Shown here: positions 1 through 56,886 of the stretch, one piece after another
How positions within the stretch are numbered: the first letter of the stretch is position 1
Layout of the letters: every line of letters starts with the position of its first letter
Assembly (NCBI GenBank): GCA_937901475.1
Contig: CALGTL010000020.1
Coordinates: 1 to 56,886, forward strand
Reading direction: 5' to 3'
Length of the DNA: 56,886 nt
Source: an uncultured Dehalococcoidia bacterium
Lineage (GTDB): Bacteria > Chloroflexota > Dehalococcoidia > Lucifugimonadales > Australimonadaceae
Made by a program: the position numbers and the translations under genes
The notes under the pieces: generated by a model
What the model saw: only the letters and a program-made list of their open reading frames with translations
Told to the model about the DNA's origin: nothing
Database searches by the model: none

Positions 1-645
1 CCACTGGGTGTAAGCACTCAGTGGTAGATTCATCCGCGCGAGCTCTCTAGCGAGGCCGCTACGATTGGAATCGATCTCATGGTCATCGCTGTCGCGATTG
101 AGCATCTGGTGGTAATGGTCAAATGCCTGTTCAGCGTCGGATCTGAGCAGATTTAGCACCGCTTGTGCTTCATCAGATCTAAGCACTTCATCCCTGCCTT
201 GCCGATTTGCATCAGACTGAGCGGCAAGTTGATCGGGGGCAGGTACGTAGAACTCAGTATCGAGCATTGAGTATCGTGCAGAATATTCGTTCACAGAGGC
301 TGTCCGATGGCGTATCCACTGGCGTGCGATGAAGATGGGGAGTTTGACGTGTATTTTTAGTTCGCACATCTCGAACGGTGAAGTATGAGCGTTCCGCATC
401 AGGTAATTGATGAGACCTGCATCATCACGAGTGCGCTTCGTGCCCTTGCCGTAGGACACCCGTGCTGCTTGTACTATGGCCGCATCATCGCCCATGTAAT
501 CAATGACCCTGACGAAGCCATGGTCAAGTACAGGAAGGGCTTGGTATAAAACATCTTCCAATGCTGGGACAGTGGCTCGACGGGTTTGATAAGTCTCGCC
601 ACGTAGAGCGTCGACCTCAGCTTGCTGCTCAGGGGTAAGTGCCAT
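1..645 (-). CDS. thyX: FAD-dependent thymidylate synthase (3' end runs off the window)
   Basis: Not in the ORF track. Manual translation from ATG 645: [16 protein letters not shown]...[28 protein letters not shown]...HTSPFE...[19 protein letters not shown], which contains the ThyX signature RHRx7SxR. Confidence 0.95.
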
Positions 646-731
646 ATTGGGTCTAATCTTATCAGGGCTATGGCCTGAGTCGCATGCGCAACTGTGTAAG
701 TGAAATGCGAATAACAAGAAACGACTAACGG

Positions 732-1865
732 CTATTGAGTGAGCGGTGAGGGGTTTTCGAGTAAGAACTTGAGTTCCGCTAGGAATTGAGCAGCCTCAGC
801 ACCGTGAGCCACGCGGTGATCGACACCGAGAGTGATCGTCATGGTTCGTCGAATCACGAGCTCGTCGCTGATTACGACCGGGGTTGGCCTCACTGTGGAA
901 ACGCCCAGCACAGCAACCTGGGGTGCGACTATCACGACGGTGAATGAGTCGACATTAAACATTCCGAGATTGCTGACGCTAAACGTGCCCGAATACTCGG
1001 ATTGACGAAGGGTGCCGCTCCTTGCCCTCTGAGCAAGGTCTTTGGAGGCTTGCGCGATTTCGGCAAGTGATTTGGTTTCGCAGTTGGGTATTGCAGGCAC
1101 CATCAGCCCTTCGGGCAGTGCTACGGCGATTCCAATGTTCACATTTGAGTGGACGCTGAGATGATCACCTTCAAAGGTAGAGTTGAAGACAGGGTACTTC
1201 AGCAATGCGATGGTTGATGCCCTGATGATTATGTCATTGAGACTAGCTCGCGTTGGCCCGACATGGACGTGATTGAACTGGCGCCGGAGTTCCAAAGCAG
1301 AAGTCATGTCCACTGTGATATTGATGTAGAAATGAGGTACATCCCGCATGGTTGCTTCGGTGCGGCGCGCAATCGCTTCCCCCATAGGCCCAAGGGTAAT
1401 CTTGCCCTCAGTATCAGGCGTACGAGGGGGGAAACCTATGCGGAGCCCCGTCGCAGGTAGTTCAATTCCGCTCGTGGCATAAAGTACATCTTCCTTGGTT
1501 ACATGTCCGAGTGATCCGGTGCCGGTGAGAGTCGCGATGTCGATGCCGCGCTCCGCTGCTATGCGTTGGGCGACAGGTGAGACTCGTGTTGCCTCAACAG
1601 AAGGGCCAGGGATGGGTAATTGCTCTCCTGGGGCGCCTATTTGCGCCAGAATCGCTCCTACAGGTACGAGAGTGCCCTCTGGGGCATTAATTGTTAGCAA
1701 AGAGCCCTCTGCTAGAGACTCTAACTCTACTATTGCCTTATCGGTCTCTACTTCAACGATAACCTCGCCAATGAAAACCCGGTCTCCCTCCCGTTTGAGC
1801 CAGCGGATGATAGTCGCTTCGAGCACGTCGAAACCCATCTTGGGCATTGTCACTGATTGAGCCAT
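732..1865 (-). CDS. Dihydrolipoamide acyltransferase (E2) of a 2-oxoacid dehydrogenase-type complex
   Basis: One lipoyl domain (VETDKA), a PSBD ([15 protein letters not shown]...GTG), GTFSVSNLG and C-terminal [10 protein letters not shown] 1865 ([11 protein letters not shown]) is preferred over the ORF-track start at 1877. Confidence 0.93.
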
Positions 1866-1942
1866 GGAGTTCTCCACAGGCGAGGGTAGCGTTAGGCTAG
1901 TGTATTGCCCGCTGTTGCTTGAGTTCGTTGGATCTAGCGGGC

Positions 1943-1981
1943 AAAAAAAGAGAGGCGCTCAATGAGCGCCTCTCTTTTTTT
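1943..1981. terminator. Bidirectional intrinsic terminator downstream of korB
   Basis: Perfect inverted repeat aaaaaaagagaggcgctca-a-tgagcgcctctcttttttt, with A7 and T7 flanks. Confidence 0.9.
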
Positions 1982-1991
1982 CGCGATTCGG

Positions 1992-2870
1992 TTACATCAA
2001 CCTGCTCTTGAGACGATCGACTTGCTCCGGCGTGAGCTGCAGGTCTCGCTTAGCAATGGGCCCGCCTTCTTTCAGGATGGGATCGAGCTGAGATAGGGAT
2101 GGTGACTGAACCTCGAAAAATAGACCCGTATATATCGTGTCTCCCCATTCCATTGCGTAATCGCACGCTTGCTTCCAATCTGATGCATCGTGCTCAACTT
2201 CATCAAGCTTTTTGATGCGCTGCTTGAAGAAATCATGAGTGTTTTCCATATTGAACGTTACACACGGGCTGTGAATGTCAATGAGTGAAAAGCCCTTGTG
2301 CCGAATGCCATCGGCAATGAGCTTGGTGGTTCCGCGGATGTCCCCGCTGTACCCTCGCGCCACATACGTTGCACCGTTCATAATGGCCGCCGTGATGGGG
2401 TTATAGGGGTACTCAATGCTGCCGAATGGAGTGCTCTTTGTGGTGAGGCCTGGGCGGCTTGTGGGCGACATCTGGCCTGTCGTAAGACCATAAATCTGAT
2501 TGTTCATCACAACATAGGTGATATCCACATTGCGTCGGGCAGCATGGGTGAAATGCCCTGCTCCGATACCGTAGCCATCACCGTCTCCGCCTGTGGCAAT
2601 GACTGTAAGTTCATGATTTGCCATTTTTACACCAGTGGCGAATGGCAATGCTCGACCATGGAGCGTGTGCATCCCATAGGTGTTGATGTAACCAGGGGCG
2701 TTTGATGAGCAGCCAATGCCGCTTACTGTGACAACCTCGTGGGGCTGAAGACCCACATCGGCGTACGCACGTTGAATGGAATTGAGCACACCGAAGTGGC
2801 CGCACCCAGGGCACCAGTCGGGGTCCACACCCTTGAAGTCTTTTGCTGTCAGTTCAATGGTCGTCGTCAT
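1992..2870 (-). CDS. korB: 2-oxoacid:ferredoxin oxidoreductase beta subunit (TPP-binding)
   Basis: WCPGCG, SGIGCS, HTLHGR, GGDGD...NNQIYGLT and SPCVTF motifs. Substrate specificity cannot be determined from sequence. Confidence 0.93.
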   Translation of the reverse strand: MTTTIELTAKDFKGVDPDWCPGCGHFGVLNSIQRAYADVGLQPHEVVTVSGIGCSSNAPGYINTYGMHTLHGRALPFATGVKMANHELTVIATGGDGDGYGIGAGHFTHAARRNVDITYVVMNNQIYGLTTGQMSPTSRPGLTTKSTPFGSIEYPYNPITAAIMNGATYVARGYSGDIRGTTKLIADGIRHKGFSLIDIHSPCVTFNMENTHDFFKQRIKKLDEVEHDASDWKQACDYAMEWGDTIYTGLFFEVQSPSLSQLDPILKEGGPIAKRDLQLTPEQVDRLKSRLM

Positions 2871-2881
2871 TTCAAAACTCC

Positions 2882-4660
2882 TTAGACCACTATTTCCTGG
2901 AAGGGAATAAATTGCTCTGTGTTGTTCTTGAGGTTCTCTTCCACACCATCAGCGATGTGGTGCGGCATGAAGGGCTCTCCATCGTACTTCCGGATATGCC
3001 CATCCGGCACTAAGCCGGTTTCCCCGCGCAGGTAGCGGGCAAATTGACCAGACTGGTTGTTCTCTACGATGATCGTGTGGTTCGCGTTGGCGAAGACCTC
3101 GGCGATTCTTTCTGTATGTAGTGGGACTATCCATTTGACCGAAAGGAAGTTGGCAGTGATTCCTCGGTCTGCGAGGAGCGGCAATGCGTCATGCATCGCT
3201 GCAAACGTCGAGCCCCAGCCGATTAGAGTCACGTCCGCGTCTGCTGGGCCGATTATTTCGGGAGGTGCGATCTCAGCGACGATGTTCTCAAATTTGCGCG
3301 AGCGCTTCTCAACCATGGCTCGTCGTTTGTGTGGGTTGGTGAACTCATCTGAAATCAGCCCTGAGTTCTCCTCGTGCTCGTCGGTCGCGACCACGTGAAT
3401 GTAGCCTTCAAGCCCTGCGACAGCTCGAGGAGAGACTCCATTTTCAGTGAACTTATACCGATGGTAGCCAGTATTTCCTGCTGCGGGCTCGGTAATCGTT
3501 ACTCCGCGTTCGATTGCAGGGAAAAAGTCTAACTCGTCAGGGTCTACAGAATAGTGTCCCTCGGAGATAAGCAAATCAGAGAGCACAATCCCCGGACACT
3601 GGAACCGATCAGTAAGATTGAATATCTCCGGCATGAGATTGAAAGCGTCTTGCGCGTGAATCGGAGCCACGATGAATCGCTGGAAGTCTCCCTGGCTCGC
3701 ACCTAGCGCTTGCCAGAGGTCACCCTGCTCGGTCTTAGTCGGTACTCCAGTTGAAGGCCCTGCCCGCATAACGTCAATGTAGACCGTTGGGATTTCCATC
3801 ATTGACGCTGCACCAATCGCTTCTGTCATAAGGGCAAAGCCGCCTCCAGAGGTCGCGCTGAGCGTGCGTGCACCGGTGTGGGCCGCGCCGATTACGATGT
3901 TAGCGACACCGATCTCATCTTCAATCTGACGCACCATCGCCCCGATGTTTCGGCCATTGTTGGCGAACCAGTGCAGCACGCCAGTAGACGGGCTCATCGG
4001 GTACGCGGCGTAAAACTTGACGCCTGCCACTGCACCACCCATCGCTAGCGCATCATTGCCTGACCATACCCCCCGGGGTTTTTCAAGCATCGGGATCTCG
4101 TCGGGGAACTGCTCAAACTGCTTAATAGCATGCTCAAAGCCGGCTTGTGCGACCTTGATGTTTTCGTTGACCACAGCCTCACCCTTGCGTTGGAACTGTT
4201 GGGTGAGACTGTCTTTGAGGACTTGGAACTCCATACCAAGAAGGTAGAGAATTGCTCCGACAGCTACGGTGTTCTGGTTCAACCCTGCCCGGGCGTTCCC
4301 CGTCAGATCGGCAATAGGGAGCCCGCAAAGCTGGACACCATCAGCAGCTTTGCCTGGAGTAATCTTGTCGCTGTTATAAAGGACTTTGCTGCCGGCTTTC
4401 ATGAAATGCAGGTGCTTGTCCATTGTGTCCTGATTAAGACATAACAGGAGATCTATTTTATCCCCATGGGAATACTTCATTTCCTCTGTCGTCCGTAAGG
4501 TGAGGAAAATGTGCCCTCCTCGGACGATTGATTGAAATGCGTTGTACGAATTGAAATACAAACCTCTTCGTACGAATAATCTTGCGAGGATGTCACCTGG
4601 TGTGGCGATTCCTTGCCCTGCCTCACCGCCGATGGCGATGGCCATATCGTAGCTACTCAT
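2882..4660 (-). CDS. korA: 2-oxoacid:ferredoxin oxidoreductase alpha subunit (gamma-alpha fusion)
   Basis: N-terminal GGEAGQG; YPMSPS, EDEI, TSGGGFALMTE, RAGPSTGVPTKTEQGD, VENNQSGQ. Confidence 0.93.
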   Translation of the reverse strand: MSSYDMAIAIGGEAGQGIATPGDILARLFVRRGLYFNSYNAFQSIVRGGHIFLTLRTTEEMKYSHGDKIDLLLCLNQDTMDKHLHFMKAGSKVLYNSDKITPGKAADGVQLCGLPIADLTGNARAGLNQNTVAVGAILYLLGMEFQVLKDSLTQQFQRKGEAVVNENIKVAQAGFEHAIKQFEQFPDEIPMLEKPRGVWSGNDALAMGGAVAGVKFYAAYPMSPSTGVLHWFANNGRNIGAMVRQIEDEIGVANIVIGAAHTGARTLSATSGGGFALMTEAIGAASMMEIPTVYIDVMRAGPSTGVPTKTEQGDLWQALGASQGDFQRFIVAPIHAQDAFNLMPEIFNLTDRFQCPGIVLSDLLISEGHYSVDPDELDFFPAIERGVTITEPAAGNTGYHRYKFTENGVSPRAVAGLEGYIHVVATDEHEENSGLISDEFTNPHKRRAMVEKRSRKFENIVAEIAPPEIIGPADADVTLIGWGSTFAAMHDALPLLADRGITANFLSVKWIVPLHTERIAEVFANANHTIIVENNQSGQFARYLRGETGLVPDGHIRKYDGEPFMPHHIADGVEENLKNNTEQFIPFQEIVV

Positions 4661-4699
4661 TCATGCCTCCTTGAGCTAGCGCTCGTTCTCTCGCGGTCT

Positions 4700-6079
4700 C
4701 TACCCGTGGACCGCCCGGCCTTCAGCCGCGAGCGCAGCTTCCTTGACCGCTTCTGATAGCGTGGGATGGGCGTTTATTACGGCGCCTACCTCCACGCTTG
4801 TACCTTCCATGAGCCGGGTCAAACTTAATTCACCTAGCAATTCCGTCACTTCATGCCCTACGAGATGAGCACCAAGCAACTCGCCAGTGCTCTCATCTAT
4901 GATAATTTTTGCGAACCCCTCGTAGTCGTCCTGCGCAAGAGCTTTTCCATTGGCTAAGAAAGGGAACCTTCCCACTTTTACATTACGACCCTGCTCTGCC
5001 ACTTCCCGCTCGGATAAACCCATGCTTGCGACTTGGGGATTCGAGTAGGTTGCACGTGGAACCGCCATGTAATCGATGGGGTAGGTTTCTTCTCCTGCAA
5101 GAGTCTCAACGACGTATACGCCTTGGGCTTGTGCAACATGCGCCAAAGGCATCTTACCTGTTACGTCGCCGATTGCGTATATCCCATCGCCATTTGCTCT
5201 CAGTTGGTCATCGACTTTAATGAATCCATTTTCGAGTTGTACTCCTGCGTTCTCTAGACCGAGGCCTTCTGTGTTGGCGACGATCCCTATGCTTATAAGT
5301 ACTCGATCTGCTGTTATGTGAAGGTCATCGTCATCGGGGGTTTCGATGTGCACGATAACGCCACCATCAGTGCTTTCTACTTGCTTAATTTTCGATTCGG
5401 TCAGTATGTCTATACCGCGCTTCCGGAGTGATCGTGCGAGAGCGTATGAAACCTCATCATCTTCTTTGGGTAGGACACGTGGAAGGGCCTCTACGATGGT
5501 GACGCTGGCCCCATAGGCGTTGTATACGAACCCAAACTCTACGCCGATTGAGCCTCCACCGATGATGACAACGTTGGTTGGTGCAGTTTCTTGCAGAATC
5601 GCCTCACGGTATGTCACGACAACCTCACCGTCTGGTTCGATACCGGGTAGTAGACGGGGACTGGCACCAGTCGCAACGATGATGTTGGTCGCTTCGATAC
5701 ATGCGTCCTCTACGTTGATGGTATGTGGCCCCATTATCTGGGCCTGCCCTTTCACGTACTCAACGCCGTACTTCTTGAATAAGGACGCAACTCCCTTAGT
5801 TAGGCGTGTCACGACCTTCCGGCTTCGCTGTAGAGCCACCGAGTAGTCGGCCGTGACAGGGCCGGTAACGATGCCATAATTCGCAGCGCCCTTAACGGTG
5901 TTGAGAATATTGGCGTTGTGAATCAGCGCCTTGCTGGGGATACAACCCCAGTTGAGGCAAACGCCGCCAAGCTCGTCACGTTCTATGCAAACGGTGGTCA
6001 TGCCTAACTGGGCGGCTCTAATCGCAGCCACATAGCCGCCAGGGCCACCACCGATGATGGCTAAGTCATAAGTTGCCAT
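4700..6079 (-). CDS. lpdA: Dihydrolipoyl dehydrogenase (E3)
   Basis: GGGPGGY FAD motif, GGVCLNWGCIPSK redox disulfide and HPTLSE. Start placed at ATG 6079 (MATYDL). Confidence 0.96.
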   Translation of the reverse strand: MATYDLAIIGGGPGGYVAAIRAAQLGMTTVCIERDELGGVCLNWGCIPSKALIHNANILNTVKGAANYGIVTGPVTADYSVALQRSRKVVTRLTKGVASLFKKYGVEYVKGQAQIMGPHTINVEDACIEATNIIVATGASPRLLPGIEPDGEVVVTYREAILQETAPTNVVIIGGGSIGVEFGFVYNAYGASVTIVEALPRVLPKEDDEVSYALARSLRKRGIDILTESKIKQVESTDGGVIVHIETPDDDDLHITADRVLISIGIVANTEGLGLENAGVQLENGFIKVDDQLRANGDGIYAIGDVTGKMPLAHVAQAQGVYVVETLAGEETYPIDYMAVPRATYSNPQVASMGLSEREVAEQGRNVKVGRFPFLANGKALAQDDYEGFAKIIIDESTGELLGAHLVGHEVTELLGELSLTRLMEGTSVEVGAVINAHPTLSEAVKEAALAAEGRAVHG

Positions 6080-6157
6080 AGATGAAACCTTTGGTACCTC
6101 GCGCCGCGCCAGCGACCGATGACCCCATGTGCCGCACTGACCCACGGCTGACTTAGG

Positions 6158-6186
6158 ATTATATAAGAGTCAATGCACCCTCGCAA
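6158..6186 (-). promoter_or_regulatory. Sigma70-type promoter for lpdA-korA-korB
   Basis: Minus strand reads TTGCGA-17 nt-TATAAT. Confidence 0.6.
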
Positions 6187-6412
6187 AGGGGCTTTGAATG
6201 CCTGCTGGATCGACGGGAACCGAACCGGGTTATGGATACAAACCATGCGAATTGGACGGTCATAGGCGCGAACCTCTAGATTCGCTTATTCTGATGCTCA
6301 TAAAAGATGATGTTTTTGGCCGGCACGCCCCATGGCTAAGGAAACTACGTAGAATGTTCCGGTTCAACCACAGATGATGTAGTCCCGCTGGGGTCAAGTA
6401 AGGAGCAGCATA

Positions 6413-7231
6413 GTGAATGGCATTGAAGGTAAGGTCGCAATCGTCACGGGCGCAGGAAGGGGTATCGGGCAGGCAGTAGCCCTTGGCCTCGCAGAGCAAG
6501 GAGCCATGATTGTCGCGAATGACCTCGACCAAGATCCCTTGAACGAAACATTAGGTCAGATAGAGGCTATGGGTGGCAAGGGAGTTGGCATTGCGGCATC
6601 GGTTGGTGATCCGGAAATAGGCAAGCGCTTAGCAGACCTTGCGATTGAGCGCTTTGGGGATGTACATCTCGTTTTTACTGCAGCCGGGTTCACATGGGAT
6701 GGCATGATTCACCGTATGACGGATGATCAGTGGCAGGCCATTATCGACATCCATTTGACCGGGACGTTCCGAGTGGTGCGCGACGCATTCAACGTAATGC
6801 GCGATAACGCCAAGGTAGCCATGGATCGAGGTGAGACTCCAGTCGCGCGGCATATTGTCACCGTCTCGTCGCAATCAGGGTTCGGGAACCTTGGTCAGGC
6901 GAACTACGCAGCGGCTAAGGCAGGTATCGTTGGCCTGACCCGAACGATTGCGCTGGAAGGCGCGATATTTAACGTGGTTGCAAACTCGGTGGCATATGGG
7001 GCGATAGATACTCGACTCACTCGTGCTCGCGAATCGCAGGAAGAGCGATTGGGTGAAGCAGTGCTGGGTATTCCCAAGTCTCGTCGTGATGAGATGCTAG
7101 GGGATTTGCCGATGAGGCGAGTGGGGACAGTGGAGGAAGCGGCCGGGCCTGTCATCTTCCTGTGTTCAGACCAGTCCAATTACGTTTCGGGTGCGCTGCT
7201 GGAAATCAATGGCGCCTCCCATATCTCTTAA
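6413..7231 (+). CDS. Short-chain dehydrogenase/reductase, FabG-like
   Basis: TGAGRGIG and GQANYAAAK (YxxxK); SD aaggag upstream of the GTG. Confidence 0.9.
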   Translation: MNGIEGKVAIVTGAGRGIGQAVALGLAEQGAMIVANDLDQDPLNETLGQIEAMGGKGVGIAASVGDPEIGKRLADLAIERFGDVHLVFTAAGFTWDGMIHRMTDDQWQAIIDIHLTGTFRVVRDAFNVMRDNAKVAMDRGETPVARHIVTVSSQSGFGNLGQANYAAAKAGIVGLTRTIALEGAIFNVVANSVAYGAIDTRLTRARESQEERLGEAVLGIPKSRRDEMLGDLPMRRVGTVEEAAGPVIFLCSDQSNYVSGALLEINGASHIS

Positions 7232-7246
7232 TCAGGAGAGCAAAAA

Positions 7247-7780
7247 ATGGAAGAGCCACAGGTAGACCTCCGCATTAGCGGCACGCCGCCAGAGCGGGGA
7301 GACGATGAAGGTTTGAAGCAGCTCAACCAGCCCGAGCCGCTGGTGATACCACCGGATGAATTGCGTCGGCAGTACGAAGAGGAATACGCCCAGCTGGTCA
7401 AGGACGAAGCTACCCGCATATATGTCCACATGGCAGAGTTCGTGAAGGTAAAGTCATTCAAGCAAGTGTTCCGATTCATGGGACTGCACATGCGGGTCTA
7501 CAACGATGCAAGAGTGCGTCATGGGTTCGCCAGCGGCGGTATCCGTGGGCGGTGGTGGATGAAGCATTTCTGGACGTATACGATTTGGGAATCGCACGAA
7601 GCCCTGGAGCAATTCATGAGAAGTGGCTCTCACTCTGAATTGCTAGAACGCATGCGGGAATTCGCGGCTCCTGGCTCGTGCTACGTAGAGTGGGAGGCTC
7701 TCGGGGAACCCGATTGGTCAGGTGCAACAAGTCGCTTGGAGCACCCCACACGCTACTATGTGGACCCATTCTTCGGGTAG
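7247..7780 (+). CDS. Hypothetical protein with a DUF3291/ABM-like C-terminal domain
   Basis: SD aggag; FWTYTIWESHEALEQF...H resembles dimeric alpha-beta barrel proteins. Confidence 0.6.
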   Translation: MEEPQVDLRISGTPPERGDDEGLKQLNQPEPLVIPPDELRRQYEEEYAQLVKDEATRIYVHMAEFVKVKSFKQVFRFMGLHMRVYNDARVRHGFASGGIRGRWWMKHFWTYTIWESHEALEQFMRSGSHSELLERMREFAAPGSCYVEWEALGEPDWSGATSRLEHPTRYYVDPFFG

Positions 7781-7786
7781 AAGCCC

Positions 7787-8320
7787 CTAGTAGAGGTCGA
7801 TTAGCTTTGATCGACAGGCGCGCTGAACCGCTATGAGAATAATCACTGCAGTCCCGAGGAACACAATCAGATCCCAACTGAATCCATGTGCGATTATGGC
7901 TAGGGCTGTGCCGGCTGCAGGAGGATGTTCTGTATTGGTCGCAGCCATAAAAAACATGGTGATCCCTACACCTAGTGCTGCGTAGAGGGCAAAGATTGCG
8001 GGTATCTCAGCGATTAATTCTGCTCCTACGTTAGTGTCAGCAATTAGTCCCATTGGGCTAGCGACCAATACGGCGATTAAATGCCCACCAAAAGTGTGCC
8101 GCGGAGTGGCTGACGAGCTGAAGGGCGAGATGAAAAGCACGAATGCGGTCGACGCGATGGCAGCGACAACCACCGCGCGGGCTGCGATTCCGTCGGCGAT
8201 GAGCTGCTCAGCCAGGAGAACCGCGAATAGGGCAAGAGTCGCGATAGACACTTGCAGTACGTAGAGTTTCAGTTTGTTTTTGTGGTTAATCTTAATCAAG
8301 GACCGGAGCATGCTTATCAT
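7787..8320 (-). CDS. HPP family integral membrane protein
   Basis: ASTAFVLF..P, PRHTFGGH, TNTEHPPAAGTAL and several hydrophobic helices. Confidence 0.85.
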   Translation of the reverse strand: MISMLRSLIKINHKNKLKLYVLQVSIATLALFAVLLAEQLIADGIAARAVVVAAIASTAFVLFISPFSSSATPRHTFGGHLIAVLVASPMGLIADTNVGAELIAEIPAIFALYAALGVGITMFFMAATNTEHPPAAGTALAIIAHGFSWDLIVFLGTAVIILIAVQRACRSKLIDLY

Positions 8321-9021
8321 TTTCGGAACAAACTAAGAAACCTATCTTGATATTCGTCGAAGAGTCCCCAGCGCTCAAGCTCCCTGTGGACCTCGGCAGG
8401 TTTTGCCTGTCCTGCACGAGCCTGACTCATTAGGCGCTCAATGCGGTGCCGGGCTTCGCGCGGTATGCCGTCGTCAACGCCGAGTAGACCGTTATTGCGC
8501 AGCTCGTTGAAGTTCGTACGTGCCGACCGGTTGGTGAGCTCATAGATGAACTTCATGAGTGAGACATCCCACATCTCATCGATGCCACGAACCACCGCCT
8601 CTAGTGAACGCTCCTCACGGTCGAGCCTCTCGCCGATGCGCGTCGCTACTTCGTCAGGCGTGCCGGTGACGATACTGGTTTCCATCGCGTCATTCTTGTA
8701 GGTGTACAGAAGGCCAGGAGAATCAGGGCCGTAGGCCTCCATCAGATGATCAAGGTATTGTTGGGTATGATTGCCGAAACCTTCGTGGCGCGACAGGAAG
8801 TAGGGGGTGACGACCTGAGGCCGCTCCGCCCGCACGACTCCTTCACGGACTACCGATTCTGGGTCTTCCCCCGCACCAGCAAGGCCACGGTATGCGGGCT
8901 CGGTCACGAGGTAGTAGCGTACTGAAGTGCTGCCAAACGTAGCGAGTGCTTGCTTAGGAGGTCGTACCACCGAGGTCTTCTCGATGGCATCTGTTAGCTG
9001 TGGGTCAACTTCGTGGTCCAT
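8317..9021 (-). CDS. Hypothetical protein
   Basis: 234-aa ORF with natural protein composition; its stop overlaps the HPP start (ATGA). Confidence 0.75.
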   Translation of the reverse strand: MDHEVDPQLTDAIEKTSVVRPPKQALATFGSTSVRYYLVTEPAYRGLAGAGEDPESVVREGVVRAERPQVVTPYFLSRHEGFGNHTQQYLDHLMEAYGPDSPGLLYTYKNDAMETSIVTGTPDEVATRIGERLDREERSLEAVVRGIDEMWDVSLMKFIYELTNRSARTNFNELRNNGLLGVDDGIPREARHRIERLMSQARAGQAKPAEVHRELERWGLFDEYQDRFLSLFRK

Positions 9022-9063
9022 ACAGCGATATATGTTATCAGAGGGATTTTGAGCTTTGGGTTT

Positions 9064-9852
9064 TTAGATGAAATTGACAGTTACTACCCCGAGATTGCTA
9101 TAGGCAGCTGCGACACTGTTCCCCGCTTTGACGACTGGGGGGGCAACCATTGACCCAGGGATGACGAATTGGCCCGCTGCTATGCCATTGCCTTGCTCCC
9201 CAAGCTTATTCGCGAGCCAGGCAATGGCCTTTGCGGGATTGCCGAGAACCTCGGCGCCGATGCCACGCCCCGTTTCAACGCCGTCGATTTGCATCACTGC
9301 CTCTTCAGCAGAAAGGTCTATGTCAGCGGGTGAGAGGCGAGTATTACCGAGTACAACCAATGCCGCTCCGGTATTGTCAGCGATTAGGTCTTGTTCTCTG
9401 ACGCGCCAGCTCTCGAATCTACAGTCGATAATCTCAAGGGCAGGGAATACATAGTCAGTGGCTGCGATGACTTGAGCCGCGTCCACTCCAGGGCCCTGGA
9501 GTGGAGATTTCATTCGAAAGGCGATCTCGGCTTCAATCTTCGGCTGGATTAGCTTAGACATTTTCACCCGACCGCCATCTCTGACGGTCATGTCGTCGAG
9601 GATGACCCCATAGGCAGGGCCATCCATCCCGAAGGCTTTCATCGCACCAGCGGTAGTCACTCCGACTTTGAATCCCGCCATTTTTCGGCCGTCGCTAATC
9701 TTATGGCCGATGATGTCAGAAGCAATTTCATAGGAATCCGTAATCTCCATATCAGGAACTTCATCTGTGAAGGGACTGATTGGTACAAGCGCGTGCCCTG
9801 CATCCATCAACGAGTGGGCGAAGTGATGGAGATGTTGATGGTCGAGTCTCAT
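9064..9852 (-). CDS. 2-keto-4-pentenoate hydratase-like protein (MhpD/FAH superfamily)
   Basis: GFKVGVT, PKIEAEIAF, PALEIID, DLIADN, LGNP..AIAWLAN; SD aggag. Confidence 0.88.
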   Translation of the reverse strand: MRLDHQHLHHFAHSLMDAGHALVPISPFTDEVPDMEITDSYEIASDIIGHKISDGRKMAGFKVGVTTAGAMKAFGMDGPAYGVILDDMTVRDGGRVKMSKLIQPKIEAEIAFRMKSPLQGPGVDAAQVIAATDYVFPALEIIDCRFESWRVREQDLIADNTGAALVVLGNTRLSPADIDLSAEEAVMQIDGVETGRGIGAEVLGNPAKAIAWLANKLGEQGNGIAAGQFVIPGSMVAPPVVKAGNSVAAAYSNLGVVTVNFI

Positions 9853-10074
9853 GGGTACTCCTAAATGAAGCCTAGATTTCGAGATTGATGTATTCGAGTG
9901 ATTCTAGACTAAGTGGTTTCGGAAGAACGAGCAGACCTGACTCTAGGGCTTTGGGTCTTCGCCACGTGCGGCATACAGAAATAGAGGAGCATACCTACAA
10001 ACTATGCGTATACTCCGAAAGGATGATGACCTGCGAACGTTTTGGTGCGCGGTTCGCCTGCTAATATTCCAGTG

Positions 10075-11979
10075 ATGGCTGTTACCCCTACGCAAGATCA
10101 ATGGCTCCTCACTCTCAAGCTTACTGGCCTAGGCCGGCTAGGAGAGGCGATGGCTGAGGTCTATGGTAAGCCGGTCTATGTCTTCGGAGGCATCCCTGGT
10201 GAGACGGTGGTGGCTGAAGTCATCCGTGAGCGACGCGGGTATTTCGCGGCACAGGTGGTCGAAGTTCTAGAAGCTTCTCCCGACCGAGTCGAGCCGCCGT
10301 GCCCCTACTTCGGTGCATGTACGGGCTGTCAGTTCCAGCACGTTTCCTACGAACGACAACTTGAGATGAAGCGCGAGGCGGTGGTCGATGCAATGGAGCG
10401 TATCGGCGAGATGGATGGTGGAATCGTCGGCCAAACCATGGCTAGCCCTCAGCAGCTAGGCTATCGCAACCATGCACGATTCACCGTGAGTAAACCGGAG
10501 TCGCGCCCAGGGCGGATAGGTTACGTGCATCGGGAGAAGCGGCAGCATGTAGAGATTGATCGCTGTCTACTGATGACGGACTGGATAAATGAGGCAGTAG
10601 ATAATCTTCAAGGCAAAGTTACTGAGACGACCCAGCTTTCGTTGCGCTATGGAGTGAATACGGGCGACTGGTTGCTCCAGCCATCGTTTAGTGAGACGAC
10701 TGTGTCCATGGCTTCAGGGCAGAAGCACTACAGGGAAGAGTTGCTTGGCCACACTTTCCAAGTTTCATCGCCGTCGTTTTTCCAAGTGAACACTCATCAA
10801 GCTGAGCGGATGATGACTTATGTCATTGAGGCACTAGAACTCACCGGTGAGGAAACTATTGTTGATGCCTACGCCGGAGTGGCAACGTTTGCGGTCTTGC
10901 TCGCAGGTCACGTGAAGCGTGTCATCGCCGTTGAGGAGTCGGCGTCCGCGTTAGTTGATGCTCGCGTCAATGTTGCAGGTATCGATAATGTTGAATTGTG
11001 GCGGGCGCGTACGGAAGACGTACTAGAAGAACTTGTGGAACAGGGGCTGGATGCGATCATCCTTGACCCTCCACGGACAGGCTGCATGCCGGGTACGATT
11101 GAAGCATTGTTGAATAGCCCGCCGCGCCGCGTCGTCTACGTGTCTTGCGACCCGGAGACGCTTGCGCGAGACCTTGCGTTGTTAACGGCAGGCCCCTTCG
11201 TTCTTGAGTCGGTTACACCAGTCGATATGTTCCCGCAGACACAGCACGTCGAAAGCGTGAGTATTTTAAGGTTCAACTCGGCGCGACATGCGCAGCTTGA
11301 GGCACGCTCTATGCTCGTGTTGGCATCTACTTCACCTCGTCGACACGAGATACTAAGGCGATTGGGTGTGGACTTCGAAGCAGCTCCGAATGATGCGGAA
11401 GAGCCTGCGGCGCGCCCAGGCCAGGAACCATCCGATGTAGCAGTCGAACGAGCATTGATTAAGGCTCGTGCCTCAGCAGCGTTGCGCGAATCGGGAACAA
11501 TTATAGGCGCTGATACCGTGGTTGAACTTGATGGGAAGGTTCTCGGTAAGCCAAAGGATACTAATGACGCTTGGCGGATGCTGACTGCTCTTCGGAATCG
11601 GGAGCATCGCGTAATAACTGGGGTAGCTTTAATCGATGCTGCGACCGGCGATGAACGGGCATCGTACCGTGCGTCACGAGTGGTGATGCGGGATTACAGC
11701 GACGATGAAATCAATTCGTATATCAGTTCAGGGGATCCGTTCGACAAGGCGGGCGCGTACGCGGTGCAACATAAAGAATTCTCCCCTGCTGCTGAGGTGA
11801 GAGGATGTTATCTTAATGTAGTTGGCTTGCCGGTCTGTACGTTACTGAAAGAAGTCGCGCGGTTTGGTTTGCGGGTAAGGCCCGCGCCAGAGCCGCCTTG
11901 GGCTGAACTCTCATACTGCCCCGAATGTGCGAAGCGAACTGGGTGGCCGGTACCTAGCAAACGAAAGCGTGGCGGATGA
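10075..11979 (+). CDS. rlmD: Fusion of an RlmD-family RNA (uracil-C5) methyltransferase and a Maf nucleoside-triphosphate pyrophosphatase
   Basis: N-terminal part: TRAM domain, CPYFGACTGC Fe-S motif, SFFQVN, DPPR, YVSC, DMFPQT. C-terminal part: LVLASTSPRR, GADTVV, LGKP, DKAGAYAVQ, NVVGLP. One continuous frame; the start could be 10042 or 10075. Confidence 0.9.
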   Translation: MAVTPTQDQWLLTLKLTGLGRLGEAMAEVYGKPVYVFGGIPGETVVAEVIRERRGYFAAQVVEVLEASPDRVEPPCPYFGACTGCQFQHVSYERQLEMKREAVVDAMERIGEMDGGIVGQTMASPQQLGYRNHARFTVSKPESRPGRIGYVHREKRQHVEIDRCLLMTDWINEAVDNLQGKVTETTQLSLRYGVNTGDWLLQPSFSETTVSMASGQKHYREELLGHTFQVSSPSFFQVNTHQAERMMTYVIEALELTGEETIVDAYAGVATFAVLLAGHVKRVIAVEESASALVDARVNVAGIDNVELWRARTEDVLEELVEQGLDAIILDPPRTGCMPGTIEALLNSPPRRVVYVSCDPETLARDLALLTAGPFVLESVTPVDMFPQTQHVESVSILRFNSARHAQLEARSMLVLASTSPRRHEILRRLGVDFEAAPNDAEEPAARPGQEPSDVAVERALIKARASAALRESGTIIGADTVVELDGKVLGKPKDTNDAWRMLTALRNREHRVITGVALIDAATGDERASYRASRVVMRDYSDDEINSYISSGDPFDKAGAYAVQHKEFSPAAEVRGCYLNVVGLPVCTLLKEVARFGLRVRPAPEPPWAELSYCPECAKRTGWPVPSKRKRGG

Positions 11980-12296
11980 ACCTCTTCGGCATAGGGAATT
12001 TAGAGTTATTTGCCATTCTGGTGGTCATGTTGCTGGTGCTAGGACCAGCAGGGATGGTTGATATCGCGCGGCAGGCAGGTCACTGGTGGAGGGAATCCCA
12101 GCGATTCTTGCGGTCTATGGCTGATGCGGCGACGGTGGCGCTGGATGAAAAGCCGTCATCGCGTACTCCGCCTCGCGACCAGGTTCCCGAGCCTGAGGAT
12201 GCGGTGAAGCGAGGCTCAGTGGGCGTGACGGACGAGGTGGTGGAACACCTTACCGGTGGCGCGGAGGCAGTGGACTATCCGTCCACTGATCGTTAG
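11976..12296 (+). CDS. tatB: TatA/TatB-family twin-arginine translocase subunit (TatB-like)
   Basis: MNLFGIGNLEL...LLVLGP transmembrane helix and hinge, followed by an amphipathic helix; lies directly before tatC. Confidence 0.75.
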   Translation: MNLFGIGNLELFAILVVMLLVLGPAGMVDIARQAGHWWRESQRFLRSMADAATVALDEKPSSRTPPRDQVPEPEDAVKRGSVGVTDEVVEHLTGGAEAVDYPSTDR

Positions 12297-13130
12297 ATGT
12301 CAAACGAGGCAATGACTCTTCGTGATCATCTAGACGAACTGCGTAAACGACTCATGTTCACGGTCGCATTCCTTGTGCTCGCGGTGATAGTGGCGTTTGT
12401 ATTCCGCAATTTATTGCTGGAATTCTTATTGGAACCTGGCTATGGCAGTGGCGACGACCGGCCTATCGCAACCGAAGTTTTGGAGACCGTGGGAGTGATT
12501 TTTAAAGTTACTCTCATGGCAGGCTTCGTGGCGACTCTACCAGTCATCCTCTATCAGACCATCATGTTCATCTCTCCCGGTTTAACCGGGCGTGAGCGCG
12601 CCTATCTCTACGTGTTGTTGCCAACTGTGCTGATTGCCTTTGCTGGTGGTGCGACGTTCGCTTATTTGGTTCTGTTTCCACCTGCTTTCCTGTTTCTTTC
12701 GGAGTTCGGTATTGAGCATGTCAACCCAGAGATTCGAATCTCAAGCTACGTGGGTGTGATTGTTTCGCTGATGTTTTGGATGGGTGTGGTTTTTCAGATT
12801 CCATTGGTGCTATTCGCACTGGCGCGCTTCGGCATTGTGACCCCGCATTTGTTGTCACGCTTCCGGAGGTTCGCGATTGTTCTTGCTTTTATCGCGGCGG
12901 CAATAATCACGCCGACCTTTGACCCGGTGAACCAGGTTTTGGTGGCTGTACCAATCATCATTCTGTATGAGCTTGGCATCATCTTGGCGCGGCTCGGCCA
13001 ACGTTTGCGCCGAGGTGCCGCAGAATCTGATAATCGCGATGAACGCCAGAGCAGGCCGAGTCGACGAGCGCCCTTCCGCCTTTTGAAGTTTTGGCGATGG
13101 TCCCTGCGCTTCTGGAAGCGTGGAGGCTAG
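12297..13130 (+). CDS. tatC: Twin-arginine translocase subunit TatC
   Basis: MTLRDHLDELRKRL, FISPGL..RE, FQIP, AAIITPT.D, LYE. Confidence 0.96.
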   Translation: MSNEAMTLRDHLDELRKRLMFTVAFLVLAVIVAFVFRNLLLEFLLEPGYGSGDDRPIATEVLETVGVIFKVTLMAGFVATLPVILYQTIMFISPGLTGRERAYLYVLLPTVLIAFAGGATFAYLVLFPPAFLFLSEFGIEHVNPEIRISSYVGVIVSLMFWMGVVFQIPLVLFALARFGIVTPHLLSRFRRFAIVLAFIAAAIITPTFDPVNQVLVAVPIIILYELGIILARLGQRLRRGAAESDNRDERQSRPSRRAPFRLLKFWRWSLRFWKRGG

Positions 13131-14412
13131 CGTTATCAGTGCACTCGCTCAACGTCTTTCACGCGTAACGCCCTTTTACTATGGCTGGATTATTGTCGTT
13201 ATCGCAGGGCTCGCCAACGCGTCGCGCGTGTCTTCGGCAGTGGAAGTCTCTAGCGTGTTCGTTCCTGCGCTCACTGAGGAGTACGGATGGAGTAAGACGG
13301 TCATCGCAAGCGGGACGACTATCGGTGGTATCGGTGTGATGATGGCAGGGCCGTTAGTGGGGCGCATCCTGGATCGGTACGGTTCGCGAATTGTGGTTCC
13401 CATTGGCGCAATGCTCACAGGCTTAGGTTGCTTCGTGCTGGCGAGTGTGACGATTGCTCCGATGTTCATTCTTGTCTACGCCTTTGTCCGTCTTTCTGGG
13501 CAGGCGTTCGTGCAATTCCCTAACCAAGTGACTGTCGCAAAGTGGTTCAGCCGGCGGCGAGGGCGTGCGTCAGCACTCCTCGTTGGTTTGGGCTCAATCG
13601 GCTTGATCAGTGCACCAGTCGCTGTTACCGCAATCATCGGCAGGTACGGAATCGGGGAAGCGTGGGTAGCGCTCGGGGTGCTGGCAATCGCACTAGGTGT
13701 TGTGCCAACACTGGTACTGGGTGCACGCCGCCCTGAGGACATCGGGCTGTCTCCGGATGGCGCGGAGGCTTCGACAGAGGTAGAAAGCCGCAGTGTTGCC
13801 ACAACTGCGGATGCTGGTGACTGGACGCTTTCGGAGGCGATACGCTCCCCGACTCTCTGGCTGGTGGCTGTGTCAGGAGCGCTGTATTCGCTGTCGTCCA
13901 CGGGAGTTGGGTTCCACCAACTGGCGTACTACGTGGAGCAGGGGATATCAGCAGGGACTGCTGCTGCTGTGGTGAGTACATTTGCCATTGGCCTGACAAT
14001 AGGGGGAATCACCTGGGGAGTGCTGGCCGACAGGGTTTCCATTCGTGGCCTGATTACGCTGCAGTACGCGCTAGCGATGGGTCTGATGCTTGCTTTGCTC
14101 AGCGCAGATACTCCGACTGAGGCATTTTCGATTTCGTTCGCGTCGGGGTTGTTGGTGGGAGGCGCGTTGTCTATGCCGACGTTATTGTTCGCCAACTATT
14201 TTGGTCGTACCAACCTTGGAGCTATTTCTGGGGTTTTACAGATGACCCGCGGTGTGTCGTTGGGATCAGGGCCAGTAGTAGCCGCTCTGATCTACGACTT
14301 TACGGGCGGCTACGCCCATGCGTTCATGACGTTCGCTGTGCTGTGTGCCATGGCGTTCGTTCTGATGCTGTTCGCACGGCGACCAGTGAGGCGATCCGTC
14401 TCCGCAGAGTAG
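13120..14412 (+). CDS. MFS transporter
   Basis: About 12 TM helices; motif A GRILDRYGSR and GVLADRVS; KWFSRRRGRA. Confidence 0.92.
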   Translation: MEASVISALAQRLSRVTPFYYGWIIVVIAGLANASRVSSAVEVSSVFVPALTEEYGWSKTVIASGTTIGGIGVMMAGPLVGRILDRYGSRIVVPIGAMLTGLGCFVLASVTIAPMFILVYAFVRLSGQAFVQFPNQVTVAKWFSRRRGRASALLVGLGSIGLISAPVAVTAIIGRYGIGEAWVALGVLAIALGVVPTLVLGARRPEDIGLSPDGAEASTEVESRSVATTADAGDWTLSEAIRSPTLWLVAVSGALYSLSSTGVGFHQLAYYVEQGISAGTAAAVVSTFAIGLTIGGITWGVLADRVSIRGLITLQYALAMGLMLALLSADTPTEAFSISFASGLLVGGALSMPTLLFANYFGRTNLGAISGVLQMTRGVSLGSGPVVAALIYDFTGGYAHAFMTFAVLCAMAFVLMLFARRPVRRSVSAE

Positions 14413-14670
14413 GACTCCAACCCTGGCTGTCCGACGAGATATCGCCCCCTTTGTCGTGATGACAGAGTGAGGGTTGGCCAGTGCACTTTAGCGAAACCGG
14501 TGTCTTCAAAGGAAGACTATTCTTGGCTCTGTAGAGATACCGGAGCCTGTTTCCAGGTTCATTCCCCGCGTGTCTGAACTCAGCCGTCAAGGTAATGCTA
14601 AGGGAAAATAGGAAGTGCAATCCACGCAGAAGGGAGAACAGAGTTCTCTTGGATGGATTGATTAAGCAGG

Positions 14671-14862
14671 CTAGGACTTGGTGGTAGTTTCGGTTTTCTC
14701 TTCTTCTTTCCCTGCCTCTTCGTCTTTGCCCTCGACGGAGGATTTGAACTCACGAATGCCCTTGCCTAGGGATCGTCCAATTTCGGGGACACGTTTGGCA
14801 CCGAAAAGTAGCAGGATGGCCATCAGGATCAGGCCCAATTCCCAAGGATTCAGTCCAAACAT
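14671..14862 (-). CDS. tatA: Twin-arginine translocase TatA/TatE subunit
   Basis: MFGLNPWELGLILMAILLLFGAKRVPEIGRSLGKGIREFK. Confidence 0.93.
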   Translation of the reverse strand: MFGLNPWELGLILMAILLLFGAKRVPEIGRSLGKGIREFKSSVEGKDEEAGKEEEKTETTTKS

Positions 14863-14952
14863 CGCTTTCACCCTTCTCCGGTCGCTTGTGTTAGTAGCAA
14901 GCTAAATTCTAACACGCTACGTTGTATAACGACGTCGAGTGCATCTGGTTTT

Positions 14953-15990
14953 TCAACGGTGCCAGGCTGCAGGCCGTGGCGTGGCTTGCAGCACACCTGC
15001 CTGGGCAAGGAGTTCGGTCAGTGCGAGGGCATCAGTGGTGTCGCTAGTTTTCATGGCCAGGTCTGCTTCGAGAAGGAGGCGATAGAGACTCCGCACTGCG
15101 TCTGGGGAGAAGCGACGCGCTTGTTCGGACGCCTTTCGAACTACGAAATCGGACGAGGTGCCAATGCGTTGGGCCCATTCGGTCTGGGGGATTTTGCGAT
15201 TAGCGAGGTCTTGAGCGACGGCGACCATGCGGGCTTGCCTGGCAATCATGGCAATGAGGTAAGGGCCGGTAGCACCGGAATCTAGAAGGCGCTCGCATAC
15301 TTCAAGTGCGTTGGCTGCTTTCTTGTCCATGATTGCATCGACGAGTTCGAAGACACTGGATTCACGGTTGCCTGCGACTAACGCATGGATATCTGCGACG
15401 GTGATGGCGCGACCGCCGACATAGATAGCGAGTTTTTCAATCTCTCCGTCTAGGGCCCAAAGATTGGAGCCGACAATCTCGGCCAATTCAGCCACGGCTT
15501 GGGGCTCTATGGAGGCATTCTTCATGGCGGAACGGTCGCGGATCCAATTAGTGAGTGATTCACGGCGCATCAGCTGGAATTCACGAGGCTTGACCAGGTC
15601 GGGGCCGAGCGCCTTGATGGCTACAAGAATGGGGTTGGTGGCACTGACTTTGCCGTCGATGAAGACGACGTCAGTGGATGGAGGCAGAACGGGCAGGAGC
15701 TTACTTAGGCTTAAGGCTGGACCATCGCCTTCGCCTTTGAGCTTACGCCCGCGCCTACCTGCTCGCTGGCCTTCAACGGTGCCGAGGAGCCCTCGGACAA
15801 TCACTAGGCGGCGGTCAGCGAGGAATGGTACGACCATGGCTGCGGCACCGAAGTTGTCGATGGTGAATCGACCGCCTTCGATAAACGTGACGTTGGTGTC
15901 ACGCATGTCTTCGGGGCCGACCGCTGCCATCAAAGGCTTGATTGCCTCTGAGGAAGAGAAGTCATCGTCTCCGTAAAAAATGTATATCAA
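14953..15990 (-). CDS. holA: DNA polymerase III delta subunit
   Basis: IYIFYGDD, PFLADRRLVIV, EIEKLAIY, VFELVDAI, EADLAMK. Confidence 0.9.
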   Translation of the reverse strand: MIYIFYGDDDFSSSEAIKPLMAAVGPEDMRDTNVTFIEGGRFTIDNFGAAAMVVPFLADRRLVIVRGLLGTVEGQRAGRRGRKLKGEGDGPALSLSKLLPVLPPSTDVVFIDGKVSATNPILVAIKALGPDLVKPREFQLMRRESLTNWIRDRSAMKNASIEPQAVAELAEIVGSNLWALDGEIEKLAIYVGGRAITVADIHALVAGNRESSVFELVDAIMDKKAANALEVCERLLDSGATGPYLIAMIARQARMVAVAQDLANRKIPQTEWAQRIGTSSDFVVRKASEQARRFSPDAVRSLYRLLLEADLAMKTSDTTDALALTELLAQAGVLQATPRPAAWHR

Positions 15991-16107
15991 ATAGATGCCT
16001 CAAAATGCTCGCTGCTCTTGGTATAGCAGGGTTGGGGCGCCGGCGATAGCGTATGCAGGTCGTGATGGTATTCGGAGATATAATGCGCGCCTTTAGGGGG
16101 ATTGAAT

Positions 16108-16506
16108 TTGGCGTTCTTGTTTTTCCTGCGGCGGATATTCTCGATTTCTTTTCTGATGTCGCATTCGGCGGTTCCGAATCGATTGAAAGTGCTTCCGGTC
16201 ATTGCGTTTATTTATATGATTTTCCCGCGGGACTTGTTCATCGATTTTCACCCATTCGGTTTAGCTGATGACCTGGTGGCGGTGTCGGTTCTACTGAGTA
16301 TCTTTATCAATAAGAGCTGGAAGTATGTGGGAGGGGATGGCAAGAAGAAGAGCGACGCGATCGATGCGGACTTCGAGGTGTTGATACACGAAGAGAAGCG
16401 CTCCGAGGGGGACGCATTCCCTGATTCTTCTCGTGACTCTGATGTGACGTATACCGAGGGGTCAGTTGAGGATACTCCTCACGATGATTTGCGTTCGCAG
16501 AGTTGA
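16108..16506 (+). CDS. YkvA/DUF1232-like small membrane protein
   Basis: YMIFPRDLFIDFHPFGLADD matches the Y..SP.D.IPD...G..DD pattern. SD aggggg lies 7 nt before TTG 16108 (ORF-track start 16102). Confidence 0.7.
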   Translation: MAFLFFLRRIFSISFLMSHSAVPNRLKVLPVIAFIYMIFPRDLFIDFHPFGLADDLVAVSVLLSIFINKSWKYVGGDGKKKSDAIDADFEVLIHEEKRSEGDAFPDSSRDSDVTYTEGSVEDTPHDDLRSQS

Positions 16507-16858
16507 TGGCGTGATGCTGGCGCTGAGTTTGGCGAGCGTGCTGACCATTCCTTTAGCGACTACCTGTCCAAAAGGAGGAGTGAAGCTAAGGAAATCCCAG
16601 AGACTTTTCTTCTAGGAGAGCGATTCCTCTGCACTCTATACTCCATGGCTTTGGCGCTCTGAGGAGAGCGCGTGAATGCGTAGCTCGCTGCTCCGAGCGC
16701 GCTTGGTTTGTACAAAACTTAGAATGCTTCGAAAGCAGAATAAACGAGCGCGGCCCTTTTTCTTCTGCTGGGCTAGGCCTCTCCTCAGGGAGGAAGGCTT
16801 GTTTCCAGGGTGGGGTAGCGCACAATGCATGGAATCAAAATAAGGAATAGGTGACCAC

Positions 16859-17047
16859 TTGGCACAAGCAGACGATAAAGTGATTGTTCTCCCTTTGCTG
16901 GAATCCACAGCGGACATGGAGCAGTCGATTAACAAGTGCATTGAAGATCAATTCGCGGGCCAGGAATCTTTTGAATTGATGGCGATTCTCGCACCAACCA
17001 ATGCTAAGTACTTGATACTCTCGTTCTCGATCGCAGAAGAAGACTAA
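16859..17047 (+). CDS. Small acidic hypothetical protein (62 aa)
   Basis: SD-like aaggaataggtga before the TTG; beta-alpha-beta-beta-like hydrophobic pattern; long hairpin immediately after the stop. Confidence 0.55.
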   Translation: MAQADDKVIVLPLLESTADMEQSINKCIEDQFAGQESFELMAILAPTNAKYLILSFSIAEED

Positions 17048-17342
17048 CAATGGCTGTGGCCGGGAGTAGGATAAAGAGACGACGGGACATCTTCCGTCGA
17101 TTGGTGTTTATACGGCTCCCTGGCCACAGCTATTACGCTTCTTGCCCCTGACGCGTCCTTCGCCACCACGGGAGCGAGGGCTTCTTTCAATGCTGCTGGC
17201 AAGTGTCTTGTAGAGCACCTTTAAGCAGCACTTCGGGGTTTCATATTTACCCTGGAACCTCCTACTGTGTGCCCAGGCTGACGCGTTCAGGTGGTTAATT
17301 CGTATAATCACCCCCGTATTCCTACTCGCGAAGGAGCGCCGC

Positions 17343-19052
17343 ATGCCCACTCAACCTAGTCACCCTTTGAAGAAACACTCTGCCGAGATGACCGATGGAC
17401 CATCTCGCGCTCCGGCGCGGGCAATGCTGAAGGCTATTGGTTTTACGGACGAGGATTTGGCAAAGCCAATCATCGGCGTGGCGACCACATGGATTGAGAC
17501 AATGCCTTGCAATTACAACCAGCGAGAGCTAGCGCAGTATGTGAAGGAAGGTATTCGGCAAGCGGGCGGCACACCGATGGAGTTCAATACTATTTCTGTT
17601 TCCGATGGTGTGACGATGGGAACCGAAGGTATGCGCGGGTCGCTGGTTAGCCGCGAGGTCATCACTGATTCAATTGAAGTGGTCGCGCGTGGACATTCAT
17701 TCGATGGATTGGTGGTATTGGTAGGCTGCGATAAGACATTGCCCGCCGGGGCAATGGCGTTAGCTCGCTTAAATCTGCCAGGATTGGCTTTCTACAACGG
17801 CTCAATCGCGCCAGGGCGCCTAGATGGCAAAGACCTGACGGTTTTAGACGTGTTTGAGGCGGTCGGAGCTCATGGCGCTGGCAAAATAGATGACGCGCGC
17901 TTGAAGGCAGTTGAGGACGCAGCGTGTCCCGGTGCGGGCGCATGTGGTGGTCAGTTCACGGCGAATACGATGGCAATGGCGCTTGAATTCTTGGGCATCA
18001 GCCCAGCGGGCGCGAATGCGGTGCCAGCGTTGGGCAAGTCCAAGGCAGAGGAGGCCCGTAAGGCTGGCCGCCTGGTGATGGAACTACTGGAACAAGACAT
18101 TAAGCCTCGCGACATCATGACCCGAGATGCTTTTGAGAATGCAATCTCGGGGGTTGCGGCGACGGCGGGCTCAACCAATGCCGTGCTGCATATGTTGGCG
18201 ATTGCACGCGAGGCAGGCGTCGAACTGTCTATTGATGATTTTGACACGATTTCTTGGAATACCCCGATTGTGGCAGATATGAAGCCTGGCGGTCAGTACG
18301 TTGCAGAGGATTTGTACAACGCTGGTGGCTATGGACTGGTGTCCAAGCAGATATTGGCTGGCGAGCGAGGTCATGCGGATGCAGTGAACGTTGACGGGGG
18401 TACGTTTGGGAGTATTGCGGCGAGTGTTGTGGCGACGGCAGATCAGAAGGTTGTTGTGGATATCGAGAAGCCAATCAAAAACAACGGGGGCATTGCGATT
18501 CTGCGCGGGAATCTGGCACCTGATGGTTGCGTGGTGAAACTGGCAGGGCATGACCGCGATTATCACCGAGGGCCGGCGAAGGTATTCGAACGCGAAGAAG
18601 ATTGCTTTGCGGCTGTCCAGTCCGGGCAGATAAAACCCGATGACGTGGTGGTTATCCGCTATGAGGGGCCGGTTGGCGGGCCGGGGATGCGTGAGATGTT
18701 GGGCGTTACGGCGGCAATCGTGGGCGCTGGATTGAGCGACGATGTGGTGCTAATCACGGACGGTCGCTTCTCTGGCGCTACGCATGGATTCATGGTGGGC
18801 CACATGTCACCTGAAGCTGCACTGGGTGGCAATATCGCTTTTGTGAAGGACGGCGACCAGATCGTTCTGGACGTGGTAGCTCGTAGGCTCGATTTGGATA
18901 TCTCTGCTGAGGAATTGGCGAAGCGTAAGGAAGGCTGGACTGCACCTGCGCCACGCTACACGACGGGAGTGTTTTCCAAATATGCGAAGAGCGTGTCTTC
19001 AGCGAGCGAGGGAGCAATCACCAGCCCAGGCCTTCCAGGTAGTATCTGGTAG
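17343..19052 (+). CDS. ilvD: Dihydroxy-acid dehydratase
   Basis: [44 protein letters not shown]. Confidence 0.97.
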
Positions 19053-19153
19053 CTGGGTTTGTCTGGTCATAATGATGATTTGCTATCCCCTGCGTTGACT
19101 TACCGTTAAGCGGCGTGTAATCACCCGAAGACCGCGAGGTAAAAGGAAGCACA

Positions 19154-19237
19154 ATGTTACGCAAAATCCTTGTGATTATTGGCGTGATCTGGACCGTGAA
19201 TAAGATACGCAGGTCAAAGACGAGCTCGACAAGGTAA
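19154..19237 (+). CDS. Candidate 27-aa single-pass small protein MLRKILVIIGVIWTVNKIRRSKTSSTR
   Basis: Below the ORF-track cut-off. Purine-rich SD gaggtaaaaggaag before the ATG; hydrophobic core flanked by basic residues. Confidence 0.45.
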   Translation: MLRKILVIIGVIWTVNKIRRSKTSSTR

Positions 19238-19315
19238 CGTGACGGCGATGGGCTGACCCATTGTGACAAGAGCCTATAGCGTGGTCGAGTTGGTGGTCGC
19301 TATGATCATACGACC

Positions 19316-20338
19316 ATGGAACTGTTACTTGTCGGTATGGGTGTTGTCGTTGGCTTGGTCTTGGGTTCTTTGATGGCGCGTTTGCGAGAACGGCCAGGAG
19401 ATTCAGGATTGCAAGCGGAGTTGGTTCGGAACGACTTATCGATTGTGCGCGAGAGCTTGGGACGTTTGGGCGATTTGGTGCAGCGCAACGGTAGCGAGGA
19501 CAAGGCTGGGTTCGTTGAGCTTTCGACGATTCTCCGCAATGTCGATTCACGCACGAACACCATGGCAAGTGCGCTAGGGAACAGTCGTGTTCGCGGCCAG
19601 TGGGGTGAGCGAGCAGCCGAGGATATTTTGCGCTCCGCAGGCTTCATCCAGGGCGTGAGCTATTTCAAGCAGCAGTTACTGGCTGACGGCTCTCGTCCCG
19701 ATTTTACGTTCCCGCTTCCTCGTGGCTACACGCTCAATATGGATGTGAAGTTTCCTCTCGAAAACTACGCTCGCCTAGTAGAAGCTAGTAGTGAGGCTGA
19801 TCGTGATAGTTTTGAGAAGGCGTTTTTGCGCGATGTGCGAGACCGTGTGAAGGAAGTTGCGAAGGGCTCTTACGCGGACCCCGCCGTAGGGACCGTGGAC
19901 TATGCATTGCTGTTCATTCCCAGTGAGAGCGTTTACGCGGAGATCAATCGGCTGGATTCCACATTCGTTGACACTGCGTTGTCACAGCGAGTGATCCCAT
20001 GCTCCCCTCTGACTTTGTTCGGTGTGCTCGCAGTGGTGCGGAAATCAGTGGAGAGTTTCTCGTTCCAACAGGCATCCGATGAGGTGCTGGTGGCGATGGA
20101 CCACTTCGAGCGGGAATGGCAGCGGTTCAGTGAGAGCTTCGCCGTCTTGGGCCGGCAGTTGGTAACTGTTCGTAGTACGTATGATCAGCTAGTAGGTGTT
20201 CGCGCCAGCAAACTAGATGAGCCACTGGCACAGCTAGCTACATTGCGTCGCGAAAGAGGAATTGCTTGCAGCCATGTTGCTGTAGATTCGATCTCGAATC
20301 AATCTAACCAACTGCACCCAGGCAATGATGAACCCTAG
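19316..20338 (+). CDS. rmuC: DNA recombination protein RmuC
   Basis: N-terminal TM helix and coiled coil; RGQWGE, RPD...P...MDVKFP nuclease-like motif, LLFIPSES, SPLTL. Confidence 0.92.
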   Translation: MELLLVGMGVVVGLVLGSLMARLRERPGDSGLQAELVRNDLSIVRESLGRLGDLVQRNGSEDKAGFVELSTILRNVDSRTNTMASALGNSRVRGQWGERAAEDILRSAGFIQGVSYFKQQLLADGSRPDFTFPLPRGYTLNMDVKFPLENYARLVEASSEADRDSFEKAFLRDVRDRVKEVAKGSYADPAVGTVDYALLFIPSESVYAEINRLDSTFVDTALSQRVIPCSPLTLFGVLAVVRKSVESFSFQQASDEVLVAMDHFEREWQRFSESFAVLGRQLVTVRSTYDQLVGVRASKLDEPLAQLATLRRERGIACSHVAVDSISNQSNQLHPGNDEP

Positions 20339-20418
20339 GGTGCGATTGAGGTAGCGTAACGAAGAATACTGTGTGCGTCAGGGCCTGTTTCTGATGGGAG
20401 CATGCGCTGCCAAAGGGC

Positions 20419-21594
20419 CTAGCCGATGAGGATGACACTGCGCTGGACAGGAGTGGTGACCTCTAGACCGGAAGGCCCGACGTGGAGATTAATCTCAGAA
20501 CGGACACCGAATTTGGGTAGATATACGCCTGGCTCAATAGTGAACCCTAGTCCGGGGAGGAAAGTACGGGTGTCGTGAGTTTCAATGCTATCGAGATTGA
20601 CTCCGCCGGAGTGAACCTGTTTTCCAAGGCTATGGCCTAACCGGTGAAGGAAATAGTCGCCGTAGCCAGCTTCAGTGATATAGCGGCGAGCGAGATCATC
20701 GACCTCCCAACCTTCGGCGTTCTGGCCAGAGGACAATCGTTCCCGTAGGAACTCCGTGGCAGCGTCACGACTATGTGTGACTACATCGAACACGTGCTGT
20801 CGATCTTCAGGGACGGTTGTACCGATATGGGCGACCCAGGTGATATCAGCATAGATTGCGTCCGGACCTTGCTCCTTGGCCCAAAGGTCGATAAGCACCC
20901 AGTCGCCAGGGGCGAATCGAGCGCTAGCTTCGAGCGTAGGCGAAAAATGTGGATCGGACGCGTGAGCGTTGGCGGCGACGACAGGCCCGTGATCGGTTGT
21001 CAGCCTGGCTTGGTTGAAGCGAGCCAAGATGTATTCGTGGATGTCGTGCTCCGTGACGCCTGCGGTGAGACGATTGCCTATCTCAGTGAAAGCATCGAGT
21101 ACGATGGCGCTGATGTGGTCTACTGCGCGCCGATGAGAAGCGAGGCCTTTTTCTGACCACCGCTGGGTGGCGTACTGCAAGAGCTCAGCCGATGAGACGA
21201 CCTCAACGCCCATTGACCGCACAACCTCGATAGTGCCAGCGTCCACCCGAGATGCACGTGGGACCTGGCGAAGGGGTGAGTATTCCATTGCGATGGTTTG
21301 CAGCGGCGAAAGAAAGGATTCGAGTTTATCGTGCACGTCTTGGAGGCTAATGTAGGTCTGGATGGATAGGCCGGTGCTAGGAACTTGGCCAGCATCGACC
21401 GCGCTCAGCAACATTATAGGTTTGACTCCGGGCTGAATAAGTAGGAAGACGGGGCGCGTGAGGAACCCCGAAGTTCGCACGAGGTCGGCGAATACAGGGT
21501 TCATGCCTTGGTAGTCGTAGACCAACCAGGCGTCGATGGTCGAGGTCTGGAGGAATGCTTCTGCCTGTTCGATTGGGGATAGTTGGCCGGGCAA
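20419..21594 (-). CDS. M24-family metallopeptidase (Xaa-Pro aminopeptidase-like)
   Basis: PHF, IDLW, ADIT, HRLGHSLG, TIEPGVY, GVRSE. Confidence 0.9.
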   Translation of the reverse strand: MPGQLSPIEQAEAFLQTSTIDAWLVYDYQGMNPVFADLVRTSGFLTRPVFLLIQPGVKPIMLLSAVDAGQVPSTGLSIQTYISLQDVHDKLESFLSPLQTIAMEYSPLRQVPRASRVDAGTIEVVRSMGVEVVSSAELLQYATQRWSEKGLASHRRAVDHISAIVLDAFTEIGNRLTAGVTEHDIHEYILARFNQARLTTDHGPVVAANAHASDPHFSPTLEASARFAPGDWVLIDLWAKEQGPDAIYADITWVAHIGTTVPEDRQHVFDVVTHSRDAATEFLRERLSSGQNAEGWEVDDLARRYITEAGYGDYFLHRLGHSLGKQVHSGGVNLDSIETHDTRTFLPGLGFTIEPGVYLPKFGVRSEINLHVGPSGLEVTTPVQRSVILIG

Positions 21595-21881
21595 TGTAAC
21601 TCCTATAGGTACCAGAATTCCTTCCGGTAGGCTTTGCAGATCTTTGAGCAGGGATTATTAAAGCGGCTTCCTGGTCTGTTTCGGCCAATTCGCTTGAGAG
21701 GTCACCCCCTGAGTTCTTGTGACCTTAGAGTGATGCGAACCCGCTCATCGGTACATTTTATGTGAGTGACATACCAAAGGTCATTCCGAGGATCTTTTGA
21801 AAGAACAATCACGGGAAGGCAGGCCCGCAGCCTTGGTTGCACCACCTCCCTCTCCTTGATTTGCTGATTGGTCGTGCCGAA

Positions 21882-22679
21882 CTAGGCGGAGAGTCCTTTT
21901 ATCTGGCCGCCATCTACAGCGATGTTCTGGGCGGTGATGAAACCGGCGCGGTCTGATGCAAGGAATGCGATAAGGTCTCCGAGTTCTGATGGGTCACCGA
22001 AGCGAGCAGCAGGGACGCTGGCAAGCCGGAAAGCCTCCTGCTCATCTATGGTGCGGTTATTGGCTGTGGCCTGCACAGCGATGACAGAGCGTAGTCGTTC
22101 TGTAGCGACGGAGCCGGGTAGTACATTGTTGACGGTGATGCCGTTTCCTGCGACCTCTTGGGCTAGCAGCTTCGAGTAAGAGGACAGTGCCGATCGGGCG
22201 ACAGTGGATAGGCCAAGTCGGTCCTCGGGCTCTTTGATTGCCTTGGAGAGCACGGCAATGATCCTGCCGTGGCCACGTTCAATCATACCGGGAAGGGCGA
22301 GCCTGTTCATGCGCATGGCACTGGAGAAATTAAGATCGAAAGCCGACTGCCATTGGTCATCGCTGAAGTCCATAAGCTCGCCTGCAGGTGGCCCCCCAAG
22401 GTTATTTATGACAATGTCGACCCGCCGCCACCGGGCGATGGTTTCATCGAACACACGCAGGATGTCTTTAGGATTGGAGAGGTCTCCAACGATATTGAGG
22501 ACGGCGCCCGCGTGGGTTTTAGCACGGAGTTTAGATGCGGCGGCTTCGAGCTCATCACCGTGTCGCGCGACAATGGTGACATGACTGCCTTCGCGTACCA
22601 GCGATTGGGCTACGGCTAACCCAATGCCCTTACTTGATCCGCCGACGATTGCAATTTTCCCGGTGAGACCTAAGTCCAC
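21882..22679 (-). CDS. SDR oxidoreductase, atypical active site (SxxxR in place of YxxxK)
   Basis: GGSSKGIG, NNLGGPP, LSTVARSA, VNNVLPG, VDGG. Confidence 0.88.
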   Translation of the reverse strand: MDLGLTGKIAIVGGSSKGIGLAVAQSLVREGSHVTIVARHGDELEAAASKLRAKTHAGAVLNIVGDLSNPKDILRVFDETIARWRRVDIVINNLGGPPAGELMDFSDDQWQSAFDLNFSSAMRMNRLALPGMIERGHGRIIAVLSKAIKEPEDRLGLSTVARSALSSYSKLLAQEVAGNGITVNNVLPGSVATERLRSVIAVQATANNRTIDEQEAFRLASVPAARFGDPSELGDLIAFLASDRAGFITAQNIAVDGGQIKGLSA

Positions 22680-23007
22680 ATTGAATTCCTTATTGCTGGC
22701 GCGAGTTGACTTATGCGTTCGCGGGGCATGTTACATCGCTCTGATTACGGGCGCTTGCCCTTGCCTAGTTTGTTGATGAGGTTGGTTACTTTGGTGGCGA
22801 CGCGAGTCCTAAATTTTAGACAAAACCCAATAGGTTTTCCTGATGAGAAATGACTGAACTATGGCTGCATTCGTGTTGGGTATGGTTACGGCTGGGCTCG
22901 GCGTCGAGAGTCAGTGTTCGCAATGGTTCATTCGTAGGTATTCTCAACTGAGTCCGTATTATCCACGTGCGTAGACGATGAGGCACCGCGGCCATTAACC
23001 TCGCGGC

Positions 23008-24666
23008 ATGACTACACAAGGTGATTCTTCTGCCCGGCTTGCCGTGCTGGTTGAGCGTGTGCTTGACGAACGCTGGAAATTTTCGCCTGCTGAGGCGGCA
23101 TCTTCAGGGATTCACAGCTACGATGGAATTTTGCTCCCCGTGACGCTGGGGTCTATCCGTGTGCGAGTCGCTGAATTGCGTGCAGCGCAGGCAGATGGCG
23201 AAACAATTGCGCCTGATGGATTGAGTCCACAGGAGTTGTTCGACAAGGACTTGCTCCTGCTTGGGCTTCGCCACGAAATCTGGGAGTTGACTGAGAACCT
23301 CTCATTCCGGCGTGACCCGATGGTGCTTATGTGGCCACTCGAAGCGACTGCGTACATGGATCGGAATTACGCACCGATTGAGCAGCGGATGGCTTCGATG
23401 GCCAAACTGCTGCGGGCGGTACCGGCGTATCTGGATTCAGTTCGTGACCTACTGCAGCCTCCTTTCGCTAAGCCGGTGCTGGGCCAAGCTATCGAGGCGT
23501 ATTCTGGTGTTGCAGGGTATTACCGCGGTGATGTGACCGAGTTTGCCGATGCCAACTTACCGATAGTTGCTGGCGTTGAAGTTATGCGAGCAGCGGAGGA
23601 TGCGGCAGAAGCTATTGATGTAATGGTTGCGTACTTGCGATCGCAAGAGAGTACGGCCAACGATGATTTCGCTATTGGTGCTGACCGCTACGCTACGATG
23701 TTGAGTCTAGGCGAGATGGTGAATATACCGCTGGCGCAGATTGAGGCTGTGGGGGAGCGTGAGTTGGCTCGTCACCAGGCCTTGGTTCGGGAAGCGGCGG
23801 AGCGCATCGCACCCGGAAAATCATTAGCGGATGCTATCGCTATCGTCACTAAGGATCACCCGGCCGCCGACAAGTTGATTGACGAAACGCGTGAAATGCT
23901 GGAGGAGATTCGCAGCTTCACTATCGACCACGATATCGCATCGGTGGTGTCTGAGGTTCGCGCTGCGGTGCGAGAGACTCCTGCTTTTATGCGCTGGGCG
24001 TTTGCCGCGATGGATGGCCCTGGGCCGTTCGAGGAAGTCGCGACGGAGTCGTTTTACTACGTGACTCCAGCCGAGACGTACTGGTCCGTCGAGCAGACGG
24101 AGCAGTGGCTTTCGAATTTCGGCTACGCTACGTTGAAAATCATCTCCATTCACGAGACTTACCCAGGCCATTACGTTCACTTTTTGCGGCACGCACAGGC
24201 ACCATCGGCGGTATCAAAGGTGTTTGGTGCCTATTCATTCTGGGAGGGCTGGGCGCACTACTGCGAGGAGATGTTCCTAGAGGCCGGTTATGGAAATGGG
24301 GATCCCAAGCTGCAACTTGCCATGGCGCAGGAGGCGCTGGTGCGAGTGTGTCGCTTGCTGTGCTCGTTGCGCATGCACACACGAGGGCAGACGTTGGCCG
24401 AATCGGAGAGGTTTTTCCAGGGACAGGCATTCATGGAGGAACTGCCTGCGAAGACGGAAGCGCTTCGAGGGACGTTCGACCCCGGGTACCTGAACTACAC
24501 CCTGGGGAAAATGCTTATCTATAAGCTACGGGCTGACTGGCAGGCTGAGCAGGGCTCTGCGTACTCGTTGAAAGCTTTTCACGATGAGCTGCTGAGCCAC
24601 GGTGGGCCGCCAGTGCTGTTGCTGCGTAAGTACATGTTACGGGCGGACGACGGCCTGCTTCTTTAG
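23008..24666 (+). CDS. DUF885-family putative metallopeptidase
   Basis: HETYPGHY, EGWAHYCE, YTLGK, FHD.LL..G. Confidence 0.88.
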   Translation: MTTQGDSSARLAVLVERVLDERWKFSPAEAASSGIHSYDGILLPVTLGSIRVRVAELRAAQADGETIAPDGLSPQELFDKDLLLLGLRHEIWELTENLSFRRDPMVLMWPLEATAYMDRNYAPIEQRMASMAKLLRAVPAYLDSVRDLLQPPFAKPVLGQAIEAYSGVAGYYRGDVTEFADANLPIVAGVEVMRAAEDAAEAIDVMVAYLRSQESTANDDFAIGADRYATMLSLGEMVNIPLAQIEAVGERELARHQALVREAAERIAPGKSLADAIAIVTKDHPAADKLIDETREMLEEIRSFTIDHDIASVVSEVRAAVRETPAFMRWAFAAMDGPGPFEEVATESFYYVTPAETYWSVEQTEQWLSNFGYATLKIISIHETYPGHYVHFLRHAQAPSAVSKVFGAYSFWEGWAHYCEEMFLEAGYGNGDPKLQLAMAQEALVRVCRLLCSLRMHTRGQTLAESERFFQGQAFMEELPAKTEALRGTFDPGYLNYTLGKMLIYKLRADWQAEQGSAYSLKAFHDELLSHGGPPVLLLRKYMLRADDGLLL

Positions 24667-24694
24667 GGAAGCTAGCCTGCTACTCTAGAGACCT

Positions 24695-25144
24695 ATGGAA
24701 GCAATAATTCTTTTCGGCGTGATCCTGCTGGTTTTGGGCTTGGCTTTCGCTGTGCCCATGGGGTACCTACGCGGCGAGATGATTGCGGATCGCGATGCGA
24801 GCGTGCTAGGGGCATCTATTTTGGTCTTGGGCCTGGGCACACTGAACGGCGTATTCGTTGCATGGTTCGTGACAATGGGAGAGATTGAAATACTGTTGTT
24901 GGCTTTTGGGTTAGCACCGCTAGCGGGAGGACTCATCGGTCTGCTTGTAGTCCGGAGGCGGGTGGTGGGCCTGGGCAGAATTGGATTTCTTTTGGCGTCA
25001 GTGGCTCTGACTCTTCTCGGCTTTCCTGGTTATTTTGCCCCTAACGTGGCTGTTTTTGTGACAGGCATTGCTGTACTCGCATTCGTTGGTGGTTTGTTGC
25101 CAAACCCACGGTCGTTGGCCCGCAAGCTCGACCCGCGCGTTTAG
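24695..25144 (+). CDS. Hypothetical membrane protein
   Basis: 149 aa with about five hydrophobic segments; co-oriented with its neighbours. Confidence 0.7.
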   Translation: MEAIILFGVILLVLGLAFAVPMGYLRGEMIADRDASVLGASILVLGLGTLNGVFVAWFVTMGEIEILLLAFGLAPLAGGLIGLLVVRRRVVGLGRIGFLLASVALTLLGFPGYFAPNVAVFVTGIAVLAFVGGLLPNPRSLARKLDPRV

Positions 25145-25264
25145 GCGTGACTTCATTCCTGGATCGGTACGACGGTCTAACGATAGGTAATCGGTTCCAC
25201 CGCGCTGTGTAACATTGCCAGATAGAATGCGCGAGTTTGATTCCCTGTACTTGAGGTGCCTGCT

Positions 25265-26509
25265 ATGCCCGGTCCACTCGCCGGCCTGACTGTTCTTGAT
25301 CTGACCCGCATTCTGTCGGGTCCTTTCTGTACGATGCTACTCGCTGATTTCGGCGCTGATGTAATCAAAATTGAGCAACCGGAAGTGGGCGACCCTGCCA
25401 GAGGCAATGGGCCTTTTTTGACGACGGATGCCGATGGAAACCAGGTAGCCGCTACAGGGCAAGGACCAGGGGCGTTCAGCTCGTATTTCATGAGTATCAA
25501 TCGCAATAAGCGTTCGGTCGCAATTGACCTAACGAAGCCGAAAGGCGCAGCGTTGCTGCTGGACCTTGTGGGGCGAGCAGATGTGCTGGTAGAGAATTTT
25601 CGACCAGGGACGATGGAAAAATTTGGACTGGGGTACGAGACCCTGCAGGCATGCAATCCTCGATTGGTGATGGCATCCATCTCGGGGTTTGGTCAGTCGG
25701 GCCCGTACGCCTCCCGCCCTGCGCTGGATGTCATTGTGCAGGGAATGGGCGGAATGCTCAGTATCACGGGAGAGCCTGGTCGGGGCCCGGTACGGCCTGG
25801 TGCGAGCATCGGTGATATCACGGCGGCGCTGTTCACGACTGTTGCTATCCAGGGCGCACTGCTGGAGCGTGAGAAGTCCAATAAGGGACAGTACATCGAT
25901 ATTTCCATGCTCGATTGCCAGGTGGCAATCATGGAGAATGCATTCACTCGCTACTTCACGCTGGGGGAAATTCCAGAACGAATCGGCACTCGGCATCCGA
26001 GCTCGACGCCTTTCCAGGCATTCAAGACTGCAGATGGACATCTAGTAGTGGCAATTATGGGGGGGTCGACGGAGATGTGGCCGTTGTTTTGCGCAGGCAT
26101 TGAGCATCCGGAATTGATCGACGACGAGCGCTACCAGTCCGGTTGGGGACGTACGCAAAACTACGATGAACTGATTCCTATAATTGAAGAGGCTTTGTTG
26201 CAGCAGACCAACGAGTATTGGGTGGAGCTGCTGAGTGGTATGGGCATCCCGGTAGGGCCGGTGCAAAACATTGCCGAAGTAGCTCAAGACCCACAGGTGA
26301 ATGAGAGAGGTATGTTTGTGGAGATAGATCATCCGACGCTGGGGCCAGTCCGTTTCGCGGGCAACCCAATTAAGCTTTCTCGTACACCAACAGTTACTTC
26401 AAGCAGCCCACCGGACTTGGGGGAGCATTCGGTCGAAGTGTTGGTTCAACAGTTGGGGCTGACAAACACTCAAGTGGCCGAGCTGGTTGCCGATGGGATT
26501 GTGTCCTAA
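25265..26509 (+). CDS. Family III (CaiB/BaiF) CoA-transferase
   Basis: LDLTRILSGPF, GADVIKIE, NRNKRS, ENFRPG, SISGFGQSGP, GD. SD gaggtg before ATG 25265. Confidence 0.94.
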   Translation: MPGPLAGLTVLDLTRILSGPFCTMLLADFGADVIKIEQPEVGDPARGNGPFLTTDADGNQVAATGQGPGAFSSYFMSINRNKRSVAIDLTKPKGAALLLDLVGRADVLVENFRPGTMEKFGLGYETLQACNPRLVMASISGFGQSGPYASRPALDVIVQGMGGMLSITGEPGRGPVRPGASIGDITAALFTTVAIQGALLEREKSNKGQYIDISMLDCQVAIMENAFTRYFTLGEIPERIGTRHPSSTPFQAFKTADGHLVVAIMGGSTEMWPLFCAGIEHPELIDDERYQSGWGRTQNYDELIPIIEEALLQQTNEYWVELLSGMGIPVGPVQNIAEVAQDPQVNERGMFVEIDHPTLGPVRFAGNPIKLSRTPTVTSSSPPDLGEHSVEVLVQQLGLTNTQVAELVADGIVS

Positions 26510-27441
26510 TGCTTGGGGTTGCGCTGGCGCTAATTTCATCGCTTAGCTTCAGCTTGAATTCAGTGATGGCGCGTCGCGGCCTAGCAAGAGCTACGGCTTC
26601 GGCAGGCGCTTTCGTAACGGTGCTTTTGGGCGTGCCCTTGTTCTTGGGAGCATCGTTGGCAACAGGGCAGTTGTTCAACGCTGGGGATATTGCATTACGT
26701 GGCTACATATTGCTTTCGGCGGCAGGGGTGCTGCATTTTGGCGTGGGACGCTATTTCAACTATCGAGCTGCTTCGTCGATAGGAGCTACCCGCGCGGCAT
26801 CGGTCCAGGCGTTGACGGTGCCCTATGCGGTATTAATTGCATTCGTGTTCTTGGGGGAAACGATTTCAGGAATCATGGCATTTGGCATCGTGCTAATCAT
26901 CATCGGGCCGACAATCATGGTGCAGAGGAACTCGAAGACTTCACCCCCTCCACCGAGCGGACGGTCTATCAGCGAGCAGGAGCCCCCCTTCCAGCTTAGG
27001 CAGGTGGAGGGTTACCTATCAGCGTTCGCTACGATCGGCGCTTACGGGACGAGCCCAATCCTAATCAGGGCAGCGTTAGGGGATATCGAAGGGGTGGCAA
27101 TTTTCGGCGGCTTAGTCGCTTACTCGGCAGCAGCGGCAGTGCTGGTTCTCACACTGGTTCACCCAGCACGGCGCGGGCTAATCGCGGCGATGCATCCGTC
27201 CACGGTGCGTTTGTTCCTGAGTGCAGGAACATTTGTGTTTTTGGCGCAAATGTTCAGATTTATGGCCCTGGCTGTCGCTCCCGTGGCGGTCGTTACGCCG
27301 CTGATGCGTACAGGCGCTGTGTTCACATTGATTTTCTCCTGGACACTGAATCGTCACCTTGAGGTAATTAACCTGCGCGTAGTGATGGGCATCTTGCTTT
27401 CAGTGAGCGGCGCTGTCCTCTTGGCAGTCTTCGGGTCATAG
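26509..27441 (+). CDS. EamA/DMT-family transporter
   Basis: About 10 TM helices in two halves, with FLGE; start overlaps the CoA-transferase stop. Confidence 0.85.
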   Translation: MLGVALALISSLSFSLNSVMARRGLARATASAGAFVTVLLGVPLFLGASLATGQLFNAGDIALRGYILLSAAGVLHFGVGRYFNYRAASSIGATRAASVQALTVPYAVLIAFVFLGETISGIMAFGIVLIIIGPTIMVQRNSKTSPPPPSGRSISEQEPPFQLRQVEGYLSAFATIGAYGTSPILIRAALGDIEGVAIFGGLVAYSAAAAVLVLTLVHPARRGLIAAMHPSTVRLFLSAGTFVFLAQMFRFMALAVAPVAVVTPLMRTGAVFTLIFSWTLNRHLEVINLRVVMGILLSVSGAVLLAVFGS

Positions 27442-27495
27442 TGTACTGCGAGACAGGCTGTCTATCTCAGGAACTTCGCCTTTTGGACTATAGTT

Positions 27496-28011
27496 TCAGC
27501 GGCGAACGAGGGAATAGACGAGTTCGTCGATTATGCGGTCGTCTTTGGTGATACTGGCACTGAGCGTGCCTTCGTAGGTGTAGCCAGCCTTTTGGAGTAC
27601 ACGGATCGATGCGTCGTTGCCATCAAAGACGTAGGCGTGAAGTCGAAGTAGGCCGAATTGGGCGAAGGCATATTCGCTGAATGCCTGTAAGGCTTTAGTG
27701 GCGATGCCTTTACCCCAATAATCTTCAGCTATCCAGAAGCCGACTTCGGCAGACTGCCGTCGTGCACCTCTCTGGAGCGTGAGACCAATGCTGCCGATGA
27801 CGTCAGATCCGCAGGCGATGGCGAAGTTGACAGGGTCAGCTTCCAGCGCGCAGAGCTCAATCCATGCCTTCGCATGCGCTTCCGTGTAGGTTCGAGGTTG
27901 GCGCGCGGCAAGAGTGCGAGTGATATTGGGGTTGTTGACATTACTAGCCAGGGCCGTTTCGTCGCCTAGCTCCCAAGAGCGTATGAGGAACGGACCTGCT
28001 TCTATTTTCAT
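27496..28011 (-). CDS. GNAT acetyltransferase, RimJ/RimL type
   Basis: EVGFWI...YWGKGIAT and NDASIRVLQKAGY..EG. Confidence 0.9.
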   Translation of the reverse strand: MKIEAGPFLIRSWELGDETALASNVNNPNITRTLAARQPRTYTEAHAKAWIELCALEADPVNFAIACGSDVIGSIGLTLQRGARRQSAEVGFWIAEDYWGKGIATKALQAFSEYAFAQFGLLRLHAYVFDGNDASIRVLQKAGYTYEGTLSASITKDDRIIDELVYSLVRR

Positions 28012-28640
28012 GCTAAATCTTTGGCTATCCGGAGAGCCGTTTCGTAGTCTTCTCTGGTATTCAAATTCGCCAAAGTCAAAGGGTCTTCAACGTTTACGAA
28101 AAGGAGGTCATGGTCGAAATCACGAATGACCTGGCGCAAGCCTTGCTCTTCTTCTGTGACCTGCAAGACTTCAGTTATTAAAGTGGAGCTGAAGAGCGGA
28201 GGATGGCCGCTACGGTGCTTATAGGAAGGCATCGCGATAGATGGCTGCCCGTGCTCCCAGGTTTCCCGGAGGGTACGAAGCATCTCGATCGACCTTGGCT
28301 GGTCGACGCTAGCTATGACGAATGCGTCGATGTCCGGGGTTGCGATCTGGGAGACGCCGGTGACGATTGAAGAGCAGCGACCCAATGCATAGTGCTGATT
28401 CACCACAACGGTTATATCTATGTCTTTGGGAAGGGCTTTATTAATTTCCTCCGGGGCATGGCCAAGGACGGCGATGATCGGGGAGTAGCCTGCCTGGTGT
28501 AGAGCACGAACGTGGTAGGCGACAAGAGGCTCTCCAGTTGTCCAGGGCAGCAAGGCTTTGCTCTCTCCCATGCGGGAAGACTCTCCTCCCGCTAGGAGGA
28601 CTGCGGCGACCCGTAGCTGGTGAAGGACTTTAGTGGGCAT
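28008..28640 (-). CDS. MocA-like nucleotidyltransferase (molybdenum cofactor cytidylyltransferase family)
   Basis: LLAGGESSRMG..KALL, VDQP, GHPPLF, NLNT.EDY; near xdhC. Confidence 0.85.
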   Translation of the reverse strand: MPTKVLHQLRVAAVLLAGGESSRMGESKALLPWTTGEPLVAYHVRALHQAGYSPIIAVLGHAPEEINKALPKDIDITVVVNQHYALGRCSSIVTGVSQIATPDIDAFVIASVDQPRSIEMLRTLRETWEHGQPSIAMPSYKHRSGHPPLFSSTLITEVLQVTEEEQGLRQVIRDFDHDLLFVNVEDPLTLANLNTREDYETALRIAKDLA

Positions 28641-28642
28641 CG

Positions 28643-29191
28643 CTAGACGGGGAGTACCGGAGCATTGAGCTTCTCGGGCAAGGTGACATCGAAAGCGGCG
28701 ACCAGCATCGCGTTTTGGGCATAGTGGCCCATCAGGTACGTCAATTCGACAAGAGCTTTGGTGCCGAAGGCATCATGGGCTGCTTTATAAGTGGCATCAG
28801 CGACTCTATGGCTGCGGATGAGCTCCAAGCCGAAGTTCGTTAGTGCCGCTTGAGCGGCTGGTTCAACGGGCAACGGCTTATCATCGCGTAAGGCATCTAC
28901 AAGTGCTTGGCTGACACCTACATCGGCTGCGACGACGGCATGAGCGTTCCAGATGTAGGCGCAATCTAGGGCCCGCGCGGCGACGAGAATGGCAAGTTCG
29001 GTGTACTGGGCTTCGATATCCATATTCCAGCGAACATAGCCGCTGACGGGTAGCCGTAGGCGGGCGAGCTCAGGGCTGTGAATGGTGACCGAACCTGGCC
29101 CTTGAGGCTTGCCAATGGCGTGGACGGCATCGAAATCTGCTTGGAGTTCTTCTCCGAAATCTTCACTTTTAGCTTCAGGTAGCCTGGTCAT
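28643..29191 (-). CDS. Carboxymuconolactone decarboxylase/AhpD-like protein
   Basis: HSPELA, ELAIL..AR...C.Y.W.AH, LVELT..MG.Y. Confidence 0.8.
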   Translation of the reverse strand: MTRLPEAKSEDFGEELQADFDAVHAIGKPQGPGSVTIHSPELARLRLPVSGYVRWNMDIEAQYTELAILVAARALDCAYIWNAHAVVAADVGVSQALVDALRDDKPLPVEPAAQAALTNFGLELIRSHRVADATYKAAHDAFGTKALVELTYLMGHYAQNAMLVAAFDVTLPEKLNAPVLPV

Positions 29192-29985
29192 CGCCGGGCG
29201 CCCCCGTTGGCATCAATGGTAGTGCCGGTGATGTAACCGGCATAATCGGATGCTAGCCAGACGACGGTGCCGGCGTGTTCTTCCTGCATGCCCAACCTGC
29301 CGAGAGCCGAAGAACTGCCAGGACCGTAGGCGGCGGTGGAGTTTTCGTTCCAGCGTGGGCGATGGGGTGTTTCAATCCCACCAACTGCAACGGCGTTGAC
29401 TCGCACCTCTGGTCCCCAAGCTGCGGCCATGGACATGGTCATGTTAATGACGCCTGCTTTCGCGGCTCCGTATGCGGGGGAATCTATGCTGGGCGATTGC
29501 CCCGCGACCGATGCGATATTGATAATGGTGCCCTTGCCCTGGCGTTTCATGACAGGGATTACAGCGGTGCTGCACTGGAACATGGTTACGACATTGACGC
29601 GGTAGGCTTCGATGAGGTCGTGGGCGTTGAGCTCCATCATGGGACCGGCCTTGAAGGTTTCACCCCAGCTACCGCCAACCACGTTGACCAGGATGTCGAT
29701 TTTCCCGAACTCGGAGAGGGCTGACTCGACCATTCCTTCAACCTCTGTGTTGTCGCGAACATCAGCGGTGATACCAATAGCATCGCGGCCGAGTGCCCTT
29801 ACAGTATCTAGGACTTCCTGAACAGAGGCGTGGGGCCGGCTGCGTCCGAAGGTAACGTCTTCTGGTTCTCGAGCGACCGCGATAATATTGGCGCCTGCTT
29901 TGGCGAGCTCGATTGAGATGGTTTTACCAAGGCCTTGTGATGCTCCCGTAACGATTGCGACACGGTTCGTCAGGTCGAAATTCAT
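29188..29985 (-). CDS. SDR oxidoreductase
   Basis: TGASQGLG, IINIAS, YGAAK, NGG. Confidence 0.9.
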   Translation of the reverse strand: MNFDLTNRVAIVTGASQGLGKTISIELAKAGANIIAVAREPEDVTFGRSRPHASVQEVLDTVRALGRDAIGITADVRDNTEVEGMVESALSEFGKIDILVNVVGGSWGETFKAGPMMELNAHDLIEAYRVNVVTMFQCSTAVIPVMKRQGKGTIINIASVAGQSPSIDSPAYGAAKAGVINMTMSMAAAWGPEVRVNAVAVGGIETPHRPRWNENSTAAYGPGSSSALGRLGMQEEHAGTVVWLASDYAGYITGTTIDANGGARR

Positions 29986-30118
29986 TTTACTTTCCCCTTG
30001 AAACTTCCAGGCTTAGACATGAATGAATCACTCTCGGCATTCCCCTGGACCACGAATCAATTGCCGATCCACCGGTGGCGTGATGATAAGCGCAATGGGA
30101 GTGATTCGCGGTTGGTTG

Positions 30119-31258
30119 CTAAATTGCGGACTTCGGCGAGTTGGTGGCGAGCTTGGCAACGAGACGGTCGATTTGCTCGGCTTCGATTGTCATTGATCCA
30201 CCGGGGCGGTTATGGCGGAAGGCGATGATCTCGGCCATGATACTCACGGCAATTTCTTCAGGATTACGGCCTCCCAGGTCAAGGCCGACCGGGGAGTGGA
30301 CCTGCTTAAGGCGCTCCGAGGTAATGCCGCGTTTAAGCAGAGCCTCGTAAATCATGATTGTCTTGCGCTTGCTGCCGAGCAGGCCGACGTAGGTGGCGGG
30401 TGTGCGGACGGCAAGCTCGGTAGCGAGATCGTCGAAATGATGGCCTCGCGAGCCAATCACGATGGCGGTATTCTTGGTGATATGGAAGGTATCTAGGCCC
30501 TTGTTGTAGGGAGCGACGCTGGTTTCCTCGGCCATGGGGAAGCGTTCGCGGTTGGCGAATTCAGGGCGATCGTCGGTAACGAAAATGCGGAAGCCAAGCA
30601 TCTGGGCAATTTTGGCGACCTGAAGGTTAACATGACCTCCGCCGACTAGGACGAGAGTTGCAGGGGAGGTAAAGCCCGTGACGAATATCTCGTCACCTTC
30701 AGCTGTGACGACGTGCTCGGATTTGCCCATTGGGATGACAGCTTTAGCTGTTTCGGTCGCGATTGTATCGGCTTCAGGGGTGCCGAGAGTGCCGACGGTA
30801 GTGCCGTCATCGTGAACTACGATGCGGGCATTAGCGTCGAGGCCGTTCTTTGCAGCAGGATGAACGACTGTGGCAATGGCTAAGGAATTACCGCCCTCGA
30901 AGGCTTGTTCAATCTCGTCGGATAGCGAACTTACCTCCGCGGAGTTCTCGAAAGGCTCGATATAAAAGAACATAGAGCCACCACAGACGAGGCCGTCACG
31001 AGCAGCGATGTCTTCGTTGAGGTAATAGTCCTTAAAGACGGGGCCAGTGTGCTCACGCAGCGCTTCTTTCGCGGCGAACCAAATGTCACCTTCAACGCAG
31101 CCTCCGCCGAGTGTGCCCACGGTGGAGCCGTCGGCGCGTACTAGCAAACTAGCACCAGGCTTCTGAGGAGTGGAGCCTTTGGTATTGACGACAGTGGCAA
31201 GGACGAACTCACGGTTCTGGCGAGCGAGGTTTGCAGCTTCGTTATAGACGGCTTTCAT
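30119..31258 (-). CDS. XdhC/CoxI-family molybdoenzyme maturation factor
   Basis: GSTPQKPGA, GTLGGGCVE, GLVCGG, GGGHV, DDRPEFA, YVGLLGS, SPVGLDLG...PEEIAVSI. Confidence 0.92.
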   Translation of the reverse strand: MKAVYNEAANLARQNREFVLATVVNTKGSTPQKPGASLLVRADGSTVGTLGGGCVEGDIWFAAKEALREHTGPVFKDYYLNEDIAARDGLVCGGSMFFYIEPFENSAEVSSLSDEIEQAFEGGNSLAIATVVHPAAKNGLDANARIVVHDDGTTVGTLGTPEADTIATETAKAVIPMGKSEHVVTAEGDEIFVTGFTSPATLVLVGGGHVNLQVAKIAQMLGFRIFVTDDRPEFANRERFPMAEETSVAPYNKGLDTFHITKNTAIVIGSRGHHFDDLATELAVRTPATYVGLLGSKRKTIMIYEALLKRGITSERLKQVHSPVGLDLGGRNPEEIAVSIMAEIIAFRHNRPGGSMTIEAEQIDRLVAKLATNSPKSAI

Positions 31259-31422
31259 GGTGATAGTTTACGCCTCCGGGCTCGGACGTGAATGGGAGGG
31301 GCATCTCGCCCCTAATGTTGGCCCTTGTAACTCTTGAACTTTGCCCGAAGGGATCAAGCTGACTTAGCTGATTATCTGGCTTGGGAATGTGGGACAGGGC
31401 TTCTATGATGCGGCGATGCTGG

Positions 31423-31466
31423 GATTGGCGATTGGCGATTGGCGTGTGGGCGATTGGCGTGTGGGC
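31423..31466 (+). repeat. Short imperfect tandem repeat (GATTGGC)3-GTGTGGGC-GATTGGC-GTGTGGGC
   Basis: Read directly from the sequence; abuts the TGGTAGAAT element. Confidence 0.85.
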
Positions 31467-31470
31467 GGGG

Positions 31471-31479
31471 TGGTAGAAT
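31471..31479 (+). promoter_or_regulatory. Extended -10 element upstream of the thrS leader
   Basis: TG-G-TAGAAT. Confidence 0.5.
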
Positions 31480-31578
31480 CTAGAGGTGATACATATATTG
31501 CTGGTGATGATTACTAGGATGGGATGGCCGTTAACTGGGCCTCCTAAAGCAGGGCCTACGTTTCGCTGAGATAGACCT

Positions 31579-31604
31579 AAGGGGCGCTTGGTGCGCCCCT
31601 TTTT
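31579..31604 (+). terminator. Intrinsic terminator/attenuator in the thrS 5' leader
   Basis: aaggggcgc-ttggt-gcgcccctt followed by a T-run, about 60 nt before the thrS ATG. Confidence 0.7.
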
Positions 31605-31667
31605 CCTGTTCGTACACTAGGCGGAACTGGGCAAGTGCCTGAGTCAGCTTAAAAAGGGAAGAATTAG

Positions 31668-33425
31668 ATGCCAGTAAAAGAACGAACGCAAGCGGAGCGG
31701 GACCTCGATGAGTTGAGGCTCCGTATCAGGCATTCAGCGGCGCATGTGATGGCGGAGGCAGTGCAAAGCATGTTCCCGAGTGCTCAGTTCGCAGTTGGGC
31801 CTGCTATCGATGATGGCTTCTACTACGATTTCCATGTAGACCGTCCATTCACACCGGAAGATTTGGAGCAACTTGAGGCGTTGATGCGCGAGTCAATTGC
31901 GTCGGATGCGCCATTCGTTCAGGCCGAGTTCTCCCGCGACGATGCGAAGAGAAGGTTTGCTGGGCAGCCGTTCAAGCTTGAAATCATCGAAGGTATCCCT
32001 GCAGGGGAAGTGCTGACGTCGTACGGGCATCGCGATTTCGAGGATTTGTGTCGCGGGCCGCACGTGCCGTCGACGGGCGAGATAAAGGCAATCAAGTTGA
32101 TGCACGTGGCCGGAGCTTATTGGCGCGGGGACGAGCGCAACGAGATGCTGCAACGCATCTATGGCACGGCTTGGGAGTCACAGGAAGCCCTGGACAATCA
32201 CCTAGAGCGGCTTGAGCAGGCGGCTCTGCGCGACCACCGCAAGATTGGCCGTGAGCTTGACTTGTTTTCGACATCGGACCAGGTTGGCCCAGGGCTGGTG
32301 ATCTGGCATCCCAAGGGTGGCCGGGTGCGGTCGCTGATGGAGCAAGAATGGCGTGACCAGCACGACAAGCGGGGATACGAATTCGTGTATTCGCCGCACA
32401 TTGGGAAATCGACGCTTTGGGAGACCTCAGGTCATTTGGGTTTCTACCGCGAGAACATGTACGACTCGATGGATGTTGAAGGGCAGGAGTACTTTGCTAA
32501 GCCTATGAACTGCCCGTTCCATATCCAGGTTTACACTTCATCCTTGCGCTCATACCGTGAGTTGCCGATGCGACTGACAGAGTTGGGGACCGTGTATCGC
32601 TACGAGCGTAGCGGAGTGCTCCAGGGGCTTCTCCGTGTCCGAGGCTTCACCCAGGATGACGCGCATATCTTCTGTCGTCCTGACCAGGTAGAGGACGAAA
32701 TTGTGGGCGTGCTGGACTTTGCATTCGACCTTCTCGGGACGTTCGGATTCACCGATTATGATGTGTACCTGAGCACTAAACCTGAGAAAGCGGTGGGCCG
32801 CGACGAGGATTGGGTGCACGCGACAGAATCACTGCGCCGCGCGCTAGATCGGATGAACGTGAACTATGAGGTCGACGAGGGCGGCGGCGCGTTCTATGGC
32901 CCGAAGCTGGACATAAAAGTCAAAGATGCAATCGGCCGGTCATGGCAGTGCTCAACAGTGCAGTTCGACTTCAACTTGCCTGAGCGATTTGACCTTAATT
33001 TCGTGGGGCAGGATGGTGCGCAGCATCGGCCTTATATGGTGCACCGTGCGCTATTCGGCTCATTGGAGCGATTTTTCGGTGTGCTAGTGGAGCATTACGG
33101 AGGGGCGTTTCCGCTATGGCTGGCACCAGTGCAGGCGGAGGTGATTCCAATCGCGGATCGCCATGTTGAGCATGCTGAGAAGGTGCGTAATGAGTTGGCG
33201 ATGACTGGGTTGCGGGTGCACGTCGATGCTCGAAATGAACGGATGGGCGCGAAGATTCGTAATGCGCAGATGATGAAGGTGCCTTACATGTTGGTGGTTG
33301 GTGATAAAGAGGCAGAGGCCGATGGAGCGGCGGTCCGCTTGCGGTCAGGCGAGGACCTAGGAATCTTGGCAACAGCGGAAATCGGAGCGCGCATGTCGAA
33401 GGAAGTTAAGGAACGGGGCGCGTAG
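31668..33425 (+). CDS. thrS: Threonine--tRNA ligase (lacks the N-terminal TGS domain)
   Basis: RHSAAH, DLCRGPH, RDHRKIG, KPMNCP, RVRGFTQDDAH, GAFYGPK, HRALFGSLERF. Confidence 0.98.
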   Translation: MPVKERTQAERDLDELRLRIRHSAAHVMAEAVQSMFPSAQFAVGPAIDDGFYYDFHVDRPFTPEDLEQLEALMRESIASDAPFVQAEFSRDDAKRRFAGQPFKLEIIEGIPAGEVLTSYGHRDFEDLCRGPHVPSTGEIKAIKLMHVAGAYWRGDERNEMLQRIYGTAWESQEALDNHLERLEQAALRDHRKIGRELDLFSTSDQVGPGLVIWHPKGGRVRSLMEQEWRDQHDKRGYEFVYSPHIGKSTLWETSGHLGFYRENMYDSMDVEGQEYFAKPMNCPFHIQVYTSSLRSYRELPMRLTELGTVYRYERSGVLQGLLRVRGFTQDDAHIFCRPDQVEDEIVGVLDFAFDLLGTFGFTDYDVYLSTKPEKAVGRDEDWVHATESLRRALDRMNVNYEVDEGGGAFYGPKLDIKVKDAIGRSWQCSTVQFDFNLPERFDLNFVGQDGAQHRPYMVHRALFGSLERFFGVLVEHYGGAFPLWLAPVQAEVIPIADRHVEHAEKVRNELAMTGLRVHVDARNERMGAKIRNAQMMKVPYMLVVGDKEAEADGAAVRLRSGEDLGILATAEIGARMSKEVKERGA

Positions 33426-33465
33426 GGTTGCGCCAAAGCCGGTAGAAAGTCATGGGACTTAGGTG

Positions 33466-35292
33466 TTAGTTGGCAGGGAAGTAGCGCTGCACGTGGCTCC
33501 AGAGTGCTACAAGGCCTTCTATACGTAATCGGTCGCGCGGACCGAAGGCTTGGAGAAGCGTAGCGTTGACGGTTTTGATATAAGCGGCGCGCCTAGTGCG
33601 GGTATCTTTGGTTTCACCTGGCCAGCGCCTGTAGGCGTGCTTCTTGATCCAGCTTGAAATCCGATCGCGGTACTTCTGTTCAGCATCAGACGGGCGTAAC
33701 GTTCCAGGGGCTGCAGGTGCGGCGCTCGTTAGTTTCGCGCGATTCTTTTTGGCGAATCGTTCCTGCATCTTGCGTACCTGGTCAAGACTGACGCCAGTAG
33801 AGTAAGGCAGCTGGCCTTCAATGATGAGCGCCTGAACCTGGATGGGGGCGAGCCCAAATACTCCTTCTTCGTAGGCAATGCTGGCGAAGAGGTTGGTTTG
33901 CTCTGCGGTTAAGGTCGCACCCGTGAGGTCGGAATTGATTTCAGCTCCTACGCTGGCGTCCAGCGGGATGATGCCGAGACCTAAGGGAACTTCGCGAGAT
34001 TCCACTACCGACTGGTTGGTCCAATTGAGAATGAAGGCTTCTTCCGCTTCTGGTGGGCGATAAGCGCCTTTGTCCTGCTCATCGATAATCTGCTCGTAGA
34101 CGTTGCGGAAGAGCGGGTCGTCAGGTACCCAAATATAGCCGTGGCTCTTGCCTCTATAGGTGCGAGCAGCACGGGCAAAGCATTGCTCAAGCCATGGCTT
34201 GCTGCGGATCCCGGTGAGACAGACGACGTGACTGATTTGAGGGACATCCATGCCTTCGTAGGCCATCTGAACAGTCACGAGAGCGTCGAGTCGTGGTTTG
34301 CGTAAGCCTTTGAATCGATCAATGGCTTTGCTGGCGGCAGGTGAGTCGTTGCTGATGGCGATGTCTGAGACAACACCCATCTCCAGGAGATGAGTGTTAA
34401 GCTCTTCAGCGCGGGCTTGGCTGTGAGCTACGACAAGGAGCTTCGCCCATTTATTTAGCTGCCGGAAACCGAGCCAGCTATCGAGGCCACGAGCGAGAAG
34501 ATCGAAGGCGTATTTCTGAGTGAGGGCGGTCCAGAGCGCAGCTTTTGCATCCTTGCCAACGGCATCTGTGAAAGAGTCGAACGTTTTATGTTCGCCTTCT
34601 GATGTCTCCCAGGCAAGCCCTCCGGCATCGTGGCGACGAAAGATAAGGTTGGCTATCGAGCCTTCAGCGATGGCTCGCTCTCGACCGTATTCTATGTAGG
34701 CCGATTTGCCTGTGGTGTCGTTATCGAGGTCCGGGTAGTCGCCGGAGGACTCTTTTTTGTACGGCAGAAATGCGATGCGTCGCCGGTCGTGTCGTTCAAA
34801 GGTGCCGCTCATGAATATTCGTAGGACTGCGTTCTCAACGAGAGGTGCGAGGCGCTCTGGCCACTGCGCTTCGTCCGCTATGTGATGAGGCTCATCAAGT
34901 ACGAGAATATAGCGGTGTTTGCGGAACTCCTGGGCATGCTGGCCTTTGGCGTCCATCCCGATGGCTTGGTAGGTGCTGACGTAGCCAGAGAGTCCACGAG
35001 TGGGGTCAGTTTCGTTGCGAGCTAGGCGGATGAGGTGTTTATGGGGTAAGAGCTCTTGGATCGCATTGTTGTTGGCGAATACATCCTCAGCCTGGCGGGC
35101 AAGGTTAGTTCGCGGGACGATCCAGCAGATCTTGTCGGCTATGGTAGGGATGAGCTCTGTGGCCGCGATGACAGGTAGCCAGCTTTTGCCAGCACCAGGT
35201 GTGACTGCCGCGTAGACGTCCCTGATAGGGGCTCCTGCTTTGATGCGCTGAACGATGTCGAGCATTTCCTGCTGGTGACTGCGCAACTGCAT
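33466..35292 (-). CDS. Superfamily 2 DExH helicase/ATPase (ResIII-like)
   Basis: LRSHQ Q-motif, TPGAGKS, LVLDEPHH, SGT, MAYEGMDVP, QCFARAAR. Confidence 0.85.
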   Translation of the reverse strand: MQLRSHQQEMLDIVQRIKAGAPIRDVYAAVTPGAGKSWLPVIAATELIPTIADKICWIVPRTNLARQAEDVFANNNAIQELLPHKHLIRLARNETDPTRGLSGYVSTYQAIGMDAKGQHAQEFRKHRYILVLDEPHHIADEAQWPERLAPLVENAVLRIFMSGTFERHDRRRIAFLPYKKESSGDYPDLDNDTTGKSAYIEYGRERAIAEGSIANLIFRRHDAGGLAWETSEGEHKTFDSFTDAVGKDAKAALWTALTQKYAFDLLARGLDSWLGFRQLNKWAKLLVVAHSQARAEELNTHLLEMGVVSDIAISNDSPAASKAIDRFKGLRKPRLDALVTVQMAYEGMDVPQISHVVCLTGIRSKPWLEQCFARAARTYRGKSHGYIWVPDDPLFRNVYEQIIDEQDKGAYRPPEAEEAFILNWTNQSVVESREVPLGLGIIPLDASVGAEINSDLTGATLTAEQTNLFASIAYEEGVFGLAPIQVQALIIEGQLPYSTGVSLDQVRKMQERFAKKNRAKLTSAAPAAPGTLRPSDAEQKYRDRISSWIKKHAYRRWPGETKDTRTRRAAYIKTVNATLLQAFGPRDRLRIEGLVALWSHVQRYFPAN

Positions 35293-35589
35293 AGAGTGGT
35301 ATTGTCCTGAGTTAATGCGGCTGTGGAATTGTAGGAGGGATTAGCTAATCTAACGGTACTTGCCTATTTTAGGGAGATTGTTGATTGTGTTGCGCGAGAC
35401 AGAACCTCGAATTTTGAGGCCTTTGAGTGTTGACTGATTGATTCTCCCGCGCTCATTGATACGGGAAAGGTTAGCGTTGCTCGAGGTATCGCTCGCATGC
35501 GGGAACTCCATTCGCTGGACTAAGGAAATTTCTTGACACTTTGCATGTAAGGAATGGCGTAAGTGCGGGTCGGTGGTATTCTTGCGCTC

Positions 35590-36606
35590 ATGGTTACAGA
35601 CATACGTCCGCAAGGTCCGGTAGCAGTGGTAGGTACGACTACGTGGGGTACTACGTTGGCGGTGATCATGGCACGCCGGGGGATCGAAGTTCGGTTGCTG
35701 GCGAGAACTCCTAGTGAGGCGTTGGCGCTCGCAGGCGCGAGAGAAACTCCTCGCTTGCCTGGCGTGGAATTCCCCGCTTCGTTGTCGGTGTCAGACGATT
35801 GGGCCAAGAGCCTTGGTGATGCGACTGCAGTGCTGTTTGTGGTGCCTAGTCGTACGCTGCGCGAGAACGCTCGGCGCGCGCGGCCGTTTATAGGCCTTGA
35901 GCCTTTAGTGATTTGCGCGACGAAGGGGATTGAAGAGGGGTCTGGTAAGCCGATGACTCAATTGTTGGCGGAAGAACTTCCCGAGGCTGCTTTACGTTTG
36001 GCTTTGTTGTCAGGGCCGAATTTGGCTCGCGAGGTGATTCAGAGCCTGCCTACTTCAACAGTGGTGGCATCGGCTGATGAGAGCGTTGCGCGCAAGGCGC
36101 AGCAACTGCTGAATTCGACGACGTTTCGCGTCTACACGAATACGGACTTGATTGGTGTGGAGTTGGGCGGTGCGCTGAAGAACATCATCGCAATCGGCGC
36201 GGGAGTTATCGACGGGATGGGCCTTGGCGATAACGCAAAAGCGAGTTTCCTGACGCGAGGATTGGCCGAGATAACTCGACTGAGTGTGGCCGCAGGTGCG
36301 CAGCCGGCGACTCTTATGGGTAACGCTGGTTTGGGTGACTTGATGGCGACTGCGTTCAGCGGCCTATCGCGCAATCATCGAGTGGGTATTGCGCTGGCTG
36401 AGGGTAGGTCACTTCAGCAGGCAATCGATTCACTCGGAGGAGAGGTTGCTGAAGGGGTGACGACTGCGGCAGCGGCAAGAGAGATGGCACGTGCTTACGG
36501 TGTAGAGATGCCAATTACGGAGCTGACGTGCCGCGTGTTGTTCGATGGCTTACCGCCCCGTGAGGCGCTTGCCGAGCTCATGATCCGTGAGCCGAAGCCC
36601 GAGTAA
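35590..36606 (+). CDS. gpsA: NAD(P)H-dependent glycerol-3-phosphate dehydrogenase
   Basis: VVGTTTWGTTLA, TKGIE, SGPNLA.E, GGALKNIIAI, GLGDL, SRN, AEG. Confidence 0.95.
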   Translation: MVTDIRPQGPVAVVGTTTWGTTLAVIMARRGIEVRLLARTPSEALALAGARETPRLPGVEFPASLSVSDDWAKSLGDATAVLFVVPSRTLRENARRARPFIGLEPLVICATKGIEEGSGKPMTQLLAEELPEAALRLALLSGPNLAREVIQSLPTSTVVASADESVARKAQQLLNSTTFRVYTNTDLIGVELGGALKNIIAIGAGVIDGMGLGDNAKASFLTRGLAEITRLSVAAGAQPATLMGNAGLGDLMATAFSGLSRNHRVGIALAEGRSLQQAIDSLGGEVAEGVTTAAAAREMARAYGVEMPITELTCRVLFDGLPPREALAELMIREPKPE

Positions 36607-36647
36607 CAGGCTTCGACTCTATTCTCGGATTGGATTTCCCCGCAGAT

Positions 36648-37205
36648 TTACGCGACTTTGGCCAACTGGGGCTCTGGTTGAGCCGCCATGGGTTTTGCCA
36701 ACTTCTGTTTGCTGCTAAGGATTAAATCTGCAAGTGGCAGCACAACGTTGAGGTTAGAGCTGGCCTTCTTGTGGTGCTGGTAGTGGTGCTCATTCATGTA
36801 CTTGAAAATCGCGTTACTCTCGAACCAACGACCCTTCGGCACGTGCATACAGAAGTGAAAGTATTCGTAAACAGCCTGGTACGCCATGAAGGCAAACGCT
36901 GGGCCGAGTGCCATAGGGACGCTTACCCAGATACCGATGGCAATCAGGTAGGGCGCGTGGAATAGTGTAGGGAAGGGCATGGCCCAAGGGGCAAAGGTGA
37001 GATCAACAGGTGGGCGGTCGCCAAGGAAGTAGGATTCATTGGCTTGGTATTTGGCGTGATGTACTTGGGCGTGAGCCTTATAGAAGTGACTATACCCGAA
37101 AATCGGACGGTGCATCATGTACTTGTGGATCACCCATTCCGCGAAACTCGCATATAGGATGCCAACGAGGAACGAGGCGGTGAAAACTCCGACAGTTGCT
37201 AGCAT
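36648..37205 (-). CDS. Fatty acid hydroxylase/sterol desaturase family membrane protein
   Basis: His boxes EWVIHKYMMH, HAQVHH, YEYFHFCMH and HHYQHH. Confidence 0.8.
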   Translation of the reverse strand: MLATVGVFTASFLVGILYASFAEWVIHKYMMHRPIFGYSHFYKAHAQVHHAKYQANESYFLGDRPPVDLTFAPWAMPFPTLFHAPYLIAIGIWVSVPMALGPAFAFMAYQAVYEYFHFCMHVPKGRWFESNAIFKYMNEHHYQHHKKASSNLNVVLPLADLILSSKQKLAKPMAAQPEPQLAKVA

Positions 37206-37384
37206 AAGATCTGTTCCTAAATATACCGGATAGACGGCCTTTTGGCCGATAATTGCTGGGATTCAGTAGCTAAAGAATAACGTTATTTCGACACAATCGC
37301 ATTATCTCATAGAGTTGTAGACGGCCAGGGGTATGTTTTCAAGGGTCTCTGCTATCGACGGCGGACGTGTTGCGCCACGATTGA

Positions 37385-38380
37385 CTAGGTATCGAGGAGA
37401 TTGGATGCGTAGATTTCCTCAGGGGTGAGAACTCTCGGAGTGAGGCCTTGCTCTGTCGAATATTGCATCGCAGTCTCAATGACCATGCGGTTGGCGGCGA
37501 GACCGTAAGGGAAAAGATCAGTGTCCATACTCTTCTTGGCTGCTGAGGCCATGACACCAGTGTCCAGCCAAGGCTGAGTGGCTTCCCGGCGCTCGTTGTA
37601 GTGAAGCTCCTTGGCCTTCTGGAACGCTTCTAGGATGTTGCGACCAATCCAAGGGTGCGCTTCATAAATTGATCGGCGAACGATAACTGTGTGGTTGAAA
37701 GGGAAAATGCCGGTCTTATTGTAATAGCGAGTTGCTTCTTCCTGTGGATCACCGAAGATGTAATGCATTCCCGATTGCTTGGCTAAGTCTATGTTGCTGC
37801 GATTAATCCCGCCGCCACCCCAGAAGTAATGCTGTATGGCATCTAACTCTCCGTCCATCATCATCTGGCCCATGTTCTTATTCTCAGGGATGAATTTGAG
37901 GGCGACGCCTGGAGGAGCTTGGAACCCAACAGCACCGGCGTGTGAGTATGCAGGCGTCCGCTCCATCCACCATTCGACGTCCTGTGCGGCAACTCCATAT
38001 TCATGATGGAAGAAGCCGCGAGACCAGAGGGCCGCAGTCTGCTGGTATTCGTTGACGCCAACACGTTTACCTTTGAGTTGGTCGCCGGTTTCGATGCCTG
38101 CGGCATTGCGGGCAATGGCTTGCGTGCCGAAGAAGTGACGAGTGGTGAAAATGGGCAACGCAACCCAATCACGATTGCCTTGAGCGGTAATCATCAGTAG
38201 GGAAGAAATGGACATCTCTGAAACATCGAATTCCTGGTGAGTGAGTTGTCGATGGAAAAGCTCCCCTGGCGGTACATGTGAGCATAAGAGTTCAATGCCT
38301 TCGGGCTCTACAACGCCGTCCAGGATGGGCTTGCTGCGAGGGTTCGGGCTGAACGCGAGACTGAGTTGTAGCTTGACCAA
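37385..38380 (-). CDS. 4,5-dihydroxyphthalate decarboxylase-like protein (periplasmic-binding-protein fold, no signal peptide)
   Basis: LDG.V..EGI.L, EFDVSEMS.SS, LPIF..R.F, LKGKRVGV.EYQQTAALW, TGIFP.NH, PYG...NR. Confidence 0.75.
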   Translation of the reverse strand: MVKLQLSLAFSPNPRSKPILDGVVEPEGIELLCSHVPPGELFHRQLTHQEFDVSEMSISSLLMITAQGNRDWVALPIFTTRHFFGTQAIARNAAGIETGDQLKGKRVGVNEYQQTAALWSRGFFHHEYGVAAQDVEWWMERTPAYSHAGAVGFQAPPGVALKFIPENKNMGQMMMDGELDAIQHYFWGGGGINRSNIDLAKQSGMHYIFGDPQEEATRYYNKTGIFPFNHTVIVRRSIYEAHPWIGRNILEAFQKAKELHYNERREATQPWLDTGVMASAAKKSMDTDLFPYGLAANRMVIETAMQYSTEQGLTPRVLTPEEIYASNLLDT

Positions 38381-38538
38381 GAGATGCCTCCGCGATGGTT
38401 GGTGTCGCGCATGTTACGCCCCAGGTTATTCCCACGCTCTGCGTTAGCTGATGGATGTGTGATTCTCAAGTGCATTCACTGCAACTCATGGGATTCCCTC
38501 ACCGCACCAAAGGCCGCTAGGCGCTCTGCGCCCTAGCG

Positions 38539-39453
38539 TTAGGTTGTGGAGCAGATTAGAGCTACCCAGTCGTCATCGTAGATACGTTCGGAGATTGCTA
38601 TACCCGCTGCAGTGAAGGCGTCTTCGACCCCCTGTTGGCGCTCGGTGAGAATGCCTGCGGCGACGAGCCAGCCACCTGATTTGATGGCACGGCCGAGTTC
38701 CGTGGCGAGATTGGTGAGAGCGACGGAGTTGACGTTGGCAAGCACCAGATCGGCCCAGCCTTCGGGGACGTGGTCATTGGGTAGGGAACCAGCGTAGAAG
38801 CGAGCGGCCCCTGAGATTCCGTTGGAACGGAGGTTAGCTCGGCCAGCTTTGAGGGCAATTGAGTCGATTTCTACTCCAATGATCTTGCCTGCTCCGAGCT
38901 TCGCGGCACCGACGGTAAGGATGCCAGAGCCTGCGCCGACATCAAGGACGTTTTGCCCTGGTTCCAGTAGGCGCTCCATGGCTTCAAGGACTCGATGAGT
39001 GGTTGGGTGATGGCCTGTGCCGAATGCTAGACCGGGGTCAATCTCGATGACGATGTCGTTGGGACCTTCTTCACCGCGTCGCCAGGGAGGCTGGACAAGC
39101 AAGCGCTTACCGATGCGTAGAGGAGTGAAGTGAGCTTTCCAGGCCTCCTCCCATTCTTGCTCTGCGATGTCACGCTCTTCCAGTGGCGAGACGTCGGTGA
39201 GCTTAGAGATGAGCTCAACGCCGATGTGAATCATCTCTCTATTGGAGCGATACCCAGGAGTTTGGGGCATGTAGGTGCGGAGAATCGCGTTAGGCCGCTC
39301 TGGGCGCATCTCGCCTTCGTCAGGGTTCCACCCACCTGCTTCCTCAATGGCAACTCCACCTTTGCCAAACCTACGGAATAATTCGGCGATGGGCTCTACG
39401 AATTCAAACGGGACTTCGACTTTGAACTCTATCCAGTCTTTTGTTGAAGGCAT
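38539..39453 (-). CDS. prmA: Ribosomal protein L11 methyltransferase
   Basis: WEEAWK, IDPGLAFGTGHHPTT, VLDVGAGSGIL; follows dnaJ. Confidence 0.95.
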   Translation of the reverse strand: MPSTKDWIEFKVEVPFEFVEPIAELFRRFGKGGVAIEEAGGWNPDEGEMRPERPNAILRTYMPQTPGYRSNREMIHIGVELISKLTDVSPLEERDIAEQEWEEAWKAHFTPLRIGKRLLVQPPWRRGEEGPNDIVIEIDPGLAFGTGHHPTTHRVLEAMERLLEPGQNVLDVGAGSGILTVGAAKLGAGKIIGVEIDSIALKAGRANLRSNGISGAARFYAGSLPNDHVPEGWADLVLANVNSVALTNLATELGRAIKSGGWLVAAGILTERQQGVEDAFTAAGIAISERIYDDDWVALICSTT

Positions 39454-39517
39454 TTGTATAGGCTACATCCGAGAGGTGATAGGCGGTAGGCGTAGCCGCG
39501 CCGAATGGCACTTGGCA

Positions 39518-40597
39518 TTAGCTGGTAGTGTCGGTGAAGGAGCGCTGGAGTTCTTCGAGGAGCTCGCGTTGGCGACTGGACAGTTTTTTTGGAGTTGCCA
39601 CCCGAATAGTGACGAGTTGATCTCCACGGCGGTCTTCGCGCCCGAGGTGAGGAATACCTTGCCCTTTGATGCGATATACTTCGTCGGTTTGCGTGCCGGA
39701 ATGGATCTTGAGCGCTCGTGGTTCCTCGAGCGTTGGAACGTCGAGTTCTATGCCAAGGGCGGCCTGGGGAAAGGAAATGTCTAGAGTGTAGAGAATGTCG
39801 TAGTTCTCACGCTCAAAGAAAGCGTGAGGCTGGACGCGCATGCCGACGTATAGGTCGCCTGCAGGGCCACCCATTTCGCCAGCGTCGCCTTGGCCACGAA
39901 GGTTGAGGTTCGCACCATGGGGAACGCCCCCTGGAACCTGGACTTGAATTTTGCGCCTGGTTCGTTCTTGGCCAACTCCTTTGCATTGAGTGCAGGGCTG
40001 GTTTACTTGGGACCCGGTGCCATTGCATACGTTGCATTCAGCTTCGGTCATGAATTGGCCGAACATGCTGCGTTGAGCACGCCGTACGCGGCCTGAGCCT
40101 TTGCAGTTGGAGCAGGTAATGGGTTGGTGCCCAGGCTCGCTGCGGGAGCCTTCGCATCGAGAGCATCTCTCCGTGCGGGTTATCTCAATTTCTTTGATGA
40201 CACCGAAGACGGCTTCTTCAAAGGCGACAGTCAGGTTCGTTTGGAGATCGCGACCTGGACGTGCGCGAGTTCTCCCTCCACGTTGCCCCCCGCCGAAGAA
40301 GGCGTCGAAGATGTCACCAAATCCTCCGAATACGTCGGCACCTTCGAAGCCGCTTGCACCGCCACCACCGTTAGTGGCCCCAGCGTGACCGAAGCGGTCG
40401 TAGCGCTGTCGACGTTCAGGGTCAGTGAGAACTTGGTAGGCCTCGTTTACCTCTTTGAATTTTTCAGCGGCATCCGTGTCTTTGTTCCGATCTGGATGGA
40501 ACTCTAAGGCTTTCTTACGGAATGCTTTGCGTATGTCTTCTTCGGAGGCCTCGTGGCCAACTTCCAGGATGTCGTAATAATCGCGTTTAGTGGTCAT
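39518..40597 (-). CDS. dnaJ: Chaperone DnaJ
   Basis: J-domain HPD, G/F region, DIF, four CxxCxGxG-type repeats. Confidence 0.98.
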   Translation of the reverse strand: MTTKRDYYDILEVGHEASEEDIRKAFRKKALEFHPDRNKDTDAAEKFKEVNEAYQVLTDPERRQRYDRFGHAGATNGGGGASGFEGADVFGGFGDIFDAFFGGGQRGGRTRARPGRDLQTNLTVAFEEAVFGVIKEIEITRTERCSRCEGSRSEPGHQPITCSNCKGSGRVRRAQRSMFGQFMTEAECNVCNGTGSQVNQPCTQCKGVGQERTRRKIQVQVPGGVPHGANLNLRGQGDAGEMGGPAGDLYVGMRVQPHAFFERENYDILYTLDISFPQAALGIELDVPTLEEPRALKIHSGTQTDEVYRIKGQGIPHLGREDRRGDQLVTIRVATPKKLSSRQRELLEELQRSFTDTTS

Positions 40598-40603
40598 GCA
40601 GAC

Positions 40604-41653
40604 TTAGGGTCGTTCTTCGCCTAGTGCGGTGAGTAGCTCGCTGAGGAAATTGGCGAGATAGCGGACGCTGGAGATAGCGCCAGTGTAATCCATGCGAGTG
40701 GGCCCAACTGTGCCAATGACGCCGGTTGCTTCACCGGGGATGCCGTAGCGGGTGAGGACGACGGAATAGGGCCGCAGGGTTTCCTGGGGATTCTCTTCAC
40801 CGATGATGACATCAATCCCTGCTTCGCTTCCGGTGTTGATGATGATGCGTTTAAGGGCCACTCCGTTTTCGAGAACTTCAACCGCTTCACGAGCCGAATG
40901 AGTGCTCTCAAATTCAGGCTGATTGAGGATGTGATGTAGACCTTGAGTGTACTGGCGAACGTCGTTGACTTGCTCTTCTTCGCCGAGGGCCTTGAGGACT
41001 TCAACGACAATGGAGTCGTCAGTGGGGCTGGGGAGGTAATCGGCATCCCAAGCGGTCTTGATTTGGTCTGTGGTCTTGCCACTGAGGTATTTGTTAAGGC
41101 GAACGGCTGCGGCTGAAAGGTCCTCTTGAGAGAGAGGGGATTCCAAGTTGACCATGCGTTGACGAACGGTGGCGTCTTGGAAAACCATGACCAAGAGGGC
41201 TTGGGTGTCGTGTAGCTGAACTAGCTGGAGCTGCTTGAGCTTTGCTGCGGCTATCCGCGGCGGAGTTGCAATAGCCACGTTGCGGACACTGTTCGAGAGT
41301 AGCGAGGCCGCGCTACGTGCCCAACCATCGGGGTCGCCTGAGCCCGCCAGCAGGGAGCCGCGCACGAGGATTTCGAACTGTCGAGATGGGCGGGCGATCC
41401 GGGCGTGACGCTCAACGAAGAAGCGGTAGGCAAGGTCACCAGGGATGCCGCCAGCAGAGGTGTGCGGGCGAGTGATGTAGCCCATTTCTTCGAGTTCCGC
41501 CATGTCATTACGGATAGTGGCTGGGCTGACACTGAGCTCGTGCTTGCGCGCAATCTGCTGAGAGGCTACGGGGGCCGCAGTCTCGATGTAATCGGCGACG
41601 ATAATCTCCAGCAGGCGCTGGCGTCGTTCGTTGAGGGATGGAGCAGGATCCAT
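40604..41653 (-). CDS. hrcA: Heat-inducible transcription repressor
   Basis: YI.TA.PVAS, SPATIRNDMA.LE..GY...PHTSAG, GPTRMDY. Confidence 0.96.
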   Translation of the reverse strand: MDPAPSLNERRQRLLEIIVADYIETAAPVASQQIARKHELSVSPATIRNDMAELEEMGYITRPHTSAGGIPGDLAYRFFVERHARIARPSRQFEILVRGSLLAGSGDPDGWARSAASLLSNSVRNVAIATPPRIAAAKLKQLQLVQLHDTQALLVMVFQDATVRQRMVNLESPLSQEDLSAAAVRLNKYLSGKTTDQIKTAWDADYLPSPTDDSIVVEVLKALGEEEQVNDVRQYTQGLHHILNQPEFESTHSAREAVEVLENGVALKRIIINTGSEAGIDVIIGEENPQETLRPYSVVLTRYGIPGEATGVIGTVGPTRMDYTGAISSVRYLANFLSELLTALGEERP

Positions 41654-41673
41654 GGTACACAGTAGTTTCTAAA

Positions 41674-41700
41674 TTAGCAGTCGAGCAGCGAGAGTGCTAA
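41674..41700 (-). promoter_or_regulatory. CIRCE operator (HrcA binding site)
   Basis: Minus strand TTAGCACTC-N9-GACTGCTAA, one mismatch from the consensus TTAGCACTC-N9-GAGTGCTAA, 20 nt upstream of hrcA. Confidence 0.93.
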
Positions 41701-41712
41701 TCAACCAATCGA

Positions 41713-41743
41713 AATGTAGCACATGCACATGTACATGAGTCAA
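41713..41743 (-). promoter_or_regulatory. Putative hrcA promoter
   Basis: Minus strand TTGACT...TGC-TACATT (extended -10; the 19-nt spacer is long). Confidence 0.45.
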
Positions 41744-42002
41744 TGGAGAATGCCCAATTGTAAGGCGTGTTCAGGCTCTCCTCTATGCGAGAGTGCCGCA
41801 GCAAAACCTGGTGATGGTGATTGGCAGATGTGACGGAATCCATCGAAACTCATTTTGGATTCACTGTCCTTTTGCAGTACTTTGAAACAGTCTACGGCCT
41901 GCTAGAACAGTCCTAGATTGAGTTGAGGTAATGGTTTGACCATCGCTATAAAGCTTTGATACGGTTGTTCTAATAACTACAAAATCTTGGGGGGTCAGAG
42001 CC

Positions 42003-43154
42003 ATGGTGCTACCGCGTGTCCAGATTAAGGAACTTCGGAGGACCTACGGGTTTGAAGAGGTCGCCATCGTTCCCGGTGATGTGACGACGAACCCCGAGCT
42101 TTCTGTTCCCACCTTTGAAGTGGGCCCCTACCAGTTCACGATTCCCATAATGGCGTCCGCAATGGACGCCATTGTTAGCCCTGCCTTTGCCGGCCTGATG
42201 GCTAAGGCGGGAGGTGTTGGCGTGATGAACCTTGAAGGAGTGTACGGTCGATACGAGGATCCTCAGTCGGCTATCGAAGAAGTGCGCGCCGCCTCTCGCG
42301 AGACCGTGACTGAAGTTCTCCAGAAGGTTTACAGCGCTCCCCTGAAGGAAAACCTGGTACAAGAACGAGTCCGGGACTTGAAGACTGAGGGAGGCGTGGT
42401 TGCGGTTTCTGTCACCCCCCAGAACGCAAAGCGTCTTGCTCCTCTGGCGGTAGAGGCTGGCGCGCAAATCATCGTGGTGCAATCCACGGTGACAACTGCA
42501 CGCCACATCTCCAATAGCTATGCGGGCCTGAGTTTCTCTGACTTGGTCGACGAAGTGAAAGTGCCTGTCTTGATTGGCAACACGGTGACCGCGAGTGCGA
42601 CGTTGGAGATCATGGAGCAGGGCATCGATGGCATCTTCGTTGGAGTTGGCCCTGGCGCTGCCTGCACGACACGTGATGTGACAGGCATGGGGGTTCCACA
42701 GGTGTCAGCGACGATGGAGTGTGCGGCGGCACGGGATGAGTTCTACGCTCGCACGGGTAAGTACGTCCAAATCATCACTGATGGTGGTATTCGGACGGGC
42801 GGTGATGTGAATAAGGCTCTTGCTGCTGGTGCGGATGCGGTCATGATTGGTACGCCGTTTGCGCAGACTTTCGAGGCACCAGGCAAAGGCTTCAACTGGG
42901 GCATGGCCAGCCCTCACCCGGCGTTGCCTCGAGGCACGCGACTAAACGTAGGAGCATCGGCTAGTTTGGAGCAAGTGCTGTTCGGTCCTAGCCGTCGAAC
43001 CGATGGCACACACAACCTAGTTGGAGCCATCAAGGTGAGCATGAGCATGGTTGGGGCGCAGACTATTAAGGAATTCCACGAGAAAGCGGAACTTGTTGCA
43101 GCCCCGACCATCGCAACGGAAGGCAAAATCTTCCAGCGCGCGGGCCAAATCTAA
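42003..43154 (+). CDS. GuaB3-family IMP dehydrogenase-related protein (no CBS domains)
   Basis: RRTYGFEEVAIVP, SAMD, GVGPGAACTT catalytic Cys, DGGIRTGGD, WGMA.P. Confidence 0.9.
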   Translation: MVLPRVQIKELRRTYGFEEVAIVPGDVTTNPELSVPTFEVGPYQFTIPIMASAMDAIVSPAFAGLMAKAGGVGVMNLEGVYGRYEDPQSAIEEVRAASRETVTEVLQKVYSAPLKENLVQERVRDLKTEGGVVAVSVTPQNAKRLAPLAVEAGAQIIVVQSTVTTARHISNSYAGLSFSDLVDEVKVPVLIGNTVTASATLEIMEQGIDGIFVGVGPGAACTTRDVTGMGVPQVSATMECAAARDEFYARTGKYVQIITDGGIRTGGDVNKALAAGADAVMIGTPFAQTFEAPGKGFNWGMASPHPALPRGTRLNVGASASLEQVLFGPSRRTDGTHNLVGAIKVSMSMVGAQTIKEFHEKAELVAAPTIATEGKIFQRAGQI

Positions 43155-43265
43155 GAGAATCTGCTCCGCATTTACGGACCTTTGTGGTCCTTGAGTACGG
43201 CAGGAGCGGGATACATTCCTCTTCGCGGTGCTCGCGCATGGCCAGTGAGACTGATGAGTAGCAGG

Positions 43266-43306
43266 GAGAAGGGACGGATCACAAGGATGGTCCGTCCCTT
43301 CTTTTT
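43266..43306 (+). terminator. Intrinsic terminator downstream of guaB3
   Basis: gagaagggacggatca-caagga-tggtccgtcccttctt followed by a T-run. Confidence 0.8.
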
Positions 43307-43347
43307 CAATGAGAGCACAGGGGTGGATACACCGACGTGTTATGCGA

Positions 43348-43376
43348 TTGACCGAGCCTCGGGCCGCGCCTATTCT
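43348..43376 (+). promoter_or_regulatory. Sigma70-type promoter of the pan operon
   Basis: TTGACC-17 nt-TATTCT. Confidence 0.65.
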
Positions 43377-43429
43377 GTACATGCAACCTACTCCCTGCAG
43401 GGAAAGGTGAGCAGCTCGGACAATAGAAT

Positions 43430-43495
43430 GAGCCCCGCAGCCAATCGGATCCAAGGCGACCGATATGGAACAGGGCAATGCCTCTCGTCTCTGGT
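43430..43495 (+). ncRNA. pan RNA motif-like cis-regulatory leader
   Basis: cgcagccaatcggatccaaggcg and gatatggaacagggcaatgcctctcgtctc form two tandem bulged hairpins in the 5' UTR of a panBC operon. This resembles the pan motif as I recall it; boundaries are approximate. Confidence 0.65.
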
Positions 43496-43508
43496 TATAC
43501 GACTAGTA

Positions 43509-43538
43509 ATGCCCGCCTTGCGCGGGCATCTTTTGTTT
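43509..43538 (+). terminator. Attenuator terminator after the pan-like leader
   Basis: atgcccgc-cttgc-gcgggcat followed by cttttgttt. Confidence 0.7.
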
Positions 43539-43570
43539 AGGCCAGGTAGAGAACGAATAGGAGATCAATC

Positions 43571-44551
43571 ATCAACGGAACGCTTACGGATGTCATAGGT
43601 CTGGAGGTTGGCCACCACACGGATCTGGTCGCAGGGACCGGTTGCACAGTGGTGCTTGCCAGAGCTGGCGCTGTGGGTGGAGTGGACGTTCGTGGCGCTG
43701 CACCCGGAACCCGTGAGACAGATTTGTTGCGCGCCGAGAATATGGTGCCTTTTGTCCATGCAGTGACTTTGGCTGGCGGCTCGGCCTATGGGTTGGCGGC
43801 TGCTACTGGAGTGATGCAGTACCTCGAAAGCGAAGGCATCGGGCACAAGGTTCGTGACTGGCTAGTGCCGATAGTTCCAGGGGCAATTATCTTTGACTTG
43901 GGATTAGGCGATAGCACTGTCCGGCCGACGGATGCCGATGGATACGCTGCGGCTGCGGCCGCGAGGAGCGCTCCTGTTCAGCAGGGGTCCGTTGGTGCTG
44001 GAACGGGAGCAACCGTGGGCAAAGCGCTGGGCATGAGGCAGTCAATGAAGGGCGGAGTCGGCTCCGCAAGCATGGACCTGGGTGATGGCGTGGTACTAGC
44101 GGCGCTGGTGGTGGTAAATGCCGTGGGGAGCGTTTATGAGCCGGACACGGGCGAGCTCCTTGCAGGCCCTCTCGCGGCTGGGAAACCGCTCGACAGCGTG
44201 AGTATCTACGCGGACCCTGAGTACGGTCGAAAACCGCAGAGGCCTTCACCTGAACCGTTGAGCAATACGACGATAGCTGTGATTGGGACATCTTTGAAGC
44301 TTTCTAAAGCGCAGGCCAATAGGCTGGCGACTGTTGCCCATGATGGGTTGGCGTTGGCAGTGCGGCCGACGCACACGCTGCACGATGGAGATACTGTGTT
44401 CACGCTGGCTACGGGGGTTGTCGATGCTATCGATGAATACCCACGCCTCTGCGGGCTCGCGCCGACCTTAATGGCAAGGGCGATTGTGAATGCGATTCGC
44501 AACGCGACCGGATTACATGGGCACCCGTCGTATGGGGATGTGATGGAGTGA
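43571..44551 (+). CDS. P1/S58-family (DmpA/ThnT-like) self-processing hydrolase; probable ATC start
   Basis: GAAPGTRETDLL, LAGGSAYGL, VPIVP.A.IFDL, GSVGAGTGA, KGGVG, SNTT cleavage motif, HDG, HT..DGD. The family N-terminus TLTDV.GL.VGH...TGCTV lies in frame upstream of the ORF-track GTG at 43649. Confidence 0.85.
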   Translation: MNGTLTDVIGLEVGHHTDLVAGTGCTVVLARAGAVGGVDVRGAAPGTRETDLLRAENMVPFVHAVTLAGGSAYGLAAATGVMQYLESEGIGHKVRDWLVPIVPGAIIFDLGLGDSTVRPTDADGYAAAAAARSAPVQQGSVGAGTGATVGKALGMRQSMKGGVGSASMDLGDGVVLAALVVVNAVGSVYEPDTGELLAGPLAAGKPLDSVSIYADPEYGRKPQRPSPEPLSNTTIAVIGTSLKLSKAQANRLATVAHDGLALAVRPTHTLHDGDTVFTLATGVVDAIDEYPRLCGLAPTLMARAIVNAIRNATGLHGHPSYGDVME

Positions 44552-45435
44552 CTAATCGATCGACAATCGCAATTATTGGCGCGGGACGAGCGGCCCACGT
44601 ACTAGGTACGGCGTTAGCACGTGCTGGCTATGAGGTCGTGGCAGTGGCTAGTCGAAAGCTGGCATCTGCGGAGTCGGTGGCAACGGCTGTCCGAGATGCG
44701 GGGTATGCCAGGTGCTTGGTGGTGTCCGTGCAAGGTGCTGCTGATGCGGCAGCGCTGGTTTTGATAACCACAAACGATGGGGCCATTGGCGGCGTGGCAG
44801 GCGAGGTTAGCTGGAAGCATGGGCAGGCGGTGGTTCACGTTAGCGGTGCACTAGGTGCTGACGTGCTCGCACCCGCCGCCGCGAAAGGTGCACGCGTCGC
44901 ATCGTGGCATCCGTTCCAAACTCTGGCCGGTTCGGCGAGGCTAGACGGAGCGACTTTTGGTATTGAGGCTGGCGAAGACCTCTATGAGGAGCTTGCAGAA
45001 ATGGCGCGGGCTGTCGGTGGCGAGCCGCTGGCAGTGCCGGCCGATGCACGAGCGCTCTATCATGCTGCGTCCGTGCTGGCATGTGGCTATTTGACAACAC
45101 TTTTGCGCGAGGCGCGCCGGGTCTGGCAAGCTGCGGGATTGCCTGAAGAGGAAGGCCGTAGGGCGATTGGCGCGGTTGCTGCAGCGACGCTTGAGAATTT
45201 CCGTACGCTTGGCGAGAACGCAACGGTAACGGGTCCGGTCTCACGCGGCGATGCGGGCACAGTGCGATTGCATCTTGAGGAACTGGAGCGCGTTGCTCCC
45301 GAGCTGATCAACCTGTACACCGCGATAAGCAGGAGGTCAGCAGTGCTCGCTTCTGAGGCGGGTCGACCTACGGGGCCATTAAATATGTGGGACGCGCTTT
45401 ATGGCGAGTTTCAAGGACAAGTAGAGAAGGAATAA
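44548..45435 (+). CDS. panG: Rossmann-like + DUF2520 protein (PanG-type ketopantoate reductase)
   Basis: IIGAGR, H.SGA, HPFQT, YHAA, TGPVSRGD..TV..HL; located directly before panB. Confidence 0.8.
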   Translation: MTNRSTIAIIGAGRAAHVLGTALARAGYEVVAVASRKLASAESVATAVRDAGYARCLVVSVQGAADAAALVLITTNDGAIGGVAGEVSWKHGQAVVHVSGALGADVLAPAAAKGARVASWHPFQTLAGSARLDGATFGIEAGEDLYEELAEMARAVGGEPLAVPADARALYHAASVLACGYLTTLLREARRVWQAAGLPEEEGRRAIGAVAAATLENFRTLGENATVTGPVSRGDAGTVRLHLEELERVAPELINLYTAISRRSAVLASEAGRPTGPLNMWDALYGEFQGQVEKE

Positions 45436-45437
45436 GA

Positions 45438-46283
45438 ATGCCTGTACGCATTACGAAATTTCAAGAGATGAAGCAAATGGGGGAGCGTATTCCCTGTATC
45501 ACTGCATATGACTACCCCACCGCGAAACTTGCTGATGCAGCCGGGATTCCATTGATCTTGGTTGGGGACAGTTTGGGGAATGTGGTGCTTGGGTTCGGCT
45601 CGACCGTTCACGTGACAATGGATGACATGGTTCGCCATACGCAGGCGGTAGTGCGTGGCACGCGCGAGGCACTAATCGTTGCAGATATGCCCTTCATGAG
45701 CTACCAGGCAAGCCCCGAGGATGCGGTTCGCAATGCAGGCATCTTGATTCAAGAGGCAGGGGCCCACGCTGTGAAATTAGAAGGGGGGGAATTTATAACA
45801 GAGGCTGTTGGTCGCATTACTAACGCAGGCATCCCTGTGTTAGGACACTTGGGCCTGACTCCGCAGTCGGTGAATCAACTTGGTGGTTACCGAGTCCAAG
45901 GTCGAACGTTGCCGCAGGCCCAGAAATTGCTGGATGATGCCGTGGAATTGGAGGCAGCGGGTGTGTTTGGGATTGTGCTCGAATCCGTGCCTGGGCCACT
46001 GGCCGAGGTAGTGACGAAGCGCTTACGGGTACCGACGATAGGCATAGGTGCAGGCGCGGGCTGCGATGGTCAGATTCAGGTCCTGCATGATTTGCTGGGC
46101 TTGAGTGATAGGGTACCGAAGCATGCGAAACAGTACGCGAACCTCAATCAAGTCATTGAGGAAGCGATAGCGGCATATATGGGTGATGTCCGTGATGGCG
46201 ATTTCCCAACCGATGAACACACGGCACAGATCGACGATGCGGTTCTACGCGAGTTCATGGGCGATGTGGCGGCGGACAGGTGA
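45438..46283 (+). CDS. panB: 3-methyl-2-oxobutanoate hydroxymethyltransferase
   Basis: TAYDY, LVGDSLG, ADMPF, VKLEGG, GHLGLTPQS, TIGIGAG..CDGQ. Confidence 0.97.
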   Translation: MPVRITKFQEMKQMGERIPCITAYDYPTAKLADAAGIPLILVGDSLGNVVLGFGSTVHVTMDDMVRHTQAVVRGTREALIVADMPFMSYQASPEDAVRNAGILIQEAGAHAVKLEGGEFITEAVGRITNAGIPVLGHLGLTPQSVNQLGGYRVQGRTLPQAQKLLDDAVELEAAGVFGIVLESVPGPLAEVVTKRLRVPTIGIGAGAGCDGQIQVLHDLLGLSDRVPKHAKQYANLNQVIEEAIAAYMGDVRDGDFPTDEHTAQIDDAVLREFMGDVAADR

Positions 46284-47116
46284 TGCTCCGAGTCTGGACG
46301 GTGACAGAACTTCGAGCGGCGCTGCAGAGCATGCCGCGGCCGGTGGGCTTAGTACCAACGATGGGAGCTGTGCACGAGGGGCACTTGAGCCTTGTCAAAC
46401 AGGCGAGGTCTGATAATGCGACAGTAGTCGCGACAATTTTCGTGAACCCTACACAATTCGACGAGACTCAGGACCTAGAGCACTACCCTCGTCCGATAGA
46501 GCAAGACCTGGCGCTGCTTGAGAGTGAAGGAGTGGATCTGGTGTTTACTCCTTCTACGGATGAAATGTACCACCCGGGCTTCATGACGACGATTCACATA
46601 GAAGGCCCTGCACGAGAATTCGAAGGCGCTGCTCGCCCGGGACACTTTGATGGGGTGGCGACTGTGGTGGCGAAGCTGTTGTTGCAGTCGTTGCCTGAAG
46701 TCGTGTATTTCGGCCGAAAGGATGCGCAGCAGGTTGCGGTAGTGCGCAGGTTAGTGTCCGACCTTGATATCCCCGTAGCACTTGCTGTCATGTCCACGAT
46801 TCGAGAGCACGATGGATTGGCGATGAGTAGTCGCAATGTGACTCTGAGTGAAGACCAGCGCCGGGCTGCGCCAGCATTGTTTCTCGCGCTATCGGCGATG
46901 CGCGACCGGTATCGGTCCGGGATGCAGAACGCAGTGCAACTGAAAGAAGGTTGCACTGCTTTGCTGACTCAGGAGTTGCTATTCGATTTGGTGGATTACG
47001 TAGCGCTGGTTGATGAAGAGACGTTTATTCCTTGGGGCGGTACCGGCTCTTGTTTGCTGGTTGCTGCAGTACGGATGGGTAGCGTGCGTCTGATTGATAA
47101 CGTCGTGCTTGATTAG
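46280..47116 (+). CDS. panC: Pantoate--beta-alanine ligase
   Basis: VPTMGAVHEGH, FVNPTQF, RPGHFDGV, FGRKD.QQ, GLAMSSRN, RLIDN. Confidence 0.97.
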   Translation: MMLRVWTVTELRAALQSMPRPVGLVPTMGAVHEGHLSLVKQARSDNATVVATIFVNPTQFDETQDLEHYPRPIEQDLALLESEGVDLVFTPSTDEMYHPGFMTTIHIEGPAREFEGAARPGHFDGVATVVAKLLLQSLPEVVYFGRKDAQQVAVVRRLVSDLDIPVALAVMSTIREHDGLAMSSRNVTLSEDQRRAAPALFLALSAMRDRYRSGMQNAVQLKEGCTALLTQELLFDLVDYVALVDEETFIPWGGTGSCLLVAAVRMGSVRLIDNVVLD

Positions 47117-47180
47117 CAAGGCACTCGCCCTCAGATGCTACACTTGAGAGGTCACATAAGCAGTGCTGGAGCGGTGATAC

Positions 47181-48134
47181 ATGGCATTTCTGAGCTACAA
47201 TAACCCACCGACGGACCTTAGAGATCCGACCTTGCTGTTTGCATTCGCTGGCTGGGCGGACGCTGCGGATTCGGCTACCCATGCTTTGCGCTATGTGGTG
47301 CGGCACCTGAATGGCGAGAAATTCGCAGAGGTTGACCCGGAGGAATTCTATAATTTCACTCGAGTACGCCCAAAAACCAAGTTCGACGATGATGGTGAGC
47401 GCTATATAGAGTGGCCTGCCAACGAATTTTATGCGATTCGTCGCGAGGACGCGGACACCGACTTGGTGGTGCTGGTAGGCGTTGAACCCAACATGAAATG
47501 GCGGACATTTTGCCAATCGATGTTGGAGGAAATGCAATCTCTTGGCGTTAGCAAGGTGATTCAGGTTGGTGCGCTCCTAGATGCAGTGCCACATACTCGA
47601 GAAGTCCGGATCACTGGTACGGCGACGAGCCCAGAGTTGCGCGGGATGCTGCGCGGTATCCACGTGCGACGATCGCGCTACACGGGCCCCACCGGAATTT
47701 CGGGGGTGATGACGGACACGTTGCGGCGCGAAGGAATACCGACGGTGAGTTTGTGGGGACATGCTCCACACTATTTGCAGGTGACACCGAACCCAAAGGT
47801 GAGCCTGGGACTGGTGCAAGGGCTAGAGCAGCTGATTGACATTAGCGTTCCTGTTGATGCGCTTAGGTCGCTTGGTCTGAACTTCGAGCGCCGTGTCGAA
47901 CAGGCGTTGGATGGTGAGTCCGACGTTTTGGCATACGTGGAGAAGCTCGAAGAGCAGTGGGATACACGTCGAAGAGCAGGCCGGAATCAGCCATCTACAG
48001 ATTTGTTCTCGTCCCTGCCTAGTGAGCCTGCTGGAAGTGGTGCCGAGACGGGCGAGATTCCTGACGCTGACCAAGCAGTGGCGAGCATCGAAGAATTTCT
48101 ACGTCAGGAGAGACAAGGCGACGCGGGGAGTTGA
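47181..48134 (+). CDS. PAC2 (proteasome assembly chaperone)-family protein
   Basis: AFAGWADA, DPEEFY.F...RP, GVEPN..W, GALL..VPHTR, Y.GPTGI, PHY, YV..LE. Confidence 0.85.
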   Translation: MAFLSYNNPPTDLRDPTLLFAFAGWADAADSATHALRYVVRHLNGEKFAEVDPEEFYNFTRVRPKTKFDDDGERYIEWPANEFYAIRREDADTDLVVLVGVEPNMKWRTFCQSMLEEMQSLGVSKVIQVGALLDAVPHTREVRITGTATSPELRGMLRGIHVRRSRYTGPTGISGVMTDTLRREGIPTVSLWGHAPHYLQVTPNPKVSLGLVQGLEQLIDISVPVDALRSLGLNFERRVEQALDGESDVLAYVEKLEEQWDTRRRAGRNQPSTDLFSSLPSEPAGSGAETGEIPDADQAVASIEEFLRQERQGDAGS

Positions 48135-48172
48135 CGCCAGCAAAATTAGCTGATGAAAAGGCCCTGTCAGCC

Positions 48173-48202
48173 TTGACACTGTTTAAATGTACTCTCTAAA
48201 AT
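48173..48202 (+). promoter_or_regulatory. Sigma70-type promoter of pyrG
   Basis: TTGACA-18 nt-TAAAAT. Confidence 0.7.
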
Positions 48203-48214
48203 TCAATTGATGTT

Positions 48215-48273
48215 GGGGACGCACCGCTCGAAGCACCGGAAACGGATTCAGCGTGGAAGTGTCTCCTTTTTTT
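48215..48273 (+). terminator. Long hairpin plus T7 tract in the pyrG leader (attenuator candidate)
   Basis: Outer stem ggggacgc/gtgtctcc, inner cgct/agcg and ccg-GAAA-cgg, then ttttttt. Confidence 0.55.
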
Positions 48274-48345
48274 ATGGCTTCTCCAACGACTCAAATGCTT
48301 ACTCAGAGGCCATTCGATCGCCTGTGCCCATAGTGCTTCATATAA

Positions 48346-50022
<1,677 letters not shown>

Positions 50023-50054
50023 GCACATGTAGTTTCGTTCGCAACATGAATTTT

Positions 50055-50098
50055 GCATTTGCTGTGCGCACCATGGTGACCTAGCGCATAGCAAATGC
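50055..50098 (+). terminator. Hairpin downstream of pyrG (no T-tract)
   Basis: gcatttgctgtgcgc...gcgcatagcaaatgc, 15 bp with one G-U pair. Confidence 0.5.
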
Positions 50099-50103
50099 GG
50101 GAC

Positions 50104-50132
50104 TTGCAACGCGCTACAAGGTGATGTAGTAT
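50104..50132 (+). promoter_or_regulatory. Putative rho promoter
   Basis: TTGCAA-17 nt-TAGTAT. Confidence 0.55.
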
Positions 50133-50424
50133 GGTTTGGCTGCGTTCGAGCAGCTGTTCCCCTTCTTTATGTTCGTTTCCATTGTTTCAGTAGATTGGCT
50201 GCCGCCATGTTATTCATGGCTATTCTCTCGGCCATTATCTTTTTTATTTGTACCTACGACTAAGCACGGCAACTAAAGAGCATTGAGCGCCTTACGCCTA
50301 CCTCTGACTGTCAATTTACTTCACTGCAGCGACTGCGTTATGCCGTCGCTGGTTACCCTCCCCACATTTTTGCAGCTGCAATAAAGACGCGTAAGTCGCC
50401 ACTCGGCGCAATCCCGGAGACCCT

Positions 50425-51696
50425 ATGAACCTGTCCGAACTTGAGTCAAAGACCACTGAAGACCTAGTTGTGATCCTAAGAGAGCTCGAGCAGAGCGAGG
50501 TTCCAATCCCTTCGAACATCCTGCGGGATGATGCGCTGTACCGAGTATTGACTGCCGTCGCAGCCAACCAGGGGTACCTACTGGCATCAGGGATTCTCGA
50601 ACTGATGCCAGACGGCTATGGATTCCTTCGTCATAACGGGCGCCGCCGTGGTCAGTCGGACGTGTATGTCGCGCAATCTCAGGTACGTAGGTTCAATTTG
50701 CGGACCGGGGATATGGTGTTAGGGCAGGTAGGTGTCCCTAAGGAGACGGAGCGCTATCAAGGCCTGACTCGTGTCCAGGCAATCAATGGGGCTGACCCTG
50801 GCAACCGGCCACGCCGCAGAGCATTCGAGCACGTGACTCCAATCTTCCCCGAAGAGCAAATCAAACTCGAGACCGACACTAAAGAGATGGCGACACGGAT
50901 GATTGACTTGCTGTCGCCGATAGGCCGCGGTCAACGTGGGCTTATCGTGGCGCCACCCAAAGCCGGTAAGACGACACTACTGAAGCAAATCGCGACAGGG
51001 ATATCGGCCAATTACAAAGACTTGCATCTTTTGGTCGCGCTCATCGGTGAGCGCCCAGAGGAAGTGACGGATGTCAAGCGTTCAGTGCAGGGGGAGGTGT
51101 ACAGCTCGACGTTCGATGAACCAGTGGAAGACCACTGCCGCGTTGCCGAGCTTTGCCTGGAACGGGCTAAGCGCTTGGTTGAGGAAGGGCGGGATGTCGT
51201 CATCCTGCTAGATTCAATCACTCGCCTAACGCGAGCGTACAACTTGGCAGTGCCGAGTTCAGGGCGAACACTGTCCGGTGGTATGGATCCAGTTGCGCTG
51301 TATCCGCCCAAACGTTTCTTCGGGGCTGCGCGTAACGTTGAAGAAGGCGGTAGTTTGACGATTTTGGCAGCGTGCTTGGTAGACACTGGTAGCCGCATGG
51401 ATGATGTGGTGTACGAGGAGTTCAAGGGCACGGGCAATATGGAACTGCACCTCGACCGCAAGCTTGCGGAAAGGCGAACCTTCCCTTCTATTGATATTCA
51501 ACGATCTGGTACTCGTCGTGAGGAGCTCCTGCTAGATGAGCTGACGCTGCGACAGGTGTTCTTGCTGCGCCGTATGAGCACGATGATTGCGACGGATGCC
51601 ATGAACCCATTCGAGGCAACGGAACGTTTGATCGACAGGTTGAGTCGTACTAAGAACAACGATGAGTTCCTATCGACGCTTACCAAGGAGATGTAA
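50425..51696 (+). CDS. rho: Transcription termination factor Rho
   Basis: [66 protein letters not shown]. Confidence 0.98.
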
Positions 51697-51866
51697 TCGG
51701 CCGTATACATGCGACCGATTGTGCTTCTTGTGACATGCTCTACAGTGGTAAGTCATTGTGAAGTAATGATGCTGCTTCCTCCTGTAGTCGAACCTGAAAA
51801 TGAAGCCCAGGTGGTTGATTTCGCCATGACCGGGCAAAGTGGACCAAAGAGGCCTGGAATAAGTCA

Positions 51867-51895
51867 TTGACAGGCACCTCTCCTAACTCTATATT
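51867..51895 (+). promoter_or_regulatory. Near-consensus sigma70 promoter upstream of the large surface-protein gene
   Basis: TTGACA-17 nt-TATATT. Confidence 0.75.
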
Positions 51896-51899
51896 CGCT

Positions 51900-52280
51900 C
51901 TCAACCTAAGCGCGAGACATAAGCGCGTCGAGCTGAAAGCCCGCGGTACTGCAGTGCAACGGGGTAAAGCTCTTGGGGGCGGTGAAGATACGCCATCAGG
52001 TATTGGGCTTGCTGGCAAACTAAGCAGAGTAGGGCGAGTCGTGAAAAATGACCGTTCTTCGCCTTGGTTGTTGGTTGACAGCGACCTTGGAAAACTGATA
52101 AAAAGTTCATCGGACTTCGGGCCGAGGGTTTTTGCGTGGATTGCGTATGCAGGCACGGAAGCGACCCGAGACCCTACAAAATATCCTATTCTGTCGCAAC
52201 ACTCTTGAAGTGGGCGGCTGTAAGGAAACGGTTAGATTCTGTTCTGTTAGAACACCCAAGGCTCCAGTAAGGGGGTAGAC
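51900..52280 (+). ncRNA. Long structured 5' leader or candidate ncRNA
   Basis: About 380 nt between the promoter and the GTG, with many stems visible by eye (see finding). Confidence 0.4.
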
Positions 52281-55022
52281 GTGAGACTCTCCAGGTTCTC
52301 GATCATAGGAATAATGGTGGCACTGCTCTTAACAGCAGTTGCAGTCATGCCTGCACTTGGTGCAGTTACAGGCGCCATCACGGTAGATAAAACCTTCGTT
52401 GCGCCGTCAGGCACAGTGACGGTTTCGGTTACGGACGCTGATCTAAATGTGACGACAGCGGCCACTAACTACATCGACGGCGGTATATGGGATTCTTCAG
52501 GAAAGGTTGTTTTCCTGAACCTGAAGGACTCGTGGAACCAAACTGGCGCCGATTTCGGTTCCAGTACAACCGCCGCTGGTGACGAGGTCACAGCCCCAGT
52601 GCTGGTGGCTCGTAACCTTAACGGTGGTTACACCAACGTTCTCTCCGACTTCAGCGTCTCTGTTTTCGACGCTGACCTCGGTAAGATTCGTGTTGAGTTT
52701 GGTGGTGCTTCAGGGACACAGGTCACCCAGAGCATGACTTTCTCTTACAAGATTGCAGGGAAAGAGACGGCTACTGTGACCATCACTAGCCCCTCAGACG
52801 CAACTGGTATCACGGTATCCCTCGCAGAAACTGGTGCAAGCACTGGTAAATACTCGGGGACATTCGATGTCACCGGTGGTCCTGCGGTTGCAAGTAACCA
52901 AGCAGAAGGTAACATTCTTGCGGTTGCTGGCCAGGACGTCACAATCAAGTACACAGATGCCAGTCCTTCAGTGAACACCACTAAGACTGTGCGTGTAGAG
53001 TCCAATAAGCCTGTCGGCTCGTTGGTCTCACCTGCTAACAAGTCGACAACGACTTCGTTGACACCCAAGTTGAAGGTTGAATTCACAGATTTGGATGCCA
53101 AGGTCAACAATGGCACCTTTGCATTCGTGATCGCAGAAGCAACCAAGACGGGTAACGTTGCAGCAGCCATTACGGTGGGAACTGCGACTACAAAGGCAAT
53201 TACCAACGGTTACAGCGCGGAGGTTACGATCGACGCCTCAGCCCACACCGGCGAGACCATTTCCATTGATTGGTATGCGACCGTCGACGACAAGGCTGGA
53301 AACACCGGTCAGACAGATGCTGACGCAACGGTAACTGGAAACCAGAACTACAAGCTAATCATTGATAAGCAGGCACCGAACTTCACTGGTGCAACATTCA
53401 GTGCTGGAGCTTGGTGGAACGCTGAGACCTCCAAGGCGGAGACCGACGTAACTAAGTCGATACCGACCAGTATCGGTATCAAGATGCCGTTGGCTTTGGA
53501 CCTGAACACCTCTACTGACGACATCAAAGAGTCATTGGTGCCAGGGACGGTCACAGTCGCAGACTTCGAAATTGATTCACTGAAGAAGGCAAATGGCGCT
53601 GGCACTGTCAACGACATCGCCCCGACAGCAGTGAATGTCTACGCTGCTGCGCCTGAGTGGATTTTCTTGACCGTGCCAGCAATGGCCCCGGACGCGGCTC
53701 CTAAGGTTTCACTTAAGAGCACCTCTGGTGGACTTAGCGATGCAGCGGGTAACGCTACTTCCGCAGCGGTTACTAACAAAGTAATCACGGACAGGCAGGC
53801 GCCCACGGTTACATACGCCCTGAACAGGACGTTGAACAAGAAAGACTTCACCCTAACCATCACGACCAACGAGGCCGGTGGTGTTCCGGTTGTGACGATT
53901 GAGTCTGCTAGCTCGGTTAGCGCCTCTCCAATCTCCCAGTCGGTAACGTTGGCAGGTACCAACATCTACGAATCGAAGATTGCACCCACCTTTGGAATGC
54001 ACTCGGTCAAGATCACGGTAACTGACACGGCAAGCAACGAGACTATTCTTGGTGGCGTAGGCCCGAAGACAGACTGGGCTACGGCATCAGGGGCTATCGG
54101 GCTCTACATGGACGACAACGTTCCTGCACCTACAGTGACAGTGAATGGTGTAACGGCATCAGGAGCGAGCGTTGAGGCTTCCGAGCCCTTCTTCATCACT
54201 GCAGCATTCACTGGAGAAAAGAAGGAATACGGTCTTACTACTGGTGGCACGGTTACGGCCGATGCTGCAGCTGTAGTGACTGACCTCGACACACAGAACA
54301 CGGTTACGCTTGCGACTGCCACGCTAGATGGCGTGGACATCCTCACTTCACAGGACACGCAAGACAACTCAACGTTCACCTTCGCGATGGCCAATGTCGC
54401 TAAGGGTGCTCACAAGTTAGTGCTAGCCGCTAAAGACGAGGCTGGTAACGCAGTCACGACTGGTACGATCAACTTCACAGTCACCGCTCGTAAGGCCTAC
54501 AGTGTGGCCATGAGCGCTGGTTGGAACTTGATTTCCCTCCCCGGAACTCCGGTGGATGGAGCAATTGGATCAGTACTAAGCGCAACCCACCCAGCAACGG
54601 ATGTGCTTAGCTACGACGACGGAGTTTGGTCAGTCGCTTCCCGAGTAGCGGGCGGCGTATGGGAAGGCACATTGACGACCATTGACGGTAACCACGGTTA
54701 CTGGGTCAACACTAGTTCTTCCGCACCGGTGACCAGCCTCCTGTCGCTCACAAGCGTTGGTTCAGCAGCAACACTGCCGACCATCGCGATTGAGCCCGGT
54801 TGGAACTTGGTATCGGTGATTGACCTTGCGCAAACGAAGCAAGGCGATGCTGCTGCTACTAAGACTGGAGCTGTCTACTTCACGAGCGTGTCGTGGTCCG
54901 TGGCTTACAGCTACGATGCTACGACCAGGGCGTGGACGAGAGTGACCTCAACATCCGGTAACGTCAGTAACGGTACTGGAGTCTGGGTCTGGGCCACAAA
55001 GGCTGGCACGCTGATCCCGTAA
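52281..55022 (+). CDS. Large secreted Thr/Ala/Val/Gly-rich beta-sandwich protein; S-layer/major surface protein candidate
   Basis: Sec signal peptide (MRLSRFSIIGIMVALLLTAVAVMPALG), no Cys seen, repeated D.AGN motifs and two C-terminal GWNL(I/V)S...G(Y/V)WV repeats. It has its own promoter and terminator. Confidence 0.75.
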   Translation: MRLSRFSIIGIMVALLLTAVAVMPALGAVTGAITVDKTFVAPSGTVTVSVTDADLNVTTAATNYIDGGIWDSSGKVVFLNLKDSWNQTGADFGSSTTAAGDEVTAPVLVARNLNGGYTNVLSDFSVSVFDADLGKIRVEFGGASGTQVTQSMTFSYKIAGKETATVTITSPSDATGITVSLAETGASTGKYSGTFDVTGGPAVASNQAEGNILAVAGQDVTIKYTDASPSVNTTKTVRVESNKPVGSLVSPANKSTTTSLTPKLKVEFTDLDAKVNNGTFAFVIAEATKTGNVAAAITVGTATTKAITNGYSAEVTIDASAHTGETISIDWYATVDDKAGNTGQTDADATVTGNQNYKLIIDKQAPNFTGATFSAGAWWNAETSKAETDVTKSIPTSIGIKMPLALDLNTSTDDIKESLVPGTVTVADFEIDSLKKANGAGTVNDIAPTAVNVYAAAPEWIFLTVPAMAPDAAPKVSLKSTSGGLSDAAGNATSAAVTNKVITDRQAPTVTYALNRTLNKKDFTLTITTNEAGGVPVVTIESASSVSASPISQSVTLAGTNIYESKIAPTFGMHSVKITVTDTASNETILGGVGPKTDWATASGAIGLYMDDNVPAPTVTVNGVTASGASVEASEPFFITAAFTGEKKEYGLTTGGTVTADAAAVVTDLDTQNTVTLATATLDGVDILTSQDTQDNSTFTFAMANVAKGAHKLVLAAKDEAGNAVTTGTINFTVTARKAYSVAMSAGWNLISLPGTPVDGAIGSVLSATHPATDVLSYDDGVWSVASRVAGGVWEGTLTTIDGNHGYWVNTSSSAPVTSLLSLTSVGSAATLPTIAIEPGWNLVSVIDLAQTKQGDAAATKTGAVYFTSVSWSVAYSYDATTRAWTRVTSTSGNVSNGTGVWVWATKAGTLIP

Positions 55023-55058
55023 GGGTGAAGCAAAGCTAGGACCTCCTTACGGAGCTGA

Positions 55059-55097
55059 AAGTTGCCCTCCCCACTCACGGGGAGGGCAACTTGTTTT
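55059..55097 (+). terminator. Intrinsic terminator after the surface-protein gene
   Basis: aagttgccctcccc-actcac-ggggagggcaactt followed by gtttt. Confidence 0.85.
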
Positions 55098-55121
55098 AAC
55101 TAGCGAAACAAATATGGAAGT

Positions 55122-55649
55122 GTGGCGATGATGGAGCAGATGATGAATAGCTCGACGCTTCGGTCTGGGGCAGCAGCACTAATACTCACCCTGATAACAA
55201 CGATATTGTTTATCTCACCGGTCAGAGCACAGGACCCGGGGTTTCCACCGTGGCCGATTATCATGAGCGGAACAGTGACACTTGATGATGAGGCATTGGA
55301 ACAAGGCAGCCTCACCGCAAAGATTGGGGACTGGACAAGCGCTGAAGTGCCGGTTGTCAAAGGAGTATTCAACTGCACGGACCCGTGCCTCATACTTGGC
55401 CCGCCGTCGTTTGACTACATAGGGTCAGATGTCAGCTTTCACCTCAGCGGAATAAACAAAGCTGCTGAACTTAGCTTTGAATTCCCAAACCTAGCTGCTC
55501 CCGAACGCCGCAGGGTGACTGTTGAATTCACCACGGGAATTGCTTTGGGGCCGATTTGGATTGGGCTGACTGCTCTGTTGGCGTTGGCTATTGGAGTTAC
55601 CGTGCTCGCACTGATGTTTAGGCGAGAGCCGGGAAACACGGCTTCCTAA
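55122..55649 (+). CDS. Hypothetical exported protein with a C-terminal membrane anchor
   Basis: Signal peptide ending ISPVRA-Q, small beta-rich domain, C-terminal TM helix followed by RR. Exact start uncertain (55122-55143). Confidence 0.7.
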   Translation: MAMMEQMMNSSTLRSGAAALILTLITTILFISPVRAQDPGFPPWPIIMSGTVTLDDEALEQGSLTAKIGDWTSAEVPVVKGVFNCTDPCLILGPPSFDYIGSDVSFHLSGINKAAELSFEFPNLAAPERRRVTVEFTTGIALGPIWIGLTALLALAIGVTVLALMFRREPGNTAS

Positions 55650-55700
55650 ACCAGAGGTATTAGCTCCGGTGGGCTTCATAAAGGCATGCGTTACAAAGGA

Positions 55701-55729
55701 AATGCCCCTTATTACCGATAAGGGGCATT
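55701..55729. terminator. Hairpin between convergent genes
   Basis: aatgccccttat-taccg-ataaggggcatt, a perfect 12-bp stem. Confidence 0.7.
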
Positions 55730-55770
55730 CGTGCATGTCTTTTGAACGCGCTGGCTGGAATATTTTGGAA

Positions 55771-56427
55771 TTACATCAAAACGCTAGCGGGAGCCAGTAC
55801 GGTGACCGATGATTCTTCGGGAAGATTGGCGCGAGTGATTGTAGTGCGATTCGGGGAACCCTCTGGGGTAACGCCTAGGCCTTTTAGAAACGGCGCCAGC
55901 TCTCTAAGCTCCGCGCTGTTTCCAGAGTGAGCGTAGAGCACGGGAATAACAACCTTAGGCGAAATTGCATTGACCATTTCAACAGAATCTTCAGTTGATA
56001 AGCCGACTTTACTGCCAACCGGCAAAATCAATACATGAGGAGAACCTAAGTCTTCGATCTCCCGGTTGGTGAGGAGCCTCCCCGGATTGCCGAGATGGCT
56101 CACAATCATTCCTTCCAATTCGATGGAGTAGACGGTGTTCCAGGCGATTTCCCCGCCTTCCGCGAATGCAGGAGTACGAGTGCCTTTGATGCGAAAATTG
56201 GAAGCTTCGTACTCACCGGGCCCATTGATAAGAGTGGGTGGTTGGTCGCCGCTAATGGTGCTGGTGGCAGAGAAATCAGGGTCCTCGCCGCTGACTGTGA
56301 CTACATTCGCCTGCGCCAACTGAGGGGGGACTTTGAGTCCTGATGCGTCGGAGTAGGGATCCATAATGAGCACGGATTGCCCACTCTTAATTCGAACTGC
56401 GTTGTGGCCTAGCCAGGTTATTTCCAT
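55771..56427 (-). CDS. MBL-fold (Lactamase_B_3-like) protein with degenerate metal ligands
   Basis: MEITWLGH, DPY, INGPGEYE, HLG, LILPVG, PKVVIP; SD gagga before ATG 56427. Confidence 0.8.
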   Translation of the reverse strand: MEITWLGHNAVRIKSGQSVLIMDPYSDASGLKVPPQLAQANVVTVSGEDPDFSATSTISGDQPPTLINGPGEYEASNFRIKGTRTPAFAEGGEIAWNTVYSIELEGMIVSHLGNPGRLLTNREIEDLGSPHVLILPVGSKVGLSTEDSVEMVNAISPKVVIPVLYAHSGNSAELRELAPFLKGLGVTPEGSPNRTTITRANLPEESSVTVLAPASVLM

Positions 56428-56443
56428 AGTGTTGTCCTCATTC

Positions 56444-56886
56444 TTACTTGCGCCCGAATAGGGCCCACGCGCCCGGGAGGGCAACGGTGGCGATGTAAAG
56501 CTTTATCAAATCCCCTACCACGAACGGGTAGAAACCTGCGACAAGAGTCTTATCTAATGTGTTGTTACCAGGGATGACTGCAGCAAGTTCAAACCCGAGA
56601 GTGCTGTCTAGGAAACCATTACCAATGGCGAACCCGAGCCAGAGGAGGCCGGGCACGTAGATAAGAAGGCTTCCAATGAGCATCGCAAGAGTGACATTCC
56701 ACTTGCGATCCCACCCACGCTCGGCCAGCTTACCTACGACGTAGGCCGCTGCGATGAAACCGACGATATAGCCGCCACTGGTAATGCTCCAAACCGCGGT
56801 GCCAGTACCTTCCCATGGGAAAATAAAATGAATGAGCTCGCCTGAAAGAGACGCAGTCGAAGGCGCGAATGCCGGTACCCCAATGC
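56444..56886 (-). CDS. bioY: BioY biotin transporter (5' end outside the window)
   Basis: Manual translation: SGGYIVGFIAAAYVVGKLAERGWDR...MLIGSLLIYVPGLLWL...PFVVGDLIK. Confidence 0.88.
   Translation of the reverse strand, partial: IGVPAFAPSTASLSGELIHFIFPWEGTGTAVWSITSGGYIVGFIAAAYVVGKLAERGWDRKWNVTLAMLIGSLLIYVPGLLWLGFAIGNGFLDSTLGFELAAVIPGNNTLDKTLVAGFYPFVVGDLIKLYIATVALPGAWALFGRK

Follow-up and report, generated by a model that had tools for sequence, protein, structure and literature searches.

An S58 (P1) family hydrolase was found to be the first gene of a tightly coupled pantothenate operon, S58-panG-panB-panC, on the plus strand of a 56,886-nucleotide stretch (the window) of an uncultured Dehalococcoidia genome (assembly GCA_937901475.1; 2.31 Mb, 97% complete). 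From sequence comparison, we give about an even chance that the enzyme is a salvage amidase that releases pantothenate and shares its regulation with de novo synthesis. The operon follows a promoter-like site, a structured leader, and a terminator, and the gene upstream of it encodes a GuaB3-like protein (TIGR01304 match above the cut-off). The promoter, the terminator, and the S58, panG-like, panB, and panC genes named in the initial annotation were each confirmed at their positions. The tight coupling it described was likewise confirmed: the GTG start of panG overlaps the S58 stop codon at 44548 (GTGA), the GTG start of panC overlaps the panB stop codon at 46280 (GTGA), and a gap of 2 nt precedes the panB ATG at 45438. 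The features are as follows.

43265..43304, plus strand: terminator-like hairpin and T-run at the end of the upstream guaB3-like gene (GGAGAAGGGACGGATC...GGTCCGTCCCTTCTTT; inner part in the terminator scan)
43348..43376, plus strand: putative sigma-70-like promoter, TTGACC (43348-43353), 17 nt, TATTCT (43371-43376); 9/12 matches
43381..43484, plus strand: structured leader RNA with two hairpins, P1 and P2 (RNAalifold, covariation, model R1)
43509..43538, plus strand: intrinsic-terminator-like hairpin ATGCCCGC/GCGGGCAT and T-run (terminator scan)
43560..43563, plus strand: GGAG ribosome-binding site, 7 nt 5' of the ATC start
43571..44551, plus strand: S58/P1 self-processing Ntn amidase (PF03576), 326 aa, ATC start, predicted cleavage N232/T233
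44267..44269, plus strand: codon of Thr233, predicted N-terminal nucleophile after self-cleavage; aligns with NTT of ThnT
44548..45435, plus strand: PanG-like ketopantoate reductase candidate, GTG start, DUF2520 and Rossmann-like domain
45438..46283, plus strand: panB, ketopantoate hydroxymethyltransferase (PF02548, E 3.7e-112; TIGR00222, 333 bits, cut-off 208)
46280..47116, plus strand: panC, pantoate--beta-alanine ligase (PF02569, E 2.8e-92; TIGR00018, 272 bits, cut-off 213)

The putative PanG was recognized by its domain matches, a C-terminal DUF2520 (PF10728, 104 bits, E 5e-30) and an N-terminal Rossmann-like domain (PF10727, 51.6 bits); the name of this candidate DUF2520 reductase follows Francisella PanG. 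The S58 frame contains no ATG, GTG, or TTG before 43649, and the conserved N-terminus of the protein (NGTLTDVIGLEVGH) is encoded upstream of this position. The start codon is ATG in relatives and ATC, at window position 43571, in all three genomes of the same genus. The PF03576 match scored 139 bits (E 2.3e-40, cut-off 23.9) for the 300-aa form and 158.7 bits for the full frame. The Asn-Thr-Thr autoprocessing motif (SNTT) noted earlier was found at residues 230 to 233, and N232-T233 aligned with NTT of ThnT and NCT of a ThnT variant chain. In an alignment of 16 sequences, T233 was invariant and N232 nearly so. K151, K160, N183, D272, and D274 were also invariant and may correspond to the Lys, Asn, and Asp-x-Asp catalytic residues of NylC.

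Among solved structures, 17 PDB matches were obtained at E<=0.001, with E values of 2.3e-64 for Nyl50, 1.7e-48 for ThnT, and about 1e-25 for NylC. All 17 were ThnT, NylC-type, or related hydrolases, and none was a DmpA or BapA chain. The DmpA/BapA beta-aminopeptidases share the PF03576 family and self-processing, but their nucleophile is Ser, and they work as exo-enzymes that remove beta- or D-amino acids from the N-terminus. The S58 protein thus appears to resemble the endo-acting enzymes of the ThnT/NylC branch more than DmpA or BapA. Its closest natural relative of known role is ThnT of the Streptomyces cattleya thienamycin pathway (PDB 3tm1, 3s3u, 4ihe), which belongs to the same S58/P1 fold family, matches over residues 5-292, and shares with it the Asn-Thr site of self-cleavage and Thr as the nucleophile. 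ThnT has been described as trimming a pantetheinyl group to cysteamine by cutting its pantothenoyl-cysteamine amide, and as doing so only after the group has been joined to the carbapenem core (PMC6097109); the latter counts against salvage. The two enzymes also differ in other respects: ThnT has 419 aa, is encoded in an antibiotic gene cluster, and is said to act on a carbapenem-bound substrate, whereas the S58 protein has 326 aa and belongs to a primary vitamin B5 operon with no antibiotic cluster.

The best solved match was Nyl50, which together with NylC belongs to the nylon-oligomer hydrolases (PDB 9cxr, 5xyp, and others). These enzymes are reported to cut linear aliphatic amides by means of a Thr nucleophile that lies within a tunnel-like active site (PMC13015463), and the authors describing a panel of nylonase homologues state that its native function is undetermined (PMC11601465). 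Nylon is no natural substrate, however, and the NylC gene lies beside nylA and nylB, without pan genes. Nyl50, the closest solved homologue, has no known activity other than nylon hydrolysis, and the S58 family is accordingly considered promiscuous; this also argues against a salvage role.

In the proposed mechanism, a cytoplasmic precursor would cleave itself between Asn232 and Thr233, and the new N-terminal Thr would act as the nucleophile on a pantothenoyl amide. The foremost candidate for this substrate would be pantetheine, or pantetheine freed from imported disulfides, and the candidate products are pantothenate and cysteamine. The same reaction is catalyzed by the vanin pantetheinases of animals, which differ from the S58 enzyme in being extracellular and eukaryotic and have a nitrilase superfamily fold unrelated to S58. 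CoaX, the type III pantothenate kinase, was found in the genome of the window, and no type I PanK was found there. High selectivity for pantothenate has been described for the CoaX family, which reportedly does not use pantetheine, and in B. subtilis pantetheine use is said to be supported only by CoaA (PMC11487621, PMC12570885). With CoaX only, the hydrolase would therefore let CoA breakdown products re-enter the pathway. One promoter, behind which the leader and terminator stand, would drive S58, panG, panB, and panC together, and thus salvage and de novo synthesis would be switched together. The operon would probably be off when an end product is plentiful; the direction of regulation and the leader ligand, like the substrate, are part of the proposal.

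The leader supports such joint control. RNAalifold predicted 15 pairs, with compensatory changes in 9, and a covariation check found 96% of cells paired and compensatory pairs at 11/14. In P1, GAGC comes directly after a conserved bulged A; P2 takes the form GCCGCUGGGAUCC...GGACCGAGACGGC and contains internal bulges. The leader of the window scored 76.4 bits with model R1; it occurs in one copy per genome, including this one, and lies at the pan locus in every case with known context. The promoter hexamers of relatives align as TTGACC and TAT(T/C/G)CT. In the window, the terminator hairpin at 43509-43529 is followed by CTTTTGTTT, and relatives carry G+C-rich hairpins and T-runs at the same place. 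This terminator (43509..43538) is likely the leader's expression platform, through a switching mechanism that we infer. The initial annotation had called the leader pan-like. Its position and general build do resemble the pan motif, with two hairpins upstream of pan genes and one conserved bulged A in P1; the likeness to the published consensus was judged from its verbal description alone. That motif, RF01749, is described upstream of panB, panC, and panD operons as a stem, mostly in tandem, from which two conserved A residues bulge (PMC2864571). In contrast, the RF01749 model (gathering threshold 36.2 bits) detected a B. subtilis control but produced nothing at E<=10 when run on the leader with its surroundings (121 nt and 601 nt) and on the complete genome, and the conserved sequence blocks of the leader match no Rfam 15 family. 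The covarying, pan-specific leader together with the terminator is regarded as a riboswitch candidate.

The arrangement is conserved in the order, a group of marine Chloroflexi. S58 was present in 34 of 41 genomes, and in 32 of them (31 of 40 relatives and the genome of the window) it lay beside panC in the same orientation, which is far beyond chance; 28 of those 31 relatives have contiguous S58-panG-panB-panC. The linkage on which the initial annotation depended is thus conserved, and its description of the hydrolase as a dedicated pathway member is supported by the place of S58 as the conserved first cistron behind a pan-specific leader. Outside the order, pan-linked S58 was found in 14 of the best 80 loci, all assigned to Chloroflexota by record title. 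In 5 of these 14 more distant loci, panD lies inside the operon (S58-panG-panD-panB-panC). In the relative G035, a complete genome on a single contig, S58-panG is kept and panB, panC, and panD are all missing; the retention of PanG together with S58 there counts against salvage.

The distribution of panD bears on another reading, in which the amidase supplies PanC, in PanD's stead, with beta-alanine cleaved from a beta-alanyl peptide or amide. The absence of panD from the window, reported earlier, extended beyond it in a PF02261 search, which found no match across the 2.31-Mb, 97% complete genome, and panD was not found in 36 of the 41 genomes of the order. In addition, no group II PLP decarboxylase was found in the genome of the window, and its sole CN_hydrolase match is part of a 592-aa frame. 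These observations favor beta-alanine supply, as do the translational coupling of S58 to the pan genes, the frequent OPT and SBP_bac_5 peptide-type transporters and M20 peptidases among clostridial neighbors, and the release of N-terminal beta-amino acids by DmpA/BapA members of the superfamily. However, panD was present in 5/32 S58-linked genomes of the order vs 0/7 panC-bearing genomes without linked S58, and therefore no anticorrelation exists. Six genomes of the order lack S58 as well as panD and keep the pan operon intact, and panD shares the operon with S58 in the 5 distant loci. S58 also persists without panC in G035 and in 22/50 other S58-bearing genomes, for which completeness figures are absent and MAG gaps are possible. 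The position of the protein nearer to the ThnT/NylC branch, with DmpA/BapA absent from the 17 PDB matches, points the same way. This distribution contradicts the proposal that the enzyme stands in for PanD by liberating beta-alanine, and beta-alanine supply is quite unlikely. A role as a PanD substitute is not supported, the presence of S58 being neither anticorrelated with panD nor dependent on panC. This independence of PanC and PanD, seen in the in-operon panD, in G035, and in the panC-less genomes, counts for salvage.

Next, S58 contexts were examined in 121 sampled genomes of one clostridial order, 54 of which carry S58, at 55 loci. With weak support along the backbone of the S58 tree, orthology between the clostridial and Chloroflexota enzymes, and with it any transfer of function, is tentative, which counts against salvage. 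The panC gene was missing in 25/54 S58-bearing genomes vs 19/67 without S58, counts that have no completeness figures and may include MAG gaps; the former also speaks against beta-alanine supply. A pantothenate/CoA gene lies within two genes of S58 at 22/55 loci. S58-ECF S component-CoaX was found at 11 loci, 6 of them in genomes without detected panC, which again does not suit a supplier of PanC, and at one further locus CoaX lies 4.3 kb downstream of S58, behind an ABC transporter. DUF997 is near S58 at three loci, two of which have the full DUF997-SSF pair, which we take to be the YhdT-PanF pair. S58-PanB-M20 and a divergent panC near S58 were each seen at three loci, and ApbA/PanE at one. 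An OPT transporter adjoins S58 at 13/55 loci, and the yeast Opt1 is reported to import pantetheine as a glutathione mixed disulfide (PMC12406275). In four Gemmatimonadota-like loci, an SSF symporter adjoins S58, and for three of the four the best specific NCBIfam match was panF, far below the cut-off. Recycling of pantetheine to pantothenate, the other function put forward in the initial annotation, appears to fit these contexts in other phyla. In the genome of the window, no ECF S component was found, and no importer gene lies beside S58, which counts against salvage.

The remaining 33/55 clostridial loci have no pantothenate/CoA gene within two genes of S58, which counts against salvage. Many of them lie beside peptide transporters and peptidases, as would suit a catabolic or unrelated peptidase hitch-hiking in the operon, either a broad amidase for oligopeptides and polyamide-like compounds or a pantothenase splitting pantothenate. 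The activity of Nyl50 on nylon and generic database names such as 'P1 family peptidase' agree with this explanation. Nevertheless, the first-cistron place behind a pan-specific leader is kept across the order and beyond, and B5/CoA neighbors recur in Chloroflexota, Clostridia, and Gemmatimonadota-like genomes. In panC-less genomes, a pantothenase would also be self-defeating where genes for pantothenate import and phosphorylation adjoin it. We consider a hitch-hiking peptidase most improbable.

A guard or repair enzyme, which hydrolyzes damaged or analogue pantothenoyl amides, returns pantothenate, and prevents false CoA analogues, would have chemistry and contexts equal to those of salvage. 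Candidate substrates are oxidised pantetheine, natural pantothenamide-type antimetabolites, and mis-made PanC products. At three clostridial loci favoring this function, S58 has an adjacent AcpS together with NAD(P)HX dehydratase and 5-formyl-THF cyclo-ligase, the latter two being classical repair enzymes; the AcpS neighbor also counts for salvage. Type I PanK (CoaA) was also present in 5/5 S58-bearing Bacilli examined. Because type I PanK is reported to accept pantothenate analogues (PMC11487621), a guard would be useful exactly in these PanK-bearing Bacilli. On the other hand, CoaX-only organisms like the one in the window are not expected to activate pantothenamides, and the adjoining importers (ECF S, SSF, OPT) suggest nutrition more than defence. 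A guard function is therefore judged unlikely. The five CoaA-bearing Bacilli also argue against the strict version of salvage, since the argument that CoaX cannot use pantetheine fails there; their ECF-S58-M20-PepF clusters may indicate another amide substrate. Altogether, the ThnT homology, the conserved first cistron, the pan-specific leader, and the B5/CoA contexts elsewhere support pantothenate-releasing salvage, which we hold to be evenly poised.

In recent accounts, bacterial pantetheine salvage proceeds only via type I pantothenate kinase and is absent in CoaX bacteria, and pantetheinases are mentioned only as host enzymes (PMC11487621, PMC12570885). CoaX is described as the only pantothenate kinase of most bacteria (PMC11487621). 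Tentatively, and with more doubt than for salvage itself, the ThnT/NylC-like S58 clade could be the pantetheinase so far missing from bacterial primary metabolism, a widespread enzyme that turns pantetheine-type CoA breakdown products into pantothenate for CoaX-only bacteria and has been recruited to the pan operons of SAR202-type Chloroflexota and to clostridial transporter-CoaX modules. This would be the native function of 'nylonase' homologues, and the Chloroflexota operon would be under a previously undescribed vitamin-B5-related riboswitch. If this is true, a cytoplasmic pantothenate-releasing amidase would fill the salvage gap of CoaX bacteria, and would change what is predicted about vitamin B5 auxotrophy and cross-feeding among ocean and gut bacteria. 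It would also explain why S58 enzymes cut nylon-like linear amides and would give a physiological role to a large group of 'P1 family peptidases', present in 54/121 sampled clostridial genomes and 34/41 genomes of the order.

The operon under study (43348..47116, + strand) opens with a promoter-like site and a structured leader, followed by four coupled genes, the first of which, S58, encodes a P1-family Ntn amidase.

Features of the pan operon in the window
TTGACC at 43348, 17 nt, TATTCT ending at 43376 (+): sigma-70-like promoter, 3' of a guaB3-like gene and its terminator
About 130 nt between the promoter and the G+C-rich hairpin (+): leader, with the structured RNA (hairpins P1 and P2) at 43381..43484
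43509-43529 (+): G+C-rich, terminator-like hairpin with a T-run after it, between the leader and GGAG
43560 (+): GGAG, 5' of the S58 gene
First of the four coupled genes (+): S58, P1 peptidase family (PF03576, E 2.3e-40)
Second (+): panG-like gene, DUF2520 and Rossmann-like domain
Third and fourth (+): panB, then panC

The tight coupling described in the initial annotation was confirmed, with GTGA overlaps at 44548 and 46280 and the panB ATG (45438) after a 2-nt gap, and the SNTT motif reported there is present, the codon for Thr233 being 44267-44269. The first ATG, GTG or TTG in the S58 frame is at 43649, and a conserved N terminus lies upstream of it. The homologous start in relatives is ATG-AAC-GG; each of the genus's three genomes (window 43571, within 43568-43573; also loci L002 and L003) has ATC in place of this ATG. 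Because of the ATC at the conserved start, public gene calls give a truncated 300-aa product beginning at GTG 43649. A weak ATC start on the first cistron may tune expression. Database proteins 63-71% identical to the S58 product are named 'P1 family peptidase [SAR202 cluster bacterium]'. When three seawater metatranscriptome runs were compared with the window, only two short contigs matched the operon (44641-44824, 184 nt, and 46111-46277, 167 nt; depth 3.5-4.6), and one further contig matched the PAC2 gene; these matches do not bear on the transcript start, the leader or termination.

The linkage was examined in 41 genomes of the order, the window's own included, with 40 loci from 39 relatives mapped by tblastn. 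Of the 41 genomes, 34 carry a full-length S58 homologue and another retains a remnant of 66 residues; panC turned up in 39 and panD in 5, leaving 36 without panD. The linkage seen in the window proved to be conserved: S58 and panC lie on the same strand at one locus in 31 relatives, 28 of which have contiguous S58-panG-panB-panC. The exceptions lack panG (G015 and G030) or carry a 2.6-kb insert (G036). Six genomes (G012, G027, G031, G038, G039, and G040) have a pan operon without S58, and in G029 the S58 gene is cut off by the contig end. Neither of the genes inserted in variant operons, DUF402 in G027 and a CoA-transferase-like gene in G036, gave a lead. The remnant (L042 2436-2633; G040:C1:63436-63633) lies just 5' of panG, with 32% identity to S58 (E 3.6e-4), and is probably a decayed copy. 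One relative carries a second, unlinked copy (L033; G026:C17:5400-10400) beside an amidase-signature enzyme, an alpha/beta hydrolase and a DUF3179 protein. The order of guaB3-like gene, pan operon and PAC2-family gene (window 42003-48134) is kept in many relatives of the family. Among the best 80 S58 loci from other species (44-56% identity), pan linkage with the same gene order occurred in 14, all Chloroflexota by record title; in another, panB lies nearby on the other strand.

In addition, the upstream regions of relatives align in conserved blocks. RNAalifold predicted two hairpins, and 9 of their 15 pairs show compensatory changes; the single-sequence fold (z = -1.27) was uninformative alone. 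A covariance model built from 16 sequences and searched over 67 sources gave 32 matches at E<=5e-5, 16 of them its own seeds, and all lie just 5' of S58 except those in G012 and G039, which lack S58 and carry the motif 5' of panB. A single copy of the motif is present in the window's genome and in each of 23 of the order's 41 genomes; every copy of known context is at the pan locus, and no extra regulon members were found in these 41 genomes. Two weak matches (window 54580-54671, +, E 0.51; G000:C140:5253-5318 in the window's genome, E 0.16) are probably due to chance. In the alignment fitted to the model, which leans towards the model's structure, 96% of cells pair, against 17-42% in slid controls, and 11 of 14 pairs have double changes. 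Across the window, every Rfam family stayed below its gathering score; looser thresholds gave no relevant match in 43100-43700 or 43370-43490 (E<=10) or in 11 related loci (E<=1), and the Rfam pan motif RF01749 was unmatched across the genome. The leader is reminiscent of that motif, described as tandem stems that contain bulged A residues and lie 5' of pan genes (PMC2864571). By eye, several sequences have the word GCCCGC 5' of P2, the same word as in the 5' arm of the terminator hairpin that follows the leader, and this common word suggests that the two compete, one excluding the other, to pair with the GGGC 3' of P2. Such pairing would act as an OFF switch upon binding of a putative ligand.

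The initial annotation had offered S58 as either a supplier of beta-alanine in place of PanD or a recycler of pantetheine to pantothenate. The absence of panD held beyond the window, since PF02261 (PanD) was unmatched in the whole 2.31-Mb genome (97% complete). The substitution itself is contradicted by panD inside S58-bearing operons and by the retention of S58 without panC. In 5 of the 14 pan-linked loci from other species (L067, L068, L082, L118, and L133), tblastn with the relatives' PanD placed panD between panG and panB. The expected anticorrelation of linkage and panD was absent in the order, where all five panD-bearing genomes also have the S58-pan operon and none of the seven panC-bearing genomes without linked S58 has panD. 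The single-contig genome G035 retains S58-panG, yet panB, panC and panD are all absent. Among 50 S58-bearing genomes reached through other loci, panC was absent in 22 and panD present in 17; these panC and panD counts are descriptive and not statistical tests, because the genomes are related and the locus-reached ones carry no completeness figures.

At the G035 locus (L038; G035:C1:541000-548000), in a complete genome, the PanG-like gene directly follows S58 and the leader is absent, which hints at a possible joint role of both proteins in something other than de novo synthesis. Its flanks (SurE, Fic, an ACT protein, and a PF00282 decarboxylase 2 kb away) gave no lead, and a PF00282 decarboxylase was not found in the window's genome. 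The sole CN_hydrolase match of that genome lies in a 592-aa frame. On a 5.5-kb contig, among uninformative neighbours, a hydantoinase/carbamoylase-family amidase (L197; G000:C28:3979-5208; TIGR01879, 437 bits; closest subfamily 'allantoate amidohydrolase') could provide a beta-ureidopropionase-type route to beta-alanine.

Outside pan operons, the immediate neighbours and wider context of S58 were scanned in 66 loci. The immediate neighbours included ECF S components (8, with no NCBIfam match), SSF symporters (4, scoring 79-116 bits on panF versus a cut-off of 328), AcpS (3) and BirA (4); M20 deacylases adjoin S58 in 4 of the 66 loci, and TAXI-type binding proteins do so in 5 Burkholderiales. 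Of 121 genomes surveyed from a single clostridial order, 54 had S58, 118 CoaX (type III pantothenate kinase) and 77 panC; 29 genomes had both S58 and panC, 25 S58 only, 48 panC only and 19 neither. Scanning two genes on each side of all 55 S58 loci of this order, L131 included, revealed a B5/CoA gene near S58 in 22.

Contexts with a B5/CoA gene among the 55 clostridial S58 loci
(FtsH or OAD-beta)-(BirA)-S58-ECF S-CoaX: 11 of 55
CoaX 4.3 kb 3' of S58, behind an ABC transporter: 1 of 55
DUF997: 3 of 55, the complete DUF997-SSF pair in two
EcfA-EcfT-x-S58-PanB-M20: 3 of 55
Divergent panC: 3 of 55
ApbA/PanE: 1 of 55

CoaE lies two genes from S58 in one more locus, which was left out of the 22. We take the DUF997-SSF pair to be the YhdT-PanF arrangement. 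In 6 of the 11 genomes with S58-ECF S-CoaX, panC was unmatched, and there the compound that the S58 enzyme makes must feed CoaX and not PanC. OPT-family transporters adjoin S58 in 13 of the 55 loci. A class B acid phosphatase precedes two of them in the order phosphatase, OPT transporter, S58 (L172 and L176, in G132 and G097), which could form a route from extracellular phosphorylated CoA fragments to intracellular pantothenate. S58 is repeatedly accompanied by an ArgE/DapE-family M20 deacylase, at 11 loci (L062, L081, L120, L129, L150, L153, L157, L158, L161, L173, and L181), often next to transporters of the ECF or OPT type and in some cases PanB or DUF997; this pairing suggests that an imported amide is processed by two hydrolases in one pathway.

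The best solved matches of the S58 protein were Nyl50 (9cxr, E 2.3e-64), ThnT (1.7e-48), whose nucleophile site aligns with the NTT of the query, and NylC (about 1e-25). ThnT converts a pantetheinyl group to cysteamine by cleavage (PMC6097109), and the Nyl50 article states the native function of its homologue panel to be undetermined (PMC11601465). In a quick maximum-likelihood tree of 110 S58 sequences, with a weakly supported backbone, one group takes 41 of the 46 pan-linked sequences and the G035 copy, and the S58 proteins from the five operons with panD fall into two separate groups. Among the mostly open-access papers searched, none ties S58, ThnT-like or NylC-like enzymes to pantothenate in primary metabolism.

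CoaX is present in the window's genome, and a type I pantothenate kinase was not found there. In B. subtilis, pantetheine use is supported only by the type I enzyme CoaA, and the CoaX family is described as highly selective for pantothenate (PMC11487621). According to the same article, a B. subtilis strain lacking both panC and coaA cannot use pantethine. A 2025 review gives pantetheine phosphorylation as absent in coaX bacteria, and its passages on pantetheinases name solely host enzymes (PMC12570885). In yeast, Opt1 takes up pantetheine in the form of mixed disulfides with glutathione (PMC12406275). From this literature and the neighbour contexts of S58, the most economical function is therefore pantothenate release from pantetheine-type amides. 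Against it, the S58 family is promiscuous, 33 of the 55 clostridial loci have no B5 gene nearby, and no importer was identified in the window's genome. A further point against it is that CoaA also occurs in all five S58-bearing Bacilli tested, and for this reason possession of CoaX only was rejected as a universal rule for S58 carriers. Altogether, we give roughly even chances to the S58 enzyme releasing pantothenate from pantetheine-type amides; the weaker claim, that it belongs to B5/CoA metabolism, is very probably correct.
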